Below are positions 1-64,000 of a stretch of 64,000 nt of DNA, piece by piece. Source of the DNA: Alphaproteobacteria bacterium (GTDB lineage: Bacteria; Pseudomonadota; Alphaproteobacteria; GCA-2731375). The stretch lies in the NCBI GenBank assembly GCA_965232515.1, contig CBDDPY010000002.1:5088001-5152000 (forward strand). The letters are read 5' to 3'. Position 1 is the stretch's first letter, and each line of letters starts with the position of its first letter. The translations under genes were made by a program, and so were the position numbers. The notes below the pieces were generated by a model. It saw nothing but the letters and a program-made list of their open reading frames with translations. It did not search any database and was not told the origin of the DNA.

Positions 1-343
1 GCGCGTCGAACACGTCCGAATCCGGATCGGTGAGGGCGTCGATCTGATCCTGCGTGACGCCTGCCGCCAGCGCCGCCTTGCTGTTGCCGCGGTTGCAGAA
101 GGCGCAGCCGTGCATGACCGACAGCTTGAGCCGCGCCAGTTCCTTGGTGCGGCGGTCGACCCGGCCCTCGCGGAACAGGCCGCCGTAGAAGCCGTTGTAG
201 TACCAGTCCAGCACGTCGGGCGCGTTGGCCGCGGCCTCGAAGAACACGGCCTCGTCGCGGTCGCGCATGGCGGTGTCCCAGAGCTCGCCGATCTCGGCCG
301 GCATGTCGCCGCGAGGCACAAGATTGATGAAGGGGTTCGGCAT
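1..343 (-). CDS. Carboxymuconolactone decarboxylase/AhpD-like protein (runs off window start)
   Basis: Manual translation from ATG at 343: MPNPFINLVPRGDMPAEIGELWD...RTKELARLKLSVMHGCAFCNRGN; the ELARL..S..HGCxxC pattern fits the AhpD/CMD family. Not in ORF track. Confidence 0.7.
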   Translation of the reverse strand, partial: MPNPFINLVPRGDMPAEIGELWDTAMRDRDEAVFFEAAANAPDVLDWYYNGFYGGLFREGRVDRRTKELARLKLSVMHGCAFCNRGNSKAALAAGVTQDQIDALTDPDSDVFDA

Positions 344-428
344 AGGCGTCTCCGTCGGTCGATGGCGTCGCCAACAGTAGCGCATGCCGCCCGGCTGTCG
401 GTAGAGTGGTCGGCGACGGGAGATTGAT

Positions 429-1286
429 ATGGCGACCTTCAAACGGCCGGCGCGGACGGGGCGGGTCACGCTGCCGGGCGTGGACATGCATTATCTCGAC
501 TGGCCGGAACGCGCGCCGGGCGGCGTGCCGATCGTGCTGCTGCATCCGAACCGGACCAACGCCCGGGTGTTCGACTTCGTGGTCGAGGCCAGCCGTCTCG
601 GCAACCGCTTCGTCGCCCCGGATCAGCGCGGCCACGGTCGCTCGTCCTTTCCGGACGCGGGCTACCAGCTCGACGACTATGTCGCGGACGATCTGGCATT
701 CCTCGACGCCCTCGACCTGCCGCGCGTCGTGCTGGTCGGCGCCGCGACCGGCGGCAATCTGGCGCTGCTGATCGCCTCGCGCTATCCGGCGCGGGTCGCC
801 GGCTTGGTCGTGGCCGATCCCGGCCTGTCGCTGGATCCCGCCATCAACGCCCGGGTGCAGGCGCAGATCGCCGACGAGCACACCTTTCCCGATCTCGCTG
901 CGGCCAGGGCGCGCATGCCGTTCAGCGATCGCTGGTCCGAGGCGATGCGTGAACACTATGCCGCGCACAGCTTCGCGGTCTCCGACACGGGCGAAGCGAC
1001 CTGGCGCTACAAGCAGGCGGCGGCGCAGGAAACGGAAGCCGCGTTGGAGGCCGACATGTGGGACGCCATCGACGTGACCTGCCCGGCGCTGCTGCTGCGC
1101 GGCGCCCATTCCGAGGTGTTCCCGGCGGACAAGATGGATCGGTTGGCAGAGATCATCCCGCAGGCCTCCGTCGTCGCCGTCGACGGCTGCGACCACCGCA
1201 TCAGCCAGGACAACCCGGACGAGATGGCGCGGCTGCTGGACGATTTCGTCGAAGCCAGCGGCCTTGCCGCCGGAGGGGCGCCATGA
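429..1286 (+). CDS. Alpha/beta fold hydrolase
   Basis: PIVLLH, APDQRGHGRS, VLVGAATGG (atypical nucleophile elbow, Ala in place of Ser), C-terminal GCDH. Confidence 0.8.
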   Translation: MATFKRPARTGRVTLPGVDMHYLDWPERAPGGVPIVLLHPNRTNARVFDFVVEASRLGNRFVAPDQRGHGRSSFPDAGYQLDDYVADDLAFLDALDLPRVVLVGAATGGNLALLIASRYPARVAGLVVADPGLSLDPAINARVQAQIADEHTFPDLAAARARMPFSDRWSEAMREHYAAHSFAVSDTGEATWRYKQAAAQETEAALEADMWDAIDVTCPALLLRGAHSEVFPADKMDRLAEIIPQASVVAVDGCDHRISQDNPDEMARLLDDFVEASGLAAGGAP

Positions 1287-2155
1287 CCGCCTTTCACCCG
1301 CGCCGCAGCGTGCTCTACATGCCGGGCTCCAACGCCCGGGCGCTGGAGAAGGCGAAGACCCTGCCGGCGGATTCGCTGATCCTGGATCTGGAGGACGCCG
1401 TCGCGCCGGACGCCAAGGCGGACGCGCGCGAGCGGGTCTGCGCCGCTGTCCGGCAGGGCGGCTACGGTCCGCGCGAACTGGTGATCCGGGTGAACGGGTT
1501 AGACGGCGAATGGGGACCGGACGACCTGACGGCCGCGGCGCAGACGCCGGTCGACGCAATCTTGCTGCCCAAGGTCGAGAGCGCGGCGCAGGTGGCGCGG
1601 GCCGAGGCGACGCTCAATGCCCAGGCCGGCAATGCCGACATCGCGATCTGGTGCATGCTGGAAACGCCGCTCGGCGTCCTGCATGCCGAATCGATCGCAG
1701 CGAGCCGGCGCGTCGACTGTCTGGTGATGGGAACGTCCGATCTGGTCAAGGACCTGCGCGCGCGGCACACCACGACCCGCCTGCCGGTGCTGACCAGCCT
1801 GTCTTTCTGTCTGCTGGCGGCGCGCGCCTACGATTGCGCCATTCTCGACGGCGTGCACCTCGATCTCGCCGACGAGGACGGATTCGCCGGGGCCTGCCGC
1901 CAGGGCCGCGACCTGGGCTTCGACGGCAAGACGCTGATCCACCCCAAGCAGATCGCCGCGGCCAACGAGATCTTCGCGCCGGACGACGACGAGGTCGAGC
2001 AGGCGCACGCCATCATCGCCGTCTTCGAAGCGGCGCAGCGCGAAGGCAAGGGCGTGGCGTTGCTGGACGGTCGTCTGGTTGAGAACCTGCATGTCGAGAA
2101 CGCCCGCCGGACGCTCGCGCTGGCGGCTGCAATCGCCGCGCGGCGGGACGACTAG
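1283..2155 (+). CDS. CitE/HpcH-family CoA ester lyase (malyl-CoA lyase/thioesterase-like)
   Basis: ATG at 1283 overlaps upstream stop; RRSVLYMPGSNARALEKA, ILDLEDAVAP, GFDGKTLIHPKQI. Confidence 0.85.
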   Translation: MTAFHPRRSVLYMPGSNARALEKAKTLPADSLILDLEDAVAPDAKADARERVCAAVRQGGYGPRELVIRVNGLDGEWGPDDLTAAAQTPVDAILLPKVESAAQVARAEATLNAQAGNADIAIWCMLETPLGVLHAESIAASRRVDCLVMGTSDLVKDLRARHTTTRLPVLTSLSFCLLAARAYDCAILDGVHLDLADEDGFAGACRQGRDLGFDGKTLIHPKQIAAANEIFAPDDDEVEQAHAIIAVFEAAQREGKGVALLDGRLVENLHVENARRTLALAAAIAARRDD

Positions 2156-2284
2156 AAACGCCACCCCGGTTTGCGTGTATTCGCCGGTTTGTGTTTCGCG
2201 GGGACGCTAATCGATGGCGAATGACTTGCCCGCAACTGTGCGCCGGTCTAAGTATCTCAATGCGTTAGTCGCCGTCTGCGTCGT

Positions 2285-2312
2285 TTGACTTGCCCCTGCC
2301 AGGGTCTAGAAT
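2285..2312 (+). promoter_or_regulatory. Putative sigma70 promoter of sdhCDAB
   Basis: TTGACT-N16-TAGAAT about 65 bp upstream of sdhC. Confidence 0.55.
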
Positions 2313-2377
2313 GCGGCCTCCGGCGGCGGTCTAATCACCACACCAATTCCGCATGCCGAGGTTTCTGAGGGGGAAAC

Positions 2378-2773
2378 ATGGCAACCCAAGATCGACCTTT
2401 ATCGCCGCATCTGCAGGTCTACCGGCCGCAGATTACGTCGATGCTTTCGATCCTGCATCGTGTCACCGGCGTCGGCCTCGGCGTGGGGACGCTGCTGATC
2501 GCCTGGTGGCTGATCGCGGCGGCGACGGGGCCGGAGGCGTTCGAGACGGCGCAGGCCTTTCTCGGCTCGTGGTTCGGCCGGCTGATTCTGTTCGGCTTCA
2601 CCTGGGCGCTGTTTTACCACCTGTGCAACGGCATCCGGCATCTGGTCTGGGACGCGGGCTACGGCTACGACCTCGACAGCGTCACCAAAACCGGCTGGCT
2701 GGTTCTCGTGGCTTCGGTGGTGCTGACGGTGCTGGCCTGGATCGCCGGCTATGGCATGCGGGGGGCGCTATGA
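2378..2773 (+). CDS. sdhC: Succinate dehydrogenase cytochrome b556 subunit
   Basis: RPLSPHLQVYRPQITSMLSILHRVTG, HLCNGIRHLVWD. Confidence 0.97.
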   Translation: MATQDRPLSPHLQVYRPQITSMLSILHRVTGVGLGVGTLLIAWWLIAAATGPEAFETAQAFLGSWFGRLILFGFTWALFYHLCNGIRHLVWDAGYGYDLDSVTKTGWLVLVASVVLTVLAWIAGYGMRGAL

Positions 2774-3156
2774 GCGACAGTCTGCGCACGCCGCTCTCGC
2801 GGGTCACCGGCCTCGGCTCGGCGAAGGACGGCACCCATCACTGGTGGATGCAGCGGCTGACGGCGATCGCGCTGGTGCCGCTGACCTTCTGGTTCGTGGC
2901 CTCGCTCGCCTCGTTGGTTGGCGCGGACCGCGATCAGGTGGCCGACTGGATGGCAGGCCCCCTGCCGGCGCTGCTGATGATCCTGTTCCTTGGCACGGCC
3001 TTCTACCATTTCAAGCTGGGCCTGCAGGTGGTGATCGAGGATTACGTCCACTCCGAGTGGATGAAGATCACGCTGCTGGTCCTGAACAATTTCTTCTGCA
3101 TCGCGCTCGGCGGCGCCTGTGTGCTGTCCGTGCTGCTGCTGCTGTTTGGAGGCTGA
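2770..3156 (+). CDS. sdhD: Succinate dehydrogenase membrane anchor subunit
   Basis: ATG at 2770; GLGSAKDGTHHWWMQRLTA, LGLQVVIEDYVH. Confidence 0.97.
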   Translation: MSDSLRTPLSRVTGLGSAKDGTHHWWMQRLTAIALVPLTFWFVASLASLVGADRDQVADWMAGPLPALLMILFLGTAFYHFKLGLQVVIEDYVHSEWMKITLLVLNNFFCIALGGACVLSVLLLLFGG

Positions 3157-3159
3157 GCC

Positions 3160-4947
3160 ATGGCCGAAGCCTATCCGATCACCGATCACTACTATGACGT
3201 CGTCGTCGTCGGCGCCGGCGGCTCTGGTCTGCGCGCGACCATGGGCATGGCCCAGGCCGGCCTGAAGACGGCCTGCATCACCAAGGTCTTCCCGACCCGT
3301 AGCCATACGGTGGCGGCGCAGGGCGGGATTTCCGCCGCGCTCGGCAATATGGGCGAGGACGACTGGCGCTGGCACATGTACGACACCGTCAAGGGCGCCG
3401 ACTGGCTCGGCGACCAGGACGCCATCGAATACATGTGCCGCGAGGCGCCAAACGCGGTGATCGAGCTCGAGCATCTGGGCGTGCCGTTCAGCCGCACCGA
3501 GGACGGCAAGATCTATCAGCGCGCCTTCGGCGGCATGACCACGCGGTTCGGCGAGGGCACGGCCCAGCGCACTTGCGCGGCGGCCGACCGCACGGGCCAC
3601 GCGATCCTGCACACGCTCTATCAGCAGTCGCTGCGCTACGACACCGACTTCTTCATCGAGTATTTCGCGCTCGACCTGATCATGGACGGCGATGTCTGCC
3701 GCGGCGTCATGGCCTGGTGCCTGGACGACGGCACCATTCACCGCTTCCGCGCGCACATGGTGGTACTGGCGACGGGCGGTTACGGCCGCTGCTATTTCTC
3801 CGCGACCTCGGCGCATACCTGCACGGGCGACGGAAACGCCATGGCCTTGCGGGCCGGCCTGCCGCTGCAGGACATGGAGTTCGTGCAGTTCCACCCGACC
3901 GGCATCTACGGCGCCGGCTGCCTGATCACCGAGGGTTCGCGCGGCGAGGGCGGTTTCCTGGTCAATTCCGAGGGCGAGCGCTTCATGGAACGCTACGCGC
4001 CCAGCGCCAAGGACCTGGCCTCGCGCGACGTGGTCAGTCGCTCGATGACGGTCGAGATCCGCGAGGGCCGCGGCGTCGGTCCGGAGAAGGACCATATCCT
4101 GCTGCACCTCGATCACCTGGATCCGAAGATCCTGGAGGAGCGGCTGCCCGGCATTTCGGAATCGGCGCGCATTTTCGCCGGGGTCGACGTGACCAAGGAG
4201 CCGATCCCGGTGCTGCCGACCGTGCACTACAACATGGGCGGCGTGCCCTGTAACTACTGGGGCGAGGTGGTCACGCTGAAAGACGGTAACCCCGACACCA
4301 TCGTGCCGGGCCTGATGGCCGTCGGCGAGGCGGCCTGCGTTTCGGTGCACGGCGCTAACCGGCTGGGCTCGAACTCGCTTATCGACCTCGTCGTGTTCGG
4401 CCGGGCCGCGGCCAAGCGCGCCGCCGAGGTGGTGACGGCCGGATCGCCGCATCCCGACATGACGAACGGCGCCGGCGAGGAGAGCCTGGCGCACCTCGAC
4501 AAGCTGCGCCATGCCGACGGCGGCACGCCGACGGCGGAGATCCGCCTGAAGATGCAACGCACGATGCAGAGCAACTGCGCCGTGTTCCGCACCGGCGATG
4601 TCCTGGAAGAGGGCGAAAAGCTGATCAACGAGGTCTGGAGCATGATGCCGGACATCAGGGTCAGCGACCGCACCATGATCTGGAACTCGGATCTGGTCGA
4701 GACGCTGGAGCTGGACAACCTGATCCGGCAGGCGCTGGTGACCATGAAGTCGGCCGTGAACCGGCCCGAGAGCCGGGGCGCGCATGCCCGCGAGGACTAT
4801 CCGGACCGGGACGACGACGAGTGGATGAAGCACACGCTCGCCTGGCTCGGCGACGGCGGCGACGTGAACCTCGACTACCGGCCGGTGCATACCTACACGT
4901 TGACCAACGACGTGCAGTATTTCCCGCCGAAGCCGCGCGTCTACTAG
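3160..4947 (+). CDS. sdhA: Succinate dehydrogenase flavoprotein subunit
   Basis: [21 protein letters not shown] (covalent FAD His), [11 protein letters not shown]. Confidence 0.99.
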
Positions 4948-4965
4948 AGGGGCAGAGGGAAAATC

Positions 4966-5748
4966 ATGGTTGAGTTCAGCCTGCCGGCCAACTCGAAGAT
5001 CGTCGAAGGCACCAAGCATCCGGCGCCCAGCGGGGCCACCAACACCCGCACCTTCAAGGTCTATCGGTACAATCCCGAGGACGGTAAAAATCCGCATGTC
5101 GACACCTACGAGGTCGACCTCGACACTTGCGGGCCGATGGTGCTCGACGCGCTGATCAAGATCAAGAACGAGATCGATCCGACGCTGACCTTCCGGCGAT
5201 CCTGCCGCGAGGGTATCTGCGGCTCCTGCGCCATGAACATCGACGGCTTCAACACGCTGGCCTGCACCTGGGCGATCGGCGACATCAAGGGCGACGTCAA
5301 GGTCTACCCGCTGCCGCACATGCCGGTGATCAAGGACCTGGTGCCGGATCTGACCAACTTCTACGCGCAGTACGCCTCGATCGAGCCCTGGATGAAGACC
5401 AAGTCGCCGCTGCCGCCGGGCAAGGAACGGCTGCAGAGCCGCGACGACCGGGCGAAGCTCGACGGTCTTTATGAGTGCATCCTCTGCGCCTGTTGCTCGA
5501 CCTCGTGCCCGAGCTATTGGTGGAACGGTGACCGCTATCTGGGCCCGGCCATTCTGCTGCAGGCCTATCGCTGCCTGATCGACAGCCGCGACGAGGCGAC
5601 GGGCGAACGCCTGGACGATCTGGAAGACCCGTTCCGGCTCTACCGCTGCCACACCATCATGAACTGCGCCAAGACCTGCCCGAAGGGCCTGAACCCGGCG
5701 AAAGCCATCGCCGAGATCAAGAAGATGATGGTCGCGCGCACGCTCTGA
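4966..5748 (+). CDS. sdhB: Succinate dehydrogenase iron-sulfur subunit
   Basis: [44 protein letters not shown]. Confidence 0.99.
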
Positions 5749-5776
5749 CACGGCGGCAATAAACAAAGGCCTCAAT

Positions 5777-5808
5777 GCGGCGCCGGTTATCTCCGGCGCC
5801 GCTGTTTT
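5777..5808 (+). terminator. Intrinsic terminator after sdhB
   Basis: GCGGCGCCGG-ttatct-CCGGCGCCGC followed by TGTTTT. Confidence 0.65.
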
Positions 5809-5879
5809 ATGCGCGCGTTAAGAACCGGCATGCGCTGTGCTAAGCTTGCCGAAAGCCGACGATAACGAGGGTGGAAACG

Positions 5880-6671
5880 ATGCTTCTGACCGACGCGCAG
5901 CGCCGCGAGTTCGACGAACGCGGCTATCTGTTCCTGCCCGAGTTGTTCTCGGCCGAAGAGGTCGCTGTCATGCGGGCGGAGCTGCCGGGCATCAACGCGC
6001 GGCAGGGGCCCGAAATCGTGCGCGAGAAGGACGGCAAGGCGCTCCGCACCGCTTTCGCCGCGCATACCTATAACGACACCTTCGCCAAGCTAGCCCGTCA
6101 TCCGCGCATCGCCGAGCCGGCGCAACAGCTGCTCGGCGGCGATGTCTACATCCACCAGTTCAAGGTCAACGGCAAGGCCGCCTTCGACGGCGACGTCTGG
6201 CAATGGCATCAGGACTACGGCGTCTGGCAGCGCGACGACGATATGCCGGAAGCCAAGGGCATGAACCTGGCGGTGTTCCTGGACGAGGTGACGCCGCTGA
6301 ACGGTCCACTGCTGTTCATTCCCGGCAGCCACAAGCGCGGCGTCTATGAGGCCGGCCACGACGTCGAGACCACGAGCTATCCGCTCTGGACCATCGACCA
6401 CGACACCATCACGCGGCTGGCCGACGAAGGCGGCATCGTCGCGCCCACGGGACCGGCCGGCTCCGGCCTGTTCTTCCACTGCAACCTGGTGCACGGCTCG
6501 CCCAGCAACATGACGCCCTGGGGCCGGACCATCGTCTATATCAGCGCCAACCGGACCGACAACGCCATCCGCCGGTTCAAGCGGCCGGAATATATCGCGC
6601 ACCGAGATTTCACGGCTATCGAGCCGCTATCCGACGACTGCCTGCTGCGGACCGGCGACGCCGCCGCCTGA
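5880..6671 (+). CDS. Fe(II)/2-oxoglutarate dioxygenase, PhyH/ectoine-hydroxylase-like
   Basis: HQFKVNGKAAFDGDVWQWHQDY (HxD), NGPLLFIPGSHK, distal VHGS; ATG at 5880 preferred over GTG at 5871. Confidence 0.85.
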   Translation: MLLTDAQRREFDERGYLFLPELFSAEEVAVMRAELPGINARQGPEIVREKDGKALRTAFAAHTYNDTFAKLARHPRIAEPAQQLLGGDVYIHQFKVNGKAAFDGDVWQWHQDYGVWQRDDDMPEAKGMNLAVFLDEVTPLNGPLLFIPGSHKRGVYEAGHDVETTSYPLWTIDHDTITRLADEGGIVAPTGPAGSGLFFHCNLVHGSPSNMTPWGRTIVYISANRTDNAIRRFKRPEYIAHRDFTAIEPLSDDCLLRTGDAAA

Positions 6672-6686
6672 CCGGACGGCGACCTC

Positions 6687-7865
6687 TTGACCGCGCCGCA
6701 GGTCGTCAATGTCGGCGCGCGGCCGGTGCCGGCCGTTGTCGCGGCCCTGTCGCTAAACGCCATGCTGGGCTCGCTTTATGCCTGGAGCATCTTCGTGTTG
6801 CCGGTGGAGCGGGAACTCGGCGTCATGCGCGCGCAGTCGAGCGCGGTCTTCGCCACCGCCTTCATCTTCTTCGCCATCGGCGGCGTCGTCGCGCCCTACA
6901 CCTATCGGCGCGTCCGTCCGGCGCTGCTGATCGCCGCCGCCGCGGCAAGCTGCGCCGCCGGCCTGCTGCTGGCGGCCTCGGCGAGCGGCCTGACGGCGCT
7001 GGTTCTGGGCTATGGCCTGCTGTTCGGATTCGGCTCCGGCTTCGCCTATTGCACCACATTGCAGCTCGTGAACCTGGCGCTGCCCGATCGGCGCGGCCTT
7101 GCCACCGGCGCCGGCATCGCCGCCTTCGCCGTCGGATCGATCCTCGCCACGATCTTGCTGGCGCGGGCCGTCGACATGATGGGCGTGCGCGGTTCATTTA
7201 TGGCGCTGGCCGCGTTGTTCGTCGCGGTGGGCGTCGCGGCGGCCCTGCTGACGGCGGTCAGCGGGTTCGCCCTGCCCGGACTGACGCGGTGGGCCCGGCA
7301 GGCCGACGGCACGGGTCGCGGTGTCTTTCCGTTTCTTTGGGCCGGGTTCTTCCTGGCCTCGGCGGCCGGCGTGATGGCGATCGGCCACGCCGCCGCCATC
7401 GTCAGCCACTACGGTGGCGTTGCCGCGCTCGCCGTGCTGGGCACCGTACTGATCAATGCCGGCAATGCCGGCGGCCGTCTCGGCGCCGGTTGGTTGAGCG
7501 ATCACCGGCCGCCGGGTCACGTGGCCGCGGCCGCGCATGCTTGCGGTCTGGCCGGATTCGCCCTGCTGCTGGTTTGGCCCGGCGCGACGGCGGCGGTGGC
7601 GGCGCTGGCCCTGCTCGGGCTGTCCTACGGCGCCGCTTCGGGGGTCTATCCGGCCTGCCTGTCGCTCTATTTCGGCGCCGAGAGTTTCGGCCGCTACTTC
7701 GGGCCATTGCTCTCGGCCTGGGGCGTCGCCGGTCTGAGCGCGCCGTGGCTTGCCGGCGTGATCTTCGATCGTACCGGCGGCTATACCTTGGCCTTCCTGA
7801 TCGGCGGCGCCTGTGCGCTCGCCGGCATCGTTGTCGCGCTCCGCATACCGCGGCTGCAGCGCTGA
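6687..7865 (+). CDS. MFS transporter (OFA/oxalate:formate antiporter-like)
   Basis: About 12 hydrophobic segments; GSLYAWSIF, PDRRGLATG; start uncertain (TTG). Confidence 0.75.
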   Translation: MTAPQVVNVGARPVPAVVAALSLNAMLGSLYAWSIFVLPVERELGVMRAQSSAVFATAFIFFAIGGVVAPYTYRRVRPALLIAAAAASCAAGLLLAASASGLTALVLGYGLLFGFGSGFAYCTTLQLVNLALPDRRGLATGAGIAAFAVGSILATILLARAVDMMGVRGSFMALAALFVAVGVAAALLTAVSGFALPGLTRWARQADGTGRGVFPFLWAGFFLASAAGVMAIGHAAAIVSHYGGVAALAVLGTVLINAGNAGGRLGAGWLSDHRPPGHVAAAAHACGLAGFALLLVWPGATAAVAALALLGLSYGAASGVYPACLSLYFGAESFGRYFGPLLSAWGVAGLSAPWLAGVIFDRTGGYTLAFLIGGACALAGIVVALRIPRLQR

Positions 7866-7931
7866 GAAATGGTCTGGTCCAGGCGGCCGTGATAGTTTGC
7901 GGCCGAGTTGGGACATTGGGAGGATGCCGAG

Positions 7932-9299
7932 ATGAACCTGCATAAGATGCTGCTGGCCCGGGCCGAGGCCGGCAATCCGGTCCGCGTCGGCCTGATCGGC
8001 GCCGGCAAGTTCGGCACCATGTATCTGGCCCAGGCGCGGACAACCGACGGTATCCACATCTATGGCATCGCCGACCTCAATCCCGACAACGCCAGGGCGG
8101 CGCTGCGCAAGACCGGCTGGGACGACGCGCAGTTCGCCGCGACCTCGTTCGATGACGCGCGTGCGTCCGGCGCCACCTTCATCACCGACGACTCTGAGGC
8201 CCTGATCAAGGCCGACGGTCTGGACGTGTTGATCGACGCCACCGGCGATCCCGGCGCCGGCATCCGGCATTGCCTGATGGGCATCGAGCACGGCCGGCAC
8301 GTGATCATGGTCAATGTCGAGGCCGACGTCGTTGCCGGCCCGCTGCTGGCGCGCAAGGCCGAGCAGGCCGGCGTGGTGTACAGCCTCGCCTATGGCGATC
8401 AGCCGGCGCTGATCTGCGAACATGTCGACTGGGCCCGCGCCGCCGGCTTCAAGGTGACCTGCGCCGGCAAGGGCACGCGTTATCACCCCTCGTTCCATCA
8501 ATCGACGCCCGACACGGTCTGGGACAATTTCGGCTGGGACCTGGACGTCGTGAAGCGCGGCGGTCTGAACCCGAAGATGTTCAACAGCTTTATCGACGGC
8601 ACCAAGTCGGGCATCGAGATGTCGGCGGTCTGCAACGCCACCGGCCTGACGCCGCAGCCGGGCGGCCTGAATTTCCCGCCGGCTTCGTTCAACGAGCTGG
8701 CCGAGGTCTGCAAGCCCAAGGCCGACGGCGGAACGGTCAGCCACGCCGGCACCACCGAAGTCGTCTCGTCAATCAACCGCGACATGAGCCCGATCCAGAA
8801 CCACCTGCAGGTCGGGACCTATGTGGTGGTCGAGACGGATGCGGATTACGTCCGCTACTGCTTTGAGGAATACACCATGCTGCCGGATTCGACGTTCAGG
8901 TTCTCGGCGCTCTACCGGCCGACGCACCTGATCGGCCTGGAGCTCGGCATCTCGGTCGCTTCCGCTGCACTGCGTGGCGAACCGACGGGCGCGCCCACCG
9001 GTTTCCGCGCCGACGTCGTTGCCACGGCGAAGCGGCCGCTGAAGGCCGGCGAAATGCTGGACGGCGAGGGCGGCTTCTGCGTCTGGGGCAAGCAGATGCC
9101 GGCGGCAGCGTCGCTGAAGATGGGCGGCCTGCCGCTCGGCCTTGCCCACAACGTGACGCTGAAACGCGACATCGCCGAGGGCGAGCAGCTGAGTTGGGCC
9201 GATGTCGATGCCGACGAGACCAGCGAAGCCGTGCGCGTGCGCCGCGAGATGGAGGCCGCTTTCGGCCGCCCGAACCAGGGCGAGCAGGCGGCCGAATAG
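7932..9299 (+). CDS. NAD(P)-dependent oxidoreductase with C-terminal SAF domain (homoserine-dehydrogenase-like, COG4091-type)
   Basis: VGLIGAGKFG, MVNVEAD, YGDQPALI, SFIDGTKS, ATAKRPLKAGEMLDGEGG...LPLGLA. Confidence 0.85.
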   Translation: MNLHKMLLARAEAGNPVRVGLIGAGKFGTMYLAQARTTDGIHIYGIADLNPDNARAALRKTGWDDAQFAATSFDDARASGATFITDDSEALIKADGLDVLIDATGDPGAGIRHCLMGIEHGRHVIMVNVEADVVAGPLLARKAEQAGVVYSLAYGDQPALICEHVDWARAAGFKVTCAGKGTRYHPSFHQSTPDTVWDNFGWDLDVVKRGGLNPKMFNSFIDGTKSGIEMSAVCNATGLTPQPGGLNFPPASFNELAEVCKPKADGGTVSHAGTTEVVSSINRDMSPIQNHLQVGTYVVVETDADYVRYCFEEYTMLPDSTFRFSALYRPTHLIGLELGISVASAALRGEPTGAPTGFRADVVATAKRPLKAGEMLDGEGGFCVWGKQMPAAASLKMGGLPLGLAHNVTLKRDIAEGEQLSWADVDADETSEAVRVRREMEAAFGRPNQGEQAAE

Positions 9300-9379
9300 T
9301 GGCTTGCGCTCGGCTGGCGCGCGGGGTTTAGTGCGGGCGATTCAACCATGAGCCAGTGGCGCCGGAGGACGGCCGAACC

Positions 9380-10876
<1,497 letters not shown>

Positions 10877-10892
10877 CGTCCTTTCGAACCCC

Positions 10893-13194
<2,302 letters not shown>

Positions 13195-13331
13195 CGCCGG
13201 TCCGCCGTTAGTTGCGCGGTCGGTAACCCGGTTTTAAGTTTTTGCAACGCAAAAGTGCTAAGGCCGGGGACGGGCGTCGAGACCGGGGGTTGTCATCTCT
13301 CCCGTTCGGGAGACCTTAACAAAGGCTTAGC

Positions 13332-14501
13332 ATGAACATCCACGAGCATCAGGCGAAGGAAATCCTGGCCAAGTACGGCGTTACCGTGCCCCGCGGTCAA
13401 GTCGCGTATTCGGTGGACGAGGCCGTGAAAGCGGCCGAAAAGCTCGGCGGCCCGGTCTGGGTCGTGAAGGCGCAGATCCACGCCGGCGGCCGCGGCAAGG
13501 GCGGCGGCGTCAAGGTTGTGAAGTCGATCGACGAGGTGCGCAGCACGGCCGAAACGATGCTCGGCATGACGCTGGTCACGCACCAGACCGGTCCCGCCGG
13601 CAAGCAGGTCGGCCGACTCTATATCGAGGAAGGCTGCGACATCGCCCGCGAACTCTACTTGAGCGCGCTGGTCGATCGCGGCTCCAGCCGGGTCGCCTTC
13701 ATGGCCTCGACCGAGGGTGGCATGGATATCGAAGAGGTCGCGGCCAAGACGCCGGAAAAGATCATCACCGTGACGATCGATCCGGCCGTCGGCATGCAGG
13801 GCTTCTACGCCCGCCAGATTGCCTTCGGCCTCGGCCTGACCGGCGATCAGGTCCGCGCCGGGGTCAAGTTCATCAGCAGCCTCTACGACGCCATGGTCGA
13901 CACCGATGCCTCGATGCTGGAGATCAACCCGCTCGTGGTGACTGGCGACGGCGCCGTCATCGCGCTCGACGCGAAGATGAACTTCGACGACAACGCGCTC
14001 TATCGTCACAAGGATATCGAGGCGCTGCGCGACGAGACCGAGGAAGACCCGGCCGAGCTCGAAGCGGCGCAGTCGGAGCTGAACTACATCAAGCTAGACG
14101 GCAACATCGGTTGCATGGTCAACGGCGCGGGCCTCGCCATGGCAACCATGGACATTATCAAGTTGCGCGGCGGCGAGCCGGCGAACTTCCTCGACGTCGG
14201 CGGCGGCGCCACCAAGGAACGCGTCACCAAGGCCTTCAAGATCATCCTGTCCGACGACAACGTCGAGGGCATTCTGGTGAACATCTTCGGCGGCATCATG
14301 CGCTGCGACGTGATCGCCGAGGGCGTCGTCGCGGCGGCCAAGGAGGTCAGCCTGGACGTGCCCCTTGTCGTCCGGCTCGAGGGCACCAATGTCGATCTCG
14401 GAAAACAGATACTGGCGGATTCCGGCCTGCCGATCGTCTCGGCCGACGATCTCGGCGACGCCGCTGTCAAGATCGTCAAGGCCGTGAAGGAGGCTGCGTA
14501 A
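13332..14501 (+). CDS. sucC: Succinyl-CoA synthetase beta subunit
   Basis: [35 protein letters not shown]. Confidence 0.99.
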
Positions 14502-15376
14502 TGGCCGTCCTCGTCAATGCCGACACCAAGGTGATCTGCCAGGGCTTCACCGGCTCGCAGGGCACTTTCCATTCCGAGCAGGCGATCGCCTATGGCACCA
14601 AGATGGTCGGCGGCGTCACCCCGGGCAAAGGCGGCAGCAAGCATCTTGACCTGCCGGTGTTCAACACGGTTGCGGAGGCGGTGGCCGCCACCGGCGCCAA
14701 CGCCTCGGTGATCTACGTGCCGCCGCCGTTCGCGGCCGACGCCATCCTGGAAGCGATCGATGCCGAGGTCGAGCTGGCGGTCTGCATCACCGAGGGCATC
14801 CCGGTGCTGGACATGGTCAAGGTCAAGCGTGCGCTTGCCGGCTCGAAGACGCGGCTGATCGGTCCGAACTGCCCCGGCGTGATCACGCCGGATGCCTGCA
14901 AGATCGGCATCATGCCGGGCCATATCCATCAGCGCGGCAAGGTCGGCGTGGTCTCGCGCTCGGGCACGCTGACCTACGAGGCCGTCGGGCAAACGACGGC
15001 GGCGGGTCTGGGCCAGTCGACCTGCGTCGGCATCGGCGGCGATCCGGTCAACGGCACGAACTTTATCGACGTCCTTGAGATGTTCCTGGCCGACGATGAG
15101 ACCGAATGCATTATCATGATCGGCGAGATCGGCGGCTCGGCCGAAGAAGACGCAGCCGATTTCTTGAAACGCGCGGCCGTCAAGAAGCCCGTTGTCGGCT
15201 TTATCGCCGGCGTGACGGCGCCGCCCGGCCGGCGCATGGGCCATGCCGGCGCCATCATTTCCGGCGGCAAGGGTTCGGCGGACGACAAGATGGAGGCCAT
15301 GCGCAGCGCCGGTATCACCGTGGCGGACTCGCCGGCAGAGCTGGGCGCCACCATGTTGAGAGTTTTGCAAGGTTAA
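14501..15376 (+). CDS. sucD: Succinyl-CoA synthetase alpha subunit
   Basis: ATG at 14501; [28 protein letters not shown] (phospho-His). Confidence 0.99.
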
Positions 15377-15461
15377 GCGACGTAAAAGGGAAGGTCTGAC
15401 CGGTCAGTCGGGGGTCGTTGACAGCAAAAGGGGCGCGCCAGAACGCGCGCCGGGCAAGATC

Positions 15462-18389
15462 ATGGCGACAAATCTGGAAACGACGTCGTTCCTCAGCGGC
15501 ACGAACAGCGTTTTCATCGAACAGCTCTATCAGCGTTATCTGAACAATCCCTCCTCCGTCGACCCGAGCTGGCAGGAGTTCTTCGCCGGCCTGGGCGAGG
15601 AGGTCGAGGCGGTGCTGGCCGAGGCGCAGGGCGCCAGCTGGTCGCCGCGCTCGGGCCTGGAAGTCCCGCCGGACGAATACGGCGTGGTCAGCGAGACCGA
15701 TACCTACGCGGCGGGGGCGCCCTATGTTCCGCATGTCGGGCCGGCCGTCTCGGCGGGGCATGTGCGACAGGCGACGCTGAACTCGATCCGCGCGCTGATG
15801 CTGATCCGGGCCTATCGCGTTCGCGGCCATCTGCAGGCGAACCTGGACCCGCTGGGCATCATGCAGCGCAGCGATCATCCGGAGCTCGACCCCAAGACCT
15901 ATGGCTTCACCGACGACGACCTGAACCGCCCGATCTTTATCAACTACGTCCTGGGCCTGGAATCGGCGACGCTGCGCGAGATCGTCGAGATCGTCAATCG
16001 CACCTACAGCAGTACGATCGGCGTCGAGTTCATGCACATGTCGGGGCCGGAGGAAAAGGCCTGGATCCAGGAACGCATCGAGGGGCCGCAGAAATCGATC
16101 AGCCTGAACGTGCATGAAAGGCGGGCGCTGCTGCGCAAGCTGACCGAGGCCGAGGGCTTCGAGAAGTTCCTGCACGTGAAGTATACCGGCACCAAGCGTT
16201 TCGGCCTGGACGGCTCGGAGACCTTGATGCCGCTGCTGGACGCGATCTGCGAACGCTCGGCCCAGATGGGCGTCAACGAGGTCTGCGTCGGCATGCCGCA
16301 CCGCGGCCGCCTGAACGTATTGTCGAACTTCATGATGAAGCCGTTCACGGCGATCTTCTCGGAATTCCAGGGCAACGCCGCGAACCCGGAAGACGTCGGC
16401 GGCTCCGGCGACGTGAAATACCATCTCGGCACGTCCGCCGACCGCGAGTTCGGCGGCCGCATGGTGCACCTGTCGCTGTCCGCCAATCCCTCGCATCTGG
16501 AAGCGGTCGATCCGGTCGTGCTGGGCAAGGCGCGGGCGAAGCAGACCCAGATCGGCGACCATGACCGCAACGAGGTCATGGGCCTGCTGATGCATGGCGA
16601 TGCCGCCTTTGCCGGCCAGGGACTGGTGGCCGAGTGCCTGATGCTGTCGGACCTGCCGGGTTACTCCACCGGTGGCACCATCCACGTCATCATCAACAAC
16701 CAGATCGGCTTCACCACAAATCCGAACCTCGGCCGCTCGTCGCCCTATCCGTCCGATGTGGCGAAGACGGTCAACGCGCCGGTGTTCCACGTGAACGGCG
16801 ACGATCCAGAGGCCGTGATCCATGTCGGCCATATCGCCGCCGAGTTCCGCCTGCGGTTCCAGCGCGATGTCGTCATCGACATGTTCTGTTATCGCCGGCA
16901 TGGCCACAACGAAGGCGACGAGCCGGCCTTTACCCAGCCGCTGATGTACCGCGCCATCGCCCAGCATCCGACGGTGCGGCAGGTCTATGCCGGGAAGCTG
17001 GTCGCGGAAAATGTCGTCACCCAGCCGGAAGCCGACACCATGGTGTCCGACTTCCAGGCTCGGCTCGAGCAGGAATTCGAGGCCGCCAGCGGCTACAAGC
17101 CGAACAAAGCGGACTGGCTGGAAGGCGCCTGGTCCGGGATCGAACGGGCCAAGGGCGAGGCGCGCCGCGGCGACACGGCGGTCAAGCTGGCGGCGCTGAA
17201 AAAGATCGGCGACCGGCTGACGACCGTGCCGAACGATTTCAACGCGCATCGCACCATCCGCCGGCTGCTGGACAACAAGAAGAAGATGTTCGATGCCGGC
17301 GAGGGCTTCGACTGGGCGACGGCCGAGGCGCTGGCCTTCGGCTCGTTGCTGCTGGAAGGCTATTCAGTCCGGTTGTCGGGTCAGGACTCGGCCCGCGGCA
17401 CCTTCTCGCAGCGCCATGCCGACCTGATCGATCAGAAGGACGAGCGGATCTACACCCCGCTTAACAATATCGATGCCAAGCAGTCGCGGTTCGAGGTCAT
17501 CAACAGCCCGCTCTCGGAAGCGGCCGTATTGGGCTACGAATACGGCTACAGCCTGACCGATCCGCAATGCCTGGTTATGTGGGAAGCCCAGTTCGGCGAT
17601 TTCGCCAACGGCGCCCAGGTCATCGTCGACCAGTTCATCTCCTCGGCCGAAATGAAGTGGCTGCGCATGAGCGGCCTCGTCATGCTGCTGCCGCACGGCT
17701 TCGAGGGACAGGGGCCGGAGCACTCCTCGGCCCGGCTCGAGCGCTATCTGCAGCTGTGCGCCGAAGACAATATGCAGGTCGCCTATTGCACGACGCCGGC
17801 GAACTACTTCCACGTCCTACGCCGGCAGCTGCACCGGCAGTTCCGCAAGCCGCTGATCCTGATGACGCCGAAGTCGCTGTTGCGGCACAAGCGCGCCGTC
17901 AGCAAGTTGAGCGAGATGGGTCCGGGGTCGACCTTCCATCGCGTCTACTGGGACGATCTGGAAACCTGCGGCGACAAATCGCTGGCGCCGGACGAGAAGA
18001 TCCGCCGCGTCGTGCTGTGCTCGGGCAAGGTCTACTACGACCTGTTCGAAGAGCGCGAAAAGGCGAAACGCAAGGGCGTCTACTTGATGCGTCTGGAGCA
18101 GCTTTATCCGTTCCCGAAGCGGCCGCTGGCGAAGGAGCTGGCGCGGTTCCCGAATGCCGAAATCTACTGGTGTCAGGAAGAGCCGCAGAATATGGGCGCC
18201 TGGTGGTTCGTGAAGCCACGGGTCGAGCAGGTTCTGAAGCAGCTCGACCACAAATGCAGTGTCATGAAGTATGCCGGGCGGCCGGAATCGGCCGCCACCG
18301 CCACGGGCTTGCTGCGGGTGCATAACGAGGAGCAGTCGCGCCTGCTGCGCGAGGCGCTGGGCGGCAGGGCCCAGGAAGACAGGACGTAA
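15462..18389 (+). CDS. sucA: 2-oxoglutarate dehydrogenase E1
   Basis: [40 protein letters not shown]. Confidence 0.99.
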
Positions 18390-18394
18390 CGGTC

Positions 18395-19720
18395 ATGATC
18401 GATATCAGTGTTCCCACCCTCGGCGAGTCAGTGACCGAGGCGACGGTCGCCCAGTGGTTCAAGCAGCCGGGCGATCAGGTCGAGCGCGACGAGGTGCTGG
18501 TCGAGTTGGAAACCGACAAGGTTGCGGTCGAGGTGCCGGCGCCCGCCGCCGGCACGCTGTCGGAGATCCTGGCCGAACCCGGCGCCAACGTCGCCGTCGG
18601 CGGCCTGCTGGCGCGCATCGACGAAAGCCAGGCCGGCGCGCCGGCCCCCGCGCCCGCCGCCGTGCCGGAACCCGTGGCGGCCGAGGCTGCGCCGGTTGCT
18701 GCCGCGGCCGCCGCGCCTGCGGCGCCGCCACCGCCGGCCGCGCCGGTCGCGACTGCGTCGGCCACGACGACGGCGCCGCTGTCGCCGGCCGTGCGTCGGC
18801 TGGTCGAGGAACACAATCTCGACGCCGCGCAGATCCCGGCGACCGGCAAGGGCGGCCGTCTGGTCAAGGACGACGTGCAGCGGTTCATCGCCAGCCTGAC
18901 ACAGCCCGTGGCGCCGGCACCCGCCCCCGCCGCACCGGCCCAGCCGGCCGCGCCCAGCGCCCCGCCGGCGGCGAAGCCGGCGCCGGTCGTGCATGCGACC
19001 GAGGGCGCGCGGCCGAACGCCGCGCGCGAGGAAATCGTGCGCATGACGCGGCTGCGTCAGCGCATCGCCGAACGTCTGAAGGACGCGCAGAACACGGCGG
19101 CCATGCTGACCACCTTCAACGAGGTGGACATGACCGCGGTGATGGCGGCGCGCAAGCAGTACCGCGATCTGTTCGAGCGCAAGCACAACGTGCGCCTCGG
19201 CTTCATGAGCTTCTTCGTGCGCGCCTGCGTGCTGGCCCTCAAGGAGGTGCCGGCCGTCAACGGCGAGATCGACGGCGAGAACATCGTCTACAAGAACTAC
19301 TACAACATCGGTGTCGCCGTGGGCACGCCGCAGGGGCTGGTCGTGCCGGTGCTGAAGGACGCCGACCAGATGGACTTTGCCGACGTCGAGTCGACGATCA
19401 ACGATTTCGGCCGCCGCGCCCGCGACGGCAAGCTGTCGATCGACGAGATGCAGGGCGGCACCTTCACGATTTCGAACGGCGGCGTCTACGGCTCGCTGAT
19501 GTCGATGCCGATCCTGAATCCGCCGCAATCCGGCATCCTGGGCATGCACAAGATCCAGGAACGGCCGATGGTGGTCGACGGCGAGGTCAAGGTCCGGCCG
19601 ATGATGTATCTGGCGCTGTCCTACGATCACCGCATCATCGACGGTCGCGAGGCCGTGACCTTCCTGGTGCGGGTCAAGGAGTGTATCGAGTCGCCCGAGC
19701 GGCTCATGCTGGGCATCTGA
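18395..19720 (+). CDS. sucB: Dihydrolipoamide succinyltransferase E2
   Basis: ELETDKV lipoyl motif, Ala/Pro linkers, [10 protein letters not shown]. Confidence 0.99.
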
Positions 19721-19745
19721 TCGTCACCAACGCCGGGAGCGCGCC

Positions 19746-21155
19746 ATGAGTGAAGAAAAGTTCGATGTGGTCTTCATCGGCGCCGGCCCCGGCGGCTATA
19801 TCGGCGCGATCAAGGCGGCGCAACTCGGCCTGAAGACCGCCTGCGTCGAAGCGCGCGGCAGCCTGGGCGGCACCTGTCTGAATGTCGGCTGCATTCCGTC
19901 GAAGGCGCTGCTGGAATCGTCGCACCATTTCGCCGCCGCCAAAGACATGGCCACGCACGGCATCAAGCTGCCCAACGTTGAGCTCGACCTGCCGACCATG
20001 CTGAAGCGCAAAGACGACGTCGTGGGCACGCTGACCAAGGGCATCGCCGGCCTGTTCAAGCAGAACAAGGTCGAGGACGTCAGAGGCTTCGGCAAGATCG
20101 TCGCCGCCGATAAGGTGGAAGTCGCCTTGGATGACGGCGGCACGCGGGTGCTGGAAACCGAAAACATCGTCATCGCCACCGGCTCGGAAGTGGCGACGCT
20201 GCCCGGCATCGAGATCGACGAGAAGACCATCGTCTCGTCGACCGGCGCGCTGACGCTGGAGAAGGTACCGGAGCATTTCGTCGTCATCGGCGGCGGCTAT
20301 ATCGGCCTCGAGATGGGTTCGGTCTGGGGCCGGCTCGGCGCCAAGGTGACGGTGGTCGAATTCCTCGACCGCATCACGCCGACCATGGACGCTGAGCTGT
20401 CGAAGCAGTTCCAGCGCATCCTTCGCCGCCAGGGCTTCGCGTTCAAGCTCGGCACCAAGGTCACCGAGGCCAAGAAGAACGGCAAGAACATCGAGCTGAC
20501 GCTGGAGCCGGCGGCCGGCGGCGAGGCCGAGAGCCTGAGCTGCGATGTCGTCCTTGTCGCGGTCGGGCGACGGCCGTTCACCGAAGGCCTGGGTCTGGCC
20601 GAGGTCGGGGTCAAGGTCGACAATCGCGGCTTCGTGCCCGTGGACGGCGACTTTCAGACCAATGTCGCCGGGATCTTCGCGATCGGCGATGTGCTGCCCG
20701 ACCGGCCGATGTTGGCGCACAAGGCCGAGGAGGAAGGCGTCGCCGTGGCCGAACTGATCGCCGGCCATACGGCGCACGTGAACTACGACGCCATTCCGGG
20801 CGTGGTCTACACCTGGCCGGAGGTCGCGTCGGTCGGCAAGACCGAGGAAGAGCTGAAAGAGGCCGGCATCAAATACAGTTCCGGCAAGTTCCCGTTCATG
20901 GCCAACAGCCGGGCGCGGGCCAGCGGCGACAGCGACGGTTTCGTCAAGATCCTGGCCGACGCCGAGACCGACCGGGTGCTGGGCGCGCATATCATCGGCC
21001 CCAATGCCGGCACGATGATCGCCGAGCTGGTGCTGGCGATGGAATACGGCGCCAGCACGGAAGACATTTACCGCACCTGCCACGCGCACCCGACGCTCAA
21101 CGAGGCGGTCAAGGAAGCCGCGCTCGCCGTCGCCGGCAAGCCCCTCAACATTTAG
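19746..21155 (+). CDS. lpdA: Dihydrolipoamide dehydrogenase E3
   Basis: [29 protein letters not shown]. Confidence 0.99.
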
Positions 21156-21183
21156 CGTATCCCCAACGTCCAAGCGTGGTAGC

Positions 21184-21295
21184 GCATGCTTCGAGACGCC
21201 GGCTTCGCCGGCGCCGCTAGCATGAGGTAAGGTACTGATATCAATAACAAACCTCATCATCCTGAGGTGCGGAGCGAAGCGGAGCCTCGAAGGAT
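21184..21295. repeat. REPIN-like element (two inverted REP-like hairpins around a short AT-rich spacer), copy 1
   Basis: gcatgcttcgagacgccggcttcgccggc...catgagg-taaggtactgatatca...cctcat-catcctgagg...gcctcgaaggat; closely matches the reverse complement of 57957..58063. Confidence 0.8.
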
Positions 21296-21370
21296 CGGCC
21301 ATCGCGTTCTGATCAATTCGACCCGGAATGACGATTGTCATTCCGCATCGCGTTTGCGTTAGGTACGGCG

Positions 21371-22588
21371 ATGCCCAGCGCCGGATTGATCGCGTTCATG
21401 TGCCTGACGCAGGTCGTCGGCATGTTGAGTTTCGCGACCTTTTCGGCCCTGCTGCCCACCTTTATCGACATCTGGTCGATCACGGGAACCGAGGCCGGCT
21501 GGCTGTCGGGCCTGTTCTATGCCGGCTATATGCTGGCCGTGCCGGTGTTGTCGGGACTGACAGACCGGATCGACGCGCGCCGCGTCTATCTCTGGAGCAT
21601 GGCGCTGACGGCCGCCGCGACGCTTGCCTTCGCGTTGCTCGCCGACGGCTTCTGGAGCGCCGTGCCGTTGCGGCTGCTGGCTGGCGCCGGTCTGGCCGGC
21701 ACCTATATGCCGGGCTTGAAGGCGCTGACCGACCGGCTGCCCGACGGCGCGCAGCCGCGCGCGGTCTCCTTCTACACGGCCAGCTTCGCCATCGGCTCAA
21801 GTCTGTCCTACCTGTTCGCCGGCGAGGTCGCGGCCGGGCTCGGCTGGCGCTGGGCCTTTGCGCTGCCCGCGGTGGGGATCGCCCTCTCGTTCCTGGTTGC
21901 TTACCTGATCCTGCGTCCGCGGCCGGTGGAGATCCCGGCCGGCGACGCCGAGACCTGGCTGCTCGATTTCCGGCCGGTGCTGCGGAACCGCGAGGCCATG
22001 GGCTACATCCTGGCCTACGCCGCGCATAACTGGGAGCTGTTCGGCTTCCGCTCCTGGATCGTCGTTTTCCTCGTGTTCAGCGCCAGCCTGCAGCCGGACG
22101 CGGCCGCCGGCTGGTGGGCGGCGACGACCATCGCCGCCGGCCTCAACCTGCTCGGCATGCCGTCGAGCGTGATCGGCAACGAGGTCGCGACACGCCTCGG
22201 CCGGCGCCGCGTCGTCGTCGCCATGATGCTGTGCTCGCTGACGATCGCCTGCCTGGTCGGCTTCGCGGCGGCGCTGCCGTTCGCGCTTGTCGTCGGGCTC
22301 TGCGTGCTGCACGCCGTGTTCATCACTTGCGATTCCGCCTCGATCACCACGGGCACGGTTCAGGCCGCGACGCCCGAGCGCAAGGGCGCGACCATGGCGC
22401 TGCATTCGTTCATCGGCTTCGCGCTGGCGTTTCTGGGCTCGCTGGCCCCTGGCGTCGTGCTCGATCTCGCCGGCGGCGCCGAAAGCCAGCTCGCCTGGGG
22501 CCTGGCCTTCGCCACCATGGGCGCCGGCCTGCTGCTCGGGCCGCTGGCGTTGTTCCTGCTGGCGAAGGGACGGTCGACGGCCGGCTAA
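21371..22588 (+). CDS. MFS transporter
   Basis: About 12 TM segments; LSGLTDRIDARRV (MFS motif A-like), GTYMPGLKAL; ATG at 21371. Confidence 0.85.
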   Translation: MPSAGLIAFMCLTQVVGMLSFATFSALLPTFIDIWSITGTEAGWLSGLFYAGYMLAVPVLSGLTDRIDARRVYLWSMALTAAATLAFALLADGFWSAVPLRLLAGAGLAGTYMPGLKALTDRLPDGAQPRAVSFYTASFAIGSSLSYLFAGEVAAGLGWRWAFALPAVGIALSFLVAYLILRPRPVEIPAGDAETWLLDFRPVLRNREAMGYILAYAAHNWELFGFRSWIVVFLVFSASLQPDAAAGWWAATTIAAGLNLLGMPSSVIGNEVATRLGRRRVVVAMMLCSLTIACLVGFAAALPFALVVGLCVLHAVFITCDSASITTGTVQAATPERKGATMALHSFIGFALAFLGSLAPGVVLDLAGGAESQLAWGLAFATMGAGLLLGPLALFLLAKGRSTAG

Positions 22589-23541
22589 CCGCCGGTCTTC
22601 GCGCGGGGGTGCGCGGTGCGGTAGATCTTCATCAGTTGTTCGGTATCGACCTCGGTATAGCGCTGCGTCGTCGACAGGCTGGCATGGCCGAGCAGTTCCT
22701 GGATCGCGCGCAGATCGCCGCCGGCGCCGAGCAGGTGCGTTGCGAAGCTGTGCCGTAGCGCGTGCGGCGTGGCGGATTGCGGCAGGCCCAACGCGCCACG
22801 CAGCTGCCGCATGCGCGCCTGCACGATGCCGGGGCTCAAGCGGCCGCCGCGGACGCCGATGAACAGCGGGTCCTGCGGCGCCAGCACCACCGGCACCAAC
22901 GCCAGATAGGTGTCGACCGCCTGGCGCACGATGTCGAGCACCGGCACCAGCCGTTCCTTGCCGCCCTTGCCGCGGATCAGCAGCGCGTCCGGCAGCGGCG
23001 CCTGATGCCGGTCGAGGCCGAGCGCCTCCGAAATGCGCAGCCCGCAGCCATAAAGCAATGTCAGGACGGCGACGTCCCGGGCGGCGACCCAGGGCGACGC
23101 GGCGAATGTCGCGGCCTGATCGAGCGCGTCGCCGGCATCCCTGACGGTCAGCGGTTTCGGCACGCTGTGCGGTAGTTTCGGCGTGCGGATTGCATCGATG
23201 GCCGCATTGCCGGCCCAACCGGTGTGTGCCGTGAAGCGGAAGAAGCTGCGCACGGCCGACATGGCGCGCGCCGTCGACGTCGCCTTCAGGTTGTCGCGCC
23301 GGCGTTGCGCCAGCCAGCTGCGGAAATCGGCCGGTCGCAGGCTTTCGAGATCGGAACGGCTCGGCGGGCCGCCCAGATGCGCGGCCATGAAGGCGAGGAA
23401 CGCCAGCAGATCACGGTGATAGGCGTCGAGCGTCGGCGCGGCGGCACGACGTTCCGAACGCAGCCAGGTATCCCAGCGGCGAACGGCGTCGGCGATTTCG
23501 GGGTCGAGCGGGTGTGTTGTCAGGCCGGCAGATGAAGCCAT
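22585..23541 (-). CDS. xerC: Tyrosine recombinase XerC
   Basis: LLYGCGLRISE, RGKGGKER, TPHALRHSFATH, LGHASLSTTQRYT; next to DUF484. Confidence 0.92.
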   Translation of the reverse strand: MASSAGLTTHPLDPEIADAVRRWDTWLRSERRAAAPTLDAYHRDLLAFLAFMAAHLGGPPSRSDLESLRPADFRSWLAQRRRDNLKATSTARAMSAVRSFFRFTAHTGWAGNAAIDAIRTPKLPHSVPKPLTVRDAGDALDQAATFAASPWVAARDVAVLTLLYGCGLRISEALGLDRHQAPLPDALLIRGKGGKERLVPVLDIVRQAVDTYLALVPVVLAPQDPLFIGVRGGRLSPGIVQARMRQLRGALGLPQSATPHALRHSFATHLLGAGGDLRAIQELLGHASLSTTQRYTEVDTEQLMKIYRTAHPRAKTGG

Positions 23542-24251
23542 CCGCGGATCAGCCGTTCCAGCATGCGGGCGAGGAAATTCAACAGCTCGGTGCCCTGACC
23601 GGGATGGAAGCGTTCGCTGTCCCGGCTGCCGAATGCCAGCAACCCGACCGGCGCGATGCGGCTGGCATGGAGGCGGAGCAGGGCCTGCGATCGGACCAGG
23701 CGCGTCGCCGGTCCGAACACGGCGGCTTCGCCCGGCATGTCGCTCGCCAGCAGGATGTCGCGGCCCTCGCCGATCAGCGCGTCGACCGAGCCCGGCTCGA
23801 GCACGAAGACGCCGGCCGTTTTGGCGCGGCGCGGACCGTCCTCGTCCGACTGCTCGACGCAGAGCGTGACGGCGTCGACGTCCAGCACCTGGGCCAGGTC
23901 CGTGGTGACGATGTGGATCAGATGCTCGAAGTTGGCCGCTTCCAGCAGCGACAGCGCGGCCTCGTGGACCTGCGCCTGCACCGACATGTTCGAGCGGCTG
24001 GCGGTGATCAACTCGCTTTGATAGTTGCGCAGCCGGTCGACCTCGTCCTGCAGGCGCCGCACCATGAACTGCTGCATGTCGTGCACATTGCGGCCCCCGG
24101 CGATGCCCGGCGGCGCGATCACCTCGACCAGATCCGGATTCTCGGTCAGGAAGTTCGGGTGGTCCCGCAGATAGGCCTCGACGTCATCGGCGGAAACGTG
24201 CGCGCGCGCCGATGTCGCCGACGGCGTGGAGCGTGTCTTTTCCGACGTCAT
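23520..24251 (-). CDS. DUF484 family protein (YigA-like)
   Basis: VEAYLRDHPNFL, GLLAFGSRDSERFHPGQGTELL; typical xerC partner. Confidence 0.85.
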   Translation of the reverse strand: MTSEKTRSTPSATSARAHVSADDVEAYLRDHPNFLTENPDLVEVIAPPGIAGGRNVHDMQQFMVRRLQDEVDRLRNYQSELITASRSNMSVQAQVHEAALSLLEAANFEHLIHIVTTDLAQVLDVDAVTLCVEQSDEDGPRRAKTAGVFVLEPGSVDALIGEGRDILLASDMPGEAAVFGPATRLVRSQALLRLHASRIAPVGLLAFGSRDSERFHPGQGTELLNFLARMLERLIRGWLHLPA

Positions 24252-24258
24252 GCCCGGA

Positions 24259-24933
24259 TCAGGACGCCGCGGCGCCCTCGAGGATGGTCTGGCCCGTCTT
24301 CTTCCAGTCGTTCAGGAAGGCGTCGAGGCCCTTGTCGGTAAGCGCGTGTTTGGCCAGCTGCCGCAGCACGTTGGGCGGGATCGTGGCGACGTCGGCGCCG
24401 AGCCGCGCGGCCTGCAACACCTGTCCCGGCGAGCGGATCGATGCCACCAGGACCTCGGTCTCGATCGCGTCGTAATTGTCATAGATCTCGACGATCTCGG
24501 CGATCAGGCTCATGCCGTCATGGCCGATGTCGTCGAGCCGGCCGACGAAGGGCGAAATGAACGTCGCGCCGGCCTTGCCGGCCAACAGCGCCTGATTCGC
24601 GGAAAAACACAACGTCACGTTCACCATCACGCCGGCCTGGGTCAGCGTCCGGCAGGCTTTCAGGCCGTCCCAGGTCAGCGGCACCTTGACGGTGATGTTG
24701 TCGGCCATATCGGCCAGCTTACGGCCCTCGCTGACCATGCCGTCGGTGTCGGTCGCCGTCACCTCGGCGCTGACCGGTCCATCGACGATGGCGCAGATCT
24801 CGCGCAAAACCTCGAAAAAGTCGCGGCCGGTCTTGGCGACGAGCGACGGATTCGTCGTCACGCCGTCGAGTAAACCGGTGGCGGCAAGGTCGCGAATCTC
24901 GTCGACGTCGGCGGTGTCGATAAAGAATTTCAT
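24259..24933 (-). CDS. tal: Transaldolase / fructose-6-phosphate aldolase (Fsa/TalC type)
   Basis: [37 protein letters not shown]. Confidence 0.93.
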
Positions 24934-25020
24934 CGGCGCTGTAATACTCGCAAAAGCGTTTCTGACATGGCCTTTGGACGTCGGTTGTCGACCGTTCGCC
25001 CGCTTGGCAGAGTGTAGCGG

Positions 25021-27237
25021 ATGCCAACCCCTACTACCAGTTTCGACGTCCCGGCGGAAGAGCCGGTCGGCCGCGTGCATGTGCTGTTGCCGCTGCCGCT
25101 GACGGGCGCCTACGACTACCGCATTGCAGACGGCATCGATGCCGGGCCGGGCTCGTTCGTCGTGGTGCCGTTGGGCCGTCGGCTGGTCGCGGGCGTAGTC
25201 TGGGGCGAGGGTCCGGCCGACGCCGCCGACGCGCTGCCCGACGACAAGCTGAAGGACGTGGTCGACACGCTGCCGGCGCCGGCGATGCCCGAGGTGATGC
25301 GGCGATTCGTCGATTGGGTGGCAGGCTATACCTGTTCGGCGCCGGGCGCGGTGCTGCGCATGGCGATGAGCGTGCCGGCGGCGCTGGAAGCGCCGAAGCC
25401 TCAGGTCGCTTATGTGCTGGACGGCCCGCCGCCGCCGCGCATGACCGCCGCGCGTGGCCGGGTGATCGATGCGCTGGTGGACGGACCGTCGCGCAGCTTG
25501 CGCGAGCTGACCGAACTCGCCGCCGTCGGCGCCGGCGTGGTGCGCGGGCTTGTCGCCGCCGGTACGCTGCGCGAAGTCCTGCGCACGGTGCCGTTCGACC
25601 AGCCGCAGCCCGATCCGGCGCGCGCCGGTCCGGCCCTGACCGAGACACAGGCAGACGCCGCGGCGGCGCTGATCCAACGTGTCGATGCCGGCGGCTTCTC
25701 GGCGACGCTGCTGGATGGCGTCACCGGCGCCGGCAAGACGGAGGTCTATTTCGAGGCCATCGCCCGGGCGCTCGAACGCGATCAACAGGTTCTGGTCCTG
25801 GTGCCGGAGATCGCCATGACCGCGCAATGGTTCGATCGTTTCCAGCAGCGCTTCGGCGCGGGGCCGGTGGAGTGGCATTCGGACCTGCGGTCGAGCCAGC
25901 GCCGGGCGAATTGGCGCGCCGTCGCCGAGGGCCGGGCGCGGGTCGTCGTCGGCGCGCGTTCGGCCCTGTTCCTGCCGTTCTCCGACCTCGGACTGATCGT
26001 CGTCGACGAGGAGCACGACGTCGCCTTCAAGCAGGAAGACGGCGTCATCTATCACGCCCGCGACATGGCCGTGGTGCGGGCCTCGCTGCAGGACGTGCCC
26101 ATCGTGCTGGTCTCGGCGACGCCGGCGCTCGAGACCATGGTCAATGTCGAGCAGGGGCGCTATGCGCTGCTGCATCTGCCGGGGCGGCCGGGCGCGGCGG
26201 AATTACCCGACGTTGGCGCCATCGACATGCGCAAGGATCCGCCGCCGCGCGGCCGGTTCCTGTCGCCGCTGCTGGCCGACGAAATCGCCACGACGTTGGC
26301 GGCGGGCGAGCAGGCGCTGCTGTTTCTGAATCGGCGCGGTTATGCGCCGCTGACGCTCTGCCGCGCCTGCGGCCATCGTCTGGAATGTCCGAACTGCACG
26401 GCCTGGCTGGTCGAGCACCGGTTCGCCGCGCGGCTGCAGTGCCACCATTGCGGGTTCGCGGCGCCGTTGCCCGAGACCTGCCCGAACTGCGATGCGGAGC
26501 AGAGCTTCGCGGCCTGCGGTCCCGGCGTCGAGCGGCTGCTGGAGGAGGTGGGCGCGCTGTTTCCCGACGCCCGTGCCCTGATGGTGGCGAGCGACACCGT
26601 GCACGGTCCCCGCGGCGCGGCCGAGGTCGTGCGCTCCATCGTCGAGCACGAGGTGGATCTGATCATCGGCACGCAGATCGTCGCCAAGGGTCTGAATTTT
26701 CCTTTGCTGACGCTGGTTGGCGTGGTCGATGCCGATCTCGGACTCGCCGGCGGCGATCTGCGCGCCGTCGAGCGCACCTATCAGCTGCTGAGCCAGGTTT
26801 CCGGCCGGGCCGGGCGGGCGGAGCGGCCGGGCCGGGCGCTGCTGCAGACCTACATGCCCGAGCATCCGGTGATGCAGGCGCTGGTGTCAGGCGACCGGCA
26901 GACCTTCATCGAGCGTGAGACCGAGGCGCGCCGCACCGCGCACATGCCGCCGTTCGCGCGCCTCGTCGCCGTCATCGTGTCGGGACCGGACGAGGCGCAG
27001 GTGGCGGATACCGCGGCGGCGCTGGGACGTTGCGCGCCGGCCAGCGACACCGTCGAGGTGCTGGGTCCGGCGCCGGCGCCGATGACGCTGCTGCGCGGCC
27101 GGTTCCGCTATCGCCTGTTGATGCGCACGCCGCGAAAGACCAATGCGTCCGAGCTCGCCCGCGCCTGGGTCGCCAAGGTCAAGCCGGCCGGCAACGTCCG
27201 TATCGCCGTCGACGTCGATCCCTACAGCTTCGTTTAG
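25021..27237 (+). CDS. priA: Primosomal protein N'
   Basis: [15 protein letters not shown], four CxxC pairs, [16 protein letters not shown]. Confidence 0.98.
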
Positions 27238-28205
27238 TCAGGAACCGGTTGCCAGAGCGCGGCCCGAACCTCGCCGAGCTCGCGTTTCAGCTTGGTCCAG
27301 GATTGGCCGCCGTCCTGGCTGCGGAACAGTTGGCCGAGGTTGCTGGCGACAAAGACCAGATCCGGATCGGATGGATGCGTTGCGATGCACCACGGCGTGC
27401 TGTTGAGCTCCCCCGGCAGCCCCGCATCGCGCCAGCTTGTCCCGGCGTTCTCGCTGCGCAGCAGTCGTCCGGTCGAGCCCGGCGGGCCGTTGCCGTTGGT
27501 CAGCCACAGCCGCTCGGGGTCGTCGGGCCGCTGTTGGATGGTGCGGGTGTATTGCCAGGGTGAATCCAATTCCTGGAAGCGCCAATGCGCGCCGTCGTCG
27601 TCGCTGACGTGCAGGCCCATGTTGGTGGTGGCGAAGATCCGCCGGTCGGCGCCGCCATGCACGTAAAGCCCATGGATGTCCTCCGACAGCAGGCCCTCGT
27701 TGCGCCGCGCCCAGGTTTCGCCGCCGTCGCGGCTGAGATGCACGCCGTCGATCTCGACGCCGGCCCAGATGGTGTCGCCGTCGTCCGGATCGAACAGGAC
27801 CTGGGTCACCCGGGGCGTGTGCACGAACTGGCATGTTTCGGCGAAGTTTTGCGGCAGGCGGCGCCAGTCGCGGCCGCCGTTGTCGGAGCGGTAGAGCCCG
27901 GCGGGCTGCGTGCCGGCGATGACGATGTCGGGGTCGTCGGCGGCCTGCGCCAGCGCCCAGACGTTCATCGTGTCCATCGGCGAAGGCAGGCGCCGCCAGC
28001 TCTCGGTCGCCGATGTCCAGCGATAGACGCCGGAATCGGTGCCGGCCAGAACCTCGCCCGGCCGTTGCGGATGACCGCTCAACGCCCAGCAGCGCGCCTC
28101 CAGATAGAGTCCCGACTCGCTGTAGGGCCGCGACCAGGTCTCGCCCAGATCGCCGCTCATCCAGACCGACATCCCGGCCGTGCCGACGAAGAGCTGGACC
28201 GGCAT
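27234..28205 (-). CDS. BNR/Asp-box repeat beta-propeller protein
   Basis: Repeated SxDxGxxW motifs (SGDLGETW, SDNGGRDW, SRDGGETW, SDDDGAHW, SQDGGQSW); ATG at 28205. Confidence 0.8.
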   Translation of the reverse strand: MPVQLFVGTAGMSVWMSGDLGETWSRPYSESGLYLEARCWALSGHPQRPGEVLAGTDSGVYRWTSATESWRRLPSPMDTMNVWALAQAADDPDIVIAGTQPAGLYRSDNGGRDWRRLPQNFAETCQFVHTPRVTQVLFDPDDGDTIWAGVEIDGVHLSRDGGETWARRNEGLLSEDIHGLYVHGGADRRIFATTNMGLHVSDDDGAHWRFQELDSPWQYTRTIQQRPDDPERLWLTNGNGPPGSTGRLLRSENAGTSWRDAGLPGELNSTPWCIATHPSDPDLVFVASNLGQLFRSQDGGQSWTKLKRELGEVRAALWQPVPD

Positions 28206-28236
28206 TTCTGAAGACCTCCCGATTATCACCTGCGGG

Positions 28237-28503
28237 CTATTGCTTGTCCGAGGCGCCGCCCGCGGTCTTCAGCGCCACGTTGTCGCCGGTGATCACGAAT
28301 GTCACCTCACCGTTGGAGGCCTCGTAGGTCCATGTTTCCAGTGGCCCGACTTTCGTGACCTTGGTCGGGTCGCCCAGTGCGTCTACCAGTTCGCTCTTGG
28401 TCGAGACGTTTTCGGCCTTCGCCAATATGTCCTGCTGCGACGGCTCGCCACAGGCGGCGAGCGGCAGCGCCAGTAGCGCCGCAATGGCGATGATCCGTTT
28501 CAC
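28237..28503 (-). CDS. Small lipoprotein (SmpA/BamE-like fold plausible)
   Basis: Lipobox LAAC after signal peptide; ELVDALGDP...ETWTY. Confidence 0.7.
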   Translation of the reverse strand: MKRIIAIAALLALPLAACGEPSQQDILAKAENVSTKSELVDALGDPTKVTKVGPLETWTYEASNGEVTFVITGDNVALKTAGGASDKQ

Positions 28504-28793
28504 GAACTCTCCCCCGTCGATCGGTTGATGCCCAGGGCGAGTAGATTATCACGTCGCCGTTGCCGCGTCGTAGCGCGTCGCGTGATAGTTTGTTTCGGAA
28601 CTCGTCGGTGTTGTGATCGAAAGCGGCGATTTGCCGCAATGCAACCGCTGCCGGCTTGCATGCCGTTCGGCCCTATGCTAACTAGCCCAGGCGTCGGGGG
28701 GCAATGCCGATGTGGGCATATTGCTCTTCGTTTTTCCTTTAGATTTCAATGTCTTACGCCTATCCGCAAAGCCGCTGCCAGGACTGATCCCAC

Positions 28794-29354
28794 GTGTCTG
28801 CCGAAGTAAGCGTCGTATCCGATATCGCCGGCCGCTATGCCAACGCGCTGTTCGATTTGGCGTTGGAGAGCGGTTCTCTCGACAACGTCGCCGGCGATCT
28901 CGCCGCGATCGCCCGCATGATCGACGAGTCGGCCGACCTGGCCCGGCTGGTGCGCAGCCCGGTGATCAGCCGCGAAGATCAGGGCAAGGCAATGACCGCG
29001 CTGCTGACGCAGGCCGACGCCCAGGAGTTGACGCGCAAGTTCGTCGGCCTGGTCGCGCAGAATCGCCGCCTGTTCGCGCTGCGCGACATGACCGTCGCCT
29101 TCAGCCGGCTGTTGGCCCGGCATCGCGGTGAGATCATGGCCCGCATTACCTCGGCGCACGCGCTGAACGAGACCCAGGTCGCGGCGATCAAGGCCGAGCT
29201 TTCGGCGGCGATGAAGACCGACGTGACCCTCGAAACAAACGTCGACAACGATATCCTGGGCGGCCTGATCGTCCAGGTCGGCTCGCGCATGGTCGACTCG
29301 TCCCTGCGCACGAAGCTGCAAAACCTTAAATTCGCGATGAAAGGGGTTGGTTGA
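28794..29354 (+). CDS. atpH: ATP synthase F1 delta
   Basis: [27 protein letters not shown]. Confidence 0.97.
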
Positions 29355-30883
29355 TGGACCTCCGCGCCGCAGAAATTTCCGCCATTCTGAAAAACCAGAT
29401 CGCCGGTTTCGGCGACGAAGCCGAGGTTTCGGAGGTCGGCCAGGTCCTGTCCGTCGGTGACGGCATCGCCCGCGTCTACGGGCTGGACAACGTGCAGGCC
29501 GGCGAGATGGTCGAGTTTCCGGGCTCGATCAAGGGCATGGCGCTCAACCTGGAAACCGACAATGTCGGCGTGGTGATTTTCGGCGACGACCGCGAGATCA
29601 AGGAAGGCGACACCGTCAAGCGGACCGGCGACATCGTCGACGTGCCGGTCGGCAAGGGTCTGCTGGGCCGGGTCGTCGACGGCCTCGGCAACCCGATCGA
29701 CGGCAAGGGCCCGATCGAGGCGACCGAGCGCAGCATGGTCGAGGTCAAGGCGCCCGGCATCATTCCGCGCAAGTCCGTGCACGAGCCGGTGCAGACCGGC
29801 CTGAAGGCGCTGGACGCCCTGGTCCCGATCGGCCGCGGTCAGCGCGAGCTGGTCATCGGCGACCGCCAGACCGGCAAGACCGCCGTCATCATGGACACGA
29901 TCATCAACCAGAAGCAGGCGCATCAGGGCGACGACGAAGCGAAGAAGCTCTACTGCATCTATGTCGCGGTCGGACAGAAGCGCTCGTCGGTGGCGCAGCT
30001 TGTGAAGTCGCTGCAGGACAACGGCGCGCTGGAATACTCGATCGTCGTGGCCGCCACGGCCTCCGACCCGGCGCCGCTGCAGTTCCTGGCGCCCTATACC
30101 GGCTGCGCCATGGGCGAATACTTCCGCGACAACGGCATGCACGCGGTGATTTTCTACGACGATCTGTCGAAGCAGGCCATCGCCTACCGGCAGATGTCGC
30201 TGTTGCTGCGCCGGCCGCCGGGGCGCGAGGCGTTTCCGGGTGACGTCTTCTACCTGCACTCGCGGCTGCTCGAGCGCGCGGCGAAGATGAATGACGACCA
30301 CGGCGCCGGTTCGCTGACCGCGCTGCCGGTGATCGAAACCCAGGCCAGTGACGTGTCGGCCTATATCCCGACCAACGTGATCTCGATCACCGACGGCCAG
30401 ATCTTCCTTGAGACCGAGCTGTTCTACCGCGGCATTCGTCCGGCCATTAACGTCGGCCTGTCGGTCAGCCGGGTCGGCTCGGCCGCGCAGGTCAAGGCCA
30501 TGAAGCAGGTCGCCGGCACCATCAAGCTGGAGCTGGCGCAGTATCGCGAGATGGAGGCGTTCGCGCAGTTCGGCTCCGATCTCGACGCCTCGACCCAGCG
30601 TCTGTTGAACCGCGGCGCCCGCCTGACCGAACTGCTGAAGCAGAACCAGTACCAGCCCATGGCCGTCGAGGAGCAGGTGGTTTCGATCTTTGCCGGCGTG
30701 CGCGGCTATCTGGACAACCTCGCGGTTGGCGATGTCGGCCGCTTCGAATCCGAGTTCATGAGCGAAATGCACAACGCGCATGCCGATATCATGGAAACCA
30801 TCCGCACCGAGCAGGTTTTGAGCGAAGAGACGGAAGGTAAGCTGACGGGCGTGCTTGACGATTTCGTCAAGAAGTTTGCCTGA
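29354..30883 (+). CDS. atpA: ATP synthase F1 alpha
   Basis: [32 protein letters not shown]. Confidence 0.99.
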
Positions 30884-30923
30884 TCGGTGCGTCGGTCGAC
30901 GGGATTGAGGACGTAGAAGCCGC

Positions 30924-31829
30924 ATGCCGAGCCTTAAAGACCTTCGGATCCGGATCAACAGCGTCAAGTCGACGCAGAAGATCACGCGGGCCATGCAGAT
31001 GGTCGCGGCCGCCAAGCTGCGCCGGGCGCAGGAAGCCGCGGAACAGTCGCGACCCTATGCCGAGCGCATGGCGCGGATGATGACGTCGGTCGCCGCGAAC
31101 CTGCCGAACCTGGACATGGCGTCGCCGCTGATGGTTGGCAACGGCAAGGATGACGTGCATCTGCTGGTGCTGTTCACGGCCGAACGCGGTCTTTGCGGCG
31201 CCTTCAACTCTGCGACGGCGCGCGCCGTCCGACGGCGCATCGTCGAATTGCGCGAGGCCGGCAAGACCGTGAAGGTGCTGTGTGTCGGCAAGAAGGGCTA
31301 CGACAGTCTGCGTGGCGACTATGCCGATCTGATCGTCGACTACATCAGCTTCCGCGAGGTGCGGAATATCGGCTTCGCCCAGGCCGCCACCGTGGCGGAG
31401 AAGCTGACCGAGATGTTCGAAGCCGGCGATTTCGACGTCTGTCAGATCTACTACAACGCCTTCGTCTCCGTCATCAGCCAGAAGGTCACGCCGCTGCAGC
31501 TTATTCCGCTGGGCCTGCCGGAAGCGGACGACGAGAACGAAGGCGAGGACGACAGCGCGCCCGACCTGCAGGGCGCGGTCTACGAATTCGAGCCGGAAGA
31601 GGACGAACTTCTGATCGATCTGGTGCCGCGCAACATGGCGATCCAGATCTTCAAGGCGCTGCAGGAAAGCGCAGCGGCCGAACAGGCGGCCCGGATGACC
31701 GCGATGGACAACGCCACGCGCAATGCCGGTGAAATGATCGAACAGCTGACGCTGAACTACAACCGCACGCGCCAGGCGGCGATCACCAAGGAACTCATCG
31801 AAATCGTATCCGGCGCCGAAGCGCTGTAA
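30924..31829 (+). CDS. atpG: ATP synthase F1 gamma
   Basis: [38 protein letters not shown]. Confidence 0.99.
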
Positions 31830-31836
31830 GAACTAG

Positions 31837-31858
31837 GAAAGGCCGTCATCGGCCTTTC
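31837..31858 (+). other. Intercistronic hairpin between atpG and atpD
   Basis: GAAAGGCCG-tcat-CGGCCTTTC, perfect 9-bp stem. Confidence 0.45.
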
Positions 31859-31874
31859 GACGTACGGGAGCTGA

Positions 31875-33302
<1,428 letters not shown>

Positions 33303-33329
33303 CGGCGCGGATCGGAGCAGGATTAGGTC

Positions 33330-33731
33330 ATGGCCGACAAATTTCCGTTCGAGCTGGTCTCGCCGGAACGCCTGTTGCTCTCGGTCGATGCCGAGATGGT
33401 GACGGTGCCGGGATCGGAAGGCGATTTCGGCGTGCTCGCCGGCCATGCGCCGCTGATCTCGTCGCTGCGGCCGGGCGTCATCGAGATCGACGGCGTCGAT
33501 GAGGCCGATCGCCGGATCTATGTCGGCGGCGGCTTCGCCGAGATTGTCGGCGGCCGCCTGACCGTGCTGGCCGAGGAAGCCGTGCCGGTCAGCCAGCTCG
33601 ACCGCGCCGCGCTCGAGCAGCGCATTCGCAACGCCGAGGAAGACCTCGAAGACGCGAAAGACGATGCAGCCCGGGCCAAGGTGCAGGCCCAGCTCGATCA
33701 CCTGCGCGGCATGCTGGGCGCGGTGAACTAG
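33330..33731 (+). CDS. atpC: ATP synthase F1 epsilon
   Basis: FELVSPER, PGSEGDFGVLAGHAPL. Confidence 0.97.
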   Translation: MADKFPFELVSPERLLLSVDAEMVTVPGSEGDFGVLAGHAPLISSLRPGVIEIDGVDEADRRIYVGGGFAEIVGGRLTVLAEEAVPVSQLDRAALEQRIRNAEEDLEDAKDDAARAKVQAQLDHLRGMLGAVN

Positions 33732-33767
33732 GTCCGTACCGGCTTCGGTCGCAGCAACCAGAACCGG

Positions 33768-34778
33768 TCATGCTGGCGAAGGCCAGGAGGTGGATTCACA
33801 TTCGAAGTGCAACAGGTGTTCGATGAAGACCTCGGCTGGGGTTCTGTAGTCAAGGCATTTCCGCGGCGTGGTGTTGTAGGCGCGCAGGTATTGGTGCAGG
33901 CGCCGGCGGTTGAGCTCGTCGAGGTTTGTCTTTCGGGGGATGAAGCGTCGGAAGCGGCCGATGGCGTTTTCGATGCCGCCCTTCTGCCAGGGGGCATGGG
34001 GGTCGCAGAAGTAGGTTTGCATGTCGATGTGCTGGAGTTCGGTGTGGCGGGCGAATTCGGTGCCGTTGTCGAAGGTGACGGTCTGGCGCAGGTCGGGCGG
34101 CAGGTCGGCGAACAGGGCGTGCAGGTGGTCTGCGATGGGCTGTGCGGCCTTACCCGGTGGCCGGGTGGCGAGGAGGATGCGGGAGAGACGTTCATGGCAG
34201 ACGAGGATGGCCTGGCCGTAGGTCGCGAACAGCATGAGGTCGGCTTCCCAGTGTCCCGGGGTTGTGCGGTCGTCGACGTCGGCCGGGCGATCGGCGATGG
34301 GCACGCGGCCGGCGATGAAGCTGGCCGGGCTGCCGCCCCTGCGGCCGCGCCAGCCGCGTTTGCTTTTGCCGCGCGGCAGCAGCAGGCGCCAGCGGAAGTC
34401 CTGGGTGCGGGCGAGCTGGGCATAGACGAAGCGGTAGATGCTTTCATGCGAGATGACGTGTTGGCCGGCGGTGTGGGCGAGCCGGCCGGCGACCTGTTCC
34501 GGCGACCAGCCGCGTTTGAGGCCGTCGAGGACGCGGTCGCGCAAGCTCGGATCGCGTTGCAGGCGGGGCCCGGACCAGCGCCGGGCGCGGGCCTGCTGCT
34601 GGGCATAGGCTGGCTTGTAGCCGACCTGTCGGCCGCTGTTGCGTTTCAGTTCGCGAGAGACTGTTGATGGCGCGCGATCCAGAGCTGCCGCGATTTGCCG
34701 GATCGAGCGGCCGGCGGTTTGAAGGCGGGAAATCTCACACCGCTCTTCCAGTGACAACTGGGCGTAATCGGATCCCAT
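33768..34778 (-). CDS. IS30-family DDE transposase
   Basis: N-terminal HTH (SIRQIAAALDRAPSTVSRELKRN), WSPEQVAGR, GHWEAD, TFDNGTEF, PWQKGGIEN; GGAGG RBS. Confidence 0.95.
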   Translation of the reverse strand: MGSDYAQLSLEERCEISRLQTAGRSIRQIAAALDRAPSTVSRELKRNSGRQVGYKPAYAQQQARARRWSGPRLQRDPSLRDRVLDGLKRGWSPEQVAGRLAHTAGQHVISHESIYRFVYAQLARTQDFRWRLLLPRGKSKRGWRGRRGGSPASFIAGRVPIADRPADVDDRTTPGHWEADLMLFATYGQAILVCHERLSRILLATRPPGKAAQPIADHLHALFADLPPDLRQTVTFDNGTEFARHTELQHIDMQTYFCDPHAPWQKGGIENAIGRFRRFIPRKTNLDELNRRRLHQYLRAYNTTPRKCLDYRTPAEVFIEHLLHFECESTSWPSPA

Positions 34779-34826
34779 CGCAACACCTCCAACACAAGGT
34801 GTTGCACTTCGTTTGTGAACTCAGGG
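33787..34826 (-). mobile_element. IS30-family insertion sequence (ends uncertain by 1-3 bp)
   Basis: Imperfect terminal IRs tggattcacattcgaagtgcaaca (33791-33814) and tgttgcacttcgtttgtgaactca (34800-34823) around a single transposase. Confidence 0.9.
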
Positions 34827-34906
34827 CATCCATCCGACGTCCGGCCGATTCACATTCAAGTCAATTGGATCCTGGCCTTCGCCAGGATGACGGCCGTGGT
34901 GGTGGT

Positions 34907-35704
34907 CTAATCCGCGGCCGTTGGCCGGCCCGGTGCATTCTCCAATTCGCCGATCCATTCCAGGCAGGCTTCGGCGATCTGCTCCCAGCCCGGCTCCAGC
35001 AGCAGCATGTGGCCGAAGCCGTCGAACTCCAGATAGGTCGAGACGTGCTGGTATTTCTCGGCCGTCTTCCGCACCGTGCCGGTCGAAATCACCAGATCTT
35101 CCGACGCGCCCACCACCAGCAGCGGGCAATCGACGTTCACGGCGTTCACGTAGGACGCGCGGCGGACGTCGAACATCCAGAAGATCATTTCGAACAGCGC
35201 GCGGCCGGACTCGGGCCCGCAGCGCTCGAAGATCTGCCGGGCCTCGGCCTCGCCGAACTGTTTCAGCGAGTCCTCGCGGGCGATCTCGTAGACCGGTTCC
35301 AGGGCCTGGGACCAGAACGTCCCGGCGTTGAACAGGTTGAGCGCGACGCCGATCTCGCGGTGTGAGCTGGGCAGCGCGCCCCAGGTCGGCGCCGGCGTCA
35401 GCAGTATGGCGGCCTGGCAGAGGTCGCGCGCGGCCAGGATCTGGGCGATCAGCCCGCCCATCGAGTGGCCGATCAGAACCGGTTTTTCGGGCAGGGCGGC
35501 GATTTGCCCGGCGACGTCGTCGGCATAATCCTGCAAGCCGATTGTGGCGAGCGCCGTCGCCGACTCGTCGGTGCTCCGGTCGCCATGATGCGGCAGATCC
35601 AGCGCCAGTGTCCGCCAGCCGCGGTCCTGGAACCAGGGTTGCCAACGCTCGAAGCACCAGCGTCCGGCGAAGGCGCCATGCAGCATGACAATCGTGTTCG
35701 GCAT
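34907..35704 (-). CDS. Alpha/beta hydrolase
   Basis: VMLHGAFAG, IGHSMGG nucleophile elbow, GFGHM; ATG at 35704. Confidence 0.88.
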   Translation of the reverse strand: MPNTIVMLHGAFAGRWCFERWQPWFQDRGWRTLALDLPHHGDRSTDESATALATIGLQDYADDVAGQIAALPEKPVLIGHSMGGLIAQILAARDLCQAAILLTPAPTWGALPSSHREIGVALNLFNAGTFWSQALEPVYEIAREDSLKQFGEAEARQIFERCGPESGRALFEMIFWMFDVRRASYVNAVNVDCPLLVVGASEDLVISTGTVRKTAEKYQHVSTYLEFDGFGHMLLLEPGWEQIAEACLEWIGELENAPGRPTAAD

Positions 35705-35718
35705 GCGCGCGGACTGGC

Positions 35719-36195
35719 TCAGGCGTCGGCGAGGTGGCGGAACGTGGCGACTACCTGCTCGTAGACGTCGCGCTTGAACGGCACGATCAGGTTCGGCAGG
35801 TCGTCCATGGCCGCCCAACGCCAGGCGTCGAATTCGGGATGTTTGGTATTGATGTCGATATCGCTGTCGCTGCCGGTAAAGCGCATGGCGAACCATTTCT
35901 GGGTCTGGCCGCGATAGCGCCCCTTCCAGACCTTGTCCGCCAGCGATTCCGGCAGATCGTAGGGGATCCAGCCAGGGCTTTCGGCCAGGATTTCGGCCTT
36001 GTCGGTGCCGATCTCCTCCGCCAGCTCGCGCCGCGCCGCTGCGGCCGGTTCCTCGCCGTCATCGATGCCGCCCTGCGGCATCTGCCAGGCTTCGACGCGC
36101 TGATCGATGCGCTGTGCCACGAAGACATGGCCGCGCGGGTTCAGCAGCATGATGCCGACACAGGGTCGGTAGGGGCGTTCGGCGAAAGGACGCAT
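35719..36195 (-). CDS. rppH: RNA pyrophosphohydrolase
   Basis: [21 protein letters not shown]...RELAEEIG (Nudix box), YRGQTQKWF. Confidence 0.95.
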
Positions 36196-37670
36196 CAACG
36201 CGTGCTCGGCTGGCCGACGACGGCGGAAAGGGGCGCCAGCTGCACGCCCTTGCGTTCCAGCGTGCGCGCCCACTGGGCCACCCGCTCGATCGTCACCGGG
36301 TAGGGGAAGCCGATGCCCACGGCATAGCCTCTGGCCTCGGCTAGACGCTCCAACTCAAGCAGGCGGGCATCGATGGCCGGGCGCGAAGCTTCGTTGTCGA
36401 TGTACCGGTTGTTCAGCGCGTGCGCCATCTGCATTTCGGCGGCGATCTTTCCGGCCACGCTGTTGGCGGCGGAGCGGCTGTCGAGGAACAAGAGGCCACG
36501 TTCGCGCAGCGACTTCAGCACTGGCCGCAAATGCCGTTCCGAGGTCGTGAAGCGCGACCCCATGTAGTTGGTCACGCCGACATAGCCGGAAAACCGGTCC
36601 AGCAGCCAGTCCAGGCGCTGCAGGTTGTCGCGCACCGGCAGGCTGGTCAGCAGCGTATGCGGCCCGGGATCGTTGTCCGGATAGCTCTCCGGCTCCATCG
36701 GCAGCTGCAACAGCACCTCGTGGCCGGCCGCCCGCGCCTGATCGGCCCAGTCCTGCAGGTCGCGGCCATAGGGTGCGAAGGCCAGCGTCACCTCGCCCGG
36801 CAGTTGCTGGATCGCCGCGCTGGTCGACGCCTTGCTCAGGCCCAGACCCCAGAGCACGATAGCGATGCGCGGCGTGCGCGGCCGGGCCTGGAACGGACGG
36901 GAGTTGGCCCGCCAGGCAAGCGTGGCCGGGTCCGGGGCCGTGCTGTCGGCCGCCGGTGTGTCTGTCGCCGCGGGTTCGGCCGGTGTTTCGACCGCTGGCG
37001 GAGTCGGTACGGTCGTACTCTCTGTCGCGGCGGCTGGGGCATCACCGCTATCCGGCGGCTGATCTGTGGCCAGCGCCAGGACGGGACTTTCGGCCGCCGG
37101 GTCCGGTCCGTCATCGGCCGGTGTCGGGATCGTTTGAGGTTCGGTCTCCGGCGTGGGCGCAGGACCGGCGCCGAGGTCTTCGGACGCTTGCGCCGGCGGT
37201 TCGGCCCCGGTCGATGTGTCGACCGCCGTCTCTCTGCCGGTGTCGGGCGTTCCGGCAACGGTCGTGGCGGCGACGGCGGCTGCCTCGTCCGGTGCGGCTG
37301 CGCCGCCGTCGGCAATGGCGTCGTCCGACCGGCCGTCGTTGACGACGTCAGTCTCCGGCGGGGCGGGCTCGGGTGGCGTCGCCTCGGCAGGCGGCGTCGT
37401 TGGCGGCGCCGTCTCGGCTGTCGCTTCCGGCGCCGGCGATGCGGCCGGCGTCTGCTCCGGCGCCTCTTGCGCCAGCTTGAGGGCGATCGAGGGGACGCTT
37501 TCCGGGGCTTCGGCCGCTTCGGGCGGCGGCTCGTAGGTCAGCTGCAGCCAGCCGATAATGGCGCCGAGGCTGGCCATGACCAGGAACACGGCGGCGGCCA
37601 GCGCGTTGGCGCCTCTGCGGGAGGGGCCGGCGCTTCGCCGTGGTGATTTACCCGCCGCTTTCCTGGCCAC
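36195..37670 (-). CDS. Divergent polysaccharide deacetylase (YibQ-like) with N-terminal TM and long acidic Pro/Ala/Thr linker
   Basis: [33 protein letters not shown]; typical ctpA neighbour. Confidence 0.88.
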
Positions 37671-37714
37671 TATGACCTAACCCAATGCCCCCCTCGATGC
37701 ACCGCAGGCCTGCG

Positions 37715-38983
37715 TCAGTTGGACGCCCTGTTGCTGAGCAGGGAAATGCCGCGCAACAGGTCGAGCGCATAGGCAAGCTGGAAGTCCTGCGGCGTGTCTT
37801 CGGCGCCGGGGGCCGCCTGGGCGCCGTCTTCCTTGCCTTCCTCTTCGCCGATCAGGTGGCCGCGCAGATCGGCCTCCGACCGCCGGTCACCGCCTTCGAC
37901 GGTTTCCACGCGGGCCTGTTCGACCTCGATATCGGGCTCGATGCCGGTCGCCTGTATCGAACGGCCGGACGGCGTGTAGTAGCGCGCCGTCGTCAGCCGG
38001 ATCGCGCCATGGCCCTGCAGCGGGATGATGGTCTGGACCGAGCCCTTGCCGAAGGACTTCGTGCCCAGAACGATCGCCCGGCGATGGTCCTGAAGCGCGC
38101 CGGCGACGATTTCCGACGCCGAGGCGGAACCGCCGTTGATCAGCACGATCACCGGCTTGCCCTCGACCAGGTCACCCTTGCGGGCGTTGTAACGCTGCGA
38201 GTCCTCCGGCCGCCGGCCGCGGGTCGAGACGATCTCGCCCTGGTCCAGGAAGGCGTCGGAAATCGCCACGGCCTGGTCCAGCAGGCCGCCCGGGTTGTTT
38301 CGCAGATCCAGAATCAGGCCCTTCATGTTCGGGCCGATCTCGTCGGTAATCCGCTCGACGGCCCGCCGCAGGCCGACGTCGCTCTGCTCGCTGAACGAGG
38401 TGATGCGGACATAGCCGATCTCGCCCTCGACCCGATGGCGCACCGACTGGATCTTGATCACGTCGCGCACGATCGTCACGTCGAACGGCTGCTCCTGGCC
38501 CGGCCGCGTCACGGTCAGGCGGATCTCCGAGCTGACAGGGCCGCGCATCTTCTCGACGGCTTCCGACAGCGACAGACCGAGCACCGGCTCGCCGTCGAGC
38601 TGGGTGACGTAATCGCCGGCTTTCAGGCCGGCGCGGTCGGCCGGCGTGTCGTCGATCGGCGACACCACCTTGACCAGTCCGTTCTCCATCGTCACCTCGA
38701 TGCCGAGACCGCCGAATTCGCCGCGGGTCTGCACCTGCATGTCGCGGTAGCTCTTCGGATTGAGGTAGCTCGAGTGCGGATCCAGCGACCGCAGCATGCC
38801 GTTGATGGCCGCTTCGATCAGCTCCGGATCGTCAACGTCCTCGACATAGTCGGCTCGGATCCGTTCGAAAATGTCACCGAACAGATTCAGTTGCCGATAG
38901 GTTTCCGAACTCGCGCCAAATCCGGTTGAAGGCAAATTCAGGAGGGCGACGGCGAAAACCGCTGCCAACATCGTCTTGCGCAT
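37715..38983 (-). CDS. ctpA: S41 carboxyl-terminal processing protease
   Basis: LDPHSSY, PDZ GLGIEV, DLRNNPGG, SASASEI, SFGKGSVQ. Confidence 0.95.
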   Translation of the reverse strand: MRKTMLAAVFAVALLNLPSTGFGASSETYRQLNLFGDIFERIRADYVEDVDDPELIEAAINGMLRSLDPHSSYLNPKSYRDMQVQTRGEFGGLGIEVTMENGLVKVVSPIDDTPADRAGLKAGDYVTQLDGEPVLGLSLSEAVEKMRGPVSSEIRLTVTRPGQEQPFDVTIVRDVIKIQSVRHRVEGEIGYVRITSFSEQSDVGLRRAVERITDEIGPNMKGLILDLRNNPGGLLDQAVAISDAFLDQGEIVSTRGRRPEDSQRYNARKGDLVEGKPVIVLINGGSASASEIVAGALQDHRRAIVLGTKSFGKGSVQTIIPLQGHGAIRLTTARYYTPSGRSIQATGIEPDIEVEQARVETVEGGDRRSEADLRGHLIGEEEGKEDGAQAAPGAEDTPQDFQLAYALDLLRGISLLSNRASN

Positions 38984-40389
38984 TATCCGCTTACCTTTCC
39001 ATTGTTGGCCGCCATCCACGGTTGCGGATTGATTGGCTCTCCGCCGCGGCGCAACTCGACATATAGGGTTGGACGCTCGCCTTGGCTGGCGCCCATCTGT
39101 CCCACAGGCTCTCCAGCGAGGACGGACTGACCGACTGTCCCATAAATCTCTGACATTCCGGCTAGCAAAGTATGATAACTCTCGCCATGCGAGATAATCA
39201 ATAGCAGGCCATAGCCGCGAAATTCGCCGGCGAACATGATACTGCCGTCCGAGGGAGCGACGACTTGCGCGTTCGGCAGGGTTTCGACCCGGATCCCCTT
39301 CGAGGTCTGGCCGAAACCGTCCGTTGCGCCATACAACTGAACGATCTTGCCGCGCACCGGCATGGGCAGCCGGCCGCGCGATTGTGAAAACGATTGTGAA
39401 GATGGCGGCAATGCCACCGCCAGACGGGGCGTCTCGGGCGCGCTGTCCGCGGCCGGCGGCGGTGCCGGCGCCACGGGCTCGACGGGGGCGGGCTGCGCCG
39501 CGGCGGCCTGGCGTTCGGATTCCGCCATTTCGCGCCGCACCCGTTCGGCCTCCGTCGCCTGCAGCCGCCGCCGTTCTTCGGCTTCGGCCAGGCGTCGCTG
39601 ACGCTCGGCTTCGGCGGCCAGTCGCTGCCGCTCGGCCTCGAGCGCGCGCTGCCGCGCCGCGTCTGCCTCGAGCTTGCGAACCAGGGACTTCAGATCCGTT
39701 GCCGTGGCGGCGAGCTCGTTCAGGCGAGCCGCCTCGCGAATGCTCTTGCGCCGCAGGCCTTCCTGCCGGTCGGTCTTTTCCGCTAACAAGCCGACGATGT
39801 CGCGGCGTTCGGCGTCCAGCCTCTCGCGCGCGACGGCCAGGCTTTCGTGTTCCAGATTGATCTGGCGCAGAAGCGCATTGAGCGAGCCCAACTCGTCCCG
39901 GAGCTTTTCCGCCTCGGCTTCCAGGCCCGGCACGATGGCGCCCAACAGGCGCGCGCTGCGGAAGGTATCGACGGCGGTCGCCGGCGTCGCGGCCACGGCG
40001 ACGGGCGGGCGCCGGCTCAGCCGGCTCAGCGCCGCCAGCGTCGCCGCCAGGCGTTCGTGCTTGCTGGTCAGCCGTTCGCGCTGCTCGAACGCCTGCGCCC
40101 GCAACTCGCTCAGCCGGGTCTCGGCCGCGGCCACGTCGTCTTCCTTGGCCTGCACGGAGGCGGCGGCGTCGACCAGACGCTGCCGCAGCGCGGCCAGTTC
40201 GTTTTCCAGCTTCCGGGCCTGCGCCGAGAGCTGCTGCTGGCGCGCCTGGCCGCTTTCGATGGCGCGTTGGACCGCGCGCAACTCGTGGCGGGCGTCCGTG
40301 CCCTGGGCGAGCACGGCCGGCGCCGCGGCCAGGCAGCTGAGGCAGATCGCGCCGGCGAGGCGGACGGAACGGCGGTCAGGCTGTTTCAC
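38983..40389 (-). CDS. envC: Murein hydrolase activator EnvC-like (coiled coil plus degenerate M23 domain)
   Basis: Signal peptide, long coiled coil, LPMPVRG, LYVELRRGGEPINP; gpmI-envC-ctpA synteny. Confidence 0.85.
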   Translation of the reverse strand: MKQPDRRSVRLAGAICLSCLAAAPAVLAQGTDARHELRAVQRAIESGQARQQQLSAQARKLENELAALRQRLVDAAASVQAKEDDVAAAETRLSELRAQAFEQRERLTSKHERLAATLAALSRLSRRPPVAVAATPATAVDTFRSARLLGAIVPGLEAEAEKLRDELGSLNALLRQINLEHESLAVARERLDAERRDIVGLLAEKTDRQEGLRRKSIREAARLNELAATATDLKSLVRKLEADAARQRALEAERQRLAAEAERQRRLAEAEERRRLQATEAERVRREMAESERQAAAAQPAPVEPVAPAPPPAADSAPETPRLAVALPPSSQSFSQSRGRLPMPVRGKIVQLYGATDGFGQTSKGIRVETLPNAQVVAPSDGSIMFAGEFRGYGLLLIISHGESYHTLLAGMSEIYGTVGQSVLAGEPVGQMGASQGERPTLYVELRRGGEPINPQPWMAANNGKVSG

Positions 40390-41956
40390 GTCGTTCCTGC
40401 ACCTCGGATGCGACGGCCGCTTGCCGGTCGATCAGCGAATGGCCGGTCATTTCCGCCGGCTGCGGCAGTTGCAGCAAATCGAGCAGGGTCGGCGCCACAT
40501 CGGCCAGCCGGCCGTCCTTCAGCGAGATCGATGTCTGGGCATTGATCAGCAGGGCCGGGACGATGTTGGTGGTATGCGCGGTATGCGCTTGGCCGGTCGA
40601 CGGGTCCTGCATCATCTCGACGTTGCCGTGATCGGCGGTCACCAACATGGTCCCGCCGGCGGTCTCAATGGCGCCCGACAGCCGCCCCAGGCAGCTGTCG
40701 ATGGTCTCGACGGCCGCGATCGCGGCGTTCAGGTCGCCCGTATGGCCGACCATGTCGGGATTGGCGTAGTTCACCACGATCAAGTCGAAGCGGCCGCTGC
40801 CGATCGCCTCGACCAGCCGGTCCGTGACCTCCGGGGCCGACATCTCCGGCTGCAGGTCGTAGGTGGCGACCTTCGGCGACGGCACCAGGATGCGTTCCTC
40901 GCCCTCGAAGGTGCGCTCCTCGCCGCCGTTCAGAAAGAAGGTGACGTGGGCGTATTTCTCGGTCTCGGCGATGCGCAGTTGCGTCAGGCCGGCGTTGGCC
41001 ACGACCTCGCCCAGCGTGTTGCGCAGACTTTCCGGCGGGAACAGCGCCGGCAGCAGCTCGTCCAACGCCGAGGAATAGGACACCAGGCCCGCCTGTGCCG
41101 CGAACGAGACGGTTCGTGACCGTGAGAAGCCGTCGAATGCCGGATCGAGTAGCGCGGTCAGGATTTCACGGGCCCGATCGGCGCGGAAATTACCCATCAG
41201 CAGGCCGTCGCCGTCGGCCATGCCGGCATAGGCGCCGATCGCGGTCGGCAGCAGGAACTCGTCGCTGACGTCGTTGGCATAGGACGCCTCGATGGCGGCG
41301 ACGCCGGCGTCGGCCCGATCTCCCGCGGCGTCGACCAGCGTGGCGTAGGCCTGGGCGACGCGGTCCCAGCGCTTGTCGCGGTCCATGGCGTAATAGCGCC
41401 CCGACAGGGTCGCCATTTCGATATCGCCGGCGCCGTCGACGTCGCCGATGAACTGGCGGACGTAGTCAATGGCGCTGCGAGGTGGGGTGTCGCGGCCGTC
41501 AAGAAATCCGTGCACGCGTACCGGCACGCCCGCCTCGGCGACGGTTCGGGCCAGGGCCGCCAGTTGCGACTGGTGCGCGTGCACACCGCCGGGCGACAGC
41601 AGGCCCATGAGGTGGCAGGCGCCGCCGTTGGCCTTCAGCGCTGCGATCAGATCGCGCATGACTTTCCGTTCGCCCAGCGTGCCGTCGGCGACCGCCTTGT
41701 CGATTCGCGGCAGGTCTTGCAGCACCACGCGGCCAGCGCCCAGATTCTGGTGGCCGACCTCGGAATTGCCCATCTGGCCGGCGGGCAGACCGACATCGTC
41801 GGCCGATGTGCGCAAAAACGCCAGCGGCCCCTTGGCGCAAAGCCCGTCGTAGGCCGGCGTCTTCGCCAGCGCGATGGCATTGTTGTCGGTTTCCTGCCGG
41901 TATCCCCAGCCATCAAGGATGCACAAGACGATCGGACGTGGACTGCTGCTGTTCAT
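40376..41956 (-). CDS. gpmI: 2,3-bisphosphoglycerate-independent phosphoglycerate mutase
   Basis: LCILDGWG, GQMGNSEVGH, GRYYAMDRD, ETEKYAHVT, ADHGN; ATG at 41956. Confidence 0.98.
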   Translation of the reverse strand: MNSSSPRPIVLCILDGWGYRQETDNNAIALAKTPAYDGLCAKGPLAFLRTSADDVGLPAGQMGNSEVGHQNLGAGRVVLQDLPRIDKAVADGTLGERKVMRDLIAALKANGGACHLMGLLSPGGVHAHQSQLAALARTVAEAGVPVRVHGFLDGRDTPPRSAIDYVRQFIGDVDGAGDIEMATLSGRYYAMDRDKRWDRVAQAYATLVDAAGDRADAGVAAIEASYANDVSDEFLLPTAIGAYAGMADGDGLLMGNFRADRAREILTALLDPAFDGFSRSRTVSFAAQAGLVSYSSALDELLPALFPPESLRNTLGEVVANAGLTQLRIAETEKYAHVTFFLNGGEERTFEGEERILVPSPKVATYDLQPEMSAPEVTDRLVEAIGSGRFDLIVVNYANPDMVGHTGDLNAAIAAVETIDSCLGRLSGAIETAGGTMLVTADHGNVEMMQDPSTGQAHTAHTTNIVPALLINAQTSISLKDGRLADVAPTLLDLLQLPQPAEMTGHSLIDRQAAVASEVQERRETA

Positions 41957-42003
41957 TTGCAATCTATTTGGCGGAGCCGGAAAACGAACATAAACGTAAC
42001 CAC

Positions 42004-42019
42004 TTAACGCATTTTTAAC
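42004..42019. promoter_or_regulatory. CtrA-binding box
   Basis: TTAA-cgcattt-TTAAC, an exact TTAA-N7-TTAAC match about 50 bp upstream of gpmI. Confidence 0.65.
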
Positions 42020-42114
42020 AGACAAAACAGCGTGACCGGCAAACTATAGCGACGATCAGCGCCCGTCATCCGGAAATTGCCGCACCGCTCATACGACTCT
42101 GCTCATATGCGCCG

Positions 42115-42573
42115 TCAGGCCCGGTGATAGGGGTGTCCGGCGAGGATGCTGGACGCCCGATAGAGCTGCTCGGCGAGCATGGCCCGGACCAGCTGGTGCG
42201 GCCAGGTCATCGGGCCGAACGCCAGCAGCATCGCCGCCGACCGGCGAACCTCTTCGTCGAGGCCGTCGGCGCCGCCGATCAGGAAAGCAAGCGCCGGCAC
42301 GCCGTCGTCGCGCCAACGGCCGATCCGTTTCGCGAATTCCGTACTCGACAGCGCAGTGCCGCGTTCGTCCAGGGCGATTATGCAGGCACCCGCGGGCACT
42401 GCCTTCAGCAGCAGTTGCGCCTCGTCCCGGCGGCGTTCATCCGTGGCGGCGTGGCGGCGCGCCTCGACCTCGCGGGTCTCGACGGGCCAGGGCAGGCGTT
42501 TGCGATAGGCGTCGAAAATGTCCCGTTCGGGCCCGGCCCGGACCTTGCCCACGGCGATGACGTGCACCCGCAC
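42115..42573 (-). CDS. rlmH: 23S rRNA pseudouridine-1915 N3-methyltransferase
   Basis: IALDERG, FLIGGADG, TWPHQLVRAMLAEQLYRA, HPYHR. Confidence 0.96.
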   Translation of the reverse strand: MRVHVIAVGKVRAGPERDIFDAYRKRLPWPVETREVEARRHAATDERRRDEAQLLLKAVPAGACIIALDERGTALSSTEFAKRIGRWRDDGVPALAFLIGGADGLDEEVRRSAAMLLAFGPMTWPHQLVRAMLAEQLYRASSILAGHPYHRA

Positions 42574-42614
42574 CGGTCAGCGCGCCGCGATGCGTCGTTC
42601 AACGGCCAGCGCCG

Positions 42615-42950
42615 TCAAACCACGGCGTGCTCCGCCGATGGCAGGTCCACCGACCACATCTTTTCGATGTTGTAGAACGTCCGCACCTCGGGCCGGAATA
42701 CGTGAACGATGACGTCACCGGCATCGATCAGCACCCAATCGCACTGCGGGAGTCCTTCGACGCGGCTGCTGCCGTGGCCGGCGGTTTTGATCCGCCGGAC
42801 CAGGTGGTCGGCGATGGCGCCGACCTGCCGATGCGACCGGCCGCTGGCGATCACCAGGTGATCGGCGATCGAGGTCTTGCCGTCGAGATCGACGGTGACC
42901 ACGTCTTCGGCTTTGTCGTCGTCAAGGGAGCGGAGAATGAGATCCAGCAA
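42615..42950 (-). CDS. rsfS: Ribosome silencing factor (start uncertain, possibly ATA at 42989)
   Basis: LDDDKAEDV, VIASGRSHRQV, WVLIDAGDVIVHVF, FYNIEKMW. Confidence 0.93.
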   Translation of the reverse strand: MLDLILRSLDDDKAEDVVTVDLDGKTSIADHLVIASGRSHRQVGAIADHLVRRIKTAGHGSSRVEGLPQCDWVLIDAGDVIVHVFRPEVRTFYNIEKMWSVDLPSAEHAVV

Positions 42951-43133
42951 TGCGCCGACCTCGTTGGATGGCTTGGCTGCGGTGGCTATGGCCGTTTGCT
43001 CCGTCGTTGCTGCTCGTCGACAGTATCAGAGGACCCTATTGTAATACCAATGGGTATGAATTTTGTGCACATCTTTCGTGACAGGTTCATGTAAGAGATA
43101 TGCGCTCTTTGCGTGTATTTTTCAACTCACAAG

Positions 43134-43709
43134 CTAATTTTTGGCGTATCGGTTGGCGCGGATCGCCGTCGCCGATCCCGGATGGCGCCGAGCCTGGACG
43201 AAGCACCAGGCCGGCGGCGGGGCGCCGGCCAGCGCCCGCGGATCGCGGATCCGCCGGTGCCGGAACCTTGTTGCCGCTTTGCCGGTCAGGGCGGCATAGG
43301 AGTAGGACGGCCGGTCGAACACGGCAACCGGCATGCTGGTGAAGATCTCTGTCCAGCGCTGCCATTTCGGCACCTGAATGAGGTTGTCCGCGCCCATCAG
43401 CCAGACGAAACCGAGATTCGGAAATCGCTGCCGCAGCCGGACAAGCGTATCGGCGGTAAAGCGGGTGCCCAGCCGGCGTTCGATATCGGTGACCCTGATG
43501 GCGGGGTGGCGCGCCGCCGCGCGGGCGCTCGCCATGCGCTCGGCCAGCGGCGCCATGCCGGCGGTCGATTTCAGGGGGTTTTGCGGCGACACCATCCACC
43601 AGACCTGATCCAGGCCCAGTCGCTGGAGGGCCAGCAGGCTGATGTGCCGGTGGCCGTCATGCGCCGGGTTGAACGACCCGCCGAGCAGCCCGACGCGCAG
43701 CCGCGCCAT
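43134..43709 (-). CDS. nadD: Nicotinate-nucleotide adenylyltransferase
   Basis: GLLGGSFNPAHDGH, SPQNPLK, WLMGADN, SATAIR. Confidence 0.95.
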   Translation of the reverse strand: MARLRVGLLGGSFNPAHDGHRHISLLALQRLGLDQVWWMVSPQNPLKSTAGMAPLAERMASARAAARHPAIRVTDIERRLGTRFTADTLVRLRQRFPNLGFVWLMGADNLIQVPKWQRWTEIFTSMPVAVFDRPSYSYAALTGKAATRFRHRRIRDPRALAGAPPPAWCFVQARRHPGSATAIRANRYAKN

Positions 43710-43730
43710 GGAAGCGAATCCGGGTCCCGG

Positions 43731-45017
43731 TCAGGGGCGGGTCTGGCCGCTGCCGCGCACGACGTATTTGAAGCTGGTCAGCTGCTCCAAACCGACCGGC
43801 CCGCGGGCGTGCAGGCGGCCGGTCGAGATGCCGATCTCGGCGCCCATGCCGAATTCGCCGCCATCGGCGAACTGCGTCGAGGCGTTGTGCAGCAGGATCG
43901 CGCTGTCGACGCCGTTCAGGAACCGTTCGGCCGTGGCCGCGTCCTCCGTGACGATGGCTTCCGTGTGGTGCGAGCCGTGCTGCTCGATATGATCCATGGC
44001 AGCGTCGACGCCATCGACGGTGCGCACGGCAATGATCTCGTCGAGATACTCGGTGTCCCAGTCGGCCTCGCTTGCCGGCTTGACCCGGGTGTCCAGCGCT
44101 TGTGTCCTGGCGTCGCCGCGTACCTCGCAGCCGGCTCCGATCAGATCGTCGAGGATCGCCGGCAGATGGCTGTCGGCGACGGCGCTGTCGACCAGCAGCG
44201 TCTCGGCCGCGCCGCAGATGCCGGTGCGGCGCATCTTGGCGTTGAGCGTGATCTCGCGGGCCATGTTGGGATCCGCCGCGCGGTCGACATAGACATGGCA
44301 ATTGCCTTCGAGATGCGCGAAGACCGGGACGCGGCTCTCGTTCTGCACCCGCTCGATCAGCGACTTGCCGCCGCGCGGCACGATGATGTCGATGCAGTCC
44401 GTCATCGTCAGCATCATGCCAACCGCCGCCCGATCGCGCGTCGGCACCAGCTGGATCGCGGCCGGCGGCAGGCCGGCGGCCTCGAGGCCCTGAACCAGGC
44501 AGGCGTGAATGGCGCGGCTGGAGTGGAAGCTTTCCGAGCCGCCGCGCAGAATGGCCGCATTGCCGGCTTTCAGGCACAGCGCGCCGGCGTCCGCCGTCAC
44601 GTTCGGCCGGGACTCGTAGATGATGCCGATGACGCCGAGCGGGATCCGCACGCGCGCGATCCGCAGGCCGTTCGGCCGGGTCCATTCGTCGATCACGTCG
44701 CCGACCGGATCGGTCAGCGCGGCGATGTCCTCCAGCCCCTTGGCCATGGCCTCGATGCGGTCGTCGTTCAGCATCAGCCGGTCCATCAGCGCCGGCGTCA
44801 GCTTGCGCTCGCGGCCAAGCTCCATGTCCTGCGCGTTGGCGGCCTTGATGGCCGCGCGCTCGGCCCGCAGCGCCGCCGCGGCGGCGGCCAGAGCATCGTT
44901 CTTGGCGGCCGTCGTGGCCGTCGTCAGGGCCTGCTGCGCTTCGCGCGCCGCCCGGCCCAGTTGCCGCATCTCGGATTCGAGATCGATCGTCTCGTCCAGA
45001 TTTTCCGCGACGCTCAT
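43731..45017 (-). CDS. proA: Gamma-glutamyl phosphate reductase
   Basis: [38 protein letters not shown]. Confidence 0.98.
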
Positions 45018-45020
45018 GTC

Positions 45021-45976
45021 TTAGGTCCCCTGCTTGACGGTGATTTTTACGTTATCACGGGCGCTGATCCGCGCGCCAGCATCGGCCGGCGCCAGGGCGG
45101 CGCTGTCGAACTGCGTCAGCCGATTGCCGCGGATCACGCGGAGCAGGTCCGCGACATAGTCGGCGCCGCGTTCGGAATAGCTGGTCAGCGTCGTCGCCAG
45201 GACGTTGCCGCCCGGCGCCTGCCCGTCCTTGCCGGCCGTCGCGCGCAGGCCGCGGAACTCGCCATAGGCGCGATGCGTGTTCAGGTTATGGGCATAGGCC
45301 GCGACCGAGGCGGCCAGGTTCGGAAACGACCGGACCCGGAAGGCCGTATCGGCATCGACATCCAACGGCGTCATGCCGGCATCGACCCGCCAGATCCGCT
45401 GACCGAACAGCGCGTTGCCCTTCATGGCGAAGCGGGACGTACCCCATCCCGACTCCACCGCCGCCTGCGCCAGCGCCAGCGACGGCGGCACCACGTTGAC
45501 GCGGCGTTTCAACATAGAGAGCGTGTCGGCCGAGGTTCCGTAGCGTCTGGCCAGCTTGTTCAGCCAGGCCTTGTCATCGTCCGAGCGGGACTGCGGCGCT
45601 TTGTCGGCGAGCGCCAGCAGGCGCCGGCGGTCGGCGGCGATGCCTTCGTTCACGGCCAGGATCAGCGGCAGCATCGCGGCGATGAACCGGCGTTTGCGCT
45701 TACGGGGGTCTTCGATCGATCGCCAGTCGTCGGGCAGGCGCCGTAGGAACAAACGCGGCACCTGGGCCTCGCCGCGGCGGATTGCCGCCAGGGTGAAGCC
45801 GTTGTCTTGCAGCCGCGCCTCCAGGCTCGCGACGCTGCGCACCGTGACGGTTTGCGTGATGCCGGCCGTCGTCGGCGTCGGTGCCGGCCAGGTCAGGCAA
45901 GCCGCCAGCAGGCCGGTCGCCATGCCGATGGCGAGACCGCCGAGCAGGCCGACGATGCCCCTGTCGCGGCGACCGC

Positions 45977-45980
<4 letters not shown>
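45021..45980 (-). CDS. Membrane-anchored glucosaminidase-domain protein (Bax-like, GH73)
   Basis: N-terminal TM; PPSLALAQAAVESGWGTSRF, GNALFG, NLNTHRAY, YSERG..Y. Confidence 0.85.
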
Positions 45981-48171
<2,191 letters not shown>

Positions 48172-48180
48172 TCAGCCACG

Positions 48181-48209
48181 AAAAAGGGGGAATGGCAACC
48201 CATTCCCCC
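48181..48209 (-). terminator. Intrinsic terminator between rpmA and obgE
   Basis: Minus strand GGGGGAATGG-gttg-CCATTCCCCC-TTTTT. Confidence 0.75.
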
Positions 48210-48237
48210 GCAATGGAAATTGCGCCTGCGGGCGCGC

Positions 48238-48495
48238 TTACGCCGGCGGCTCCACCGAGACGAAGGTGCGGCCGCCGCGCTTCTGCTCGTACTTCACCTG
48301 GCCTTCGACCAGCGCGAAGATCGTGTGGTCTTTGCCCAGGCCGACATTCTGGCCCGGCTTCCACTTGGTGCCGCGCTGGCGCACGATGATGTTGCCGGGA
48401 ACGACGCGCTCGCCGCCGTATTTCTTGATACCCAGCCGCTTGCCAATGGTATCGCGGCCGTTGCGCGAACTGCCGCCTGCCTTTTTATGCGCCAT
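48238..48495 (-). CDS. rpmA: 50S ribosomal protein L27
   Basis: [23 protein letters not shown]. Confidence 0.99.
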
Positions 48496-48501
48496 GGCGG
48501 A

Positions 48502-49086
48502 TTACTCCTCTGACGTCTCGTCGTCGGCCTTCTTGGCCTTGGGTTTGGCCTTCGCCTTCGGCTTGGCCTCGTCCTTCGGCGCCGCCTCGGCCTTGGGCTT
48601 GGCGGCCGCCTTGGGTTTCGCCGCCGCCTTCGGTTTCGCTTCGGCGTCGTCGCTCTTGGCTTTCGGCTTGGCCGCCGGCTTCGCCTTCGCCTTTGGCTTG
48701 GCCTCGGCGTCCGCCGCCGGCGCCGCGTCGGCCTTCTTGGCCTTCGGCTTCGCCGCGGCCTTCTTGGCCCCGCCGGCCTCGACGATCTCGGTGATCCGCA
48801 CCACCGTCTCGTGCTGCCGGTGACCCGCGGTGCGGCGATAGCCTTTCCGGCGCTTGCGCTTGAAAACGATGATCTTGTCGGCCCGGCGCTGCTCGACGAC
48901 CTCGCCCTGGACCACGGCGCCGTCCAGCAGCGGCGCGCCGACTTTGGCGGCGCCGTCGCCGCCGACCATCAGGACCTTGTCGAAGGCGATTTTCTCGCCG
49001 CTCTCGGCCGCCAGCTTCTCGACGGCGATCACGTCGTCTTTCGCGACGCGGTATTGCTTGCCGCCGGTCTGGATGACTGCGTACAT
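48502..49086 (-). CDS. rplU: 50S ribosomal protein L21 with Lys/Ala/Pro-rich tail
   Basis: MYAVIQTGGKQY, FKRKRRKGY...GHRQ; ATG at 49086. Confidence 0.98.
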   Translation of the reverse strand: MYAVIQTGGKQYRVAKDDVIAVEKLAAESGEKIAFDKVLMVGGDGAAKVGAPLLDGAVVQGEVVEQRRADKIIVFKRKRRKGYRRTAGHRQHETVVRITEIVEAGGAKKAAAKPKAKKADAAPAADAEAKPKAKAKPAAKPKAKSDDAEAKPKAAAKPKAAAKPKAEAAPKDEAKPKAKAKPKAKKADDETSEE

Positions 49087-49161
49087 GATCGGGCCTTTTT
49101 GGACCGTTTCCACGAAATAGATCAAGGATCGGGCCCCTCCGGGCCCGGCCCAAGCTGGCGT

Positions 49162-49190
49162 GGTATACGAGCCCGGCCGGGGCCTGTCAA
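49162..49190 (-). promoter_or_regulatory. Putative sigma70 promoter of rplU-rpmA
   Basis: Minus strand TTGACA-N17-TATACC. Confidence 0.6.
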
Positions 49191-49303
49191 CGGCTTTCGG
49201 CCCCTCTGAAAGGGGTCTCCCGGACGGGGGCCGTGACGTCATGCTTGCGCCCCCGGTCCGACGCTTTTATGAAAGGCGCCCAGAGGCCGATCAGCCCATC
49301 AGC

Positions 49304-49393
49304 GGAGGGGTGCCGGAGTGGTCGAACGGGGCGGTCTCGAAAACCGTTGTACCTTTGCGGGTACCGAGGGTTCGAATCCCTCCCCCTCCGCCA
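49304..49393 (+). tRNA. tRNA-Ser(CGA)
   Basis: GGAGGGG/CCCCTCC acceptor stem, anticodon arm GCGGT-CTCGAAA-ACCGT, long variable arm, GGTTCGAATCC, encoded CCA; 90 nt. Confidence 0.97.
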
Positions 49394-49429
49394 ATTACCG
49401 CTGATCGTGCGATAACTCGATACGCCATG

Positions 49430-49486
49430 GACGACCGCTTAGCGGGACGATGCGGGCTTTCGAACAACCAATATCAATGACCGCTT
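49430..49486 (+). other. Putative recombination site, left of the Mrr-like gene
   Basis: GACGACCGCTT-N9-ATGCGGGCTTT-N15-AATGACCGCTT. Confidence 0.45.
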
Positions 49487-49515
49487 CCGATCTAGGACCA
49501 TCTCAGAGACTATCC

Positions 49516-51249
49516 TTACGGCCGCAAGCCCATTTCGGTTCTGGCTTCTTGCAGATCGATCCTTGCCTTCACGCCGTGCTTTTCTAGAAGGTGCAAAAGA
49601 TGTGATCCGGTCATGAGGGTGAGTGGTTTATCAGAGGCAAATTTGTGAGCATCGGGTCCGTAATCTGCTGTGGTCACAAGGATACCCTTAATCGCCCCTT
49701 CACTCATTGTTGTCCCGTAGAGATCGCGCACCGCTGCAACACCAACAGTGCGCGTATAACGCTTGGCTTGAATGACAATCTTGCCGCCGCTGATCGGATC
49801 AGGATCGAAAGCGACTGCATCGACTCCACCGTCACTGCTGGATTGCGTGATGCGCACTTCGCCGCCTCGGGAGGCAAACTCCTTCTCGAATAGTTCTCGC
49901 ACCAAGTGCTCGAACTCTTCCCAATCCATTGCGGCAAGGTTTGTCGTCCCATTGCCCGCAATCTCAACGGCTCGTGCATCGACAAAACGCTTATCGGTTT
50001 TCTGAAACTCAACGATTGGCGCAATTGGCGTAAGACCCACGAGTGAAGCGGCAGATACCCCCTTGAGCGATTTGAAGCAGACTTTAGGCTCAACCTGTTC
50101 AAGATTGATCGCCAAAAACTCGTTTTTCTTCGCCATGACAGAAAGAATGGTCGACGTAACCTGCTGGCCCGTGGCGCGGTCAATCGACTCCGTCCAGCCG
50201 TTGAAGGCAATGCTCTCAAGATGATTGAGGCTATCAGCTTCGAATAATTCGTGCAGTGTCCGTAGACAGATTTGATAGCACAGATCATCGAATAGCGTCT
50301 TCTTGTCGCGCTCACTGATGCTGATTTCTTTCAACTCGCCCGTCGAGGCAACAAATCGGACGGATTTGGTTGTCGGCAGATCATCGGGCGTAGGCAACAG
50401 ATACTCTACTAGAAGCAACTTGGATTCAGGATCATATTGAATCTCCCACTGCTTGGGCACCACTTCGTCATGCTCGGATGCTTCAAGCACGATTGAAGCA
50501 TGCTCCTCGACCGCCTCGGGTTGACCGTCGCGCCATGCTGCCTCAAGAGCATCGACCTTCGCATTTTCTACGACCTGCTTATCGAGAAACGCCTTCTCCT
50601 GCGCATCTTGCTCGGCGTTCCACGCATCTCGGCTCTTGACCCATTCGGCATGAGCATCCGCATTCTTCTTTTCAACGCGCTCGACTTCGGCGTTATATTT
50701 ATCCAGCGCTTCTAGATATTGACGTTCGATTTTCTTGCGCTGTCCGAACAATAACTGAAAGAACCCAACTTGAACGGGTGACGGTGCGGAAGAACCGATG
50801 AGCTCTTTCTTTTGTTGTTTCGTATATTTCTTGCGCTCAAATCTCGAATGATCTTTGAGAACGTCCCAATCAACCGCATCATCCACCAACAGCGTGTGGT
50901 GCAGTGTCGTTCTGAGATGGTCACGGCGAAGCTCGGCTTCGGCGGTTAAGTCCTCGGCACGCTCTTTTCCTGTGGCGGCATCCTGTTTCTTAACGTGTGC
51001 TGCGTATTTCTTGTCCCATTGAGCCATCAGCGTATCGACCTTGTTTTGCAAGATCGAAACCTCGGGAGCGCTTAGCTCTTTATGAAGATCGAGCGCGGTG
51101 TGTCTGAAATCGATGTAGTAGCGCAAGATGCGATCACCCGCCGCGCTGAACTTGGCGCGCAGCTCTCCAGCCTGAATATTCTGAAGATTTGAAGACTGAA
51201 AGTTAATTCTTTCGGGCATCGTAGTTATCCGGGATCGTTCGGTTGCCAA
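49516..51249 (-). CDS. Large Mrr-like (type IV-like) restriction endonuclease with C-terminal Mrr_cat domain
   Basis: MDWEEFEHLVRELF, TQSSSDGGVDA, IVIQAKRY, VGVAAVRDLYG, GILVTT; visibly lower GC; start TTG 51249 or ATG 51219. Confidence 0.85.
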   Translation of the reverse strand: MATERSRITTMPERINFQSSNLQNIQAGELRAKFSAAGDRILRYYIDFRHTALDLHKELSAPEVSILQNKVDTLMAQWDKKYAAHVKKQDAATGKERAEDLTAEAELRRDHLRTTLHHTLLVDDAVDWDVLKDHSRFERKKYTKQQKKELIGSSAPSPVQVGFFQLLFGQRKKIERQYLEALDKYNAEVERVEKKNADAHAEWVKSRDAWNAEQDAQEKAFLDKQVVENAKVDALEAAWRDGQPEAVEEHASIVLEASEHDEVVPKQWEIQYDPESKLLLVEYLLPTPDDLPTTKSVRFVASTGELKEISISERDKKTLFDDLCYQICLRTLHELFEADSLNHLESIAFNGWTESIDRATGQQVTSTILSVMAKKNEFLAINLEQVEPKVCFKSLKGVSAASLVGLTPIAPIVEFQKTDKRFVDARAVEIAGNGTTNLAAMDWEEFEHLVRELFEKEFASRGGEVRITQSSSDGGVDAVAFDPDPISGGKIVIQAKRYTRTVGVAAVRDLYGTTMSEGAIKGILVTTADYGPDAHKFASDKPLTLMTGSHLLHLLEKHGVKARIDLQEARTEMGLRP

Positions 51250-51293
51250 CGTGACATTTGCCGCCCCGTCGGATCAAGCGTCGAATAAGACTT

Positions 51294-51349
51294 GAGCGGC
51301 CATTCGTGCATTGTACAGCATCCGTCACTTTGGGTTCGAAGCTGTTATT
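51294..51349 (-). other. Putative recombination site, right of the Mrr-like gene (inverted relative to the left site)
   Basis: Minus strand AATAACAGCTT-N8-AAGTGACGGAT-N15-AATGGCCGCTC. Confidence 0.45.
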
Positions 51350-51850
51350 GAGGACAGAAATATTCAGGAGCGCACCAACTGCGGTACAGGCGTAGCTGAT
51401 TGGTAAGCTCTTCAGCAGGGATGGGCAGTACTGCGCATTCCGGGATTTTACTATTATAGGGCCATAGCGAAACAATAGTGCGCATTCATTTTCACGCACG
51501 GCCCGCCATTTCCATAGAACGGCTCCGTTTTCGAACTGCGGATCTGATCCGGTAGCCGAACAGAGGCGTTTGGCGGGCCTTGTGCAGCGCGTTATCCTGC
51601 CAAAAAGAACGATCACGCACGGCTAACGCCCTACCATCTCATGGAGAAGCCCCACCGCCGATGTTCACCAACTGCTGATGCAGTCGTGATTAGTGACGCG
51701 GTAAGTTGAGGCTATATCGGATGTAACGTGGTGTGCGCTGTGTTTCGCTTGAGACTCATTCCGTTTGAATCGTGCGCTGCGGGTTGCACAGGCAAACTCG
51801 TTGGCGGCTTGTGCGTCTAAGGACGAAACAGGCAGGCGAAAGGCGCATTT

Positions 51851-53236
51851 ATGGCATCGGCAATGAGCTCTCAATCCCGCCTCTTCTTTGTTGGGCTGTT
51901 GGCAGCGCTTTCGCTGTTGTGGACCGATGCGCTGCGGGCTCAGAACGCGACGCCGCTGCCGGATTACGTGATCGAGAAATTCGGCAACCCGCCACCCGTA
52001 CCGGAAGGTCTGCTGTCCGAGGAATTGCGGTCGGCCGTACAGGTTGCCTTTGTCGACAGCATGGCGAAATCAAGCTGGGGACGAGATCAGACATTGGCGC
52101 TGATCGAAATCTCAGAGTCGAAAGACCCCCGGCTTGCCTGGATCATCAGCGATTTGATGCGCTTCGCCAGCGGGCCCGACCTGAACGCGATCCTCGCCAA
52201 GGCCGCCTCCGATTTGCTGGGTAGGAACTTACTGACTCAAAACGCGTGGGGGGACGTGACCGACCATCTCATCGCATGGGATATTCCGGCGCCCCCCGGC
52301 TACCTCGCGGTGAAACGGGCGATTTTTACGAGCATCATTCCTGGCTGGGACAGGATCTTTGTCGAAGGCGATATCGACTGGCGGCTCGTTTCGTGGGGCG
52401 GCGTGCTGATCGACGATCGCCCGCACGACAAGACCGACGAGCTGTGCAATTGCATTCCCGCCGCGGATAACCCGGAAGTAACCAACGCCGAAGACGCCAC
52501 CTGGCTCAAGGACGATGACATCGTCTTCGGTATCACGGTGAACGGTGAATCGCGCGCCTATCCGCGACGCATCATGGAAGTGCGCGAGATGGTCAACGAC
52601 ACGTTGGGCGGACGCGATCTCGGCATTCCCTACTGCACGTTATGCGGCGCCGCCCAAGCCTACTTCACCGACCAACTGCCCGAAGGAATTGAACGGCCGA
52701 TTCTGCGCACGTCAGGACTGTTAATCCGGTCCAACAAAGTGATGTATGACCTGAACACCTATTCCGTGTTCGACACGTTCTTGGGTCACGCGGTAACGGG
52801 CCCGCTTGCGGAGAAGAATCTGCAGCTAAAGCAGGCCACGGTCGTCACAACGGACTGGGGACGGTGGAAGCGAGATCACCCCGACACGACGGTGCTGGTC
52901 GAACGGCTGGCGCTTGGTCGCGATCCGGATTTTCGTAACACAAGGGATGCGAATGGACCGATTTTTCCGATCGGTGATATCGATCCACGTTTGCCGGTTC
53001 ATGAGGACATCATTGGCGCCATCACCGCGTCCGGCAAGCCGGTGGCGTTCCAGCGAAGCAAGGCATTTGTGGCTTTGACAAACGGCGAAGAGATCACGTT
53101 TGAAAATGTTCGCCTGGAACTTGACGCCGGCGGCATAAGAGCCGTGGATGCGGATGGCGCCGATATTGGCAGCCATCAGGCCTTCTGGTTCGCCTGGTCG
53201 CAGTTCCACCCGCAAACGGCGCTCTGGCCCGAGTAA
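51851..53236 (+). CDS. Exported DUF3179-like protein
   Basis: Signal peptide; SWGGV, CIPAADNP, RAYPRRIM..EMVND, PYCTLCG, SGLLIRSNKVMYD, FWFAWSQFHP. Confidence 0.75.
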   Translation: MASAMSSQSRLFFVGLLAALSLLWTDALRAQNATPLPDYVIEKFGNPPPVPEGLLSEELRSAVQVAFVDSMAKSSWGRDQTLALIEISESKDPRLAWIISDLMRFASGPDLNAILAKAASDLLGRNLLTQNAWGDVTDHLIAWDIPAPPGYLAVKRAIFTSIIPGWDRIFVEGDIDWRLVSWGGVLIDDRPHDKTDELCNCIPAADNPEVTNAEDATWLKDDDIVFGITVNGESRAYPRRIMEVREMVNDTLGGRDLGIPYCTLCGAAQAYFTDQLPEGIERPILRTSGLLIRSNKVMYDLNTYSVFDTFLGHAVTGPLAEKNLQLKQATVVTTDWGRWKRDHPDTTVLVERLALGRDPDFRNTRDANGPIFPIGDIDPRLPVHEDIIGAITASGKPVAFQRSKAFVALTNGEEITFENVRLELDAGGIRAVDADGADIGSHQAFWFAWSQFHPQTALWPE

Positions 53237-53312
53237 GGCGACCTCGGAATCGAACGGTTGTCGTCGTTAGATATCTTCCAACGCCGCGAAAACATCATCA
53301 TAGGGGTCCGAT

Positions 53313-54314
53313 CTAGTCTCCGGCGACCATCCGCCACAGTTTGCCGAGGCTTTCGCGGGCGTGTTCACGGTGGGTTCGGTAGCGGACGTGGGCGGTCGGC
53401 GGTGCGTCGGGGGCGAGTTCGATCGACCAGAGGGCGCTCACGTTGTTGGGCAGGAACGAGTAGCGGACGTCGATGATCCGGTTGGGGTGCTCCGGGTCTT
53501 TCGCCACGAAGCCGTCGCTGAACCAGCGGAAACGTTCGATGTCGTGGGCCTGTTGCGAGGCCGGATCGAGCCAGGGCAGGTCGCGGGCGGGATCCAACTT
53601 CGGTACCGAAACACCAGGAAACGCCGTAGGCAGGACGCCCGCGCGCACCGCGTCCACGTAGAACCGGTCCGGCGTCTCGTAGATGGTCTTCCAGACCAGG
53701 ATGTTGGCGAAGCTCGGCTTCACCTCAAGGCGGAGCGGCATATGCCCACGTGCGGCCGCAACCTCGCCGGCCATGGTCCGCGCCGCCTGGTGCTGCAGCG
53801 CGCCGGCCGCCAGATAGAGGCCGGCCCAGGCCAGCGCGAGGCGCGCCAGCGCCGGTTTTCGCCGCAGGCCGGCCATGACGATCAGGAGCACGATGGGGAG
53901 CGTGAACAGCGGGTCGACGATGGAGACGATGCTCCAGGAAAACCGCGCATCGCTGAACGGCCAGAACAGCATCGTGCCGTAGGACGTGGCCGTGTCGAGC
54001 AGGGCGTGCGTCGCGTAGCCCAGCGCGCAGAACAGGAACGTCCGCGCGAAGGACAGTTGCCAGCGCCGTCCGACGATCCAGTGGAGCGCCAGCGCGCAGA
54101 TCAGGCCGCCGACCGGAATGAAGACCAGCGAATGGGTGAACTGGCGATGATATTCCAGGAACAGCAGCGGGTCGCTGTCGGAGCGGATCAGCACGTCCAG
54201 GTCCGCCGCCATGCCGGCGACGAAGCCCAGGGCCCCGGCGATACCGACCTGGGTCTTGTGGCGCGTCGCCTGCGGCAGCGCCGCCCCCAGCGCGCCTTGC
54301 GTCAGCGGATCCAT
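53313..54314 (-). CDS. Inner-membrane metal-dependent hydrolase (YdjM/DUF457-like)
   Basis: MDPLTQGALGAA, DLDV, HRQFTHSL, THALLD..TSYGT..WPF. Confidence 0.85.
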   Translation of the reverse strand: MDPLTQGALGAALPQATRHKTQVGIAGALGFVAGMAADLDVLIRSDSDPLLFLEYHRQFTHSLVFIPVGGLICALALHWIVGRRWQLSFARTFLFCALGYATHALLDTATSYGTMLFWPFSDARFSWSIVSIVDPLFTLPIVLLIVMAGLRRKPALARLALAWAGLYLAAGALQHQAARTMAGEVAAARGHMPLRLEVKPSFANILVWKTIYETPDRFYVDAVRAGVLPTAFPGVSVPKLDPARDLPWLDPASQQAHDIERFRWFSDGFVAKDPEHPNRIIDVRYSFLPNNVSALWSIELAPDAPPTAHVRYRTHREHARESLGKLWRMVAGD

Positions 54315-54454
54315 CGGTCGGCGATACCTGCTTGCTACACGAAACCGTGGCGCATCATTGCCCCAGCCGTCGGCCTCGACGCAACCGCGACGGTGGGCTC
54401 ATCGTGCATTTGATCTGAATTTCGCCTGGCGAACGTCGATTGCGATGTACGCAG

Positions 54455-55021
54455 TCACTTTTCCGCGCCGAACTGCGCCAGCAGCGCCTTCTGAAGGTCC
54501 TGGCGGAGGGAGTCGTCGCCCGTCGCCCGAGACAGGATCACGGCGCCGAGGAGCGAGGCGAGCAGGTGGGCGGCGCGCGTCTCGGTCATGTCGGATGCCG
54601 CGTGATCGCCGGCGATCACGGCAAGCGCCCGCGCCAGCCCCTCGTTATAGGCGTTCCGAGCACCCGCGCCGCCGCGGCTGACATCCAGGCTGAGCGTCGG
54701 CAGGAGGCAGCCGCCGCCCGGGTCGTCGACATGCTTCCGCCCGACATAGAAGTCGATCACGTTCCGTATCCAGGCATCGTCGCCCTTGTCCCGGGCGGCC
54801 GCCAGAAAATCCACCAGTCGATCCATTCCGTCGGCGACCACGGTCTCGAACAGGTCGTCCTTGGATCCGAACTGGCGGTAGACCGCGCCCGACGTGACGC
54901 CGGCGGCCGTGGCGACGGCGTCGACGCCGCCGCCGGCCTCGCCGTTCTCCCGGAAGACCCGACCGGCCGCATCGATCAAGGCACGGCGGGTCCGCGCCTT
55001 GTGCTCCTTCGAGTAACGCAT
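54455..55021 (-). CDS. TetR/AcrR family regulator
   Basis: MRYSKEHKARTR, HTH AGVTSGAVYRQFGSKDDL, GGCLLPTL; AGGAGG RBS. Confidence 0.92.
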   Translation of the reverse strand: MRYSKEHKARTRRALIDAAGRVFRENGEAGGGVDAVATAAGVTSGAVYRQFGSKDDLFETVVADGMDRLVDFLAAARDKGDDAWIRNVIDFYVGRKHVDDPGGGCLLPTLSLDVSRGGAGARNAYNEGLARALAVIAGDHAASDMTETRAAHLLASLLGAVILSRATGDDSLRQDLQKALLAQFGAEK

Positions 55022-55066
55022 GCGCCACCTCCTTGACACGACTCTATCGCATCGCGCATCATTCGT

Positions 55067-55090
55067 TATAGATAACGATCACTATCTATA
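55067..55090. promoter_or_regulatory. Palindromic operator, probably bound by the adjacent TetR
   Basis: TATAGATA-acGATCac-TATCTATA between the divergent tetR and MFS genes. Confidence 0.65.
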
Positions 55091-55101
55091 GAGGCGATTT
55101 C

Positions 55102-56310
55102 ATGCTCGGCACGCTCCGTCGATCCGACTGGACCGTATCGCTCATCGTTCTGGTCGTGGCCGCTTCGGTCGTTCTGTCGGTCTCGATGGGGCTGCGGCAG
55201 AGCCTGGGGCTGTTCCTGGGGCCGATGGCGCGGTCGGCGGGAATCACGGCCGCCGAATTCGGCATTGCCATGGCGGTGCAGAACCTGGCCTGGGGCGTTA
55301 CCCAGCCGTTCACCGGCATGCTGGCGGACCGCTTCGGCGGCCGCGCCGTCGTGCTTGTCGCCGGACCGGTCTACGCGCTCGGACTGGTGTTGATGGCGCT
55401 GGCCGGCGGCACCGGGCTGCAGCTCGGCGGTGGCCTGCTTGTCGGCCTGGCGGTGGCCGGATCGGCATTCGGGGTCGTCATTGGCGCCGTCTCGCGGCAG
55501 GCGCCCGACGACAAGAAGGCCATTGCCGTCTCGATTGTCGCCGCGGCGGGCTCGATCGGGACGCTGGTCCTCGCGCCGCTCGGCCAGCACCTGATTGAGA
55601 CGCGGGGCTGGGCCGATGCGCTCCTCGCCTTCGCCGCGATCGCCGGCCTGGTCAGCCTTGGCGGCGTCGCGCTGGAAGGCCGACCGACGGCGACCGCGGC
55701 CGGGCCTCGGCCGCAGCCGCTTCTCGCCATGCGGGAGGCGCTGGCCCACAAGGGCTTCGTCGCCACGACCATCGCCTTCTTCGCCTGCGGCTTCCAGCTC
55801 ATCTTCATCGCCACGCATCTGCCGAGCTATCTGGAGCTGTGCGGCATTCCACCAGCGGTCGGCGCGAGCGCGCTGGCCCTTATCGGTGTCTTCAATGCGA
55901 TCGGCACGCTGGTCGTCGGCGGGCTTGGCGCACGCTACGGCAACGGCATGATGCTGGGGTTCGTATATCTCGCGCGCACCGCGGCCATCGCCGTCTACGT
56001 CCTGATGCCGGCAAGCGTCGAGACGACGCTCCTGTTCGCGGCCGTGATGGGCTTCCTGTGGCTGAGCGTCGTGCCGCTGGCCAGCGGGCTGATCGCGTCC
56101 ATGTTCGGCACGGTCAATTTCGGCACCATCTTCGGCGTGATGTTCCTCAGCCACCAGGTCGGCTCGTTTCTGGGCGCCTGGCTCGGCGGGCTCAGCTTCG
56201 ACATCTCGGGCGACTACACCGTTGCCTGGTGGAGCCTGATCGCGATCGGCCTCATGGCCACGCTGCTGCAGTTCGCCGCCAAGACAACGCCGGCCCCGGC
56301 GGCGGCCTGA
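55102..56310 (+). CDS. MFS transporter
   Basis: GLRQSLGLFL, QPFTGMLADRFG, FFACGFQL..IATHLP, SHQVGSFLG. Confidence 0.9.
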   Translation: MLGTLRRSDWTVSLIVLVVAASVVLSVSMGLRQSLGLFLGPMARSAGITAAEFGIAMAVQNLAWGVTQPFTGMLADRFGGRAVVLVAGPVYALGLVLMALAGGTGLQLGGGLLVGLAVAGSAFGVVIGAVSRQAPDDKKAIAVSIVAAAGSIGTLVLAPLGQHLIETRGWADALLAFAAIAGLVSLGGVALEGRPTATAAGPRPQPLLAMREALAHKGFVATTIAFFACGFQLIFIATHLPSYLELCGIPPAVGASALALIGVFNAIGTLVVGGLGARYGNGMMLGFVYLARTAAIAVYVLMPASVETTLLFAAVMGFLWLSVVPLASGLIASMFGTVNFGTIFGVMFLSHQVGSFLGAWLGGLSFDISGDYTVAWWSLIAIGLMATLLQFAAKTTPAPAAA

Positions 56311-56735
56311 TGACAAAGGCGCAAACGGGCATCGATGCGTTTCTGTCGCGGCTGCCATTCGTGTGCGAATTCGGCATTGCGCCGATCCTGGTGGAGCCGG
56401 GCCGCGTGATCGTCGAAATGCGCTACCAGGACCGTTTCTCGACGCCGCCGGGGCTTTTCCCGGCGTCGATCGTGGGCGCGGTCGGCGACGTTGCCGCCGT
56501 CTCGTCATGTCTGACCATGGTGCCGGCCGGCCATGCGGTCGCGACGCTGGACTTCACCATCAAGATGACGAACCCCGCCAGGGGTGAGCGCCTGCGGGCG
56601 GAAGGCCGCGTGCTGCAGCACGGTCGCACGATCTCGACCGCGGCGGCCGATATCTGGGCCGGCGACGGCGGCGATGACCTCATCCACTGCGGCGGGCTCC
56701 TGGCGACCGCGAGAAGCTTCAAGCTGACGCGCTAG
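56310..56735 (+). CDS. PaaI-family hotdog thioesterase
   Basis: ATG at 56310 overlaps MFS stop; GRVIVEM, GAVGDVAA, TLDFTIKMTNPARG, EGRVLQHGRTIS. Confidence 0.8.
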   Translation: MTKAQTGIDAFLSRLPFVCEFGIAPILVEPGRVIVEMRYQDRFSTPPGLFPASIVGAVGDVAAVSSCLTMVPAGHAVATLDFTIKMTNPARGERLRAEGRVLQHGRTISTAAADIWAGDGGDDLIHCGGLLATARSFKLTR

Positions 56736-56758
56736 GCGTCATTCCCGCACGGGATAAC

Positions 56759-57472
56759 TCAAACGATCCGGAACACCTGGCCCGAGCCGGGGTCGCGGTA
56801 GAGGTCCACGCGGTCGCCGTTCCAGTGGTAGTCGAAGTGCCGGCCCTGCCGGGCATTGCCGGCGAGGTCGGGGTAGAACAGACCGACGCAGTCGCCGTCG
56901 TCGCAGCGGACGCTCGGGTAGACGACACCGTCGGCGCCGGCCCGGCGCAGGGCGTCGCCGAGAGCCTGGGCGGCGGTGTAGTCGTCGGGATCGAGGGGTG
57001 CCGCGTGGTCTATATCGCCGCCGCGCAGGTCGTGCAGGCTGCCTTCCACGTCGAGCAGGATCTCGCGGAACTGGGAGGTCCAGCCCGCCGTCTCATTGGT
57101 CCGGGCCATGAATCGGCCGTGGTGGTAGACGGTTTCCAGGAGAGCGACGTCGAAACGGTCGCCGGCGTAAAGCACGCCGGCCGTGCCGTCGCTGAACCGG
57201 CTCGGCCGGTCCGGGCTGACATGGGTGAACGGCGCCATCAGGAAGGTGGCGCCGGGGCCGCCGACGCGCCGCGCGGCGGGCACCAGGTCGAGGTTACCGA
57301 TCGTTTCCATCAGTCGCGGATTGGTCTTCTGCTCGGCCGAGATCAGGAGCGGCCAATCGGCCGGGTCGGCGATATCCTCGAACAGGTCGATGGGCGGGAA
57401 GAGGCTGCGGATGATGCGGAACGCCGGCCGCCACTCGACGGCCGCGACTGCTACCGTCGTGACATCGATCAC
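56759..57472 (-). CDS. RES-domain toxin (NAD+-consuming family)
   Basis: RIIRSLFPPIDLFE, SRFSDG, ALLETVYH, GVVYPSVR (R-E-S residues). Confidence 0.88.
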   Translation of the reverse strand: MIDVTTVAVAAVEWRPAFRIIRSLFPPIDLFEDIADPADWPLLISAEQKTNPRLMETIGNLDLVPAARRVGGPGATFLMAPFTHVSPDRPSRFSDGTAGVLYAGDRFDVALLETVYHHGRFMARTNETAGWTSQFREILLDVEGSLHDLRGGDIDHAAPLDPDDYTAAQALGDALRRAGADGVVYPSVRCDDGDCVGLFYPDLAGNARQGRHFDYHWNGDRVDLYRDPGSGQVFRIV

Positions 57473-57882
57473 CAGGCGCCGCGCTCGGCGTCGAGGTAGC
57501 GGCGCACTCGCATCAGGTCGGTCAGCTCGCCGCCCAGCATCACGTCGAGCGCCGTGCGGCCGCCGAAGGCCGCGTTCGGCGCCTTGATCCAGGCATAGGC
57601 GCGCTGCGGCTCACGGAAGATGGTGCGCAGCGCCTTGTGCACGCCCATCAGGTTCGACAGCCGCGCCTTGCCGTCCCGCGTGATGCGGCCGGACTGGCCC
57701 GCCTTCCAGCGGCGGTAGGTCCGGACCGGCTGGTCGAGCAGCGTCGCGGCCTGCTCGTCGGTGATCTGCCAGTGCCGGAACAGGTTCAGCGTCGCCCGGA
57801 ACATGGCCGCGGCCTCGGCGTCCGAGATCGGCGCCGGCGCGAAGTCCTGAGGCTGAGTATCGACGGGCAGTAGTTGCGGCAT
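57469..57882 (-). CDS. Xre/MbcA/ParS-type antitoxin
   Basis: HTH-like LFRHWQITDEQAATLL; WIKAPNAAFGGRTALDVM; VRRYLDAERG; 4-bp overlap with toxin. Confidence 0.88.
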   Translation of the reverse strand: MPQLLPVDTQPQDFAPAPISDAEAAAMFRATLNLFRHWQITDEQAATLLDQPVRTYRRWKAGQSGRITRDGKARLSNLMGVHKALRTIFREPQRAYAWIKAPNAAFGGRTALDVMLGGELTDLMRVRRYLDAERGAW

Positions 57883-57899
57883 GGCATCCTCAAGCAATC

Positions 57900-57926
57900 T
57901 GGCATTATATACCTATTTTAATGCCA
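57900..57926. promoter_or_regulatory. Inverted-repeat operator upstream of the antitoxin
   Basis: TGGCATTA-N11-TAATGCCA. Confidence 0.6.
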
Positions 57927-57956
57927 AATGACAAGGGAAATTCGAACGTGATGGCA

Positions 57957-58063
57957 CATCCTTCGAGACGGGCCTGCGGCCCTCCTCAGGATGAGGTTTA
58001 TGTGTGATATCAGTGTCTTACCTCATGCTGAGGAGCCGGCGAAGCCGGCGTCTCGAAGCATGC
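57957..58063. repeat. REPIN-like element, copy 2 (inverted relative to 21184..21295)
   Basis: catccttcgagacgggcctgcggccctcctcaggatgagg...cctcatgctgaggagccggcgaagccggcgtctcgaagcatgc. Confidence 0.8.
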
Positions 58064-58090
58064 GATATCAGTCGGGGCCGGGCTCACCTG

Positions 58091-59095
58091 TCACGGAATG
58101 ATGGCGATCTTCCCAAAGACCCGGCGTTCCTCGAGGATGCGGAAGGCCTCGCGGGTTTCCTCCAGCGGCAACCGCTCCTCCACCACCGGGCGCAGCTTAC
58201 CGGTGCCGACCAGCTCCAGCAGCGCCTCGATATCGCTTTTCTCCCAGCCGTTCGAGCCCATGATGTTGTGCTCGAAGGTCCAGATGTAGCGGATGTCCTC
58301 TTTTGGATCGAAGCCGGCGGTGGCGCCGCAGGTCAGCAGCCGGCCGCCGCGTGTCAGACAGCGGATCGACGGCACCCAGGTATCGCCGCCGGTGAAGTTC
58401 ACCACCACGTCGACGCCGCCGCCGCCCCAGACCCGGGGCTTGCCGAAGCGCTCGTGCACTTGGGGCATGAAGTCCTGCTCGGCGTAGTTGATGCCCTCGT
58501 CGGCGCCGAGGTCGTTCAGCTTGGCGATCTTCTCGTCGCTGGACGAGGCGGCGATGACATGTGCGCCGGCCATGCGGGCGAGCTGCACGCAGCAGGTGCC
58601 GACGCCGCCCGACGCGCCGAGGATCAGTACCTTCTCGCCGGCCGCGATCCGGCCGCGAGTAATCATCATGCGATAGGCGGTGCCGTATGCGCACGGCAGG
58701 GCCGCGGCGTCGGCATAGTCGATGGCGTCGGGCAGGGCGACCAGCTGGTCGGCCTCGACCCGGACGAACTCGGCCAGGCCGCCATCCATCATCTCACCTT
58801 GCAGCTTGCCGCGCTTGCGATCGATGGGGTCGATCACCACCCGGTCGCCGACCTTCCATCCCTCGACGCCTGCGCCGATCTCGGCGATGTCCCCGGCGAG
58901 ATCGATGCCCATGATGATCGGCATCGGCACCTTGATGCCGGGCATGCCGCGCAGCGTGAAGATGTCGTGGTAGTTGAGCGTGCAGGCGCGTACCCGCAGC
59001 ACGACCTGGCCTTCGCCCGGCGTCGGATCGGGCCAGCCGGTCTCCAGCGTGATGTCGTCGATGGCGCCGTGCGCGTGCAGGACCTGGGCTTTCAT
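58091..59095 (-). CDS. MDR/zinc-binding-family dehydrogenase (quinone-oxidoreductase-like)
   Basis: ACTLNYHD, VLILGASGGVG, GRLLTCGATAG, FGKIAI. Confidence 0.88.
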   Translation of the reverse strand: MKAQVLHAHGAIDDITLETGWPDPTPGEGQVVLRVRACTLNYHDIFTLRGMPGIKVPMPIIMGIDLAGDIAEIGAGVEGWKVGDRVVIDPIDRKRGKLQGEMMDGGLAEFVRVEADQLVALPDAIDYADAAALPCAYGTAYRMMITRGRIAAGEKVLILGASGGVGTCCVQLARMAGAHVIAASSSDEKIAKLNDLGADEGINYAEQDFMPQVHERFGKPRVWGGGGVDVVVNFTGGDTWVPSIRCLTRGGRLLTCGATAGFDPKEDIRYIWTFEHNIMGSNGWEKSDIEALLELVGTGKLRPVVEERLPLEETREAFRILEERRVFGKIAIIP

Positions 59096-59131
59096 GGTTC
59101 GGTTCCCGTTACATTGACTGTCGTTCGCAGG

Positions 59132-60625
59132 TCAGCGTCGGAACTCGCGCGTCGCGCGCTCGATCAGCACCTTGCGGTCGACCTTGTTGGTGCCGGCGAG
59201 CGGCAGTTCCTCCACGAACGTCACCTGCCGTGGATGCTGATAGGGCGGCGCGTTCTCAAGCGCGTACTGCTTGATCTCTTCGGAGGTCGGCGCCGCGCCG
59301 CCGCGCGGCACCACGAAGGCGACTGGCAGTTCGCCCTTGATTTCGTCCGGCACCGGAACGACGGCCGCCTGCATGACCGACGGATGACCCTCCAGCATTT
59401 TCTCGACCTCGCCCGGATAGATGTTCTCGCCGCCGCAGACGAACATGTCGTCGGCGCGGCCGACGAAGAAGAAGAAGCCGTTCTCGTCGCGCCGCATGAC
59501 GTCGCCGGTGTCGTACCAGCCGTCCTGCACGCGCTTCGCCGTTTCCTCGGGCTGCTGCAGGTAGCCGGGCATGATCGCTCTATTGCGCACCAACAGAACG
59601 CCCTGGTTCTCGTCCGGGCCGTCGACGAGGCGCAGCTCGGCATGCGGCGAAGCGTGACCAAGCGACAGCTTCGGTTTCGGCAGCCCGTCGGGATGCGGAC
59701 CGAAGGCGATCGGGCTCGACTCCGTGGTGCCGTAGGTGTTGTTGACGACGGCGTTCGGGAACACGCGCGCGATCTGGTCCATGAGCGCGTCCGTCGACGG
59801 CGCCGATCCGGTCATCACCACCTCGACGCTGCTCAGGTCGAGGCTCTCGAGCAGGTCGGTCTCGCGCATCGCCAGCGCCAGCATGGTCGGCACCGAGGTC
59901 AGCATGGTGCAGCGGTGGCGGGCGATGGCCTCCAGATAGGCGCGCGCCGTGAACCGGTTCAAAAGAACCTCGGTCGCGCCCGCCGCCGTCAGCATCTTGG
60001 TGAAGAACAGCGCGTTCATGTGAAACAGCGGCGCGGCGACCAGCGCCCGCACCTCGCCCATGGGCAGCGACGAATCCAGCAGCGAGCGGACCGCCCAGAC
60101 ATAGCCGCCATGGGTCAGCGGCACGCCCTTGGGCCGGCCGGTCGAGCCGGAGGTATAGAGCACGTTGGCGAAGTCTTCGGGCGCCATGCGGGCGACCTCG
60201 AGCGGACCGGGGTCGAGCAGGTCAGACCATTCGTCGGTGTCGAGCCGCACGACGTCGAGGCCCGCTGGCACCAACGGCGCCCGCTCGCCGTCGGCCAACA
60301 CCAGCCGCAGTTCGGAGTTCTGCGCGATATGCGCGACCGTCGCCGGCGGCAATTTGTGGTTAGCCGGCACCGCCACCAGACCCGCCCGCATGATGCCGAA
60401 ATAGGCGACGATGTAGCGGGCGCTGTTGGCGGCGAGGATGCCGACGGCGTTGCCGCGCGTGAGGCCGCGGTTCAGCAGGCCGCGCGCCACGGCATCGGCG
60501 GTGGCCCGCAGCTCGCCGTAGGTCCACGTCGTTTCCTCGCCATCCTCGGCGATCTCGATCAGCCAGGGATGGTCGTCGGCTCGTTCCGGGTTGATGATGT
60601 CGCCGAGGTTGCCGGTGTCGGTCAT
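59132..60625 (-). CDS. Class I adenylate-forming enzyme (acyl-CoA synthetase)
   Basis: YTSGSTGRPKG, YGTTE, WYDTGD, GRADDM..GGENIYP, NKVD; ATG at 60625. Confidence 0.92.
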   Translation of the reverse strand: MTDTGNLGDIINPERADDHPWLIEIAEDGEETTWTYGELRATADAVARGLLNRGLTRGNAVGILAANSARYIVAYFGIMRAGLVAVPANHKLPPATVAHIAQNSELRLVLADGERAPLVPAGLDVVRLDTDEWSDLLDPGPLEVARMAPEDFANVLYTSGSTGRPKGVPLTHGGYVWAVRSLLDSSLPMGEVRALVAAPLFHMNALFFTKMLTAAGATEVLLNRFTARAYLEAIARHRCTMLTSVPTMLALAMRETDLLESLDLSSVEVVMTGSAPSTDALMDQIARVFPNAVVNNTYGTTESSPIAFGPHPDGLPKPKLSLGHASPHAELRLVDGPDENQGVLLVRNRAIMPGYLQQPEETAKRVQDGWYDTGDVMRRDENGFFFFVGRADDMFVCGGENIYPGEVEKMLEGHPSVMQAAVVPVPDEIKGELPVAFVVPRGGAAPTSEEIKQYALENAPPYQHPRQVTFVEELPLAGTNKVDRKVLIERATREFRR

Positions 60626-60635
60626 CGCGCCCCCC

Positions 60636-61058
60636 TCAGCCACGCTGCGCGCCGTAGCAACCACGGCCGATGGCGGTCAGGCGCCCCTGGTCGTCGGTGA
60701 CGTCGACGTCGACCACGCCGACGGTGCGGCCGATCCGGCGGGCAATAGCGCGGGCCGTCAGCTTGGCGCCGCTCGACGGCCGCAGATAATCGACGCGGAA
60801 GTTGATGGTCGGCACGCCGCCGTTGACCACGGCGGCGACGGCGAAATCGCCGACGGTGTCGATCAGCGCCGCGATCGGGCCGCCGTGAAACTGGCCTTTC
60901 ATCGGCCCGCCGCGCTCGAACTCCGGCCGCATGGGCATGGTCATCACGACCTCGCCCTGCTCGGCGTCGACCGACTCGACCGTCAGATTCATAAACCGGA
61001 TGAACGGCGAGCCCTCAAGCCAGGCTTGCATGACCTCCGCCGTGACGTTTTCCGACAT
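60636..61058 (-). CDS. PaaI-family thioesterase
   Basis: HGGPIAALIDTVGD, PTINFRVDYLRP; ATG at 61058. Confidence 0.88.
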   Translation of the reverse strand: MSENVTAEVMQAWLEGSPFIRFMNLTVESVDAEQGEVVMTMPMRPEFERGGPMKGQFHGGPIAALIDTVGDFAVAAVVNGGVPTINFRVDYLRPSSGAKLTARAIARRIGRTVGVVDVDVTDDQGRLTAIGRGCYGAQRG

Positions 61059-61276
61059 TCCCACTCCCCCGCATCTCGCACATCGACGCCGTCCAGGACC
61101 GTCGACGTGACAATAGGATTCCATCCCGACAGTGCGCCGGGCAATCGCCAATGGTGTTGCGATGCTGCTGGCGACCCCGAATGTTTTCCCCGCCCACCGA
61201 TCTTATTGTATTTTGTGCGCTTGTGTCCGTTCGGACGGGCCGGCCTTCGGCCAATCATGTATGGGGGTGCGACAGC

Positions 61277-61906
61277 ATGGCGAATACGCTCGATCATTTC
61301 ATGTGGGCCGGTCCGGATCTGGACGCCGCGACAGCCTGGTTCCGGGAGATGAGCGGGGTCGATCCGGTGGTCGGCGGCTCGCACCCAAGCCACGGCACCC
61401 GCAACACGCTAGTTTCGCTGGGCGACGCGGTCTATCTCGAGATCATCGCGCCCGATCCCGCGTTGGACAGCACCAGCACGCTGCGCGAACGCTTCGAACG
61501 CATGGCGCGCCCTGGCGTTCAGGCCATGATCTTCGCAACGTCGGACTTGGCAGCCGTGCAGCGCGCGTATGCCGCGGCCGGCATCGCGGCGGAAATGCTG
61601 GACATGTCGCGCGACACGCCGAGCGGCGATACCATTCATTGGAGCATGACGATCCCGGAAGAGACCGAGCTCGGCTATTTCGTGCCCTTTTTCATCAACT
61701 GGGGCGACACCACGCATCCGGCGGCGACGTCGCCCAAGGGCTGCACGCTCAGCGGGTTCGAGGTCGGCCACCCCGAGGCCGCCCGTGTCGGTGAGCTCTG
61801 GCGCGCCCTCGACATCGACCTGGAGGTCGCGCGTGCCGATGCCCCCTGCATGCGGGCGACGCTCGACACGCCGAACGGACCGCTGGTCCTGACCAGCCCG
61901 GGCTGA
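61277..61906 (+). CDS. VOC/glyoxalase-like family protein
   Basis: LDHFMW, GGSHPSHGTRNTL, YLEIIAPD, PFFINW...HPA. Confidence 0.85.
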   Translation: MANTLDHFMWAGPDLDAATAWFREMSGVDPVVGGSHPSHGTRNTLVSLGDAVYLEIIAPDPALDSTSTLRERFERMARPGVQAMIFATSDLAAVQRAYAAAGIAAEMLDMSRDTPSGDTIHWSMTIPEETELGYFVPFFINWGDTTHPAATSPKGCTLSGFEVGHPEAARVGELWRALDIDLEVARADAPCMRATLDTPNGPLVLTSPG

Positions 61907-61909
61907 TCC

Positions 61910-63442
61910 TCAGATCTCGAAGGTCACGCCCTGGGCCAGCGGCAGCGCCGTGCCGTAGTTGACCGTGTTGGTGGCGCGGCGCATGTAGGCCTTCCAGGCG
62001 TCGGAGCCGGCTTCGCGGCCGCCGCCGGTTTCCTTCTCGCCGCCGAAGGCGCCGCCGATCTCGGCCCCGGACGGGCCGATATTGACGTTGGCGATGCCGC
62101 AGTCCGAGCCCGCGGCCGAGACGAAGGTCTCCGCCTCGCGCATGTCGCCCGTGAAGATCGACGACGAGAGGCCCTGCGGCACGTCGTTGTGCAGTTGGAT
62201 CGCCTCATCGAGGGTGTCGTAGCGCATGACGTAGAGGATCGGCGCGAAGGTCTCTTCCTTGACCATCGGCGTCTGCGCCGGCATTTCGACCAGCGCCGGC
62301 CGGACGTAATAGGCATCGTCGCCCGCGTCTTCGAACGCCCGCTCGCCGCCGGTCACCTGGCCGCCGGCCTGCGTCGCGTCGTCAAGCGCGCGACCCATCG
62401 CCTGGAACGCGGCTTCGTCGATCAGCGGGCCGACCAGCGTCGCGGCATCGCGCGGGTCGCCGATCGCGACGCCCTGATAGGCTTTCTGCAGCGCCGGCAC
62501 GACCTGGTCGTAGACATCGTTGTGCACGATCAGCCGGCGCAGCGTTGTGCAGCGCTGCCCGGCCGTGCCCATGGCCGCGAAGGCGACACCGCGCACGGTC
62601 AGGCCGACATCGGCCGTCGGCGCCACGATCGCCGCGTTGTTGCCGCCGAGCTCGAGCACCGAACGGGCGAAGCGCTTCGCCAGCCGCGGGCCGACCTCGC
62701 GGCCCATGCGGGTCGAGCCGGTGGCCGAGACCAGCGGCACGCGGGCGTCGTCGACCAGCGCCTCGCCGGCCGCCTTGTCTCCGACGATGACCTGTAGCAG
62801 TCCCTCCGGCGCGTCGCCGAAGGCCGCCAGCGCCCGCCGACAGATGGCGTCCGTCGCGAGCGCCGTCAACGGCGTCTTCTCGGACGGCTTCCAGATCACC
62901 GGATCGCCGCAGATCAGCGCTAGCGCCGCGTTCCATGACCAGACCGCGACGGGAAAATTGAAGGCCGTGATCACGCCGACGGGCCCGAGCGGATGCCAGC
63001 TTTCCATCATCCGGTGGTCGGGCCGTTCAGAGGCGATGGTCTTGCCGTAGAGCATACGCGACTGGCCGACGGCGAAGTCGCAGATGTCGATCATCTCCTG
63101 GACCTCGCCTTCGCCTTCGGAGGCAATCTTGCCGGCCTCCAGCGTCACCAGGCGGCCGAGGTCGGATTTCGCGGCGCGCAGCTCCTCGCCCAGCAGGCGC
63201 ACCAGCTCGCCGCGCCGCGGCGCCGGCACCGACCGCCATTCCTTGAACGCCGCCTCGGCCTTGGCGATGGCGGCCTGGGTTTCCGTCGCGCCGGCGACGG
63301 TGAGTTGCGCCATGGTCGAGCCGTCGATGGGCGAGCGCACCGCCAGCCGGCCGGACTCCAGCACCTCTTTCGGCACGCCCAGGCGGGCGAGAAGGTCATG
63401 GGCTTCTTGGGCGGCGGAGGGAAGGGTCGTCATGGTGGGCAT
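61910..63442 (-). CDS. amaB: ALDH7-type aldehyde dehydrogenase (piperideine-6-carboxylate/aminoadipate-semialdehyde dehydrogenase)
   Basis: GEVQEMIDICDFAVG, AFNFPVAVWSWN, LELGGNN, GTAGQRCT, GAEIGGAFGGEKETGGGRE. Confidence 0.85.
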   Translation of the reverse strand: MPTMTTLPSAAQEAHDLLARLGVPKEVLESGRLAVRSPIDGSTMAQLTVAGATETQAAIAKAEAAFKEWRSVPAPRRGELVRLLGEELRAAKSDLGRLVTLEAGKIASEGEGEVQEMIDICDFAVGQSRMLYGKTIASERPDHRMMESWHPLGPVGVITAFNFPVAVWSWNAALALICGDPVIWKPSEKTPLTALATDAICRRALAAFGDAPEGLLQVIVGDKAAGEALVDDARVPLVSATGSTRMGREVGPRLAKRFARSVLELGGNNAAIVAPTADVGLTVRGVAFAAMGTAGQRCTTLRRLIVHNDVYDQVVPALQKAYQGVAIGDPRDAATLVGPLIDEAAFQAMGRALDDATQAGGQVTGGERAFEDAGDDAYYVRPALVEMPAQTPMVKEETFAPILYVMRYDTLDEAIQLHNDVPQGLSSSIFTGDMREAETFVSAAGSDCGIANVNIGPSGAEIGGAFGGEKETGGGREAGSDAWKAYMRRATNTVNYGTALPLAQGVTFEI

Positions 63443-63495
63443 GTCCTCATCTCGGCCACGTCGATCGCGGCTCTCGCGAAAACACTATACCGGCG

Positions 63496-64000
63496 TCAGG
63501 CGGCCGTGGCGCGGGCGTTACGGTCTGCCCGGTCTGTCCGGTCCGTTGAGAAGACGGCGCCGAAGCGGTTGCCGAGGAAGTCGTCGAGCGCGATCTGCTC
63601 CTGGCGCACGAAGCCTCGTTGCGGCAGCGCGCCATTCGCCAGCATGTCGAGGACGGCGCAGATCGCCGACGCCGTGGTCATCTGGATCGCGGTGCGCTCG
63701 CGGCCGAAATACTCGCCCGCATAAACGCGGTGCGCGAAGGTTTCCTGCGACAGCCGGCCATCCTTCTCGCCGGTGACGGTGATGAAGATGACCACCACGT
63801 CCTGCGGCGTCGTCGGCAGCGCGTTCTCGAAGATGTCCTTCAGCACCTCGCGTCGGGCGCCCAGCCGCAGATCGTGCAGCAGCACCTTCATGATGGCGCA
63901 ATGGCCGGGATAGCGGATGGTGCGGTAGTTGAGCGTGCGGACCTTGCCGTGCAGCGTCTCGCACAGCGTGCCGAGCCCGCCCGAGGTGTTGAAGGCCTCG
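63496..64000 (-). CDS. Saccharopine-dehydrogenase family protein (lysine 6-dehydrogenase-like), 3' part only
   Basis: EAFNTSGGLGTLCETL.GKVRTLNYRTIRYPGH, QDVVVIF, AIQMTTA; upstream of ALDH7. Confidence 0.82.
   Translation of the reverse strand, partial: EAFNTSGGLGTLCETLHGKVRTLNYRTIRYPGHCAIMKVLLHDLRLGARREVLKDIFENALPTTPQDVVVIFITVTGEKDGRLSQETFAHRVYAGEYFGRERTAIQMTTASAICAVLDMLANGALPQRGFVRQEQIALDDFLGNRFGAVFSTDRTDRADRNARATAA

Follow-up and report, generated by a model that had tools for sequence, protein, structure and literature searches.

An IS30-family insertion sequence interrupting a host hairpin repeat that supplies its transposase stop codon

In the 64,000-nucleotide stretch of alphaproteobacterial DNA analysed here (the window), an IS30-family insertion sequence (IS) interrupts a hairpin repeat of the host, and its transposase gene ends on a stop codon taken from that repeat. 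Very probably, the element belongs to a widespread IS30 subfamily whose landing sites are CGTC-tagged REPs (Ssn-related NTS/SRM repeats), and it is active or was so until recently. Besides the copies present in this genome, relatives with 60-72 % identity, drawn as 80 of 339 confirmed, were included in the comparison. A total of 86 loci were examined, seven of which were left out because they extended past the end of a contig, and the 79 evaluable insertions, this genome's own copies among them, came from 34 genome labels.

The element, its boundaries and its target duplication

The features of the locus, in order along the window, are the following.

33330..33731, plus strand: atpC (F1 epsilon), upstream neighbour, from the ORF list; DNA 94 % identical in the same-genus genome G001
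33767..33785, plus strand: long part of the interrupted repeat (REP1), comprising the GTC tag, the 5' arm, the GAAG loop and the greater part of the 3' arm (GTCATGCTGGCGAAGGCCA)
33768..34778, minus strand: transposase ORF, 336 aa; ATG at 34778-34776, GGAGG 8 nt upstream
33786..33788, plus strand: left copy of the target duplication, GGA; it is the copy that deviates, as GCA is predicted from the other repeat arm
33789..34825, minus strand: IS30-family insertion sequence, 1037 bp; ends fixed by six own copies and 73 evaluable relatives
33789..33814, minus strand: right inverted repeat (IRR), 26 nt, entirely within the coding frame (...LLHFECEST)
34800..34825, minus strand: left inverted repeat (IRL), 26 nt
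34826..34828, plus strand: right copy of the target duplication, GCA
34829..34832, plus strand: short part of REP1, tail TCCA
34833..34865, no strand: doublet spacer, 33 nt, with an IRR-like fragment at 34847-34864
34866..34891, minus strand: REP2, the intact partner repeat, tail-to-tail with REP1
34907..35896, minus strand: 329-aa ORF, convergent downstream gene, from the ORF list; syntenic in G001

The element belongs to the IS30 family, as seen from the profile match of its transposase (NCBIfam NF033563, transpos_IS30, 238.8 bits with a cut-off of 80), the combination of HTH and DDE core (Pfam HTH_38 at residues 5-47, rve at residues 174-263), the single ORF in 1037 bp, the 26-nt inverted repeats (20/26 positions match between IRL and IRR) and the 3-bp duplication. 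Moreover, the DDE residues D180, D237 and E270 are spaced by 57 and 33 residues, which fits the spacing D-(54-61)-D-(33)-E quoted for the family and supports this assignment (PMC2516522). In a distant IS30 relative (L003), terminal repeats were sought for a comparison of stop positions, and no clear pair was found.

The initial annotation had held that removing 33787..34826 rejoins the hairpin. The rejoining itself stood, and gives GTCATGCTGGCGAAGGCCAGCATCCA, a sequence with five intact copies elsewhere in the genome; the limits of the insert did not, and from comparison with relatives this cut without duplication was discarded in favour of an IS at 33789..34825 with a 3-bp target duplication. 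The former had looked perfect because the two duplication copies at the window locus (GGA at 33786-88, GCA at 34826-28) differ in their middle base, and this genome's copies alone cannot separate the two models. Across the 79 insertions, the duplication was identical in 66, carried one mismatch in 12 and at least two in one, and it covaried by site (TAC/TAC, ATC/ATC, GGG/GGG, CGG/CGG, ATG/ATG, CCC/CCC, GGA/GGA). The 13 imperfect cases, including the window copy and copy B, would most likely reflect gene conversion between copies or a 3-nt junction spacer carried over from the donor. In the public sequencing runs, a collapsed IS contig of run X9 covers 33788-34826, and run X4 covers parts of the IS only. 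No circle junction was seen in the four runs used, all of which consist of contigs.

The host repeat family and the copies in this genome

Insertion within a host hairpin repeat, as first read from the window copy, was confirmed with the corrected boundaries. All six full IS copies of the genome, as well as one 100-bp remnant, interrupt the repeat at the identical base. The repeat halves vary among the six (the loop is GAAG or GCAG, and G or C stands at position 6), and their rejoined sites equal repeat variants found intact elsewhere in the genome. The 26-bp repeat has 96 intact copies, with compensatory stem changes, and the family occupies about 2.6 kb of the 7.39-Mb genome, so that placement of six copies and a remnant at one base of it is far beyond chance.

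Furthermore, the empty site downstream of atpC that had been suggested as a check was found in an orthologous locus: an X9 contig, from another organism, joins 33786, an A and 34828 within an intact repeat that holds no IS. The flanks of this contig differ from the window at six and one positions, and its triplet is GAA, with the middle base A compared with G and C at the window copy. A joint in run X5 was rejected as the window locus, since the repeat doublet there is a different one, with its own spacer. The same-genus G001 keeps atpC and the convergent gene; its spacer is only about 40 nt, holds no repeat pair and is uninformative on the insertion.

The interrupted repeat forms a doublet with the inverted partner at 34866-34891, which is as initially described. 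After removal of the IS and one duplication copy, the offset between the two is 59 nt, equal to the standard doublet offset. As a side observation, the IRR-like fragment in the doublet spacer (34847-34864) shows 18/20 matching positions with two 1-nt gaps, a score reached by none of 2000 shuffles; a second such fragment was not found genome-wide, nor in the 24 other doublet spacers. The repeat tail (TGGATTC) also resembles the tip region of the element's right end.

The repeats sit in intergenic spacers between convergent genes. The position table built from 102 matches gives an unpaired (N)GTC tag, an 8-9 bp stem starting with AT, a 4-5 nt loop and a CCA tail, mostly in doublets, in the same manner as the NGTC tag, 8-bp stem beginning with AT, 4-nt loop, CCA tail and predominance of doublets described for CGTC-tagged REPs and SRM (PMC3733652). 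The published SRM degenerate motif was fitted by 51 of the 102 matches and had 140 matches in the genome versus 27 in the reversed genome; many repeats outside the motif carry a G ahead of GTC, a base that the motif does not allow there. Judged by sequence, the targets are the published CGTC-tagged REPs (Di Nocera et al., 2013, PMC3733652), or Ssn-related NTS/SRM repeats (Chenal et al., 2025, PMC11893778). As in the Ssn nuclease system, a small putative GIY-YIG gene is flanked by repeats on both sides, and it adjoins the repeats, not the IS. This single-domain ORF of 97 aa (PF01541, 59.1 bits) is bracketed by repeats at -109, -67, +104, +145 and +195; its protein had only a sub-threshold match in NCBIfam and no match among PDB sequences. 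The PF01541 search of a Nitrospira genome returned only a 621-aa frame and no small GIY-YIG gene. Y1 (RAYT-type) transposases gave two matches in the genome under study, none of them less than 1.5 kb from a hairpin repeat.

The repeat pattern had 70 exact matches in G000 and 262 in G001, whereas a further 39 relatives gave none. A search of G001 did not detect the transposase, and a close homologue of the IS was absent among 40 sampled relatives, where the best match was 42 % identical.

Insertions in other hosts, the borrowed stop and alternative readings

The canonical hairpin position, with a stem of at least 7/8 pairs, was occupied in 71/79 insertions, and one insertion was reversed. The earlier proposal of an IS30 lineage that targets REPs in fixed orientation and frame is thus well supported (6/6 own copies, 71/79 overall). 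Identical flanks or copies outside REPs had been named as observations that would speak against it, and these checks did not overturn it: flanks differ between copies, and there is an empty site. The hosts comprise Alphaproteobacteria, Dehalococcoidia, Nitrospira, Acidobacteriota, Ignavibacteriales and one Verrucomicrobia-labelled MAG. In the hosts examined, the flanks match each host's own repeat variant, and free-standing target repeats gave 41, 5 and 45 exact matches versus 0 in reversed-pattern controls. Site specificity is strong, not absolute: in addition to the reversed insertion, one Dehalococcoidia MAG carries 5/8 copies at non-canonical sites, and ATGAC stands at the standard distance in 4/5 of its non-hairpin sites.

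An in-IS stop was absent in 79/79 copies, the nearest stop lying at +12 nt. In the window, translation runs through the inverted repeat (...LLHFECEST), continues with SWPSPA and ends on TGA, the reverse complement of 33768-33770, which derives from the TCA of the repeat's GTCAT; the last six codons and the TGA are read from the duplication and the repeat, beyond the IS. This read-through, with no stop inside the element, had been claimed at the outset and was confirmed. With the insertion fixed in position, orientation and frame, a standard repeat contributes, through its ATGAC, a TGA exactly 18 nt beyond the end of the IS, and 53/79 insertions stop there. The remaining 26 end at +12 to +654, or reach no stop before the locus end (two loci). 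At repeats ending in GACGAC (Bradyrhizobium type) the frame continues, giving tails as long as about 218 residues, and these elements are still multicopy. The claim that proper termination depends on correct targeting holds only in part; the link is not universal, and a short tail is usual rather than a demonstrated requirement. The search for homologues with the HF[EK]CEST ending, which the initial annotation had recommended, agrees with this picture: in this independent protein sample, the motif occurs in 114/120 of the homologues listed, and 85 of these 114 carry a 6-residue tail, in 37 versions, that reads as the translated repeat arm.

In the mechanism that we propose, the transposase, with its N-terminal HTH domains and DDE core, would read the repeat asymmetrically, most likely through double-stranded DNA sequence. 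A 3-bp staggered cut would be made at the stem base on the CCA-tail side (5'-TGGA^TNC^NGGC..., carets at the cuts), the gene always pointing toward the tagged end of the repeat. Translation would then pass through the right inverted repeat, open to the last IS base, and enter the target, where a standard repeat would add six residues that vary between copies. A 7-bp stem-loop is also rebuilt by the duplication immediately behind the element. The missing stop is probably a tolerated by-product of gene and inverted repeat overlapping; precise targeting would render it harmless, and it is no proven regulatory device. Transposition presumably proceeds by copy-out/paste-in via a circle, as in IS30, given the family membership.

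It has to be considered whether selection has made a control module of the target-supplied stop and the hairpin retained behind the IS, with mRNA stability or ribosome stalling making transposase output dependent on the landing site. We regard this as doubtful. In 79/79 copies from several phyla no stop interrupts the frame before the IS end, and the 7-bp stem rebuilt directly behind the IS, which folds at -7.2 kcal/mol in 5/6 own copies, finishes exactly at the TGA. REPs of E. coli near stop codons are reported to affect mRNA decay and translation, which we counted in favour of such a module. However, the tails are unconserved (37 hexapeptides among the homologues listed), 26/79 frames end elsewhere, with long-tailed Bradyrhizobium-type copies being multicopy, and the flank-supplied stop of IS1239 arose by deletion of 1 bp while constraint was relaxed (PMC13630536).

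Recognition of a folded hairpin, as single-stranded DNA or cruciform, in place of duplex sequence is unlikely. The target stem varies with compensation, Ssn nucleases cut such repeats as single-stranded DNA (PMC11893778), and hot spots of the IS30 family are nearly palindromic (PMC9333248), all of which would suit a folded target; on the other hand, insertion takes place away from the centre of the palindrome and in a fixed orientation, 4/5 non-hairpin sites retain ATGAC at the standard distance, and DDE transposases of this family integrate in duplex DNA by a staggered cut, with which the 3-bp duplication fits. Conservation at the target positions is shared by the repeat family as such, so that the present data do not separate sequence from structure recognition.

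A more far-reaching reading is less probable again. It would make the IS30 subfamily a specialised parasite of Ssn-associated CGTC/NTS repeats in at least six phyla, with the repeat acting as 3' cassette and safe landing pad; in every correctly landed copy, the stem-loop rebuilt by the duplication, together with the TGA, would set transposase mRNA stability or translation, mis-landed copies would make a long-tailed protein, and the resemblance of the repeat tail to the right-end tip would imply that target choice evolved from the inverted-repeat targeting known in the family.

Very improbable is random insertion without targeting, the survivors being those in harmless intergenic repeats. The repeats do lie between convergent genes, where insertion is cheap, but harmlessness cannot yield single-base precision and one orientation in 71/79 insertions from 34 genome labels, nor does it explain 6/6 copies in about 2.6 kb when a 7.39-Mb genome holds far more intergenic DNA. 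Finally, that the hairpin halves belong to the IS, and the genomic repeats are solo ends or MITEs, is barely credible: the six copies share about 20 nt and about 6 nt beyond the inverted repeats, and BLAST matches start at 33767, but copy flanks differ and each equals a variant intact elsewhere, the 3-bp duplication covaries across sites, 96 intact repeats stand against six IS copies, the IS was not detected in G001 with its 262 repeats, an orthologous empty site holds an intact repeat, host-specific flanks are the host's own repeat variant, and the repeats resemble the 26-nt inverted repeats in a 7-mer only.

Known systems and significance

Like IS30 of E. coli and IS1655 of N. meningitidis, the element has a single transposase with N-terminal HTH and DDE core, inverted repeats of about 26 nt with non-matching tip bases and a target duplication of 2-3 bp, and it strongly favours hot spots that are nearly palindromic (PMC9333248, PMC2516522). 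The duplication is 2 bp in IS30 and 3 bp in other family members. Elements of the family measure about 1.0-1.2 kb, nearly all of it taken up by one ORF, and end in inverted repeats of 20-30 bp, as does the present one. Unlike in IS30 and IS1655, the hot spot here is a host repeat family of tens to hundreds of copies, and insertion is off-centre, in one orientation, with a gene that has no in-element stop. Another family member, IS1630 of Mycoplasma fermentans, reportedly targets inverted repeats as well; it is said to duplicate long variable target stretches of about 19-26 bp, compared with a fixed 3 bp here.

REP-specific ISs have been described in other transposase families and for other REP classes, namely ISPpu9, ISPpu10, ISPa11 and ISRm19 (IS110 family), ISPsy8 (IS3) and ISRm22 (IS4), with which the present element shares the "type 1 association", where each copy splits the REP at one base and the halves rejoin to a REP (Tobes and Pareja, 2006, PMC1525189). 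Imperfect direct repeats occur there too, in 3/9 cases of ISRm22, and the IS30-family IS1655 was near REPs in merely 2/13 and 2/6 copies (PMC1525189). The relevant passages and tables of that study describe neither a cross-phylum spread nor a borrowed stop.

Stops supplied by the flank are likewise known, from IS870 and ISMt1 (CTAG target), IS1547, IS1110 and IS1239 of S. pyogenes, the last assigned to the IS30 family (PMC13630536, PMC11602124). As in these elements, the present one has no termination codon of its own and its target encodes the C-terminal residues (PMC13630536). The trait of IS1239 goes back to a 1-bp deletion specific to one lineage, in an element with repeats of 13-15 bp and variable sites (PMC13630536), unlike here, where it belongs to a whole subfamily and a specific repeat provides 53/79 stops, always equally far from the IS. 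REP targeting and target-supplied stops are therefore each known already, the latter also within the IS30 family; the two combined were not found in print in our literature searches.

On the side of the repeats, CGTC-tagged REPs were linked to transposase genes by just "a few fortuitous associations" in the account of PMC3733652, and the whole words "IS30" and "insertion sequence" are absent from PMC11893778. The connection between IS and repeat is an addition to that literature.

Taken together, the IS30 family joins the transposons that home to hairpin repeats of their hosts, with a homing that is unusually precise (one base, one orientation) and broad across bacterial groups, and three literatures become connected, those on CGTC-tagged REPs, on Ssn nucleases with NTS/SRM repeats and on the hot-spot targeting of IS30. 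For annotation, the finding accounts for the variable lengths at which the transposases of relatives are called (335 to 501 aa) and for repeat halves mistaken as IS ends. Mechanistically, it provides a natural, sequence-defined 26-bp target of a DDE transposase, which could serve the study of target choice by the IS30 HTH and could become a tool for site-directed insertion.

The element, its boundaries and its copies

The IS30-family insertion sequence (IS) lies downstream of atpC, inside a hairpin repeat that forms a doublet with an intact, tail-to-tail partner. The features of this locus are as follows.

33789-34825, minus strand: IS30-family IS, 1037 bp, with ends settled by comparison with relatives
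33786-33788 (GGA) and 34826-34828 (GCA): the two duplication copies flanking the IS
34778 (ATG) to 33770-33768 (TGA), minus strand: transposase open reading frame (ORF), 336 aa
34866-34891: intact partner hairpin, confirmed present in the window sequence

The initial annotation had described this partner hairpin, as well as a transposase ORF that reads through into the REP and takes its TGA stop from the REP's GTCA, all of which were borne out by the window sequence. The transposase carries HTH_38 and rve domains (profile match), scored 238.8 bits against the NCBIfam IS30 model (cut-off 80), and has the catalytic residues D180, D237 and E270, whose spacing agrees with the family DDE spacing quoted in PMC2516522. 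At the C-terminus, ...LLHFECEST spans the right inverted repeat and is followed by SWPSPA, the stop falling on the TCA of GTCAT.

When only the copies of this genome (G000) were considered, two end models fitted: a 1040-bp insert without duplication, or a 1037-bp element with a 3-bp duplication, perfect in four copies (TCC/TCC, gene orientation) and with a one-base mismatch at the window copy and copy B. Related loci were the best 80 of 339 confirmed relatives (transposases 60-72 % identical), from Bradyrhizobium, Dehalococcoidia, Nitrospira, Acidobacteriota, Ignavibacteriales, Sphingomonas and others; with the six own copies these made 86 insertions, of which seven running off a contig end were dropped, leaving 79 evaluable insertions under 34 genome labels. 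The three bases before and after the element were identical in 66/79, and covaried among near-identical elements (TAC/TAC, TTC/TTC and ATC/ATC in one MAG; GGG/GGG, CGG/CGG, ATG/ATG, CCC/CCC and GGA/GGA in other genomes). These matching, covarying triplets rule out the 1040-bp insert, and therefore place the IS at 33789-34825 with a 3-bp duplication; the insertion annotated initially is real, with its ends (33787..34826, without duplication) now replaced. Furthermore, in the public sequencing run X9, from another organism, a collapsed IS contig covers 33788-34826 and breaks at the variable middle base on both sides.

Duplications were imperfect in 13/79 insertions, the deviant copy, as judged by the repeat's other arm, being the 3' one in seven, the 5' one in five and both in one. 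For the window locus, GCA is what a standard doublet would have, which marks GGA on the left as the deviant copy. Imperfect duplications likewise occur in 3/9 ISRm22 copies, where they were attributed to inter-copy recombination (Tobes and Pareja, PMC1525189). One explanation here is gene conversion extending outward into the homologous repeat flanks; another is that the donor's 3-nt junction spacer is kept at integration, and the IS30 literature describes host repair acting on "mismatched bases at the IR-HS junctions" (PMC9333248).

The genome, in which the window spans G000:C2:5088001-5152000, holds six full IS copies; they share 97.5-99.8 % identity with the window copy in BLAST matches taking in up to ~60 nt of repeat-bearing flank. 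All six are flanked by GTCAT[C/G]CTGGCG[A/C]AGGCCA on one side and TCCA on the other, and their flanks differ in the loop (GAAG or GCAG) and at stem position 6 (G or C). A repeat census tolerating up to 5 mismatches yielded 102 hits, of which 96 are intact repeats and six are those split by the IS, with compensatory changes at stem positions 5/22, 6/21 and 8/19. Since the flanks are not identical, and 96 intact repeats with compensatory stems exist elsewhere, the repeat halves are target DNA; the case raised in the initial annotation, of identical flanks marking the REP half as part of the IS, is thereby ruled out. One further trace of the element was detected.

G000:C2:3856703-3856802 (outside the window): IS remnant, 100 bp, left inverted repeat and gene start, 89 % identical

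Beyond its left inverted repeat the remnant retains GCA, TCCA and a partner repeat that has decayed, and is thus a seventh, degraded insertion in the same repeat position and context.

Target sites and the nature of the repeats

In 71/79 insertions the rejoined site formed a hairpin at the standard position, with 7 or more of its 8 stem pairs intact, which supports the core of the initial reading, an IS30 lineage landing in REPs; the proposed survey of homologues for REP insertion with variable last residues gave these 71/79 sites and, in a separate set of homologous proteins, 37 versions of the 6-residue tail. The eight exceptions were L030 (in a repeat, but reversed), L035 (bulged repeat), L073 (6/8 pairs) and five of the eight copies in one Dehalococcoidia MAG (L036, L038, L040, L043 and L044), at sites without the standard hairpin. 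Four of these five sites have ATGAC at the standard distance, and four have identical 3-bp duplications, L044 showing AGC/TGC. The retention of ATGAC at non-hairpin sites suggests the tag-side sequence as the main determinant of target choice. The genome-weighted target profile was TGG[AG]|T[CT]C|C.GC.T.CGC.GG.A[TC]GAC. Moreover, the repeat tail region TGGAT[T/C]C (e.g., window 34826-34832, minus strand) recurs as TGGATTC at the IS right end (33791-33797), starting 2 nt inside its tip; this shared 7-mer, expected by chance about 1 time in 40 by a rough estimate, may point to a relation between target choice and the inverted-repeat targeting of the IS30 family.

Free-standing exact matches of the target hairpins numbered 41 in Bradyrhizobium lupini, 5 in Nitrospira and 45 in one Dehalococcoidia genome, with 0 in the reversed-pattern controls of each. 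Among sampled relatives, the repeat pattern was counted 70 times in G000 and 262 times in the same-genus genome G001, with a count of 0 in each of the 39 remaining genomes. G001 (81 % complete) gave no transposase match, and the repeats are therefore independent of the IS.

The repeats correspond to the CGTC-tagged REPs described by Di Nocera et al. (2013; PMC3733652): they share the unpaired (N)GTC tag, the 4-nt loop and the CCA tail, their 8-bp stem begins with AT, and they are mostly arranged as doublets. According to that study, these REPs seem to have no transposase dedicated to them, with only "a few fortuitous associations" seen between them and transposase genes. Such repeats (NTS/SRM) have been linked to Ssn, small single-strand nucleases of the GIY-YIG type encoded by repeat-flanked genes (Chenal et al., 2025; PMC11893778). 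The published degenerate NTS/SRM motif was fitted by 51/102 repeat hits, and matched 140 times in G000 vs 27 in the reversed genome. Candidate genes in G000 were as follows.

G000:C2:3988578-3989100 (L112:1392-1920): single-domain GIY-YIG ORF, 97 aa (PF01541, 59.1 bits)
G000:C2:3708196-3708483 and 5932606-5932827: two Y1 (IS200/RAYT-type) transposase matches

The 97-aa ORF is bracketed by inverted CGTC-tagged hairpins at -109, -67, +104, +145 and +195, a gene layout resembling the architecture published for Ssn nucleases. Cassettes of this kind were also identified in the Bradyrhizobium genome and, twice, in the Dehalococcoidia genome, and none was found in the Nitrospira genome. Neither Y1 match lies within 1.5 kb of CGTC-type repeats.

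Stop codon and C-terminal tail

The reading frame was open to the element's last base in 79/79 insertions, the nearest stop lying 12 nt beyond. In 53/79, the frame ended 18 nt beyond the IS, on the TGA within the ATGAC of the repeat, giving a 6-residue tail. Where the stem starts with GT, not AT (GACGAC, e.g., Bradyrhizobium), there is no stop at the repeat; tails at such sites ran from 8 to ~218 residues, with no stop reached in two loci. Among the best 120 of 7925 homologues (E <= 1e-30), HF[EK]CEST occurred near the end in 114, 85 of which had a 6-residue tail, in 37 versions (e.g., FPLSRE, SPLSRG and CPPSRA), and most longer tails opened like the 6-residue ones. These 37 versions, together with stops located in the repeat, indicate that the tail is target-encoded and unconserved. 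The duplication also restores a 7-bp stem-loop ending exactly at the TGA (folding energy -7.2 kcal/mol in five copies, -4.5 in the window copy). As for the idea that proper termination depends on targeting, it holds for the position of the stop, and its relevance to function is conjectural.

Locus history and known systems

In G001, atpC and the convergent downstream gene are kept with ~40 nt between them and without the repeat pair (L102:774-815 vs window 33732-34906); this genome is therefore uninformative as an empty site. The whole doublet, beyond the IS, was therefore gained in the window lineage or lost in that of G001, which fits doublets as mobile units. The empty atpC-downstream site sought in the initial annotation was found in run X9 (other organism code, other study), where a 336-nt contig joins 33600-33786 (6 differences), an A and 34828-34889 (1 difference). 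This is the orthologous site, where the repeat is intact (...GGCCA GAA TCCA...) and the IS is absent, and the length agrees with loss of 1037 + 3 bp. In run X3, a second sample of the window's organism code, the left junction is bridged, so the IS is present there too.

Within the 33-nt spacer between the repeats, window 34847-34864 matches bases 5-24 of the IS right end (18/20, two 1-nt gaps), 1 nt from the partner repeat's tail, a score reached in 0/2000 shuffles. In G000 no other such fragment occurs apart from the IS copies and the remnant, and 24 other doublet spacers lack it; it may have been left behind by an earlier insertion. Separately, L025 and L026, from MAGs labelled Hyphomonadaceae and Oleiharenicola (different phyla), share the same 3' IS flank with different 5' flanks, which may be an artefact of binning or assembly, or may stem from rearrangement at the IS.

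REP-specific ISs have been described in the IS3, IS110 and IS4 families, and in the same survey IS1655 (IS30 family) lay near REPs in only 2/13 and 2/6 copies (PMC1525189). For IS30 itself, the preferred targets are near-palindromic hot spots and its own ends, and 2 bp are duplicated (PMC9333248). Stops supplied by the flank are reported for IS870, ISMt1, IS1547, IS1110 and IS1239 of S. pyogenes (PMC13630536); the latter is an IS30-family element (PMC11602124), whose flank-supplied stop differs in stemming from a 1-bp deletion (PMC13630536). No published report of an IS30-family element specific for REP/CGTC/NTS repeats was found in a search with ISfinder and most subscription journals outside its scope, and a named element may exist. 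In brief, the observation is confirmed once its ends are corrected and a 3-bp duplication is added, and its interpretation is supported in its core: the system combines three known kinds, namely an IS that targets REPs, the hot-spot targeting of IS30 and a stop codon supplied by the target.
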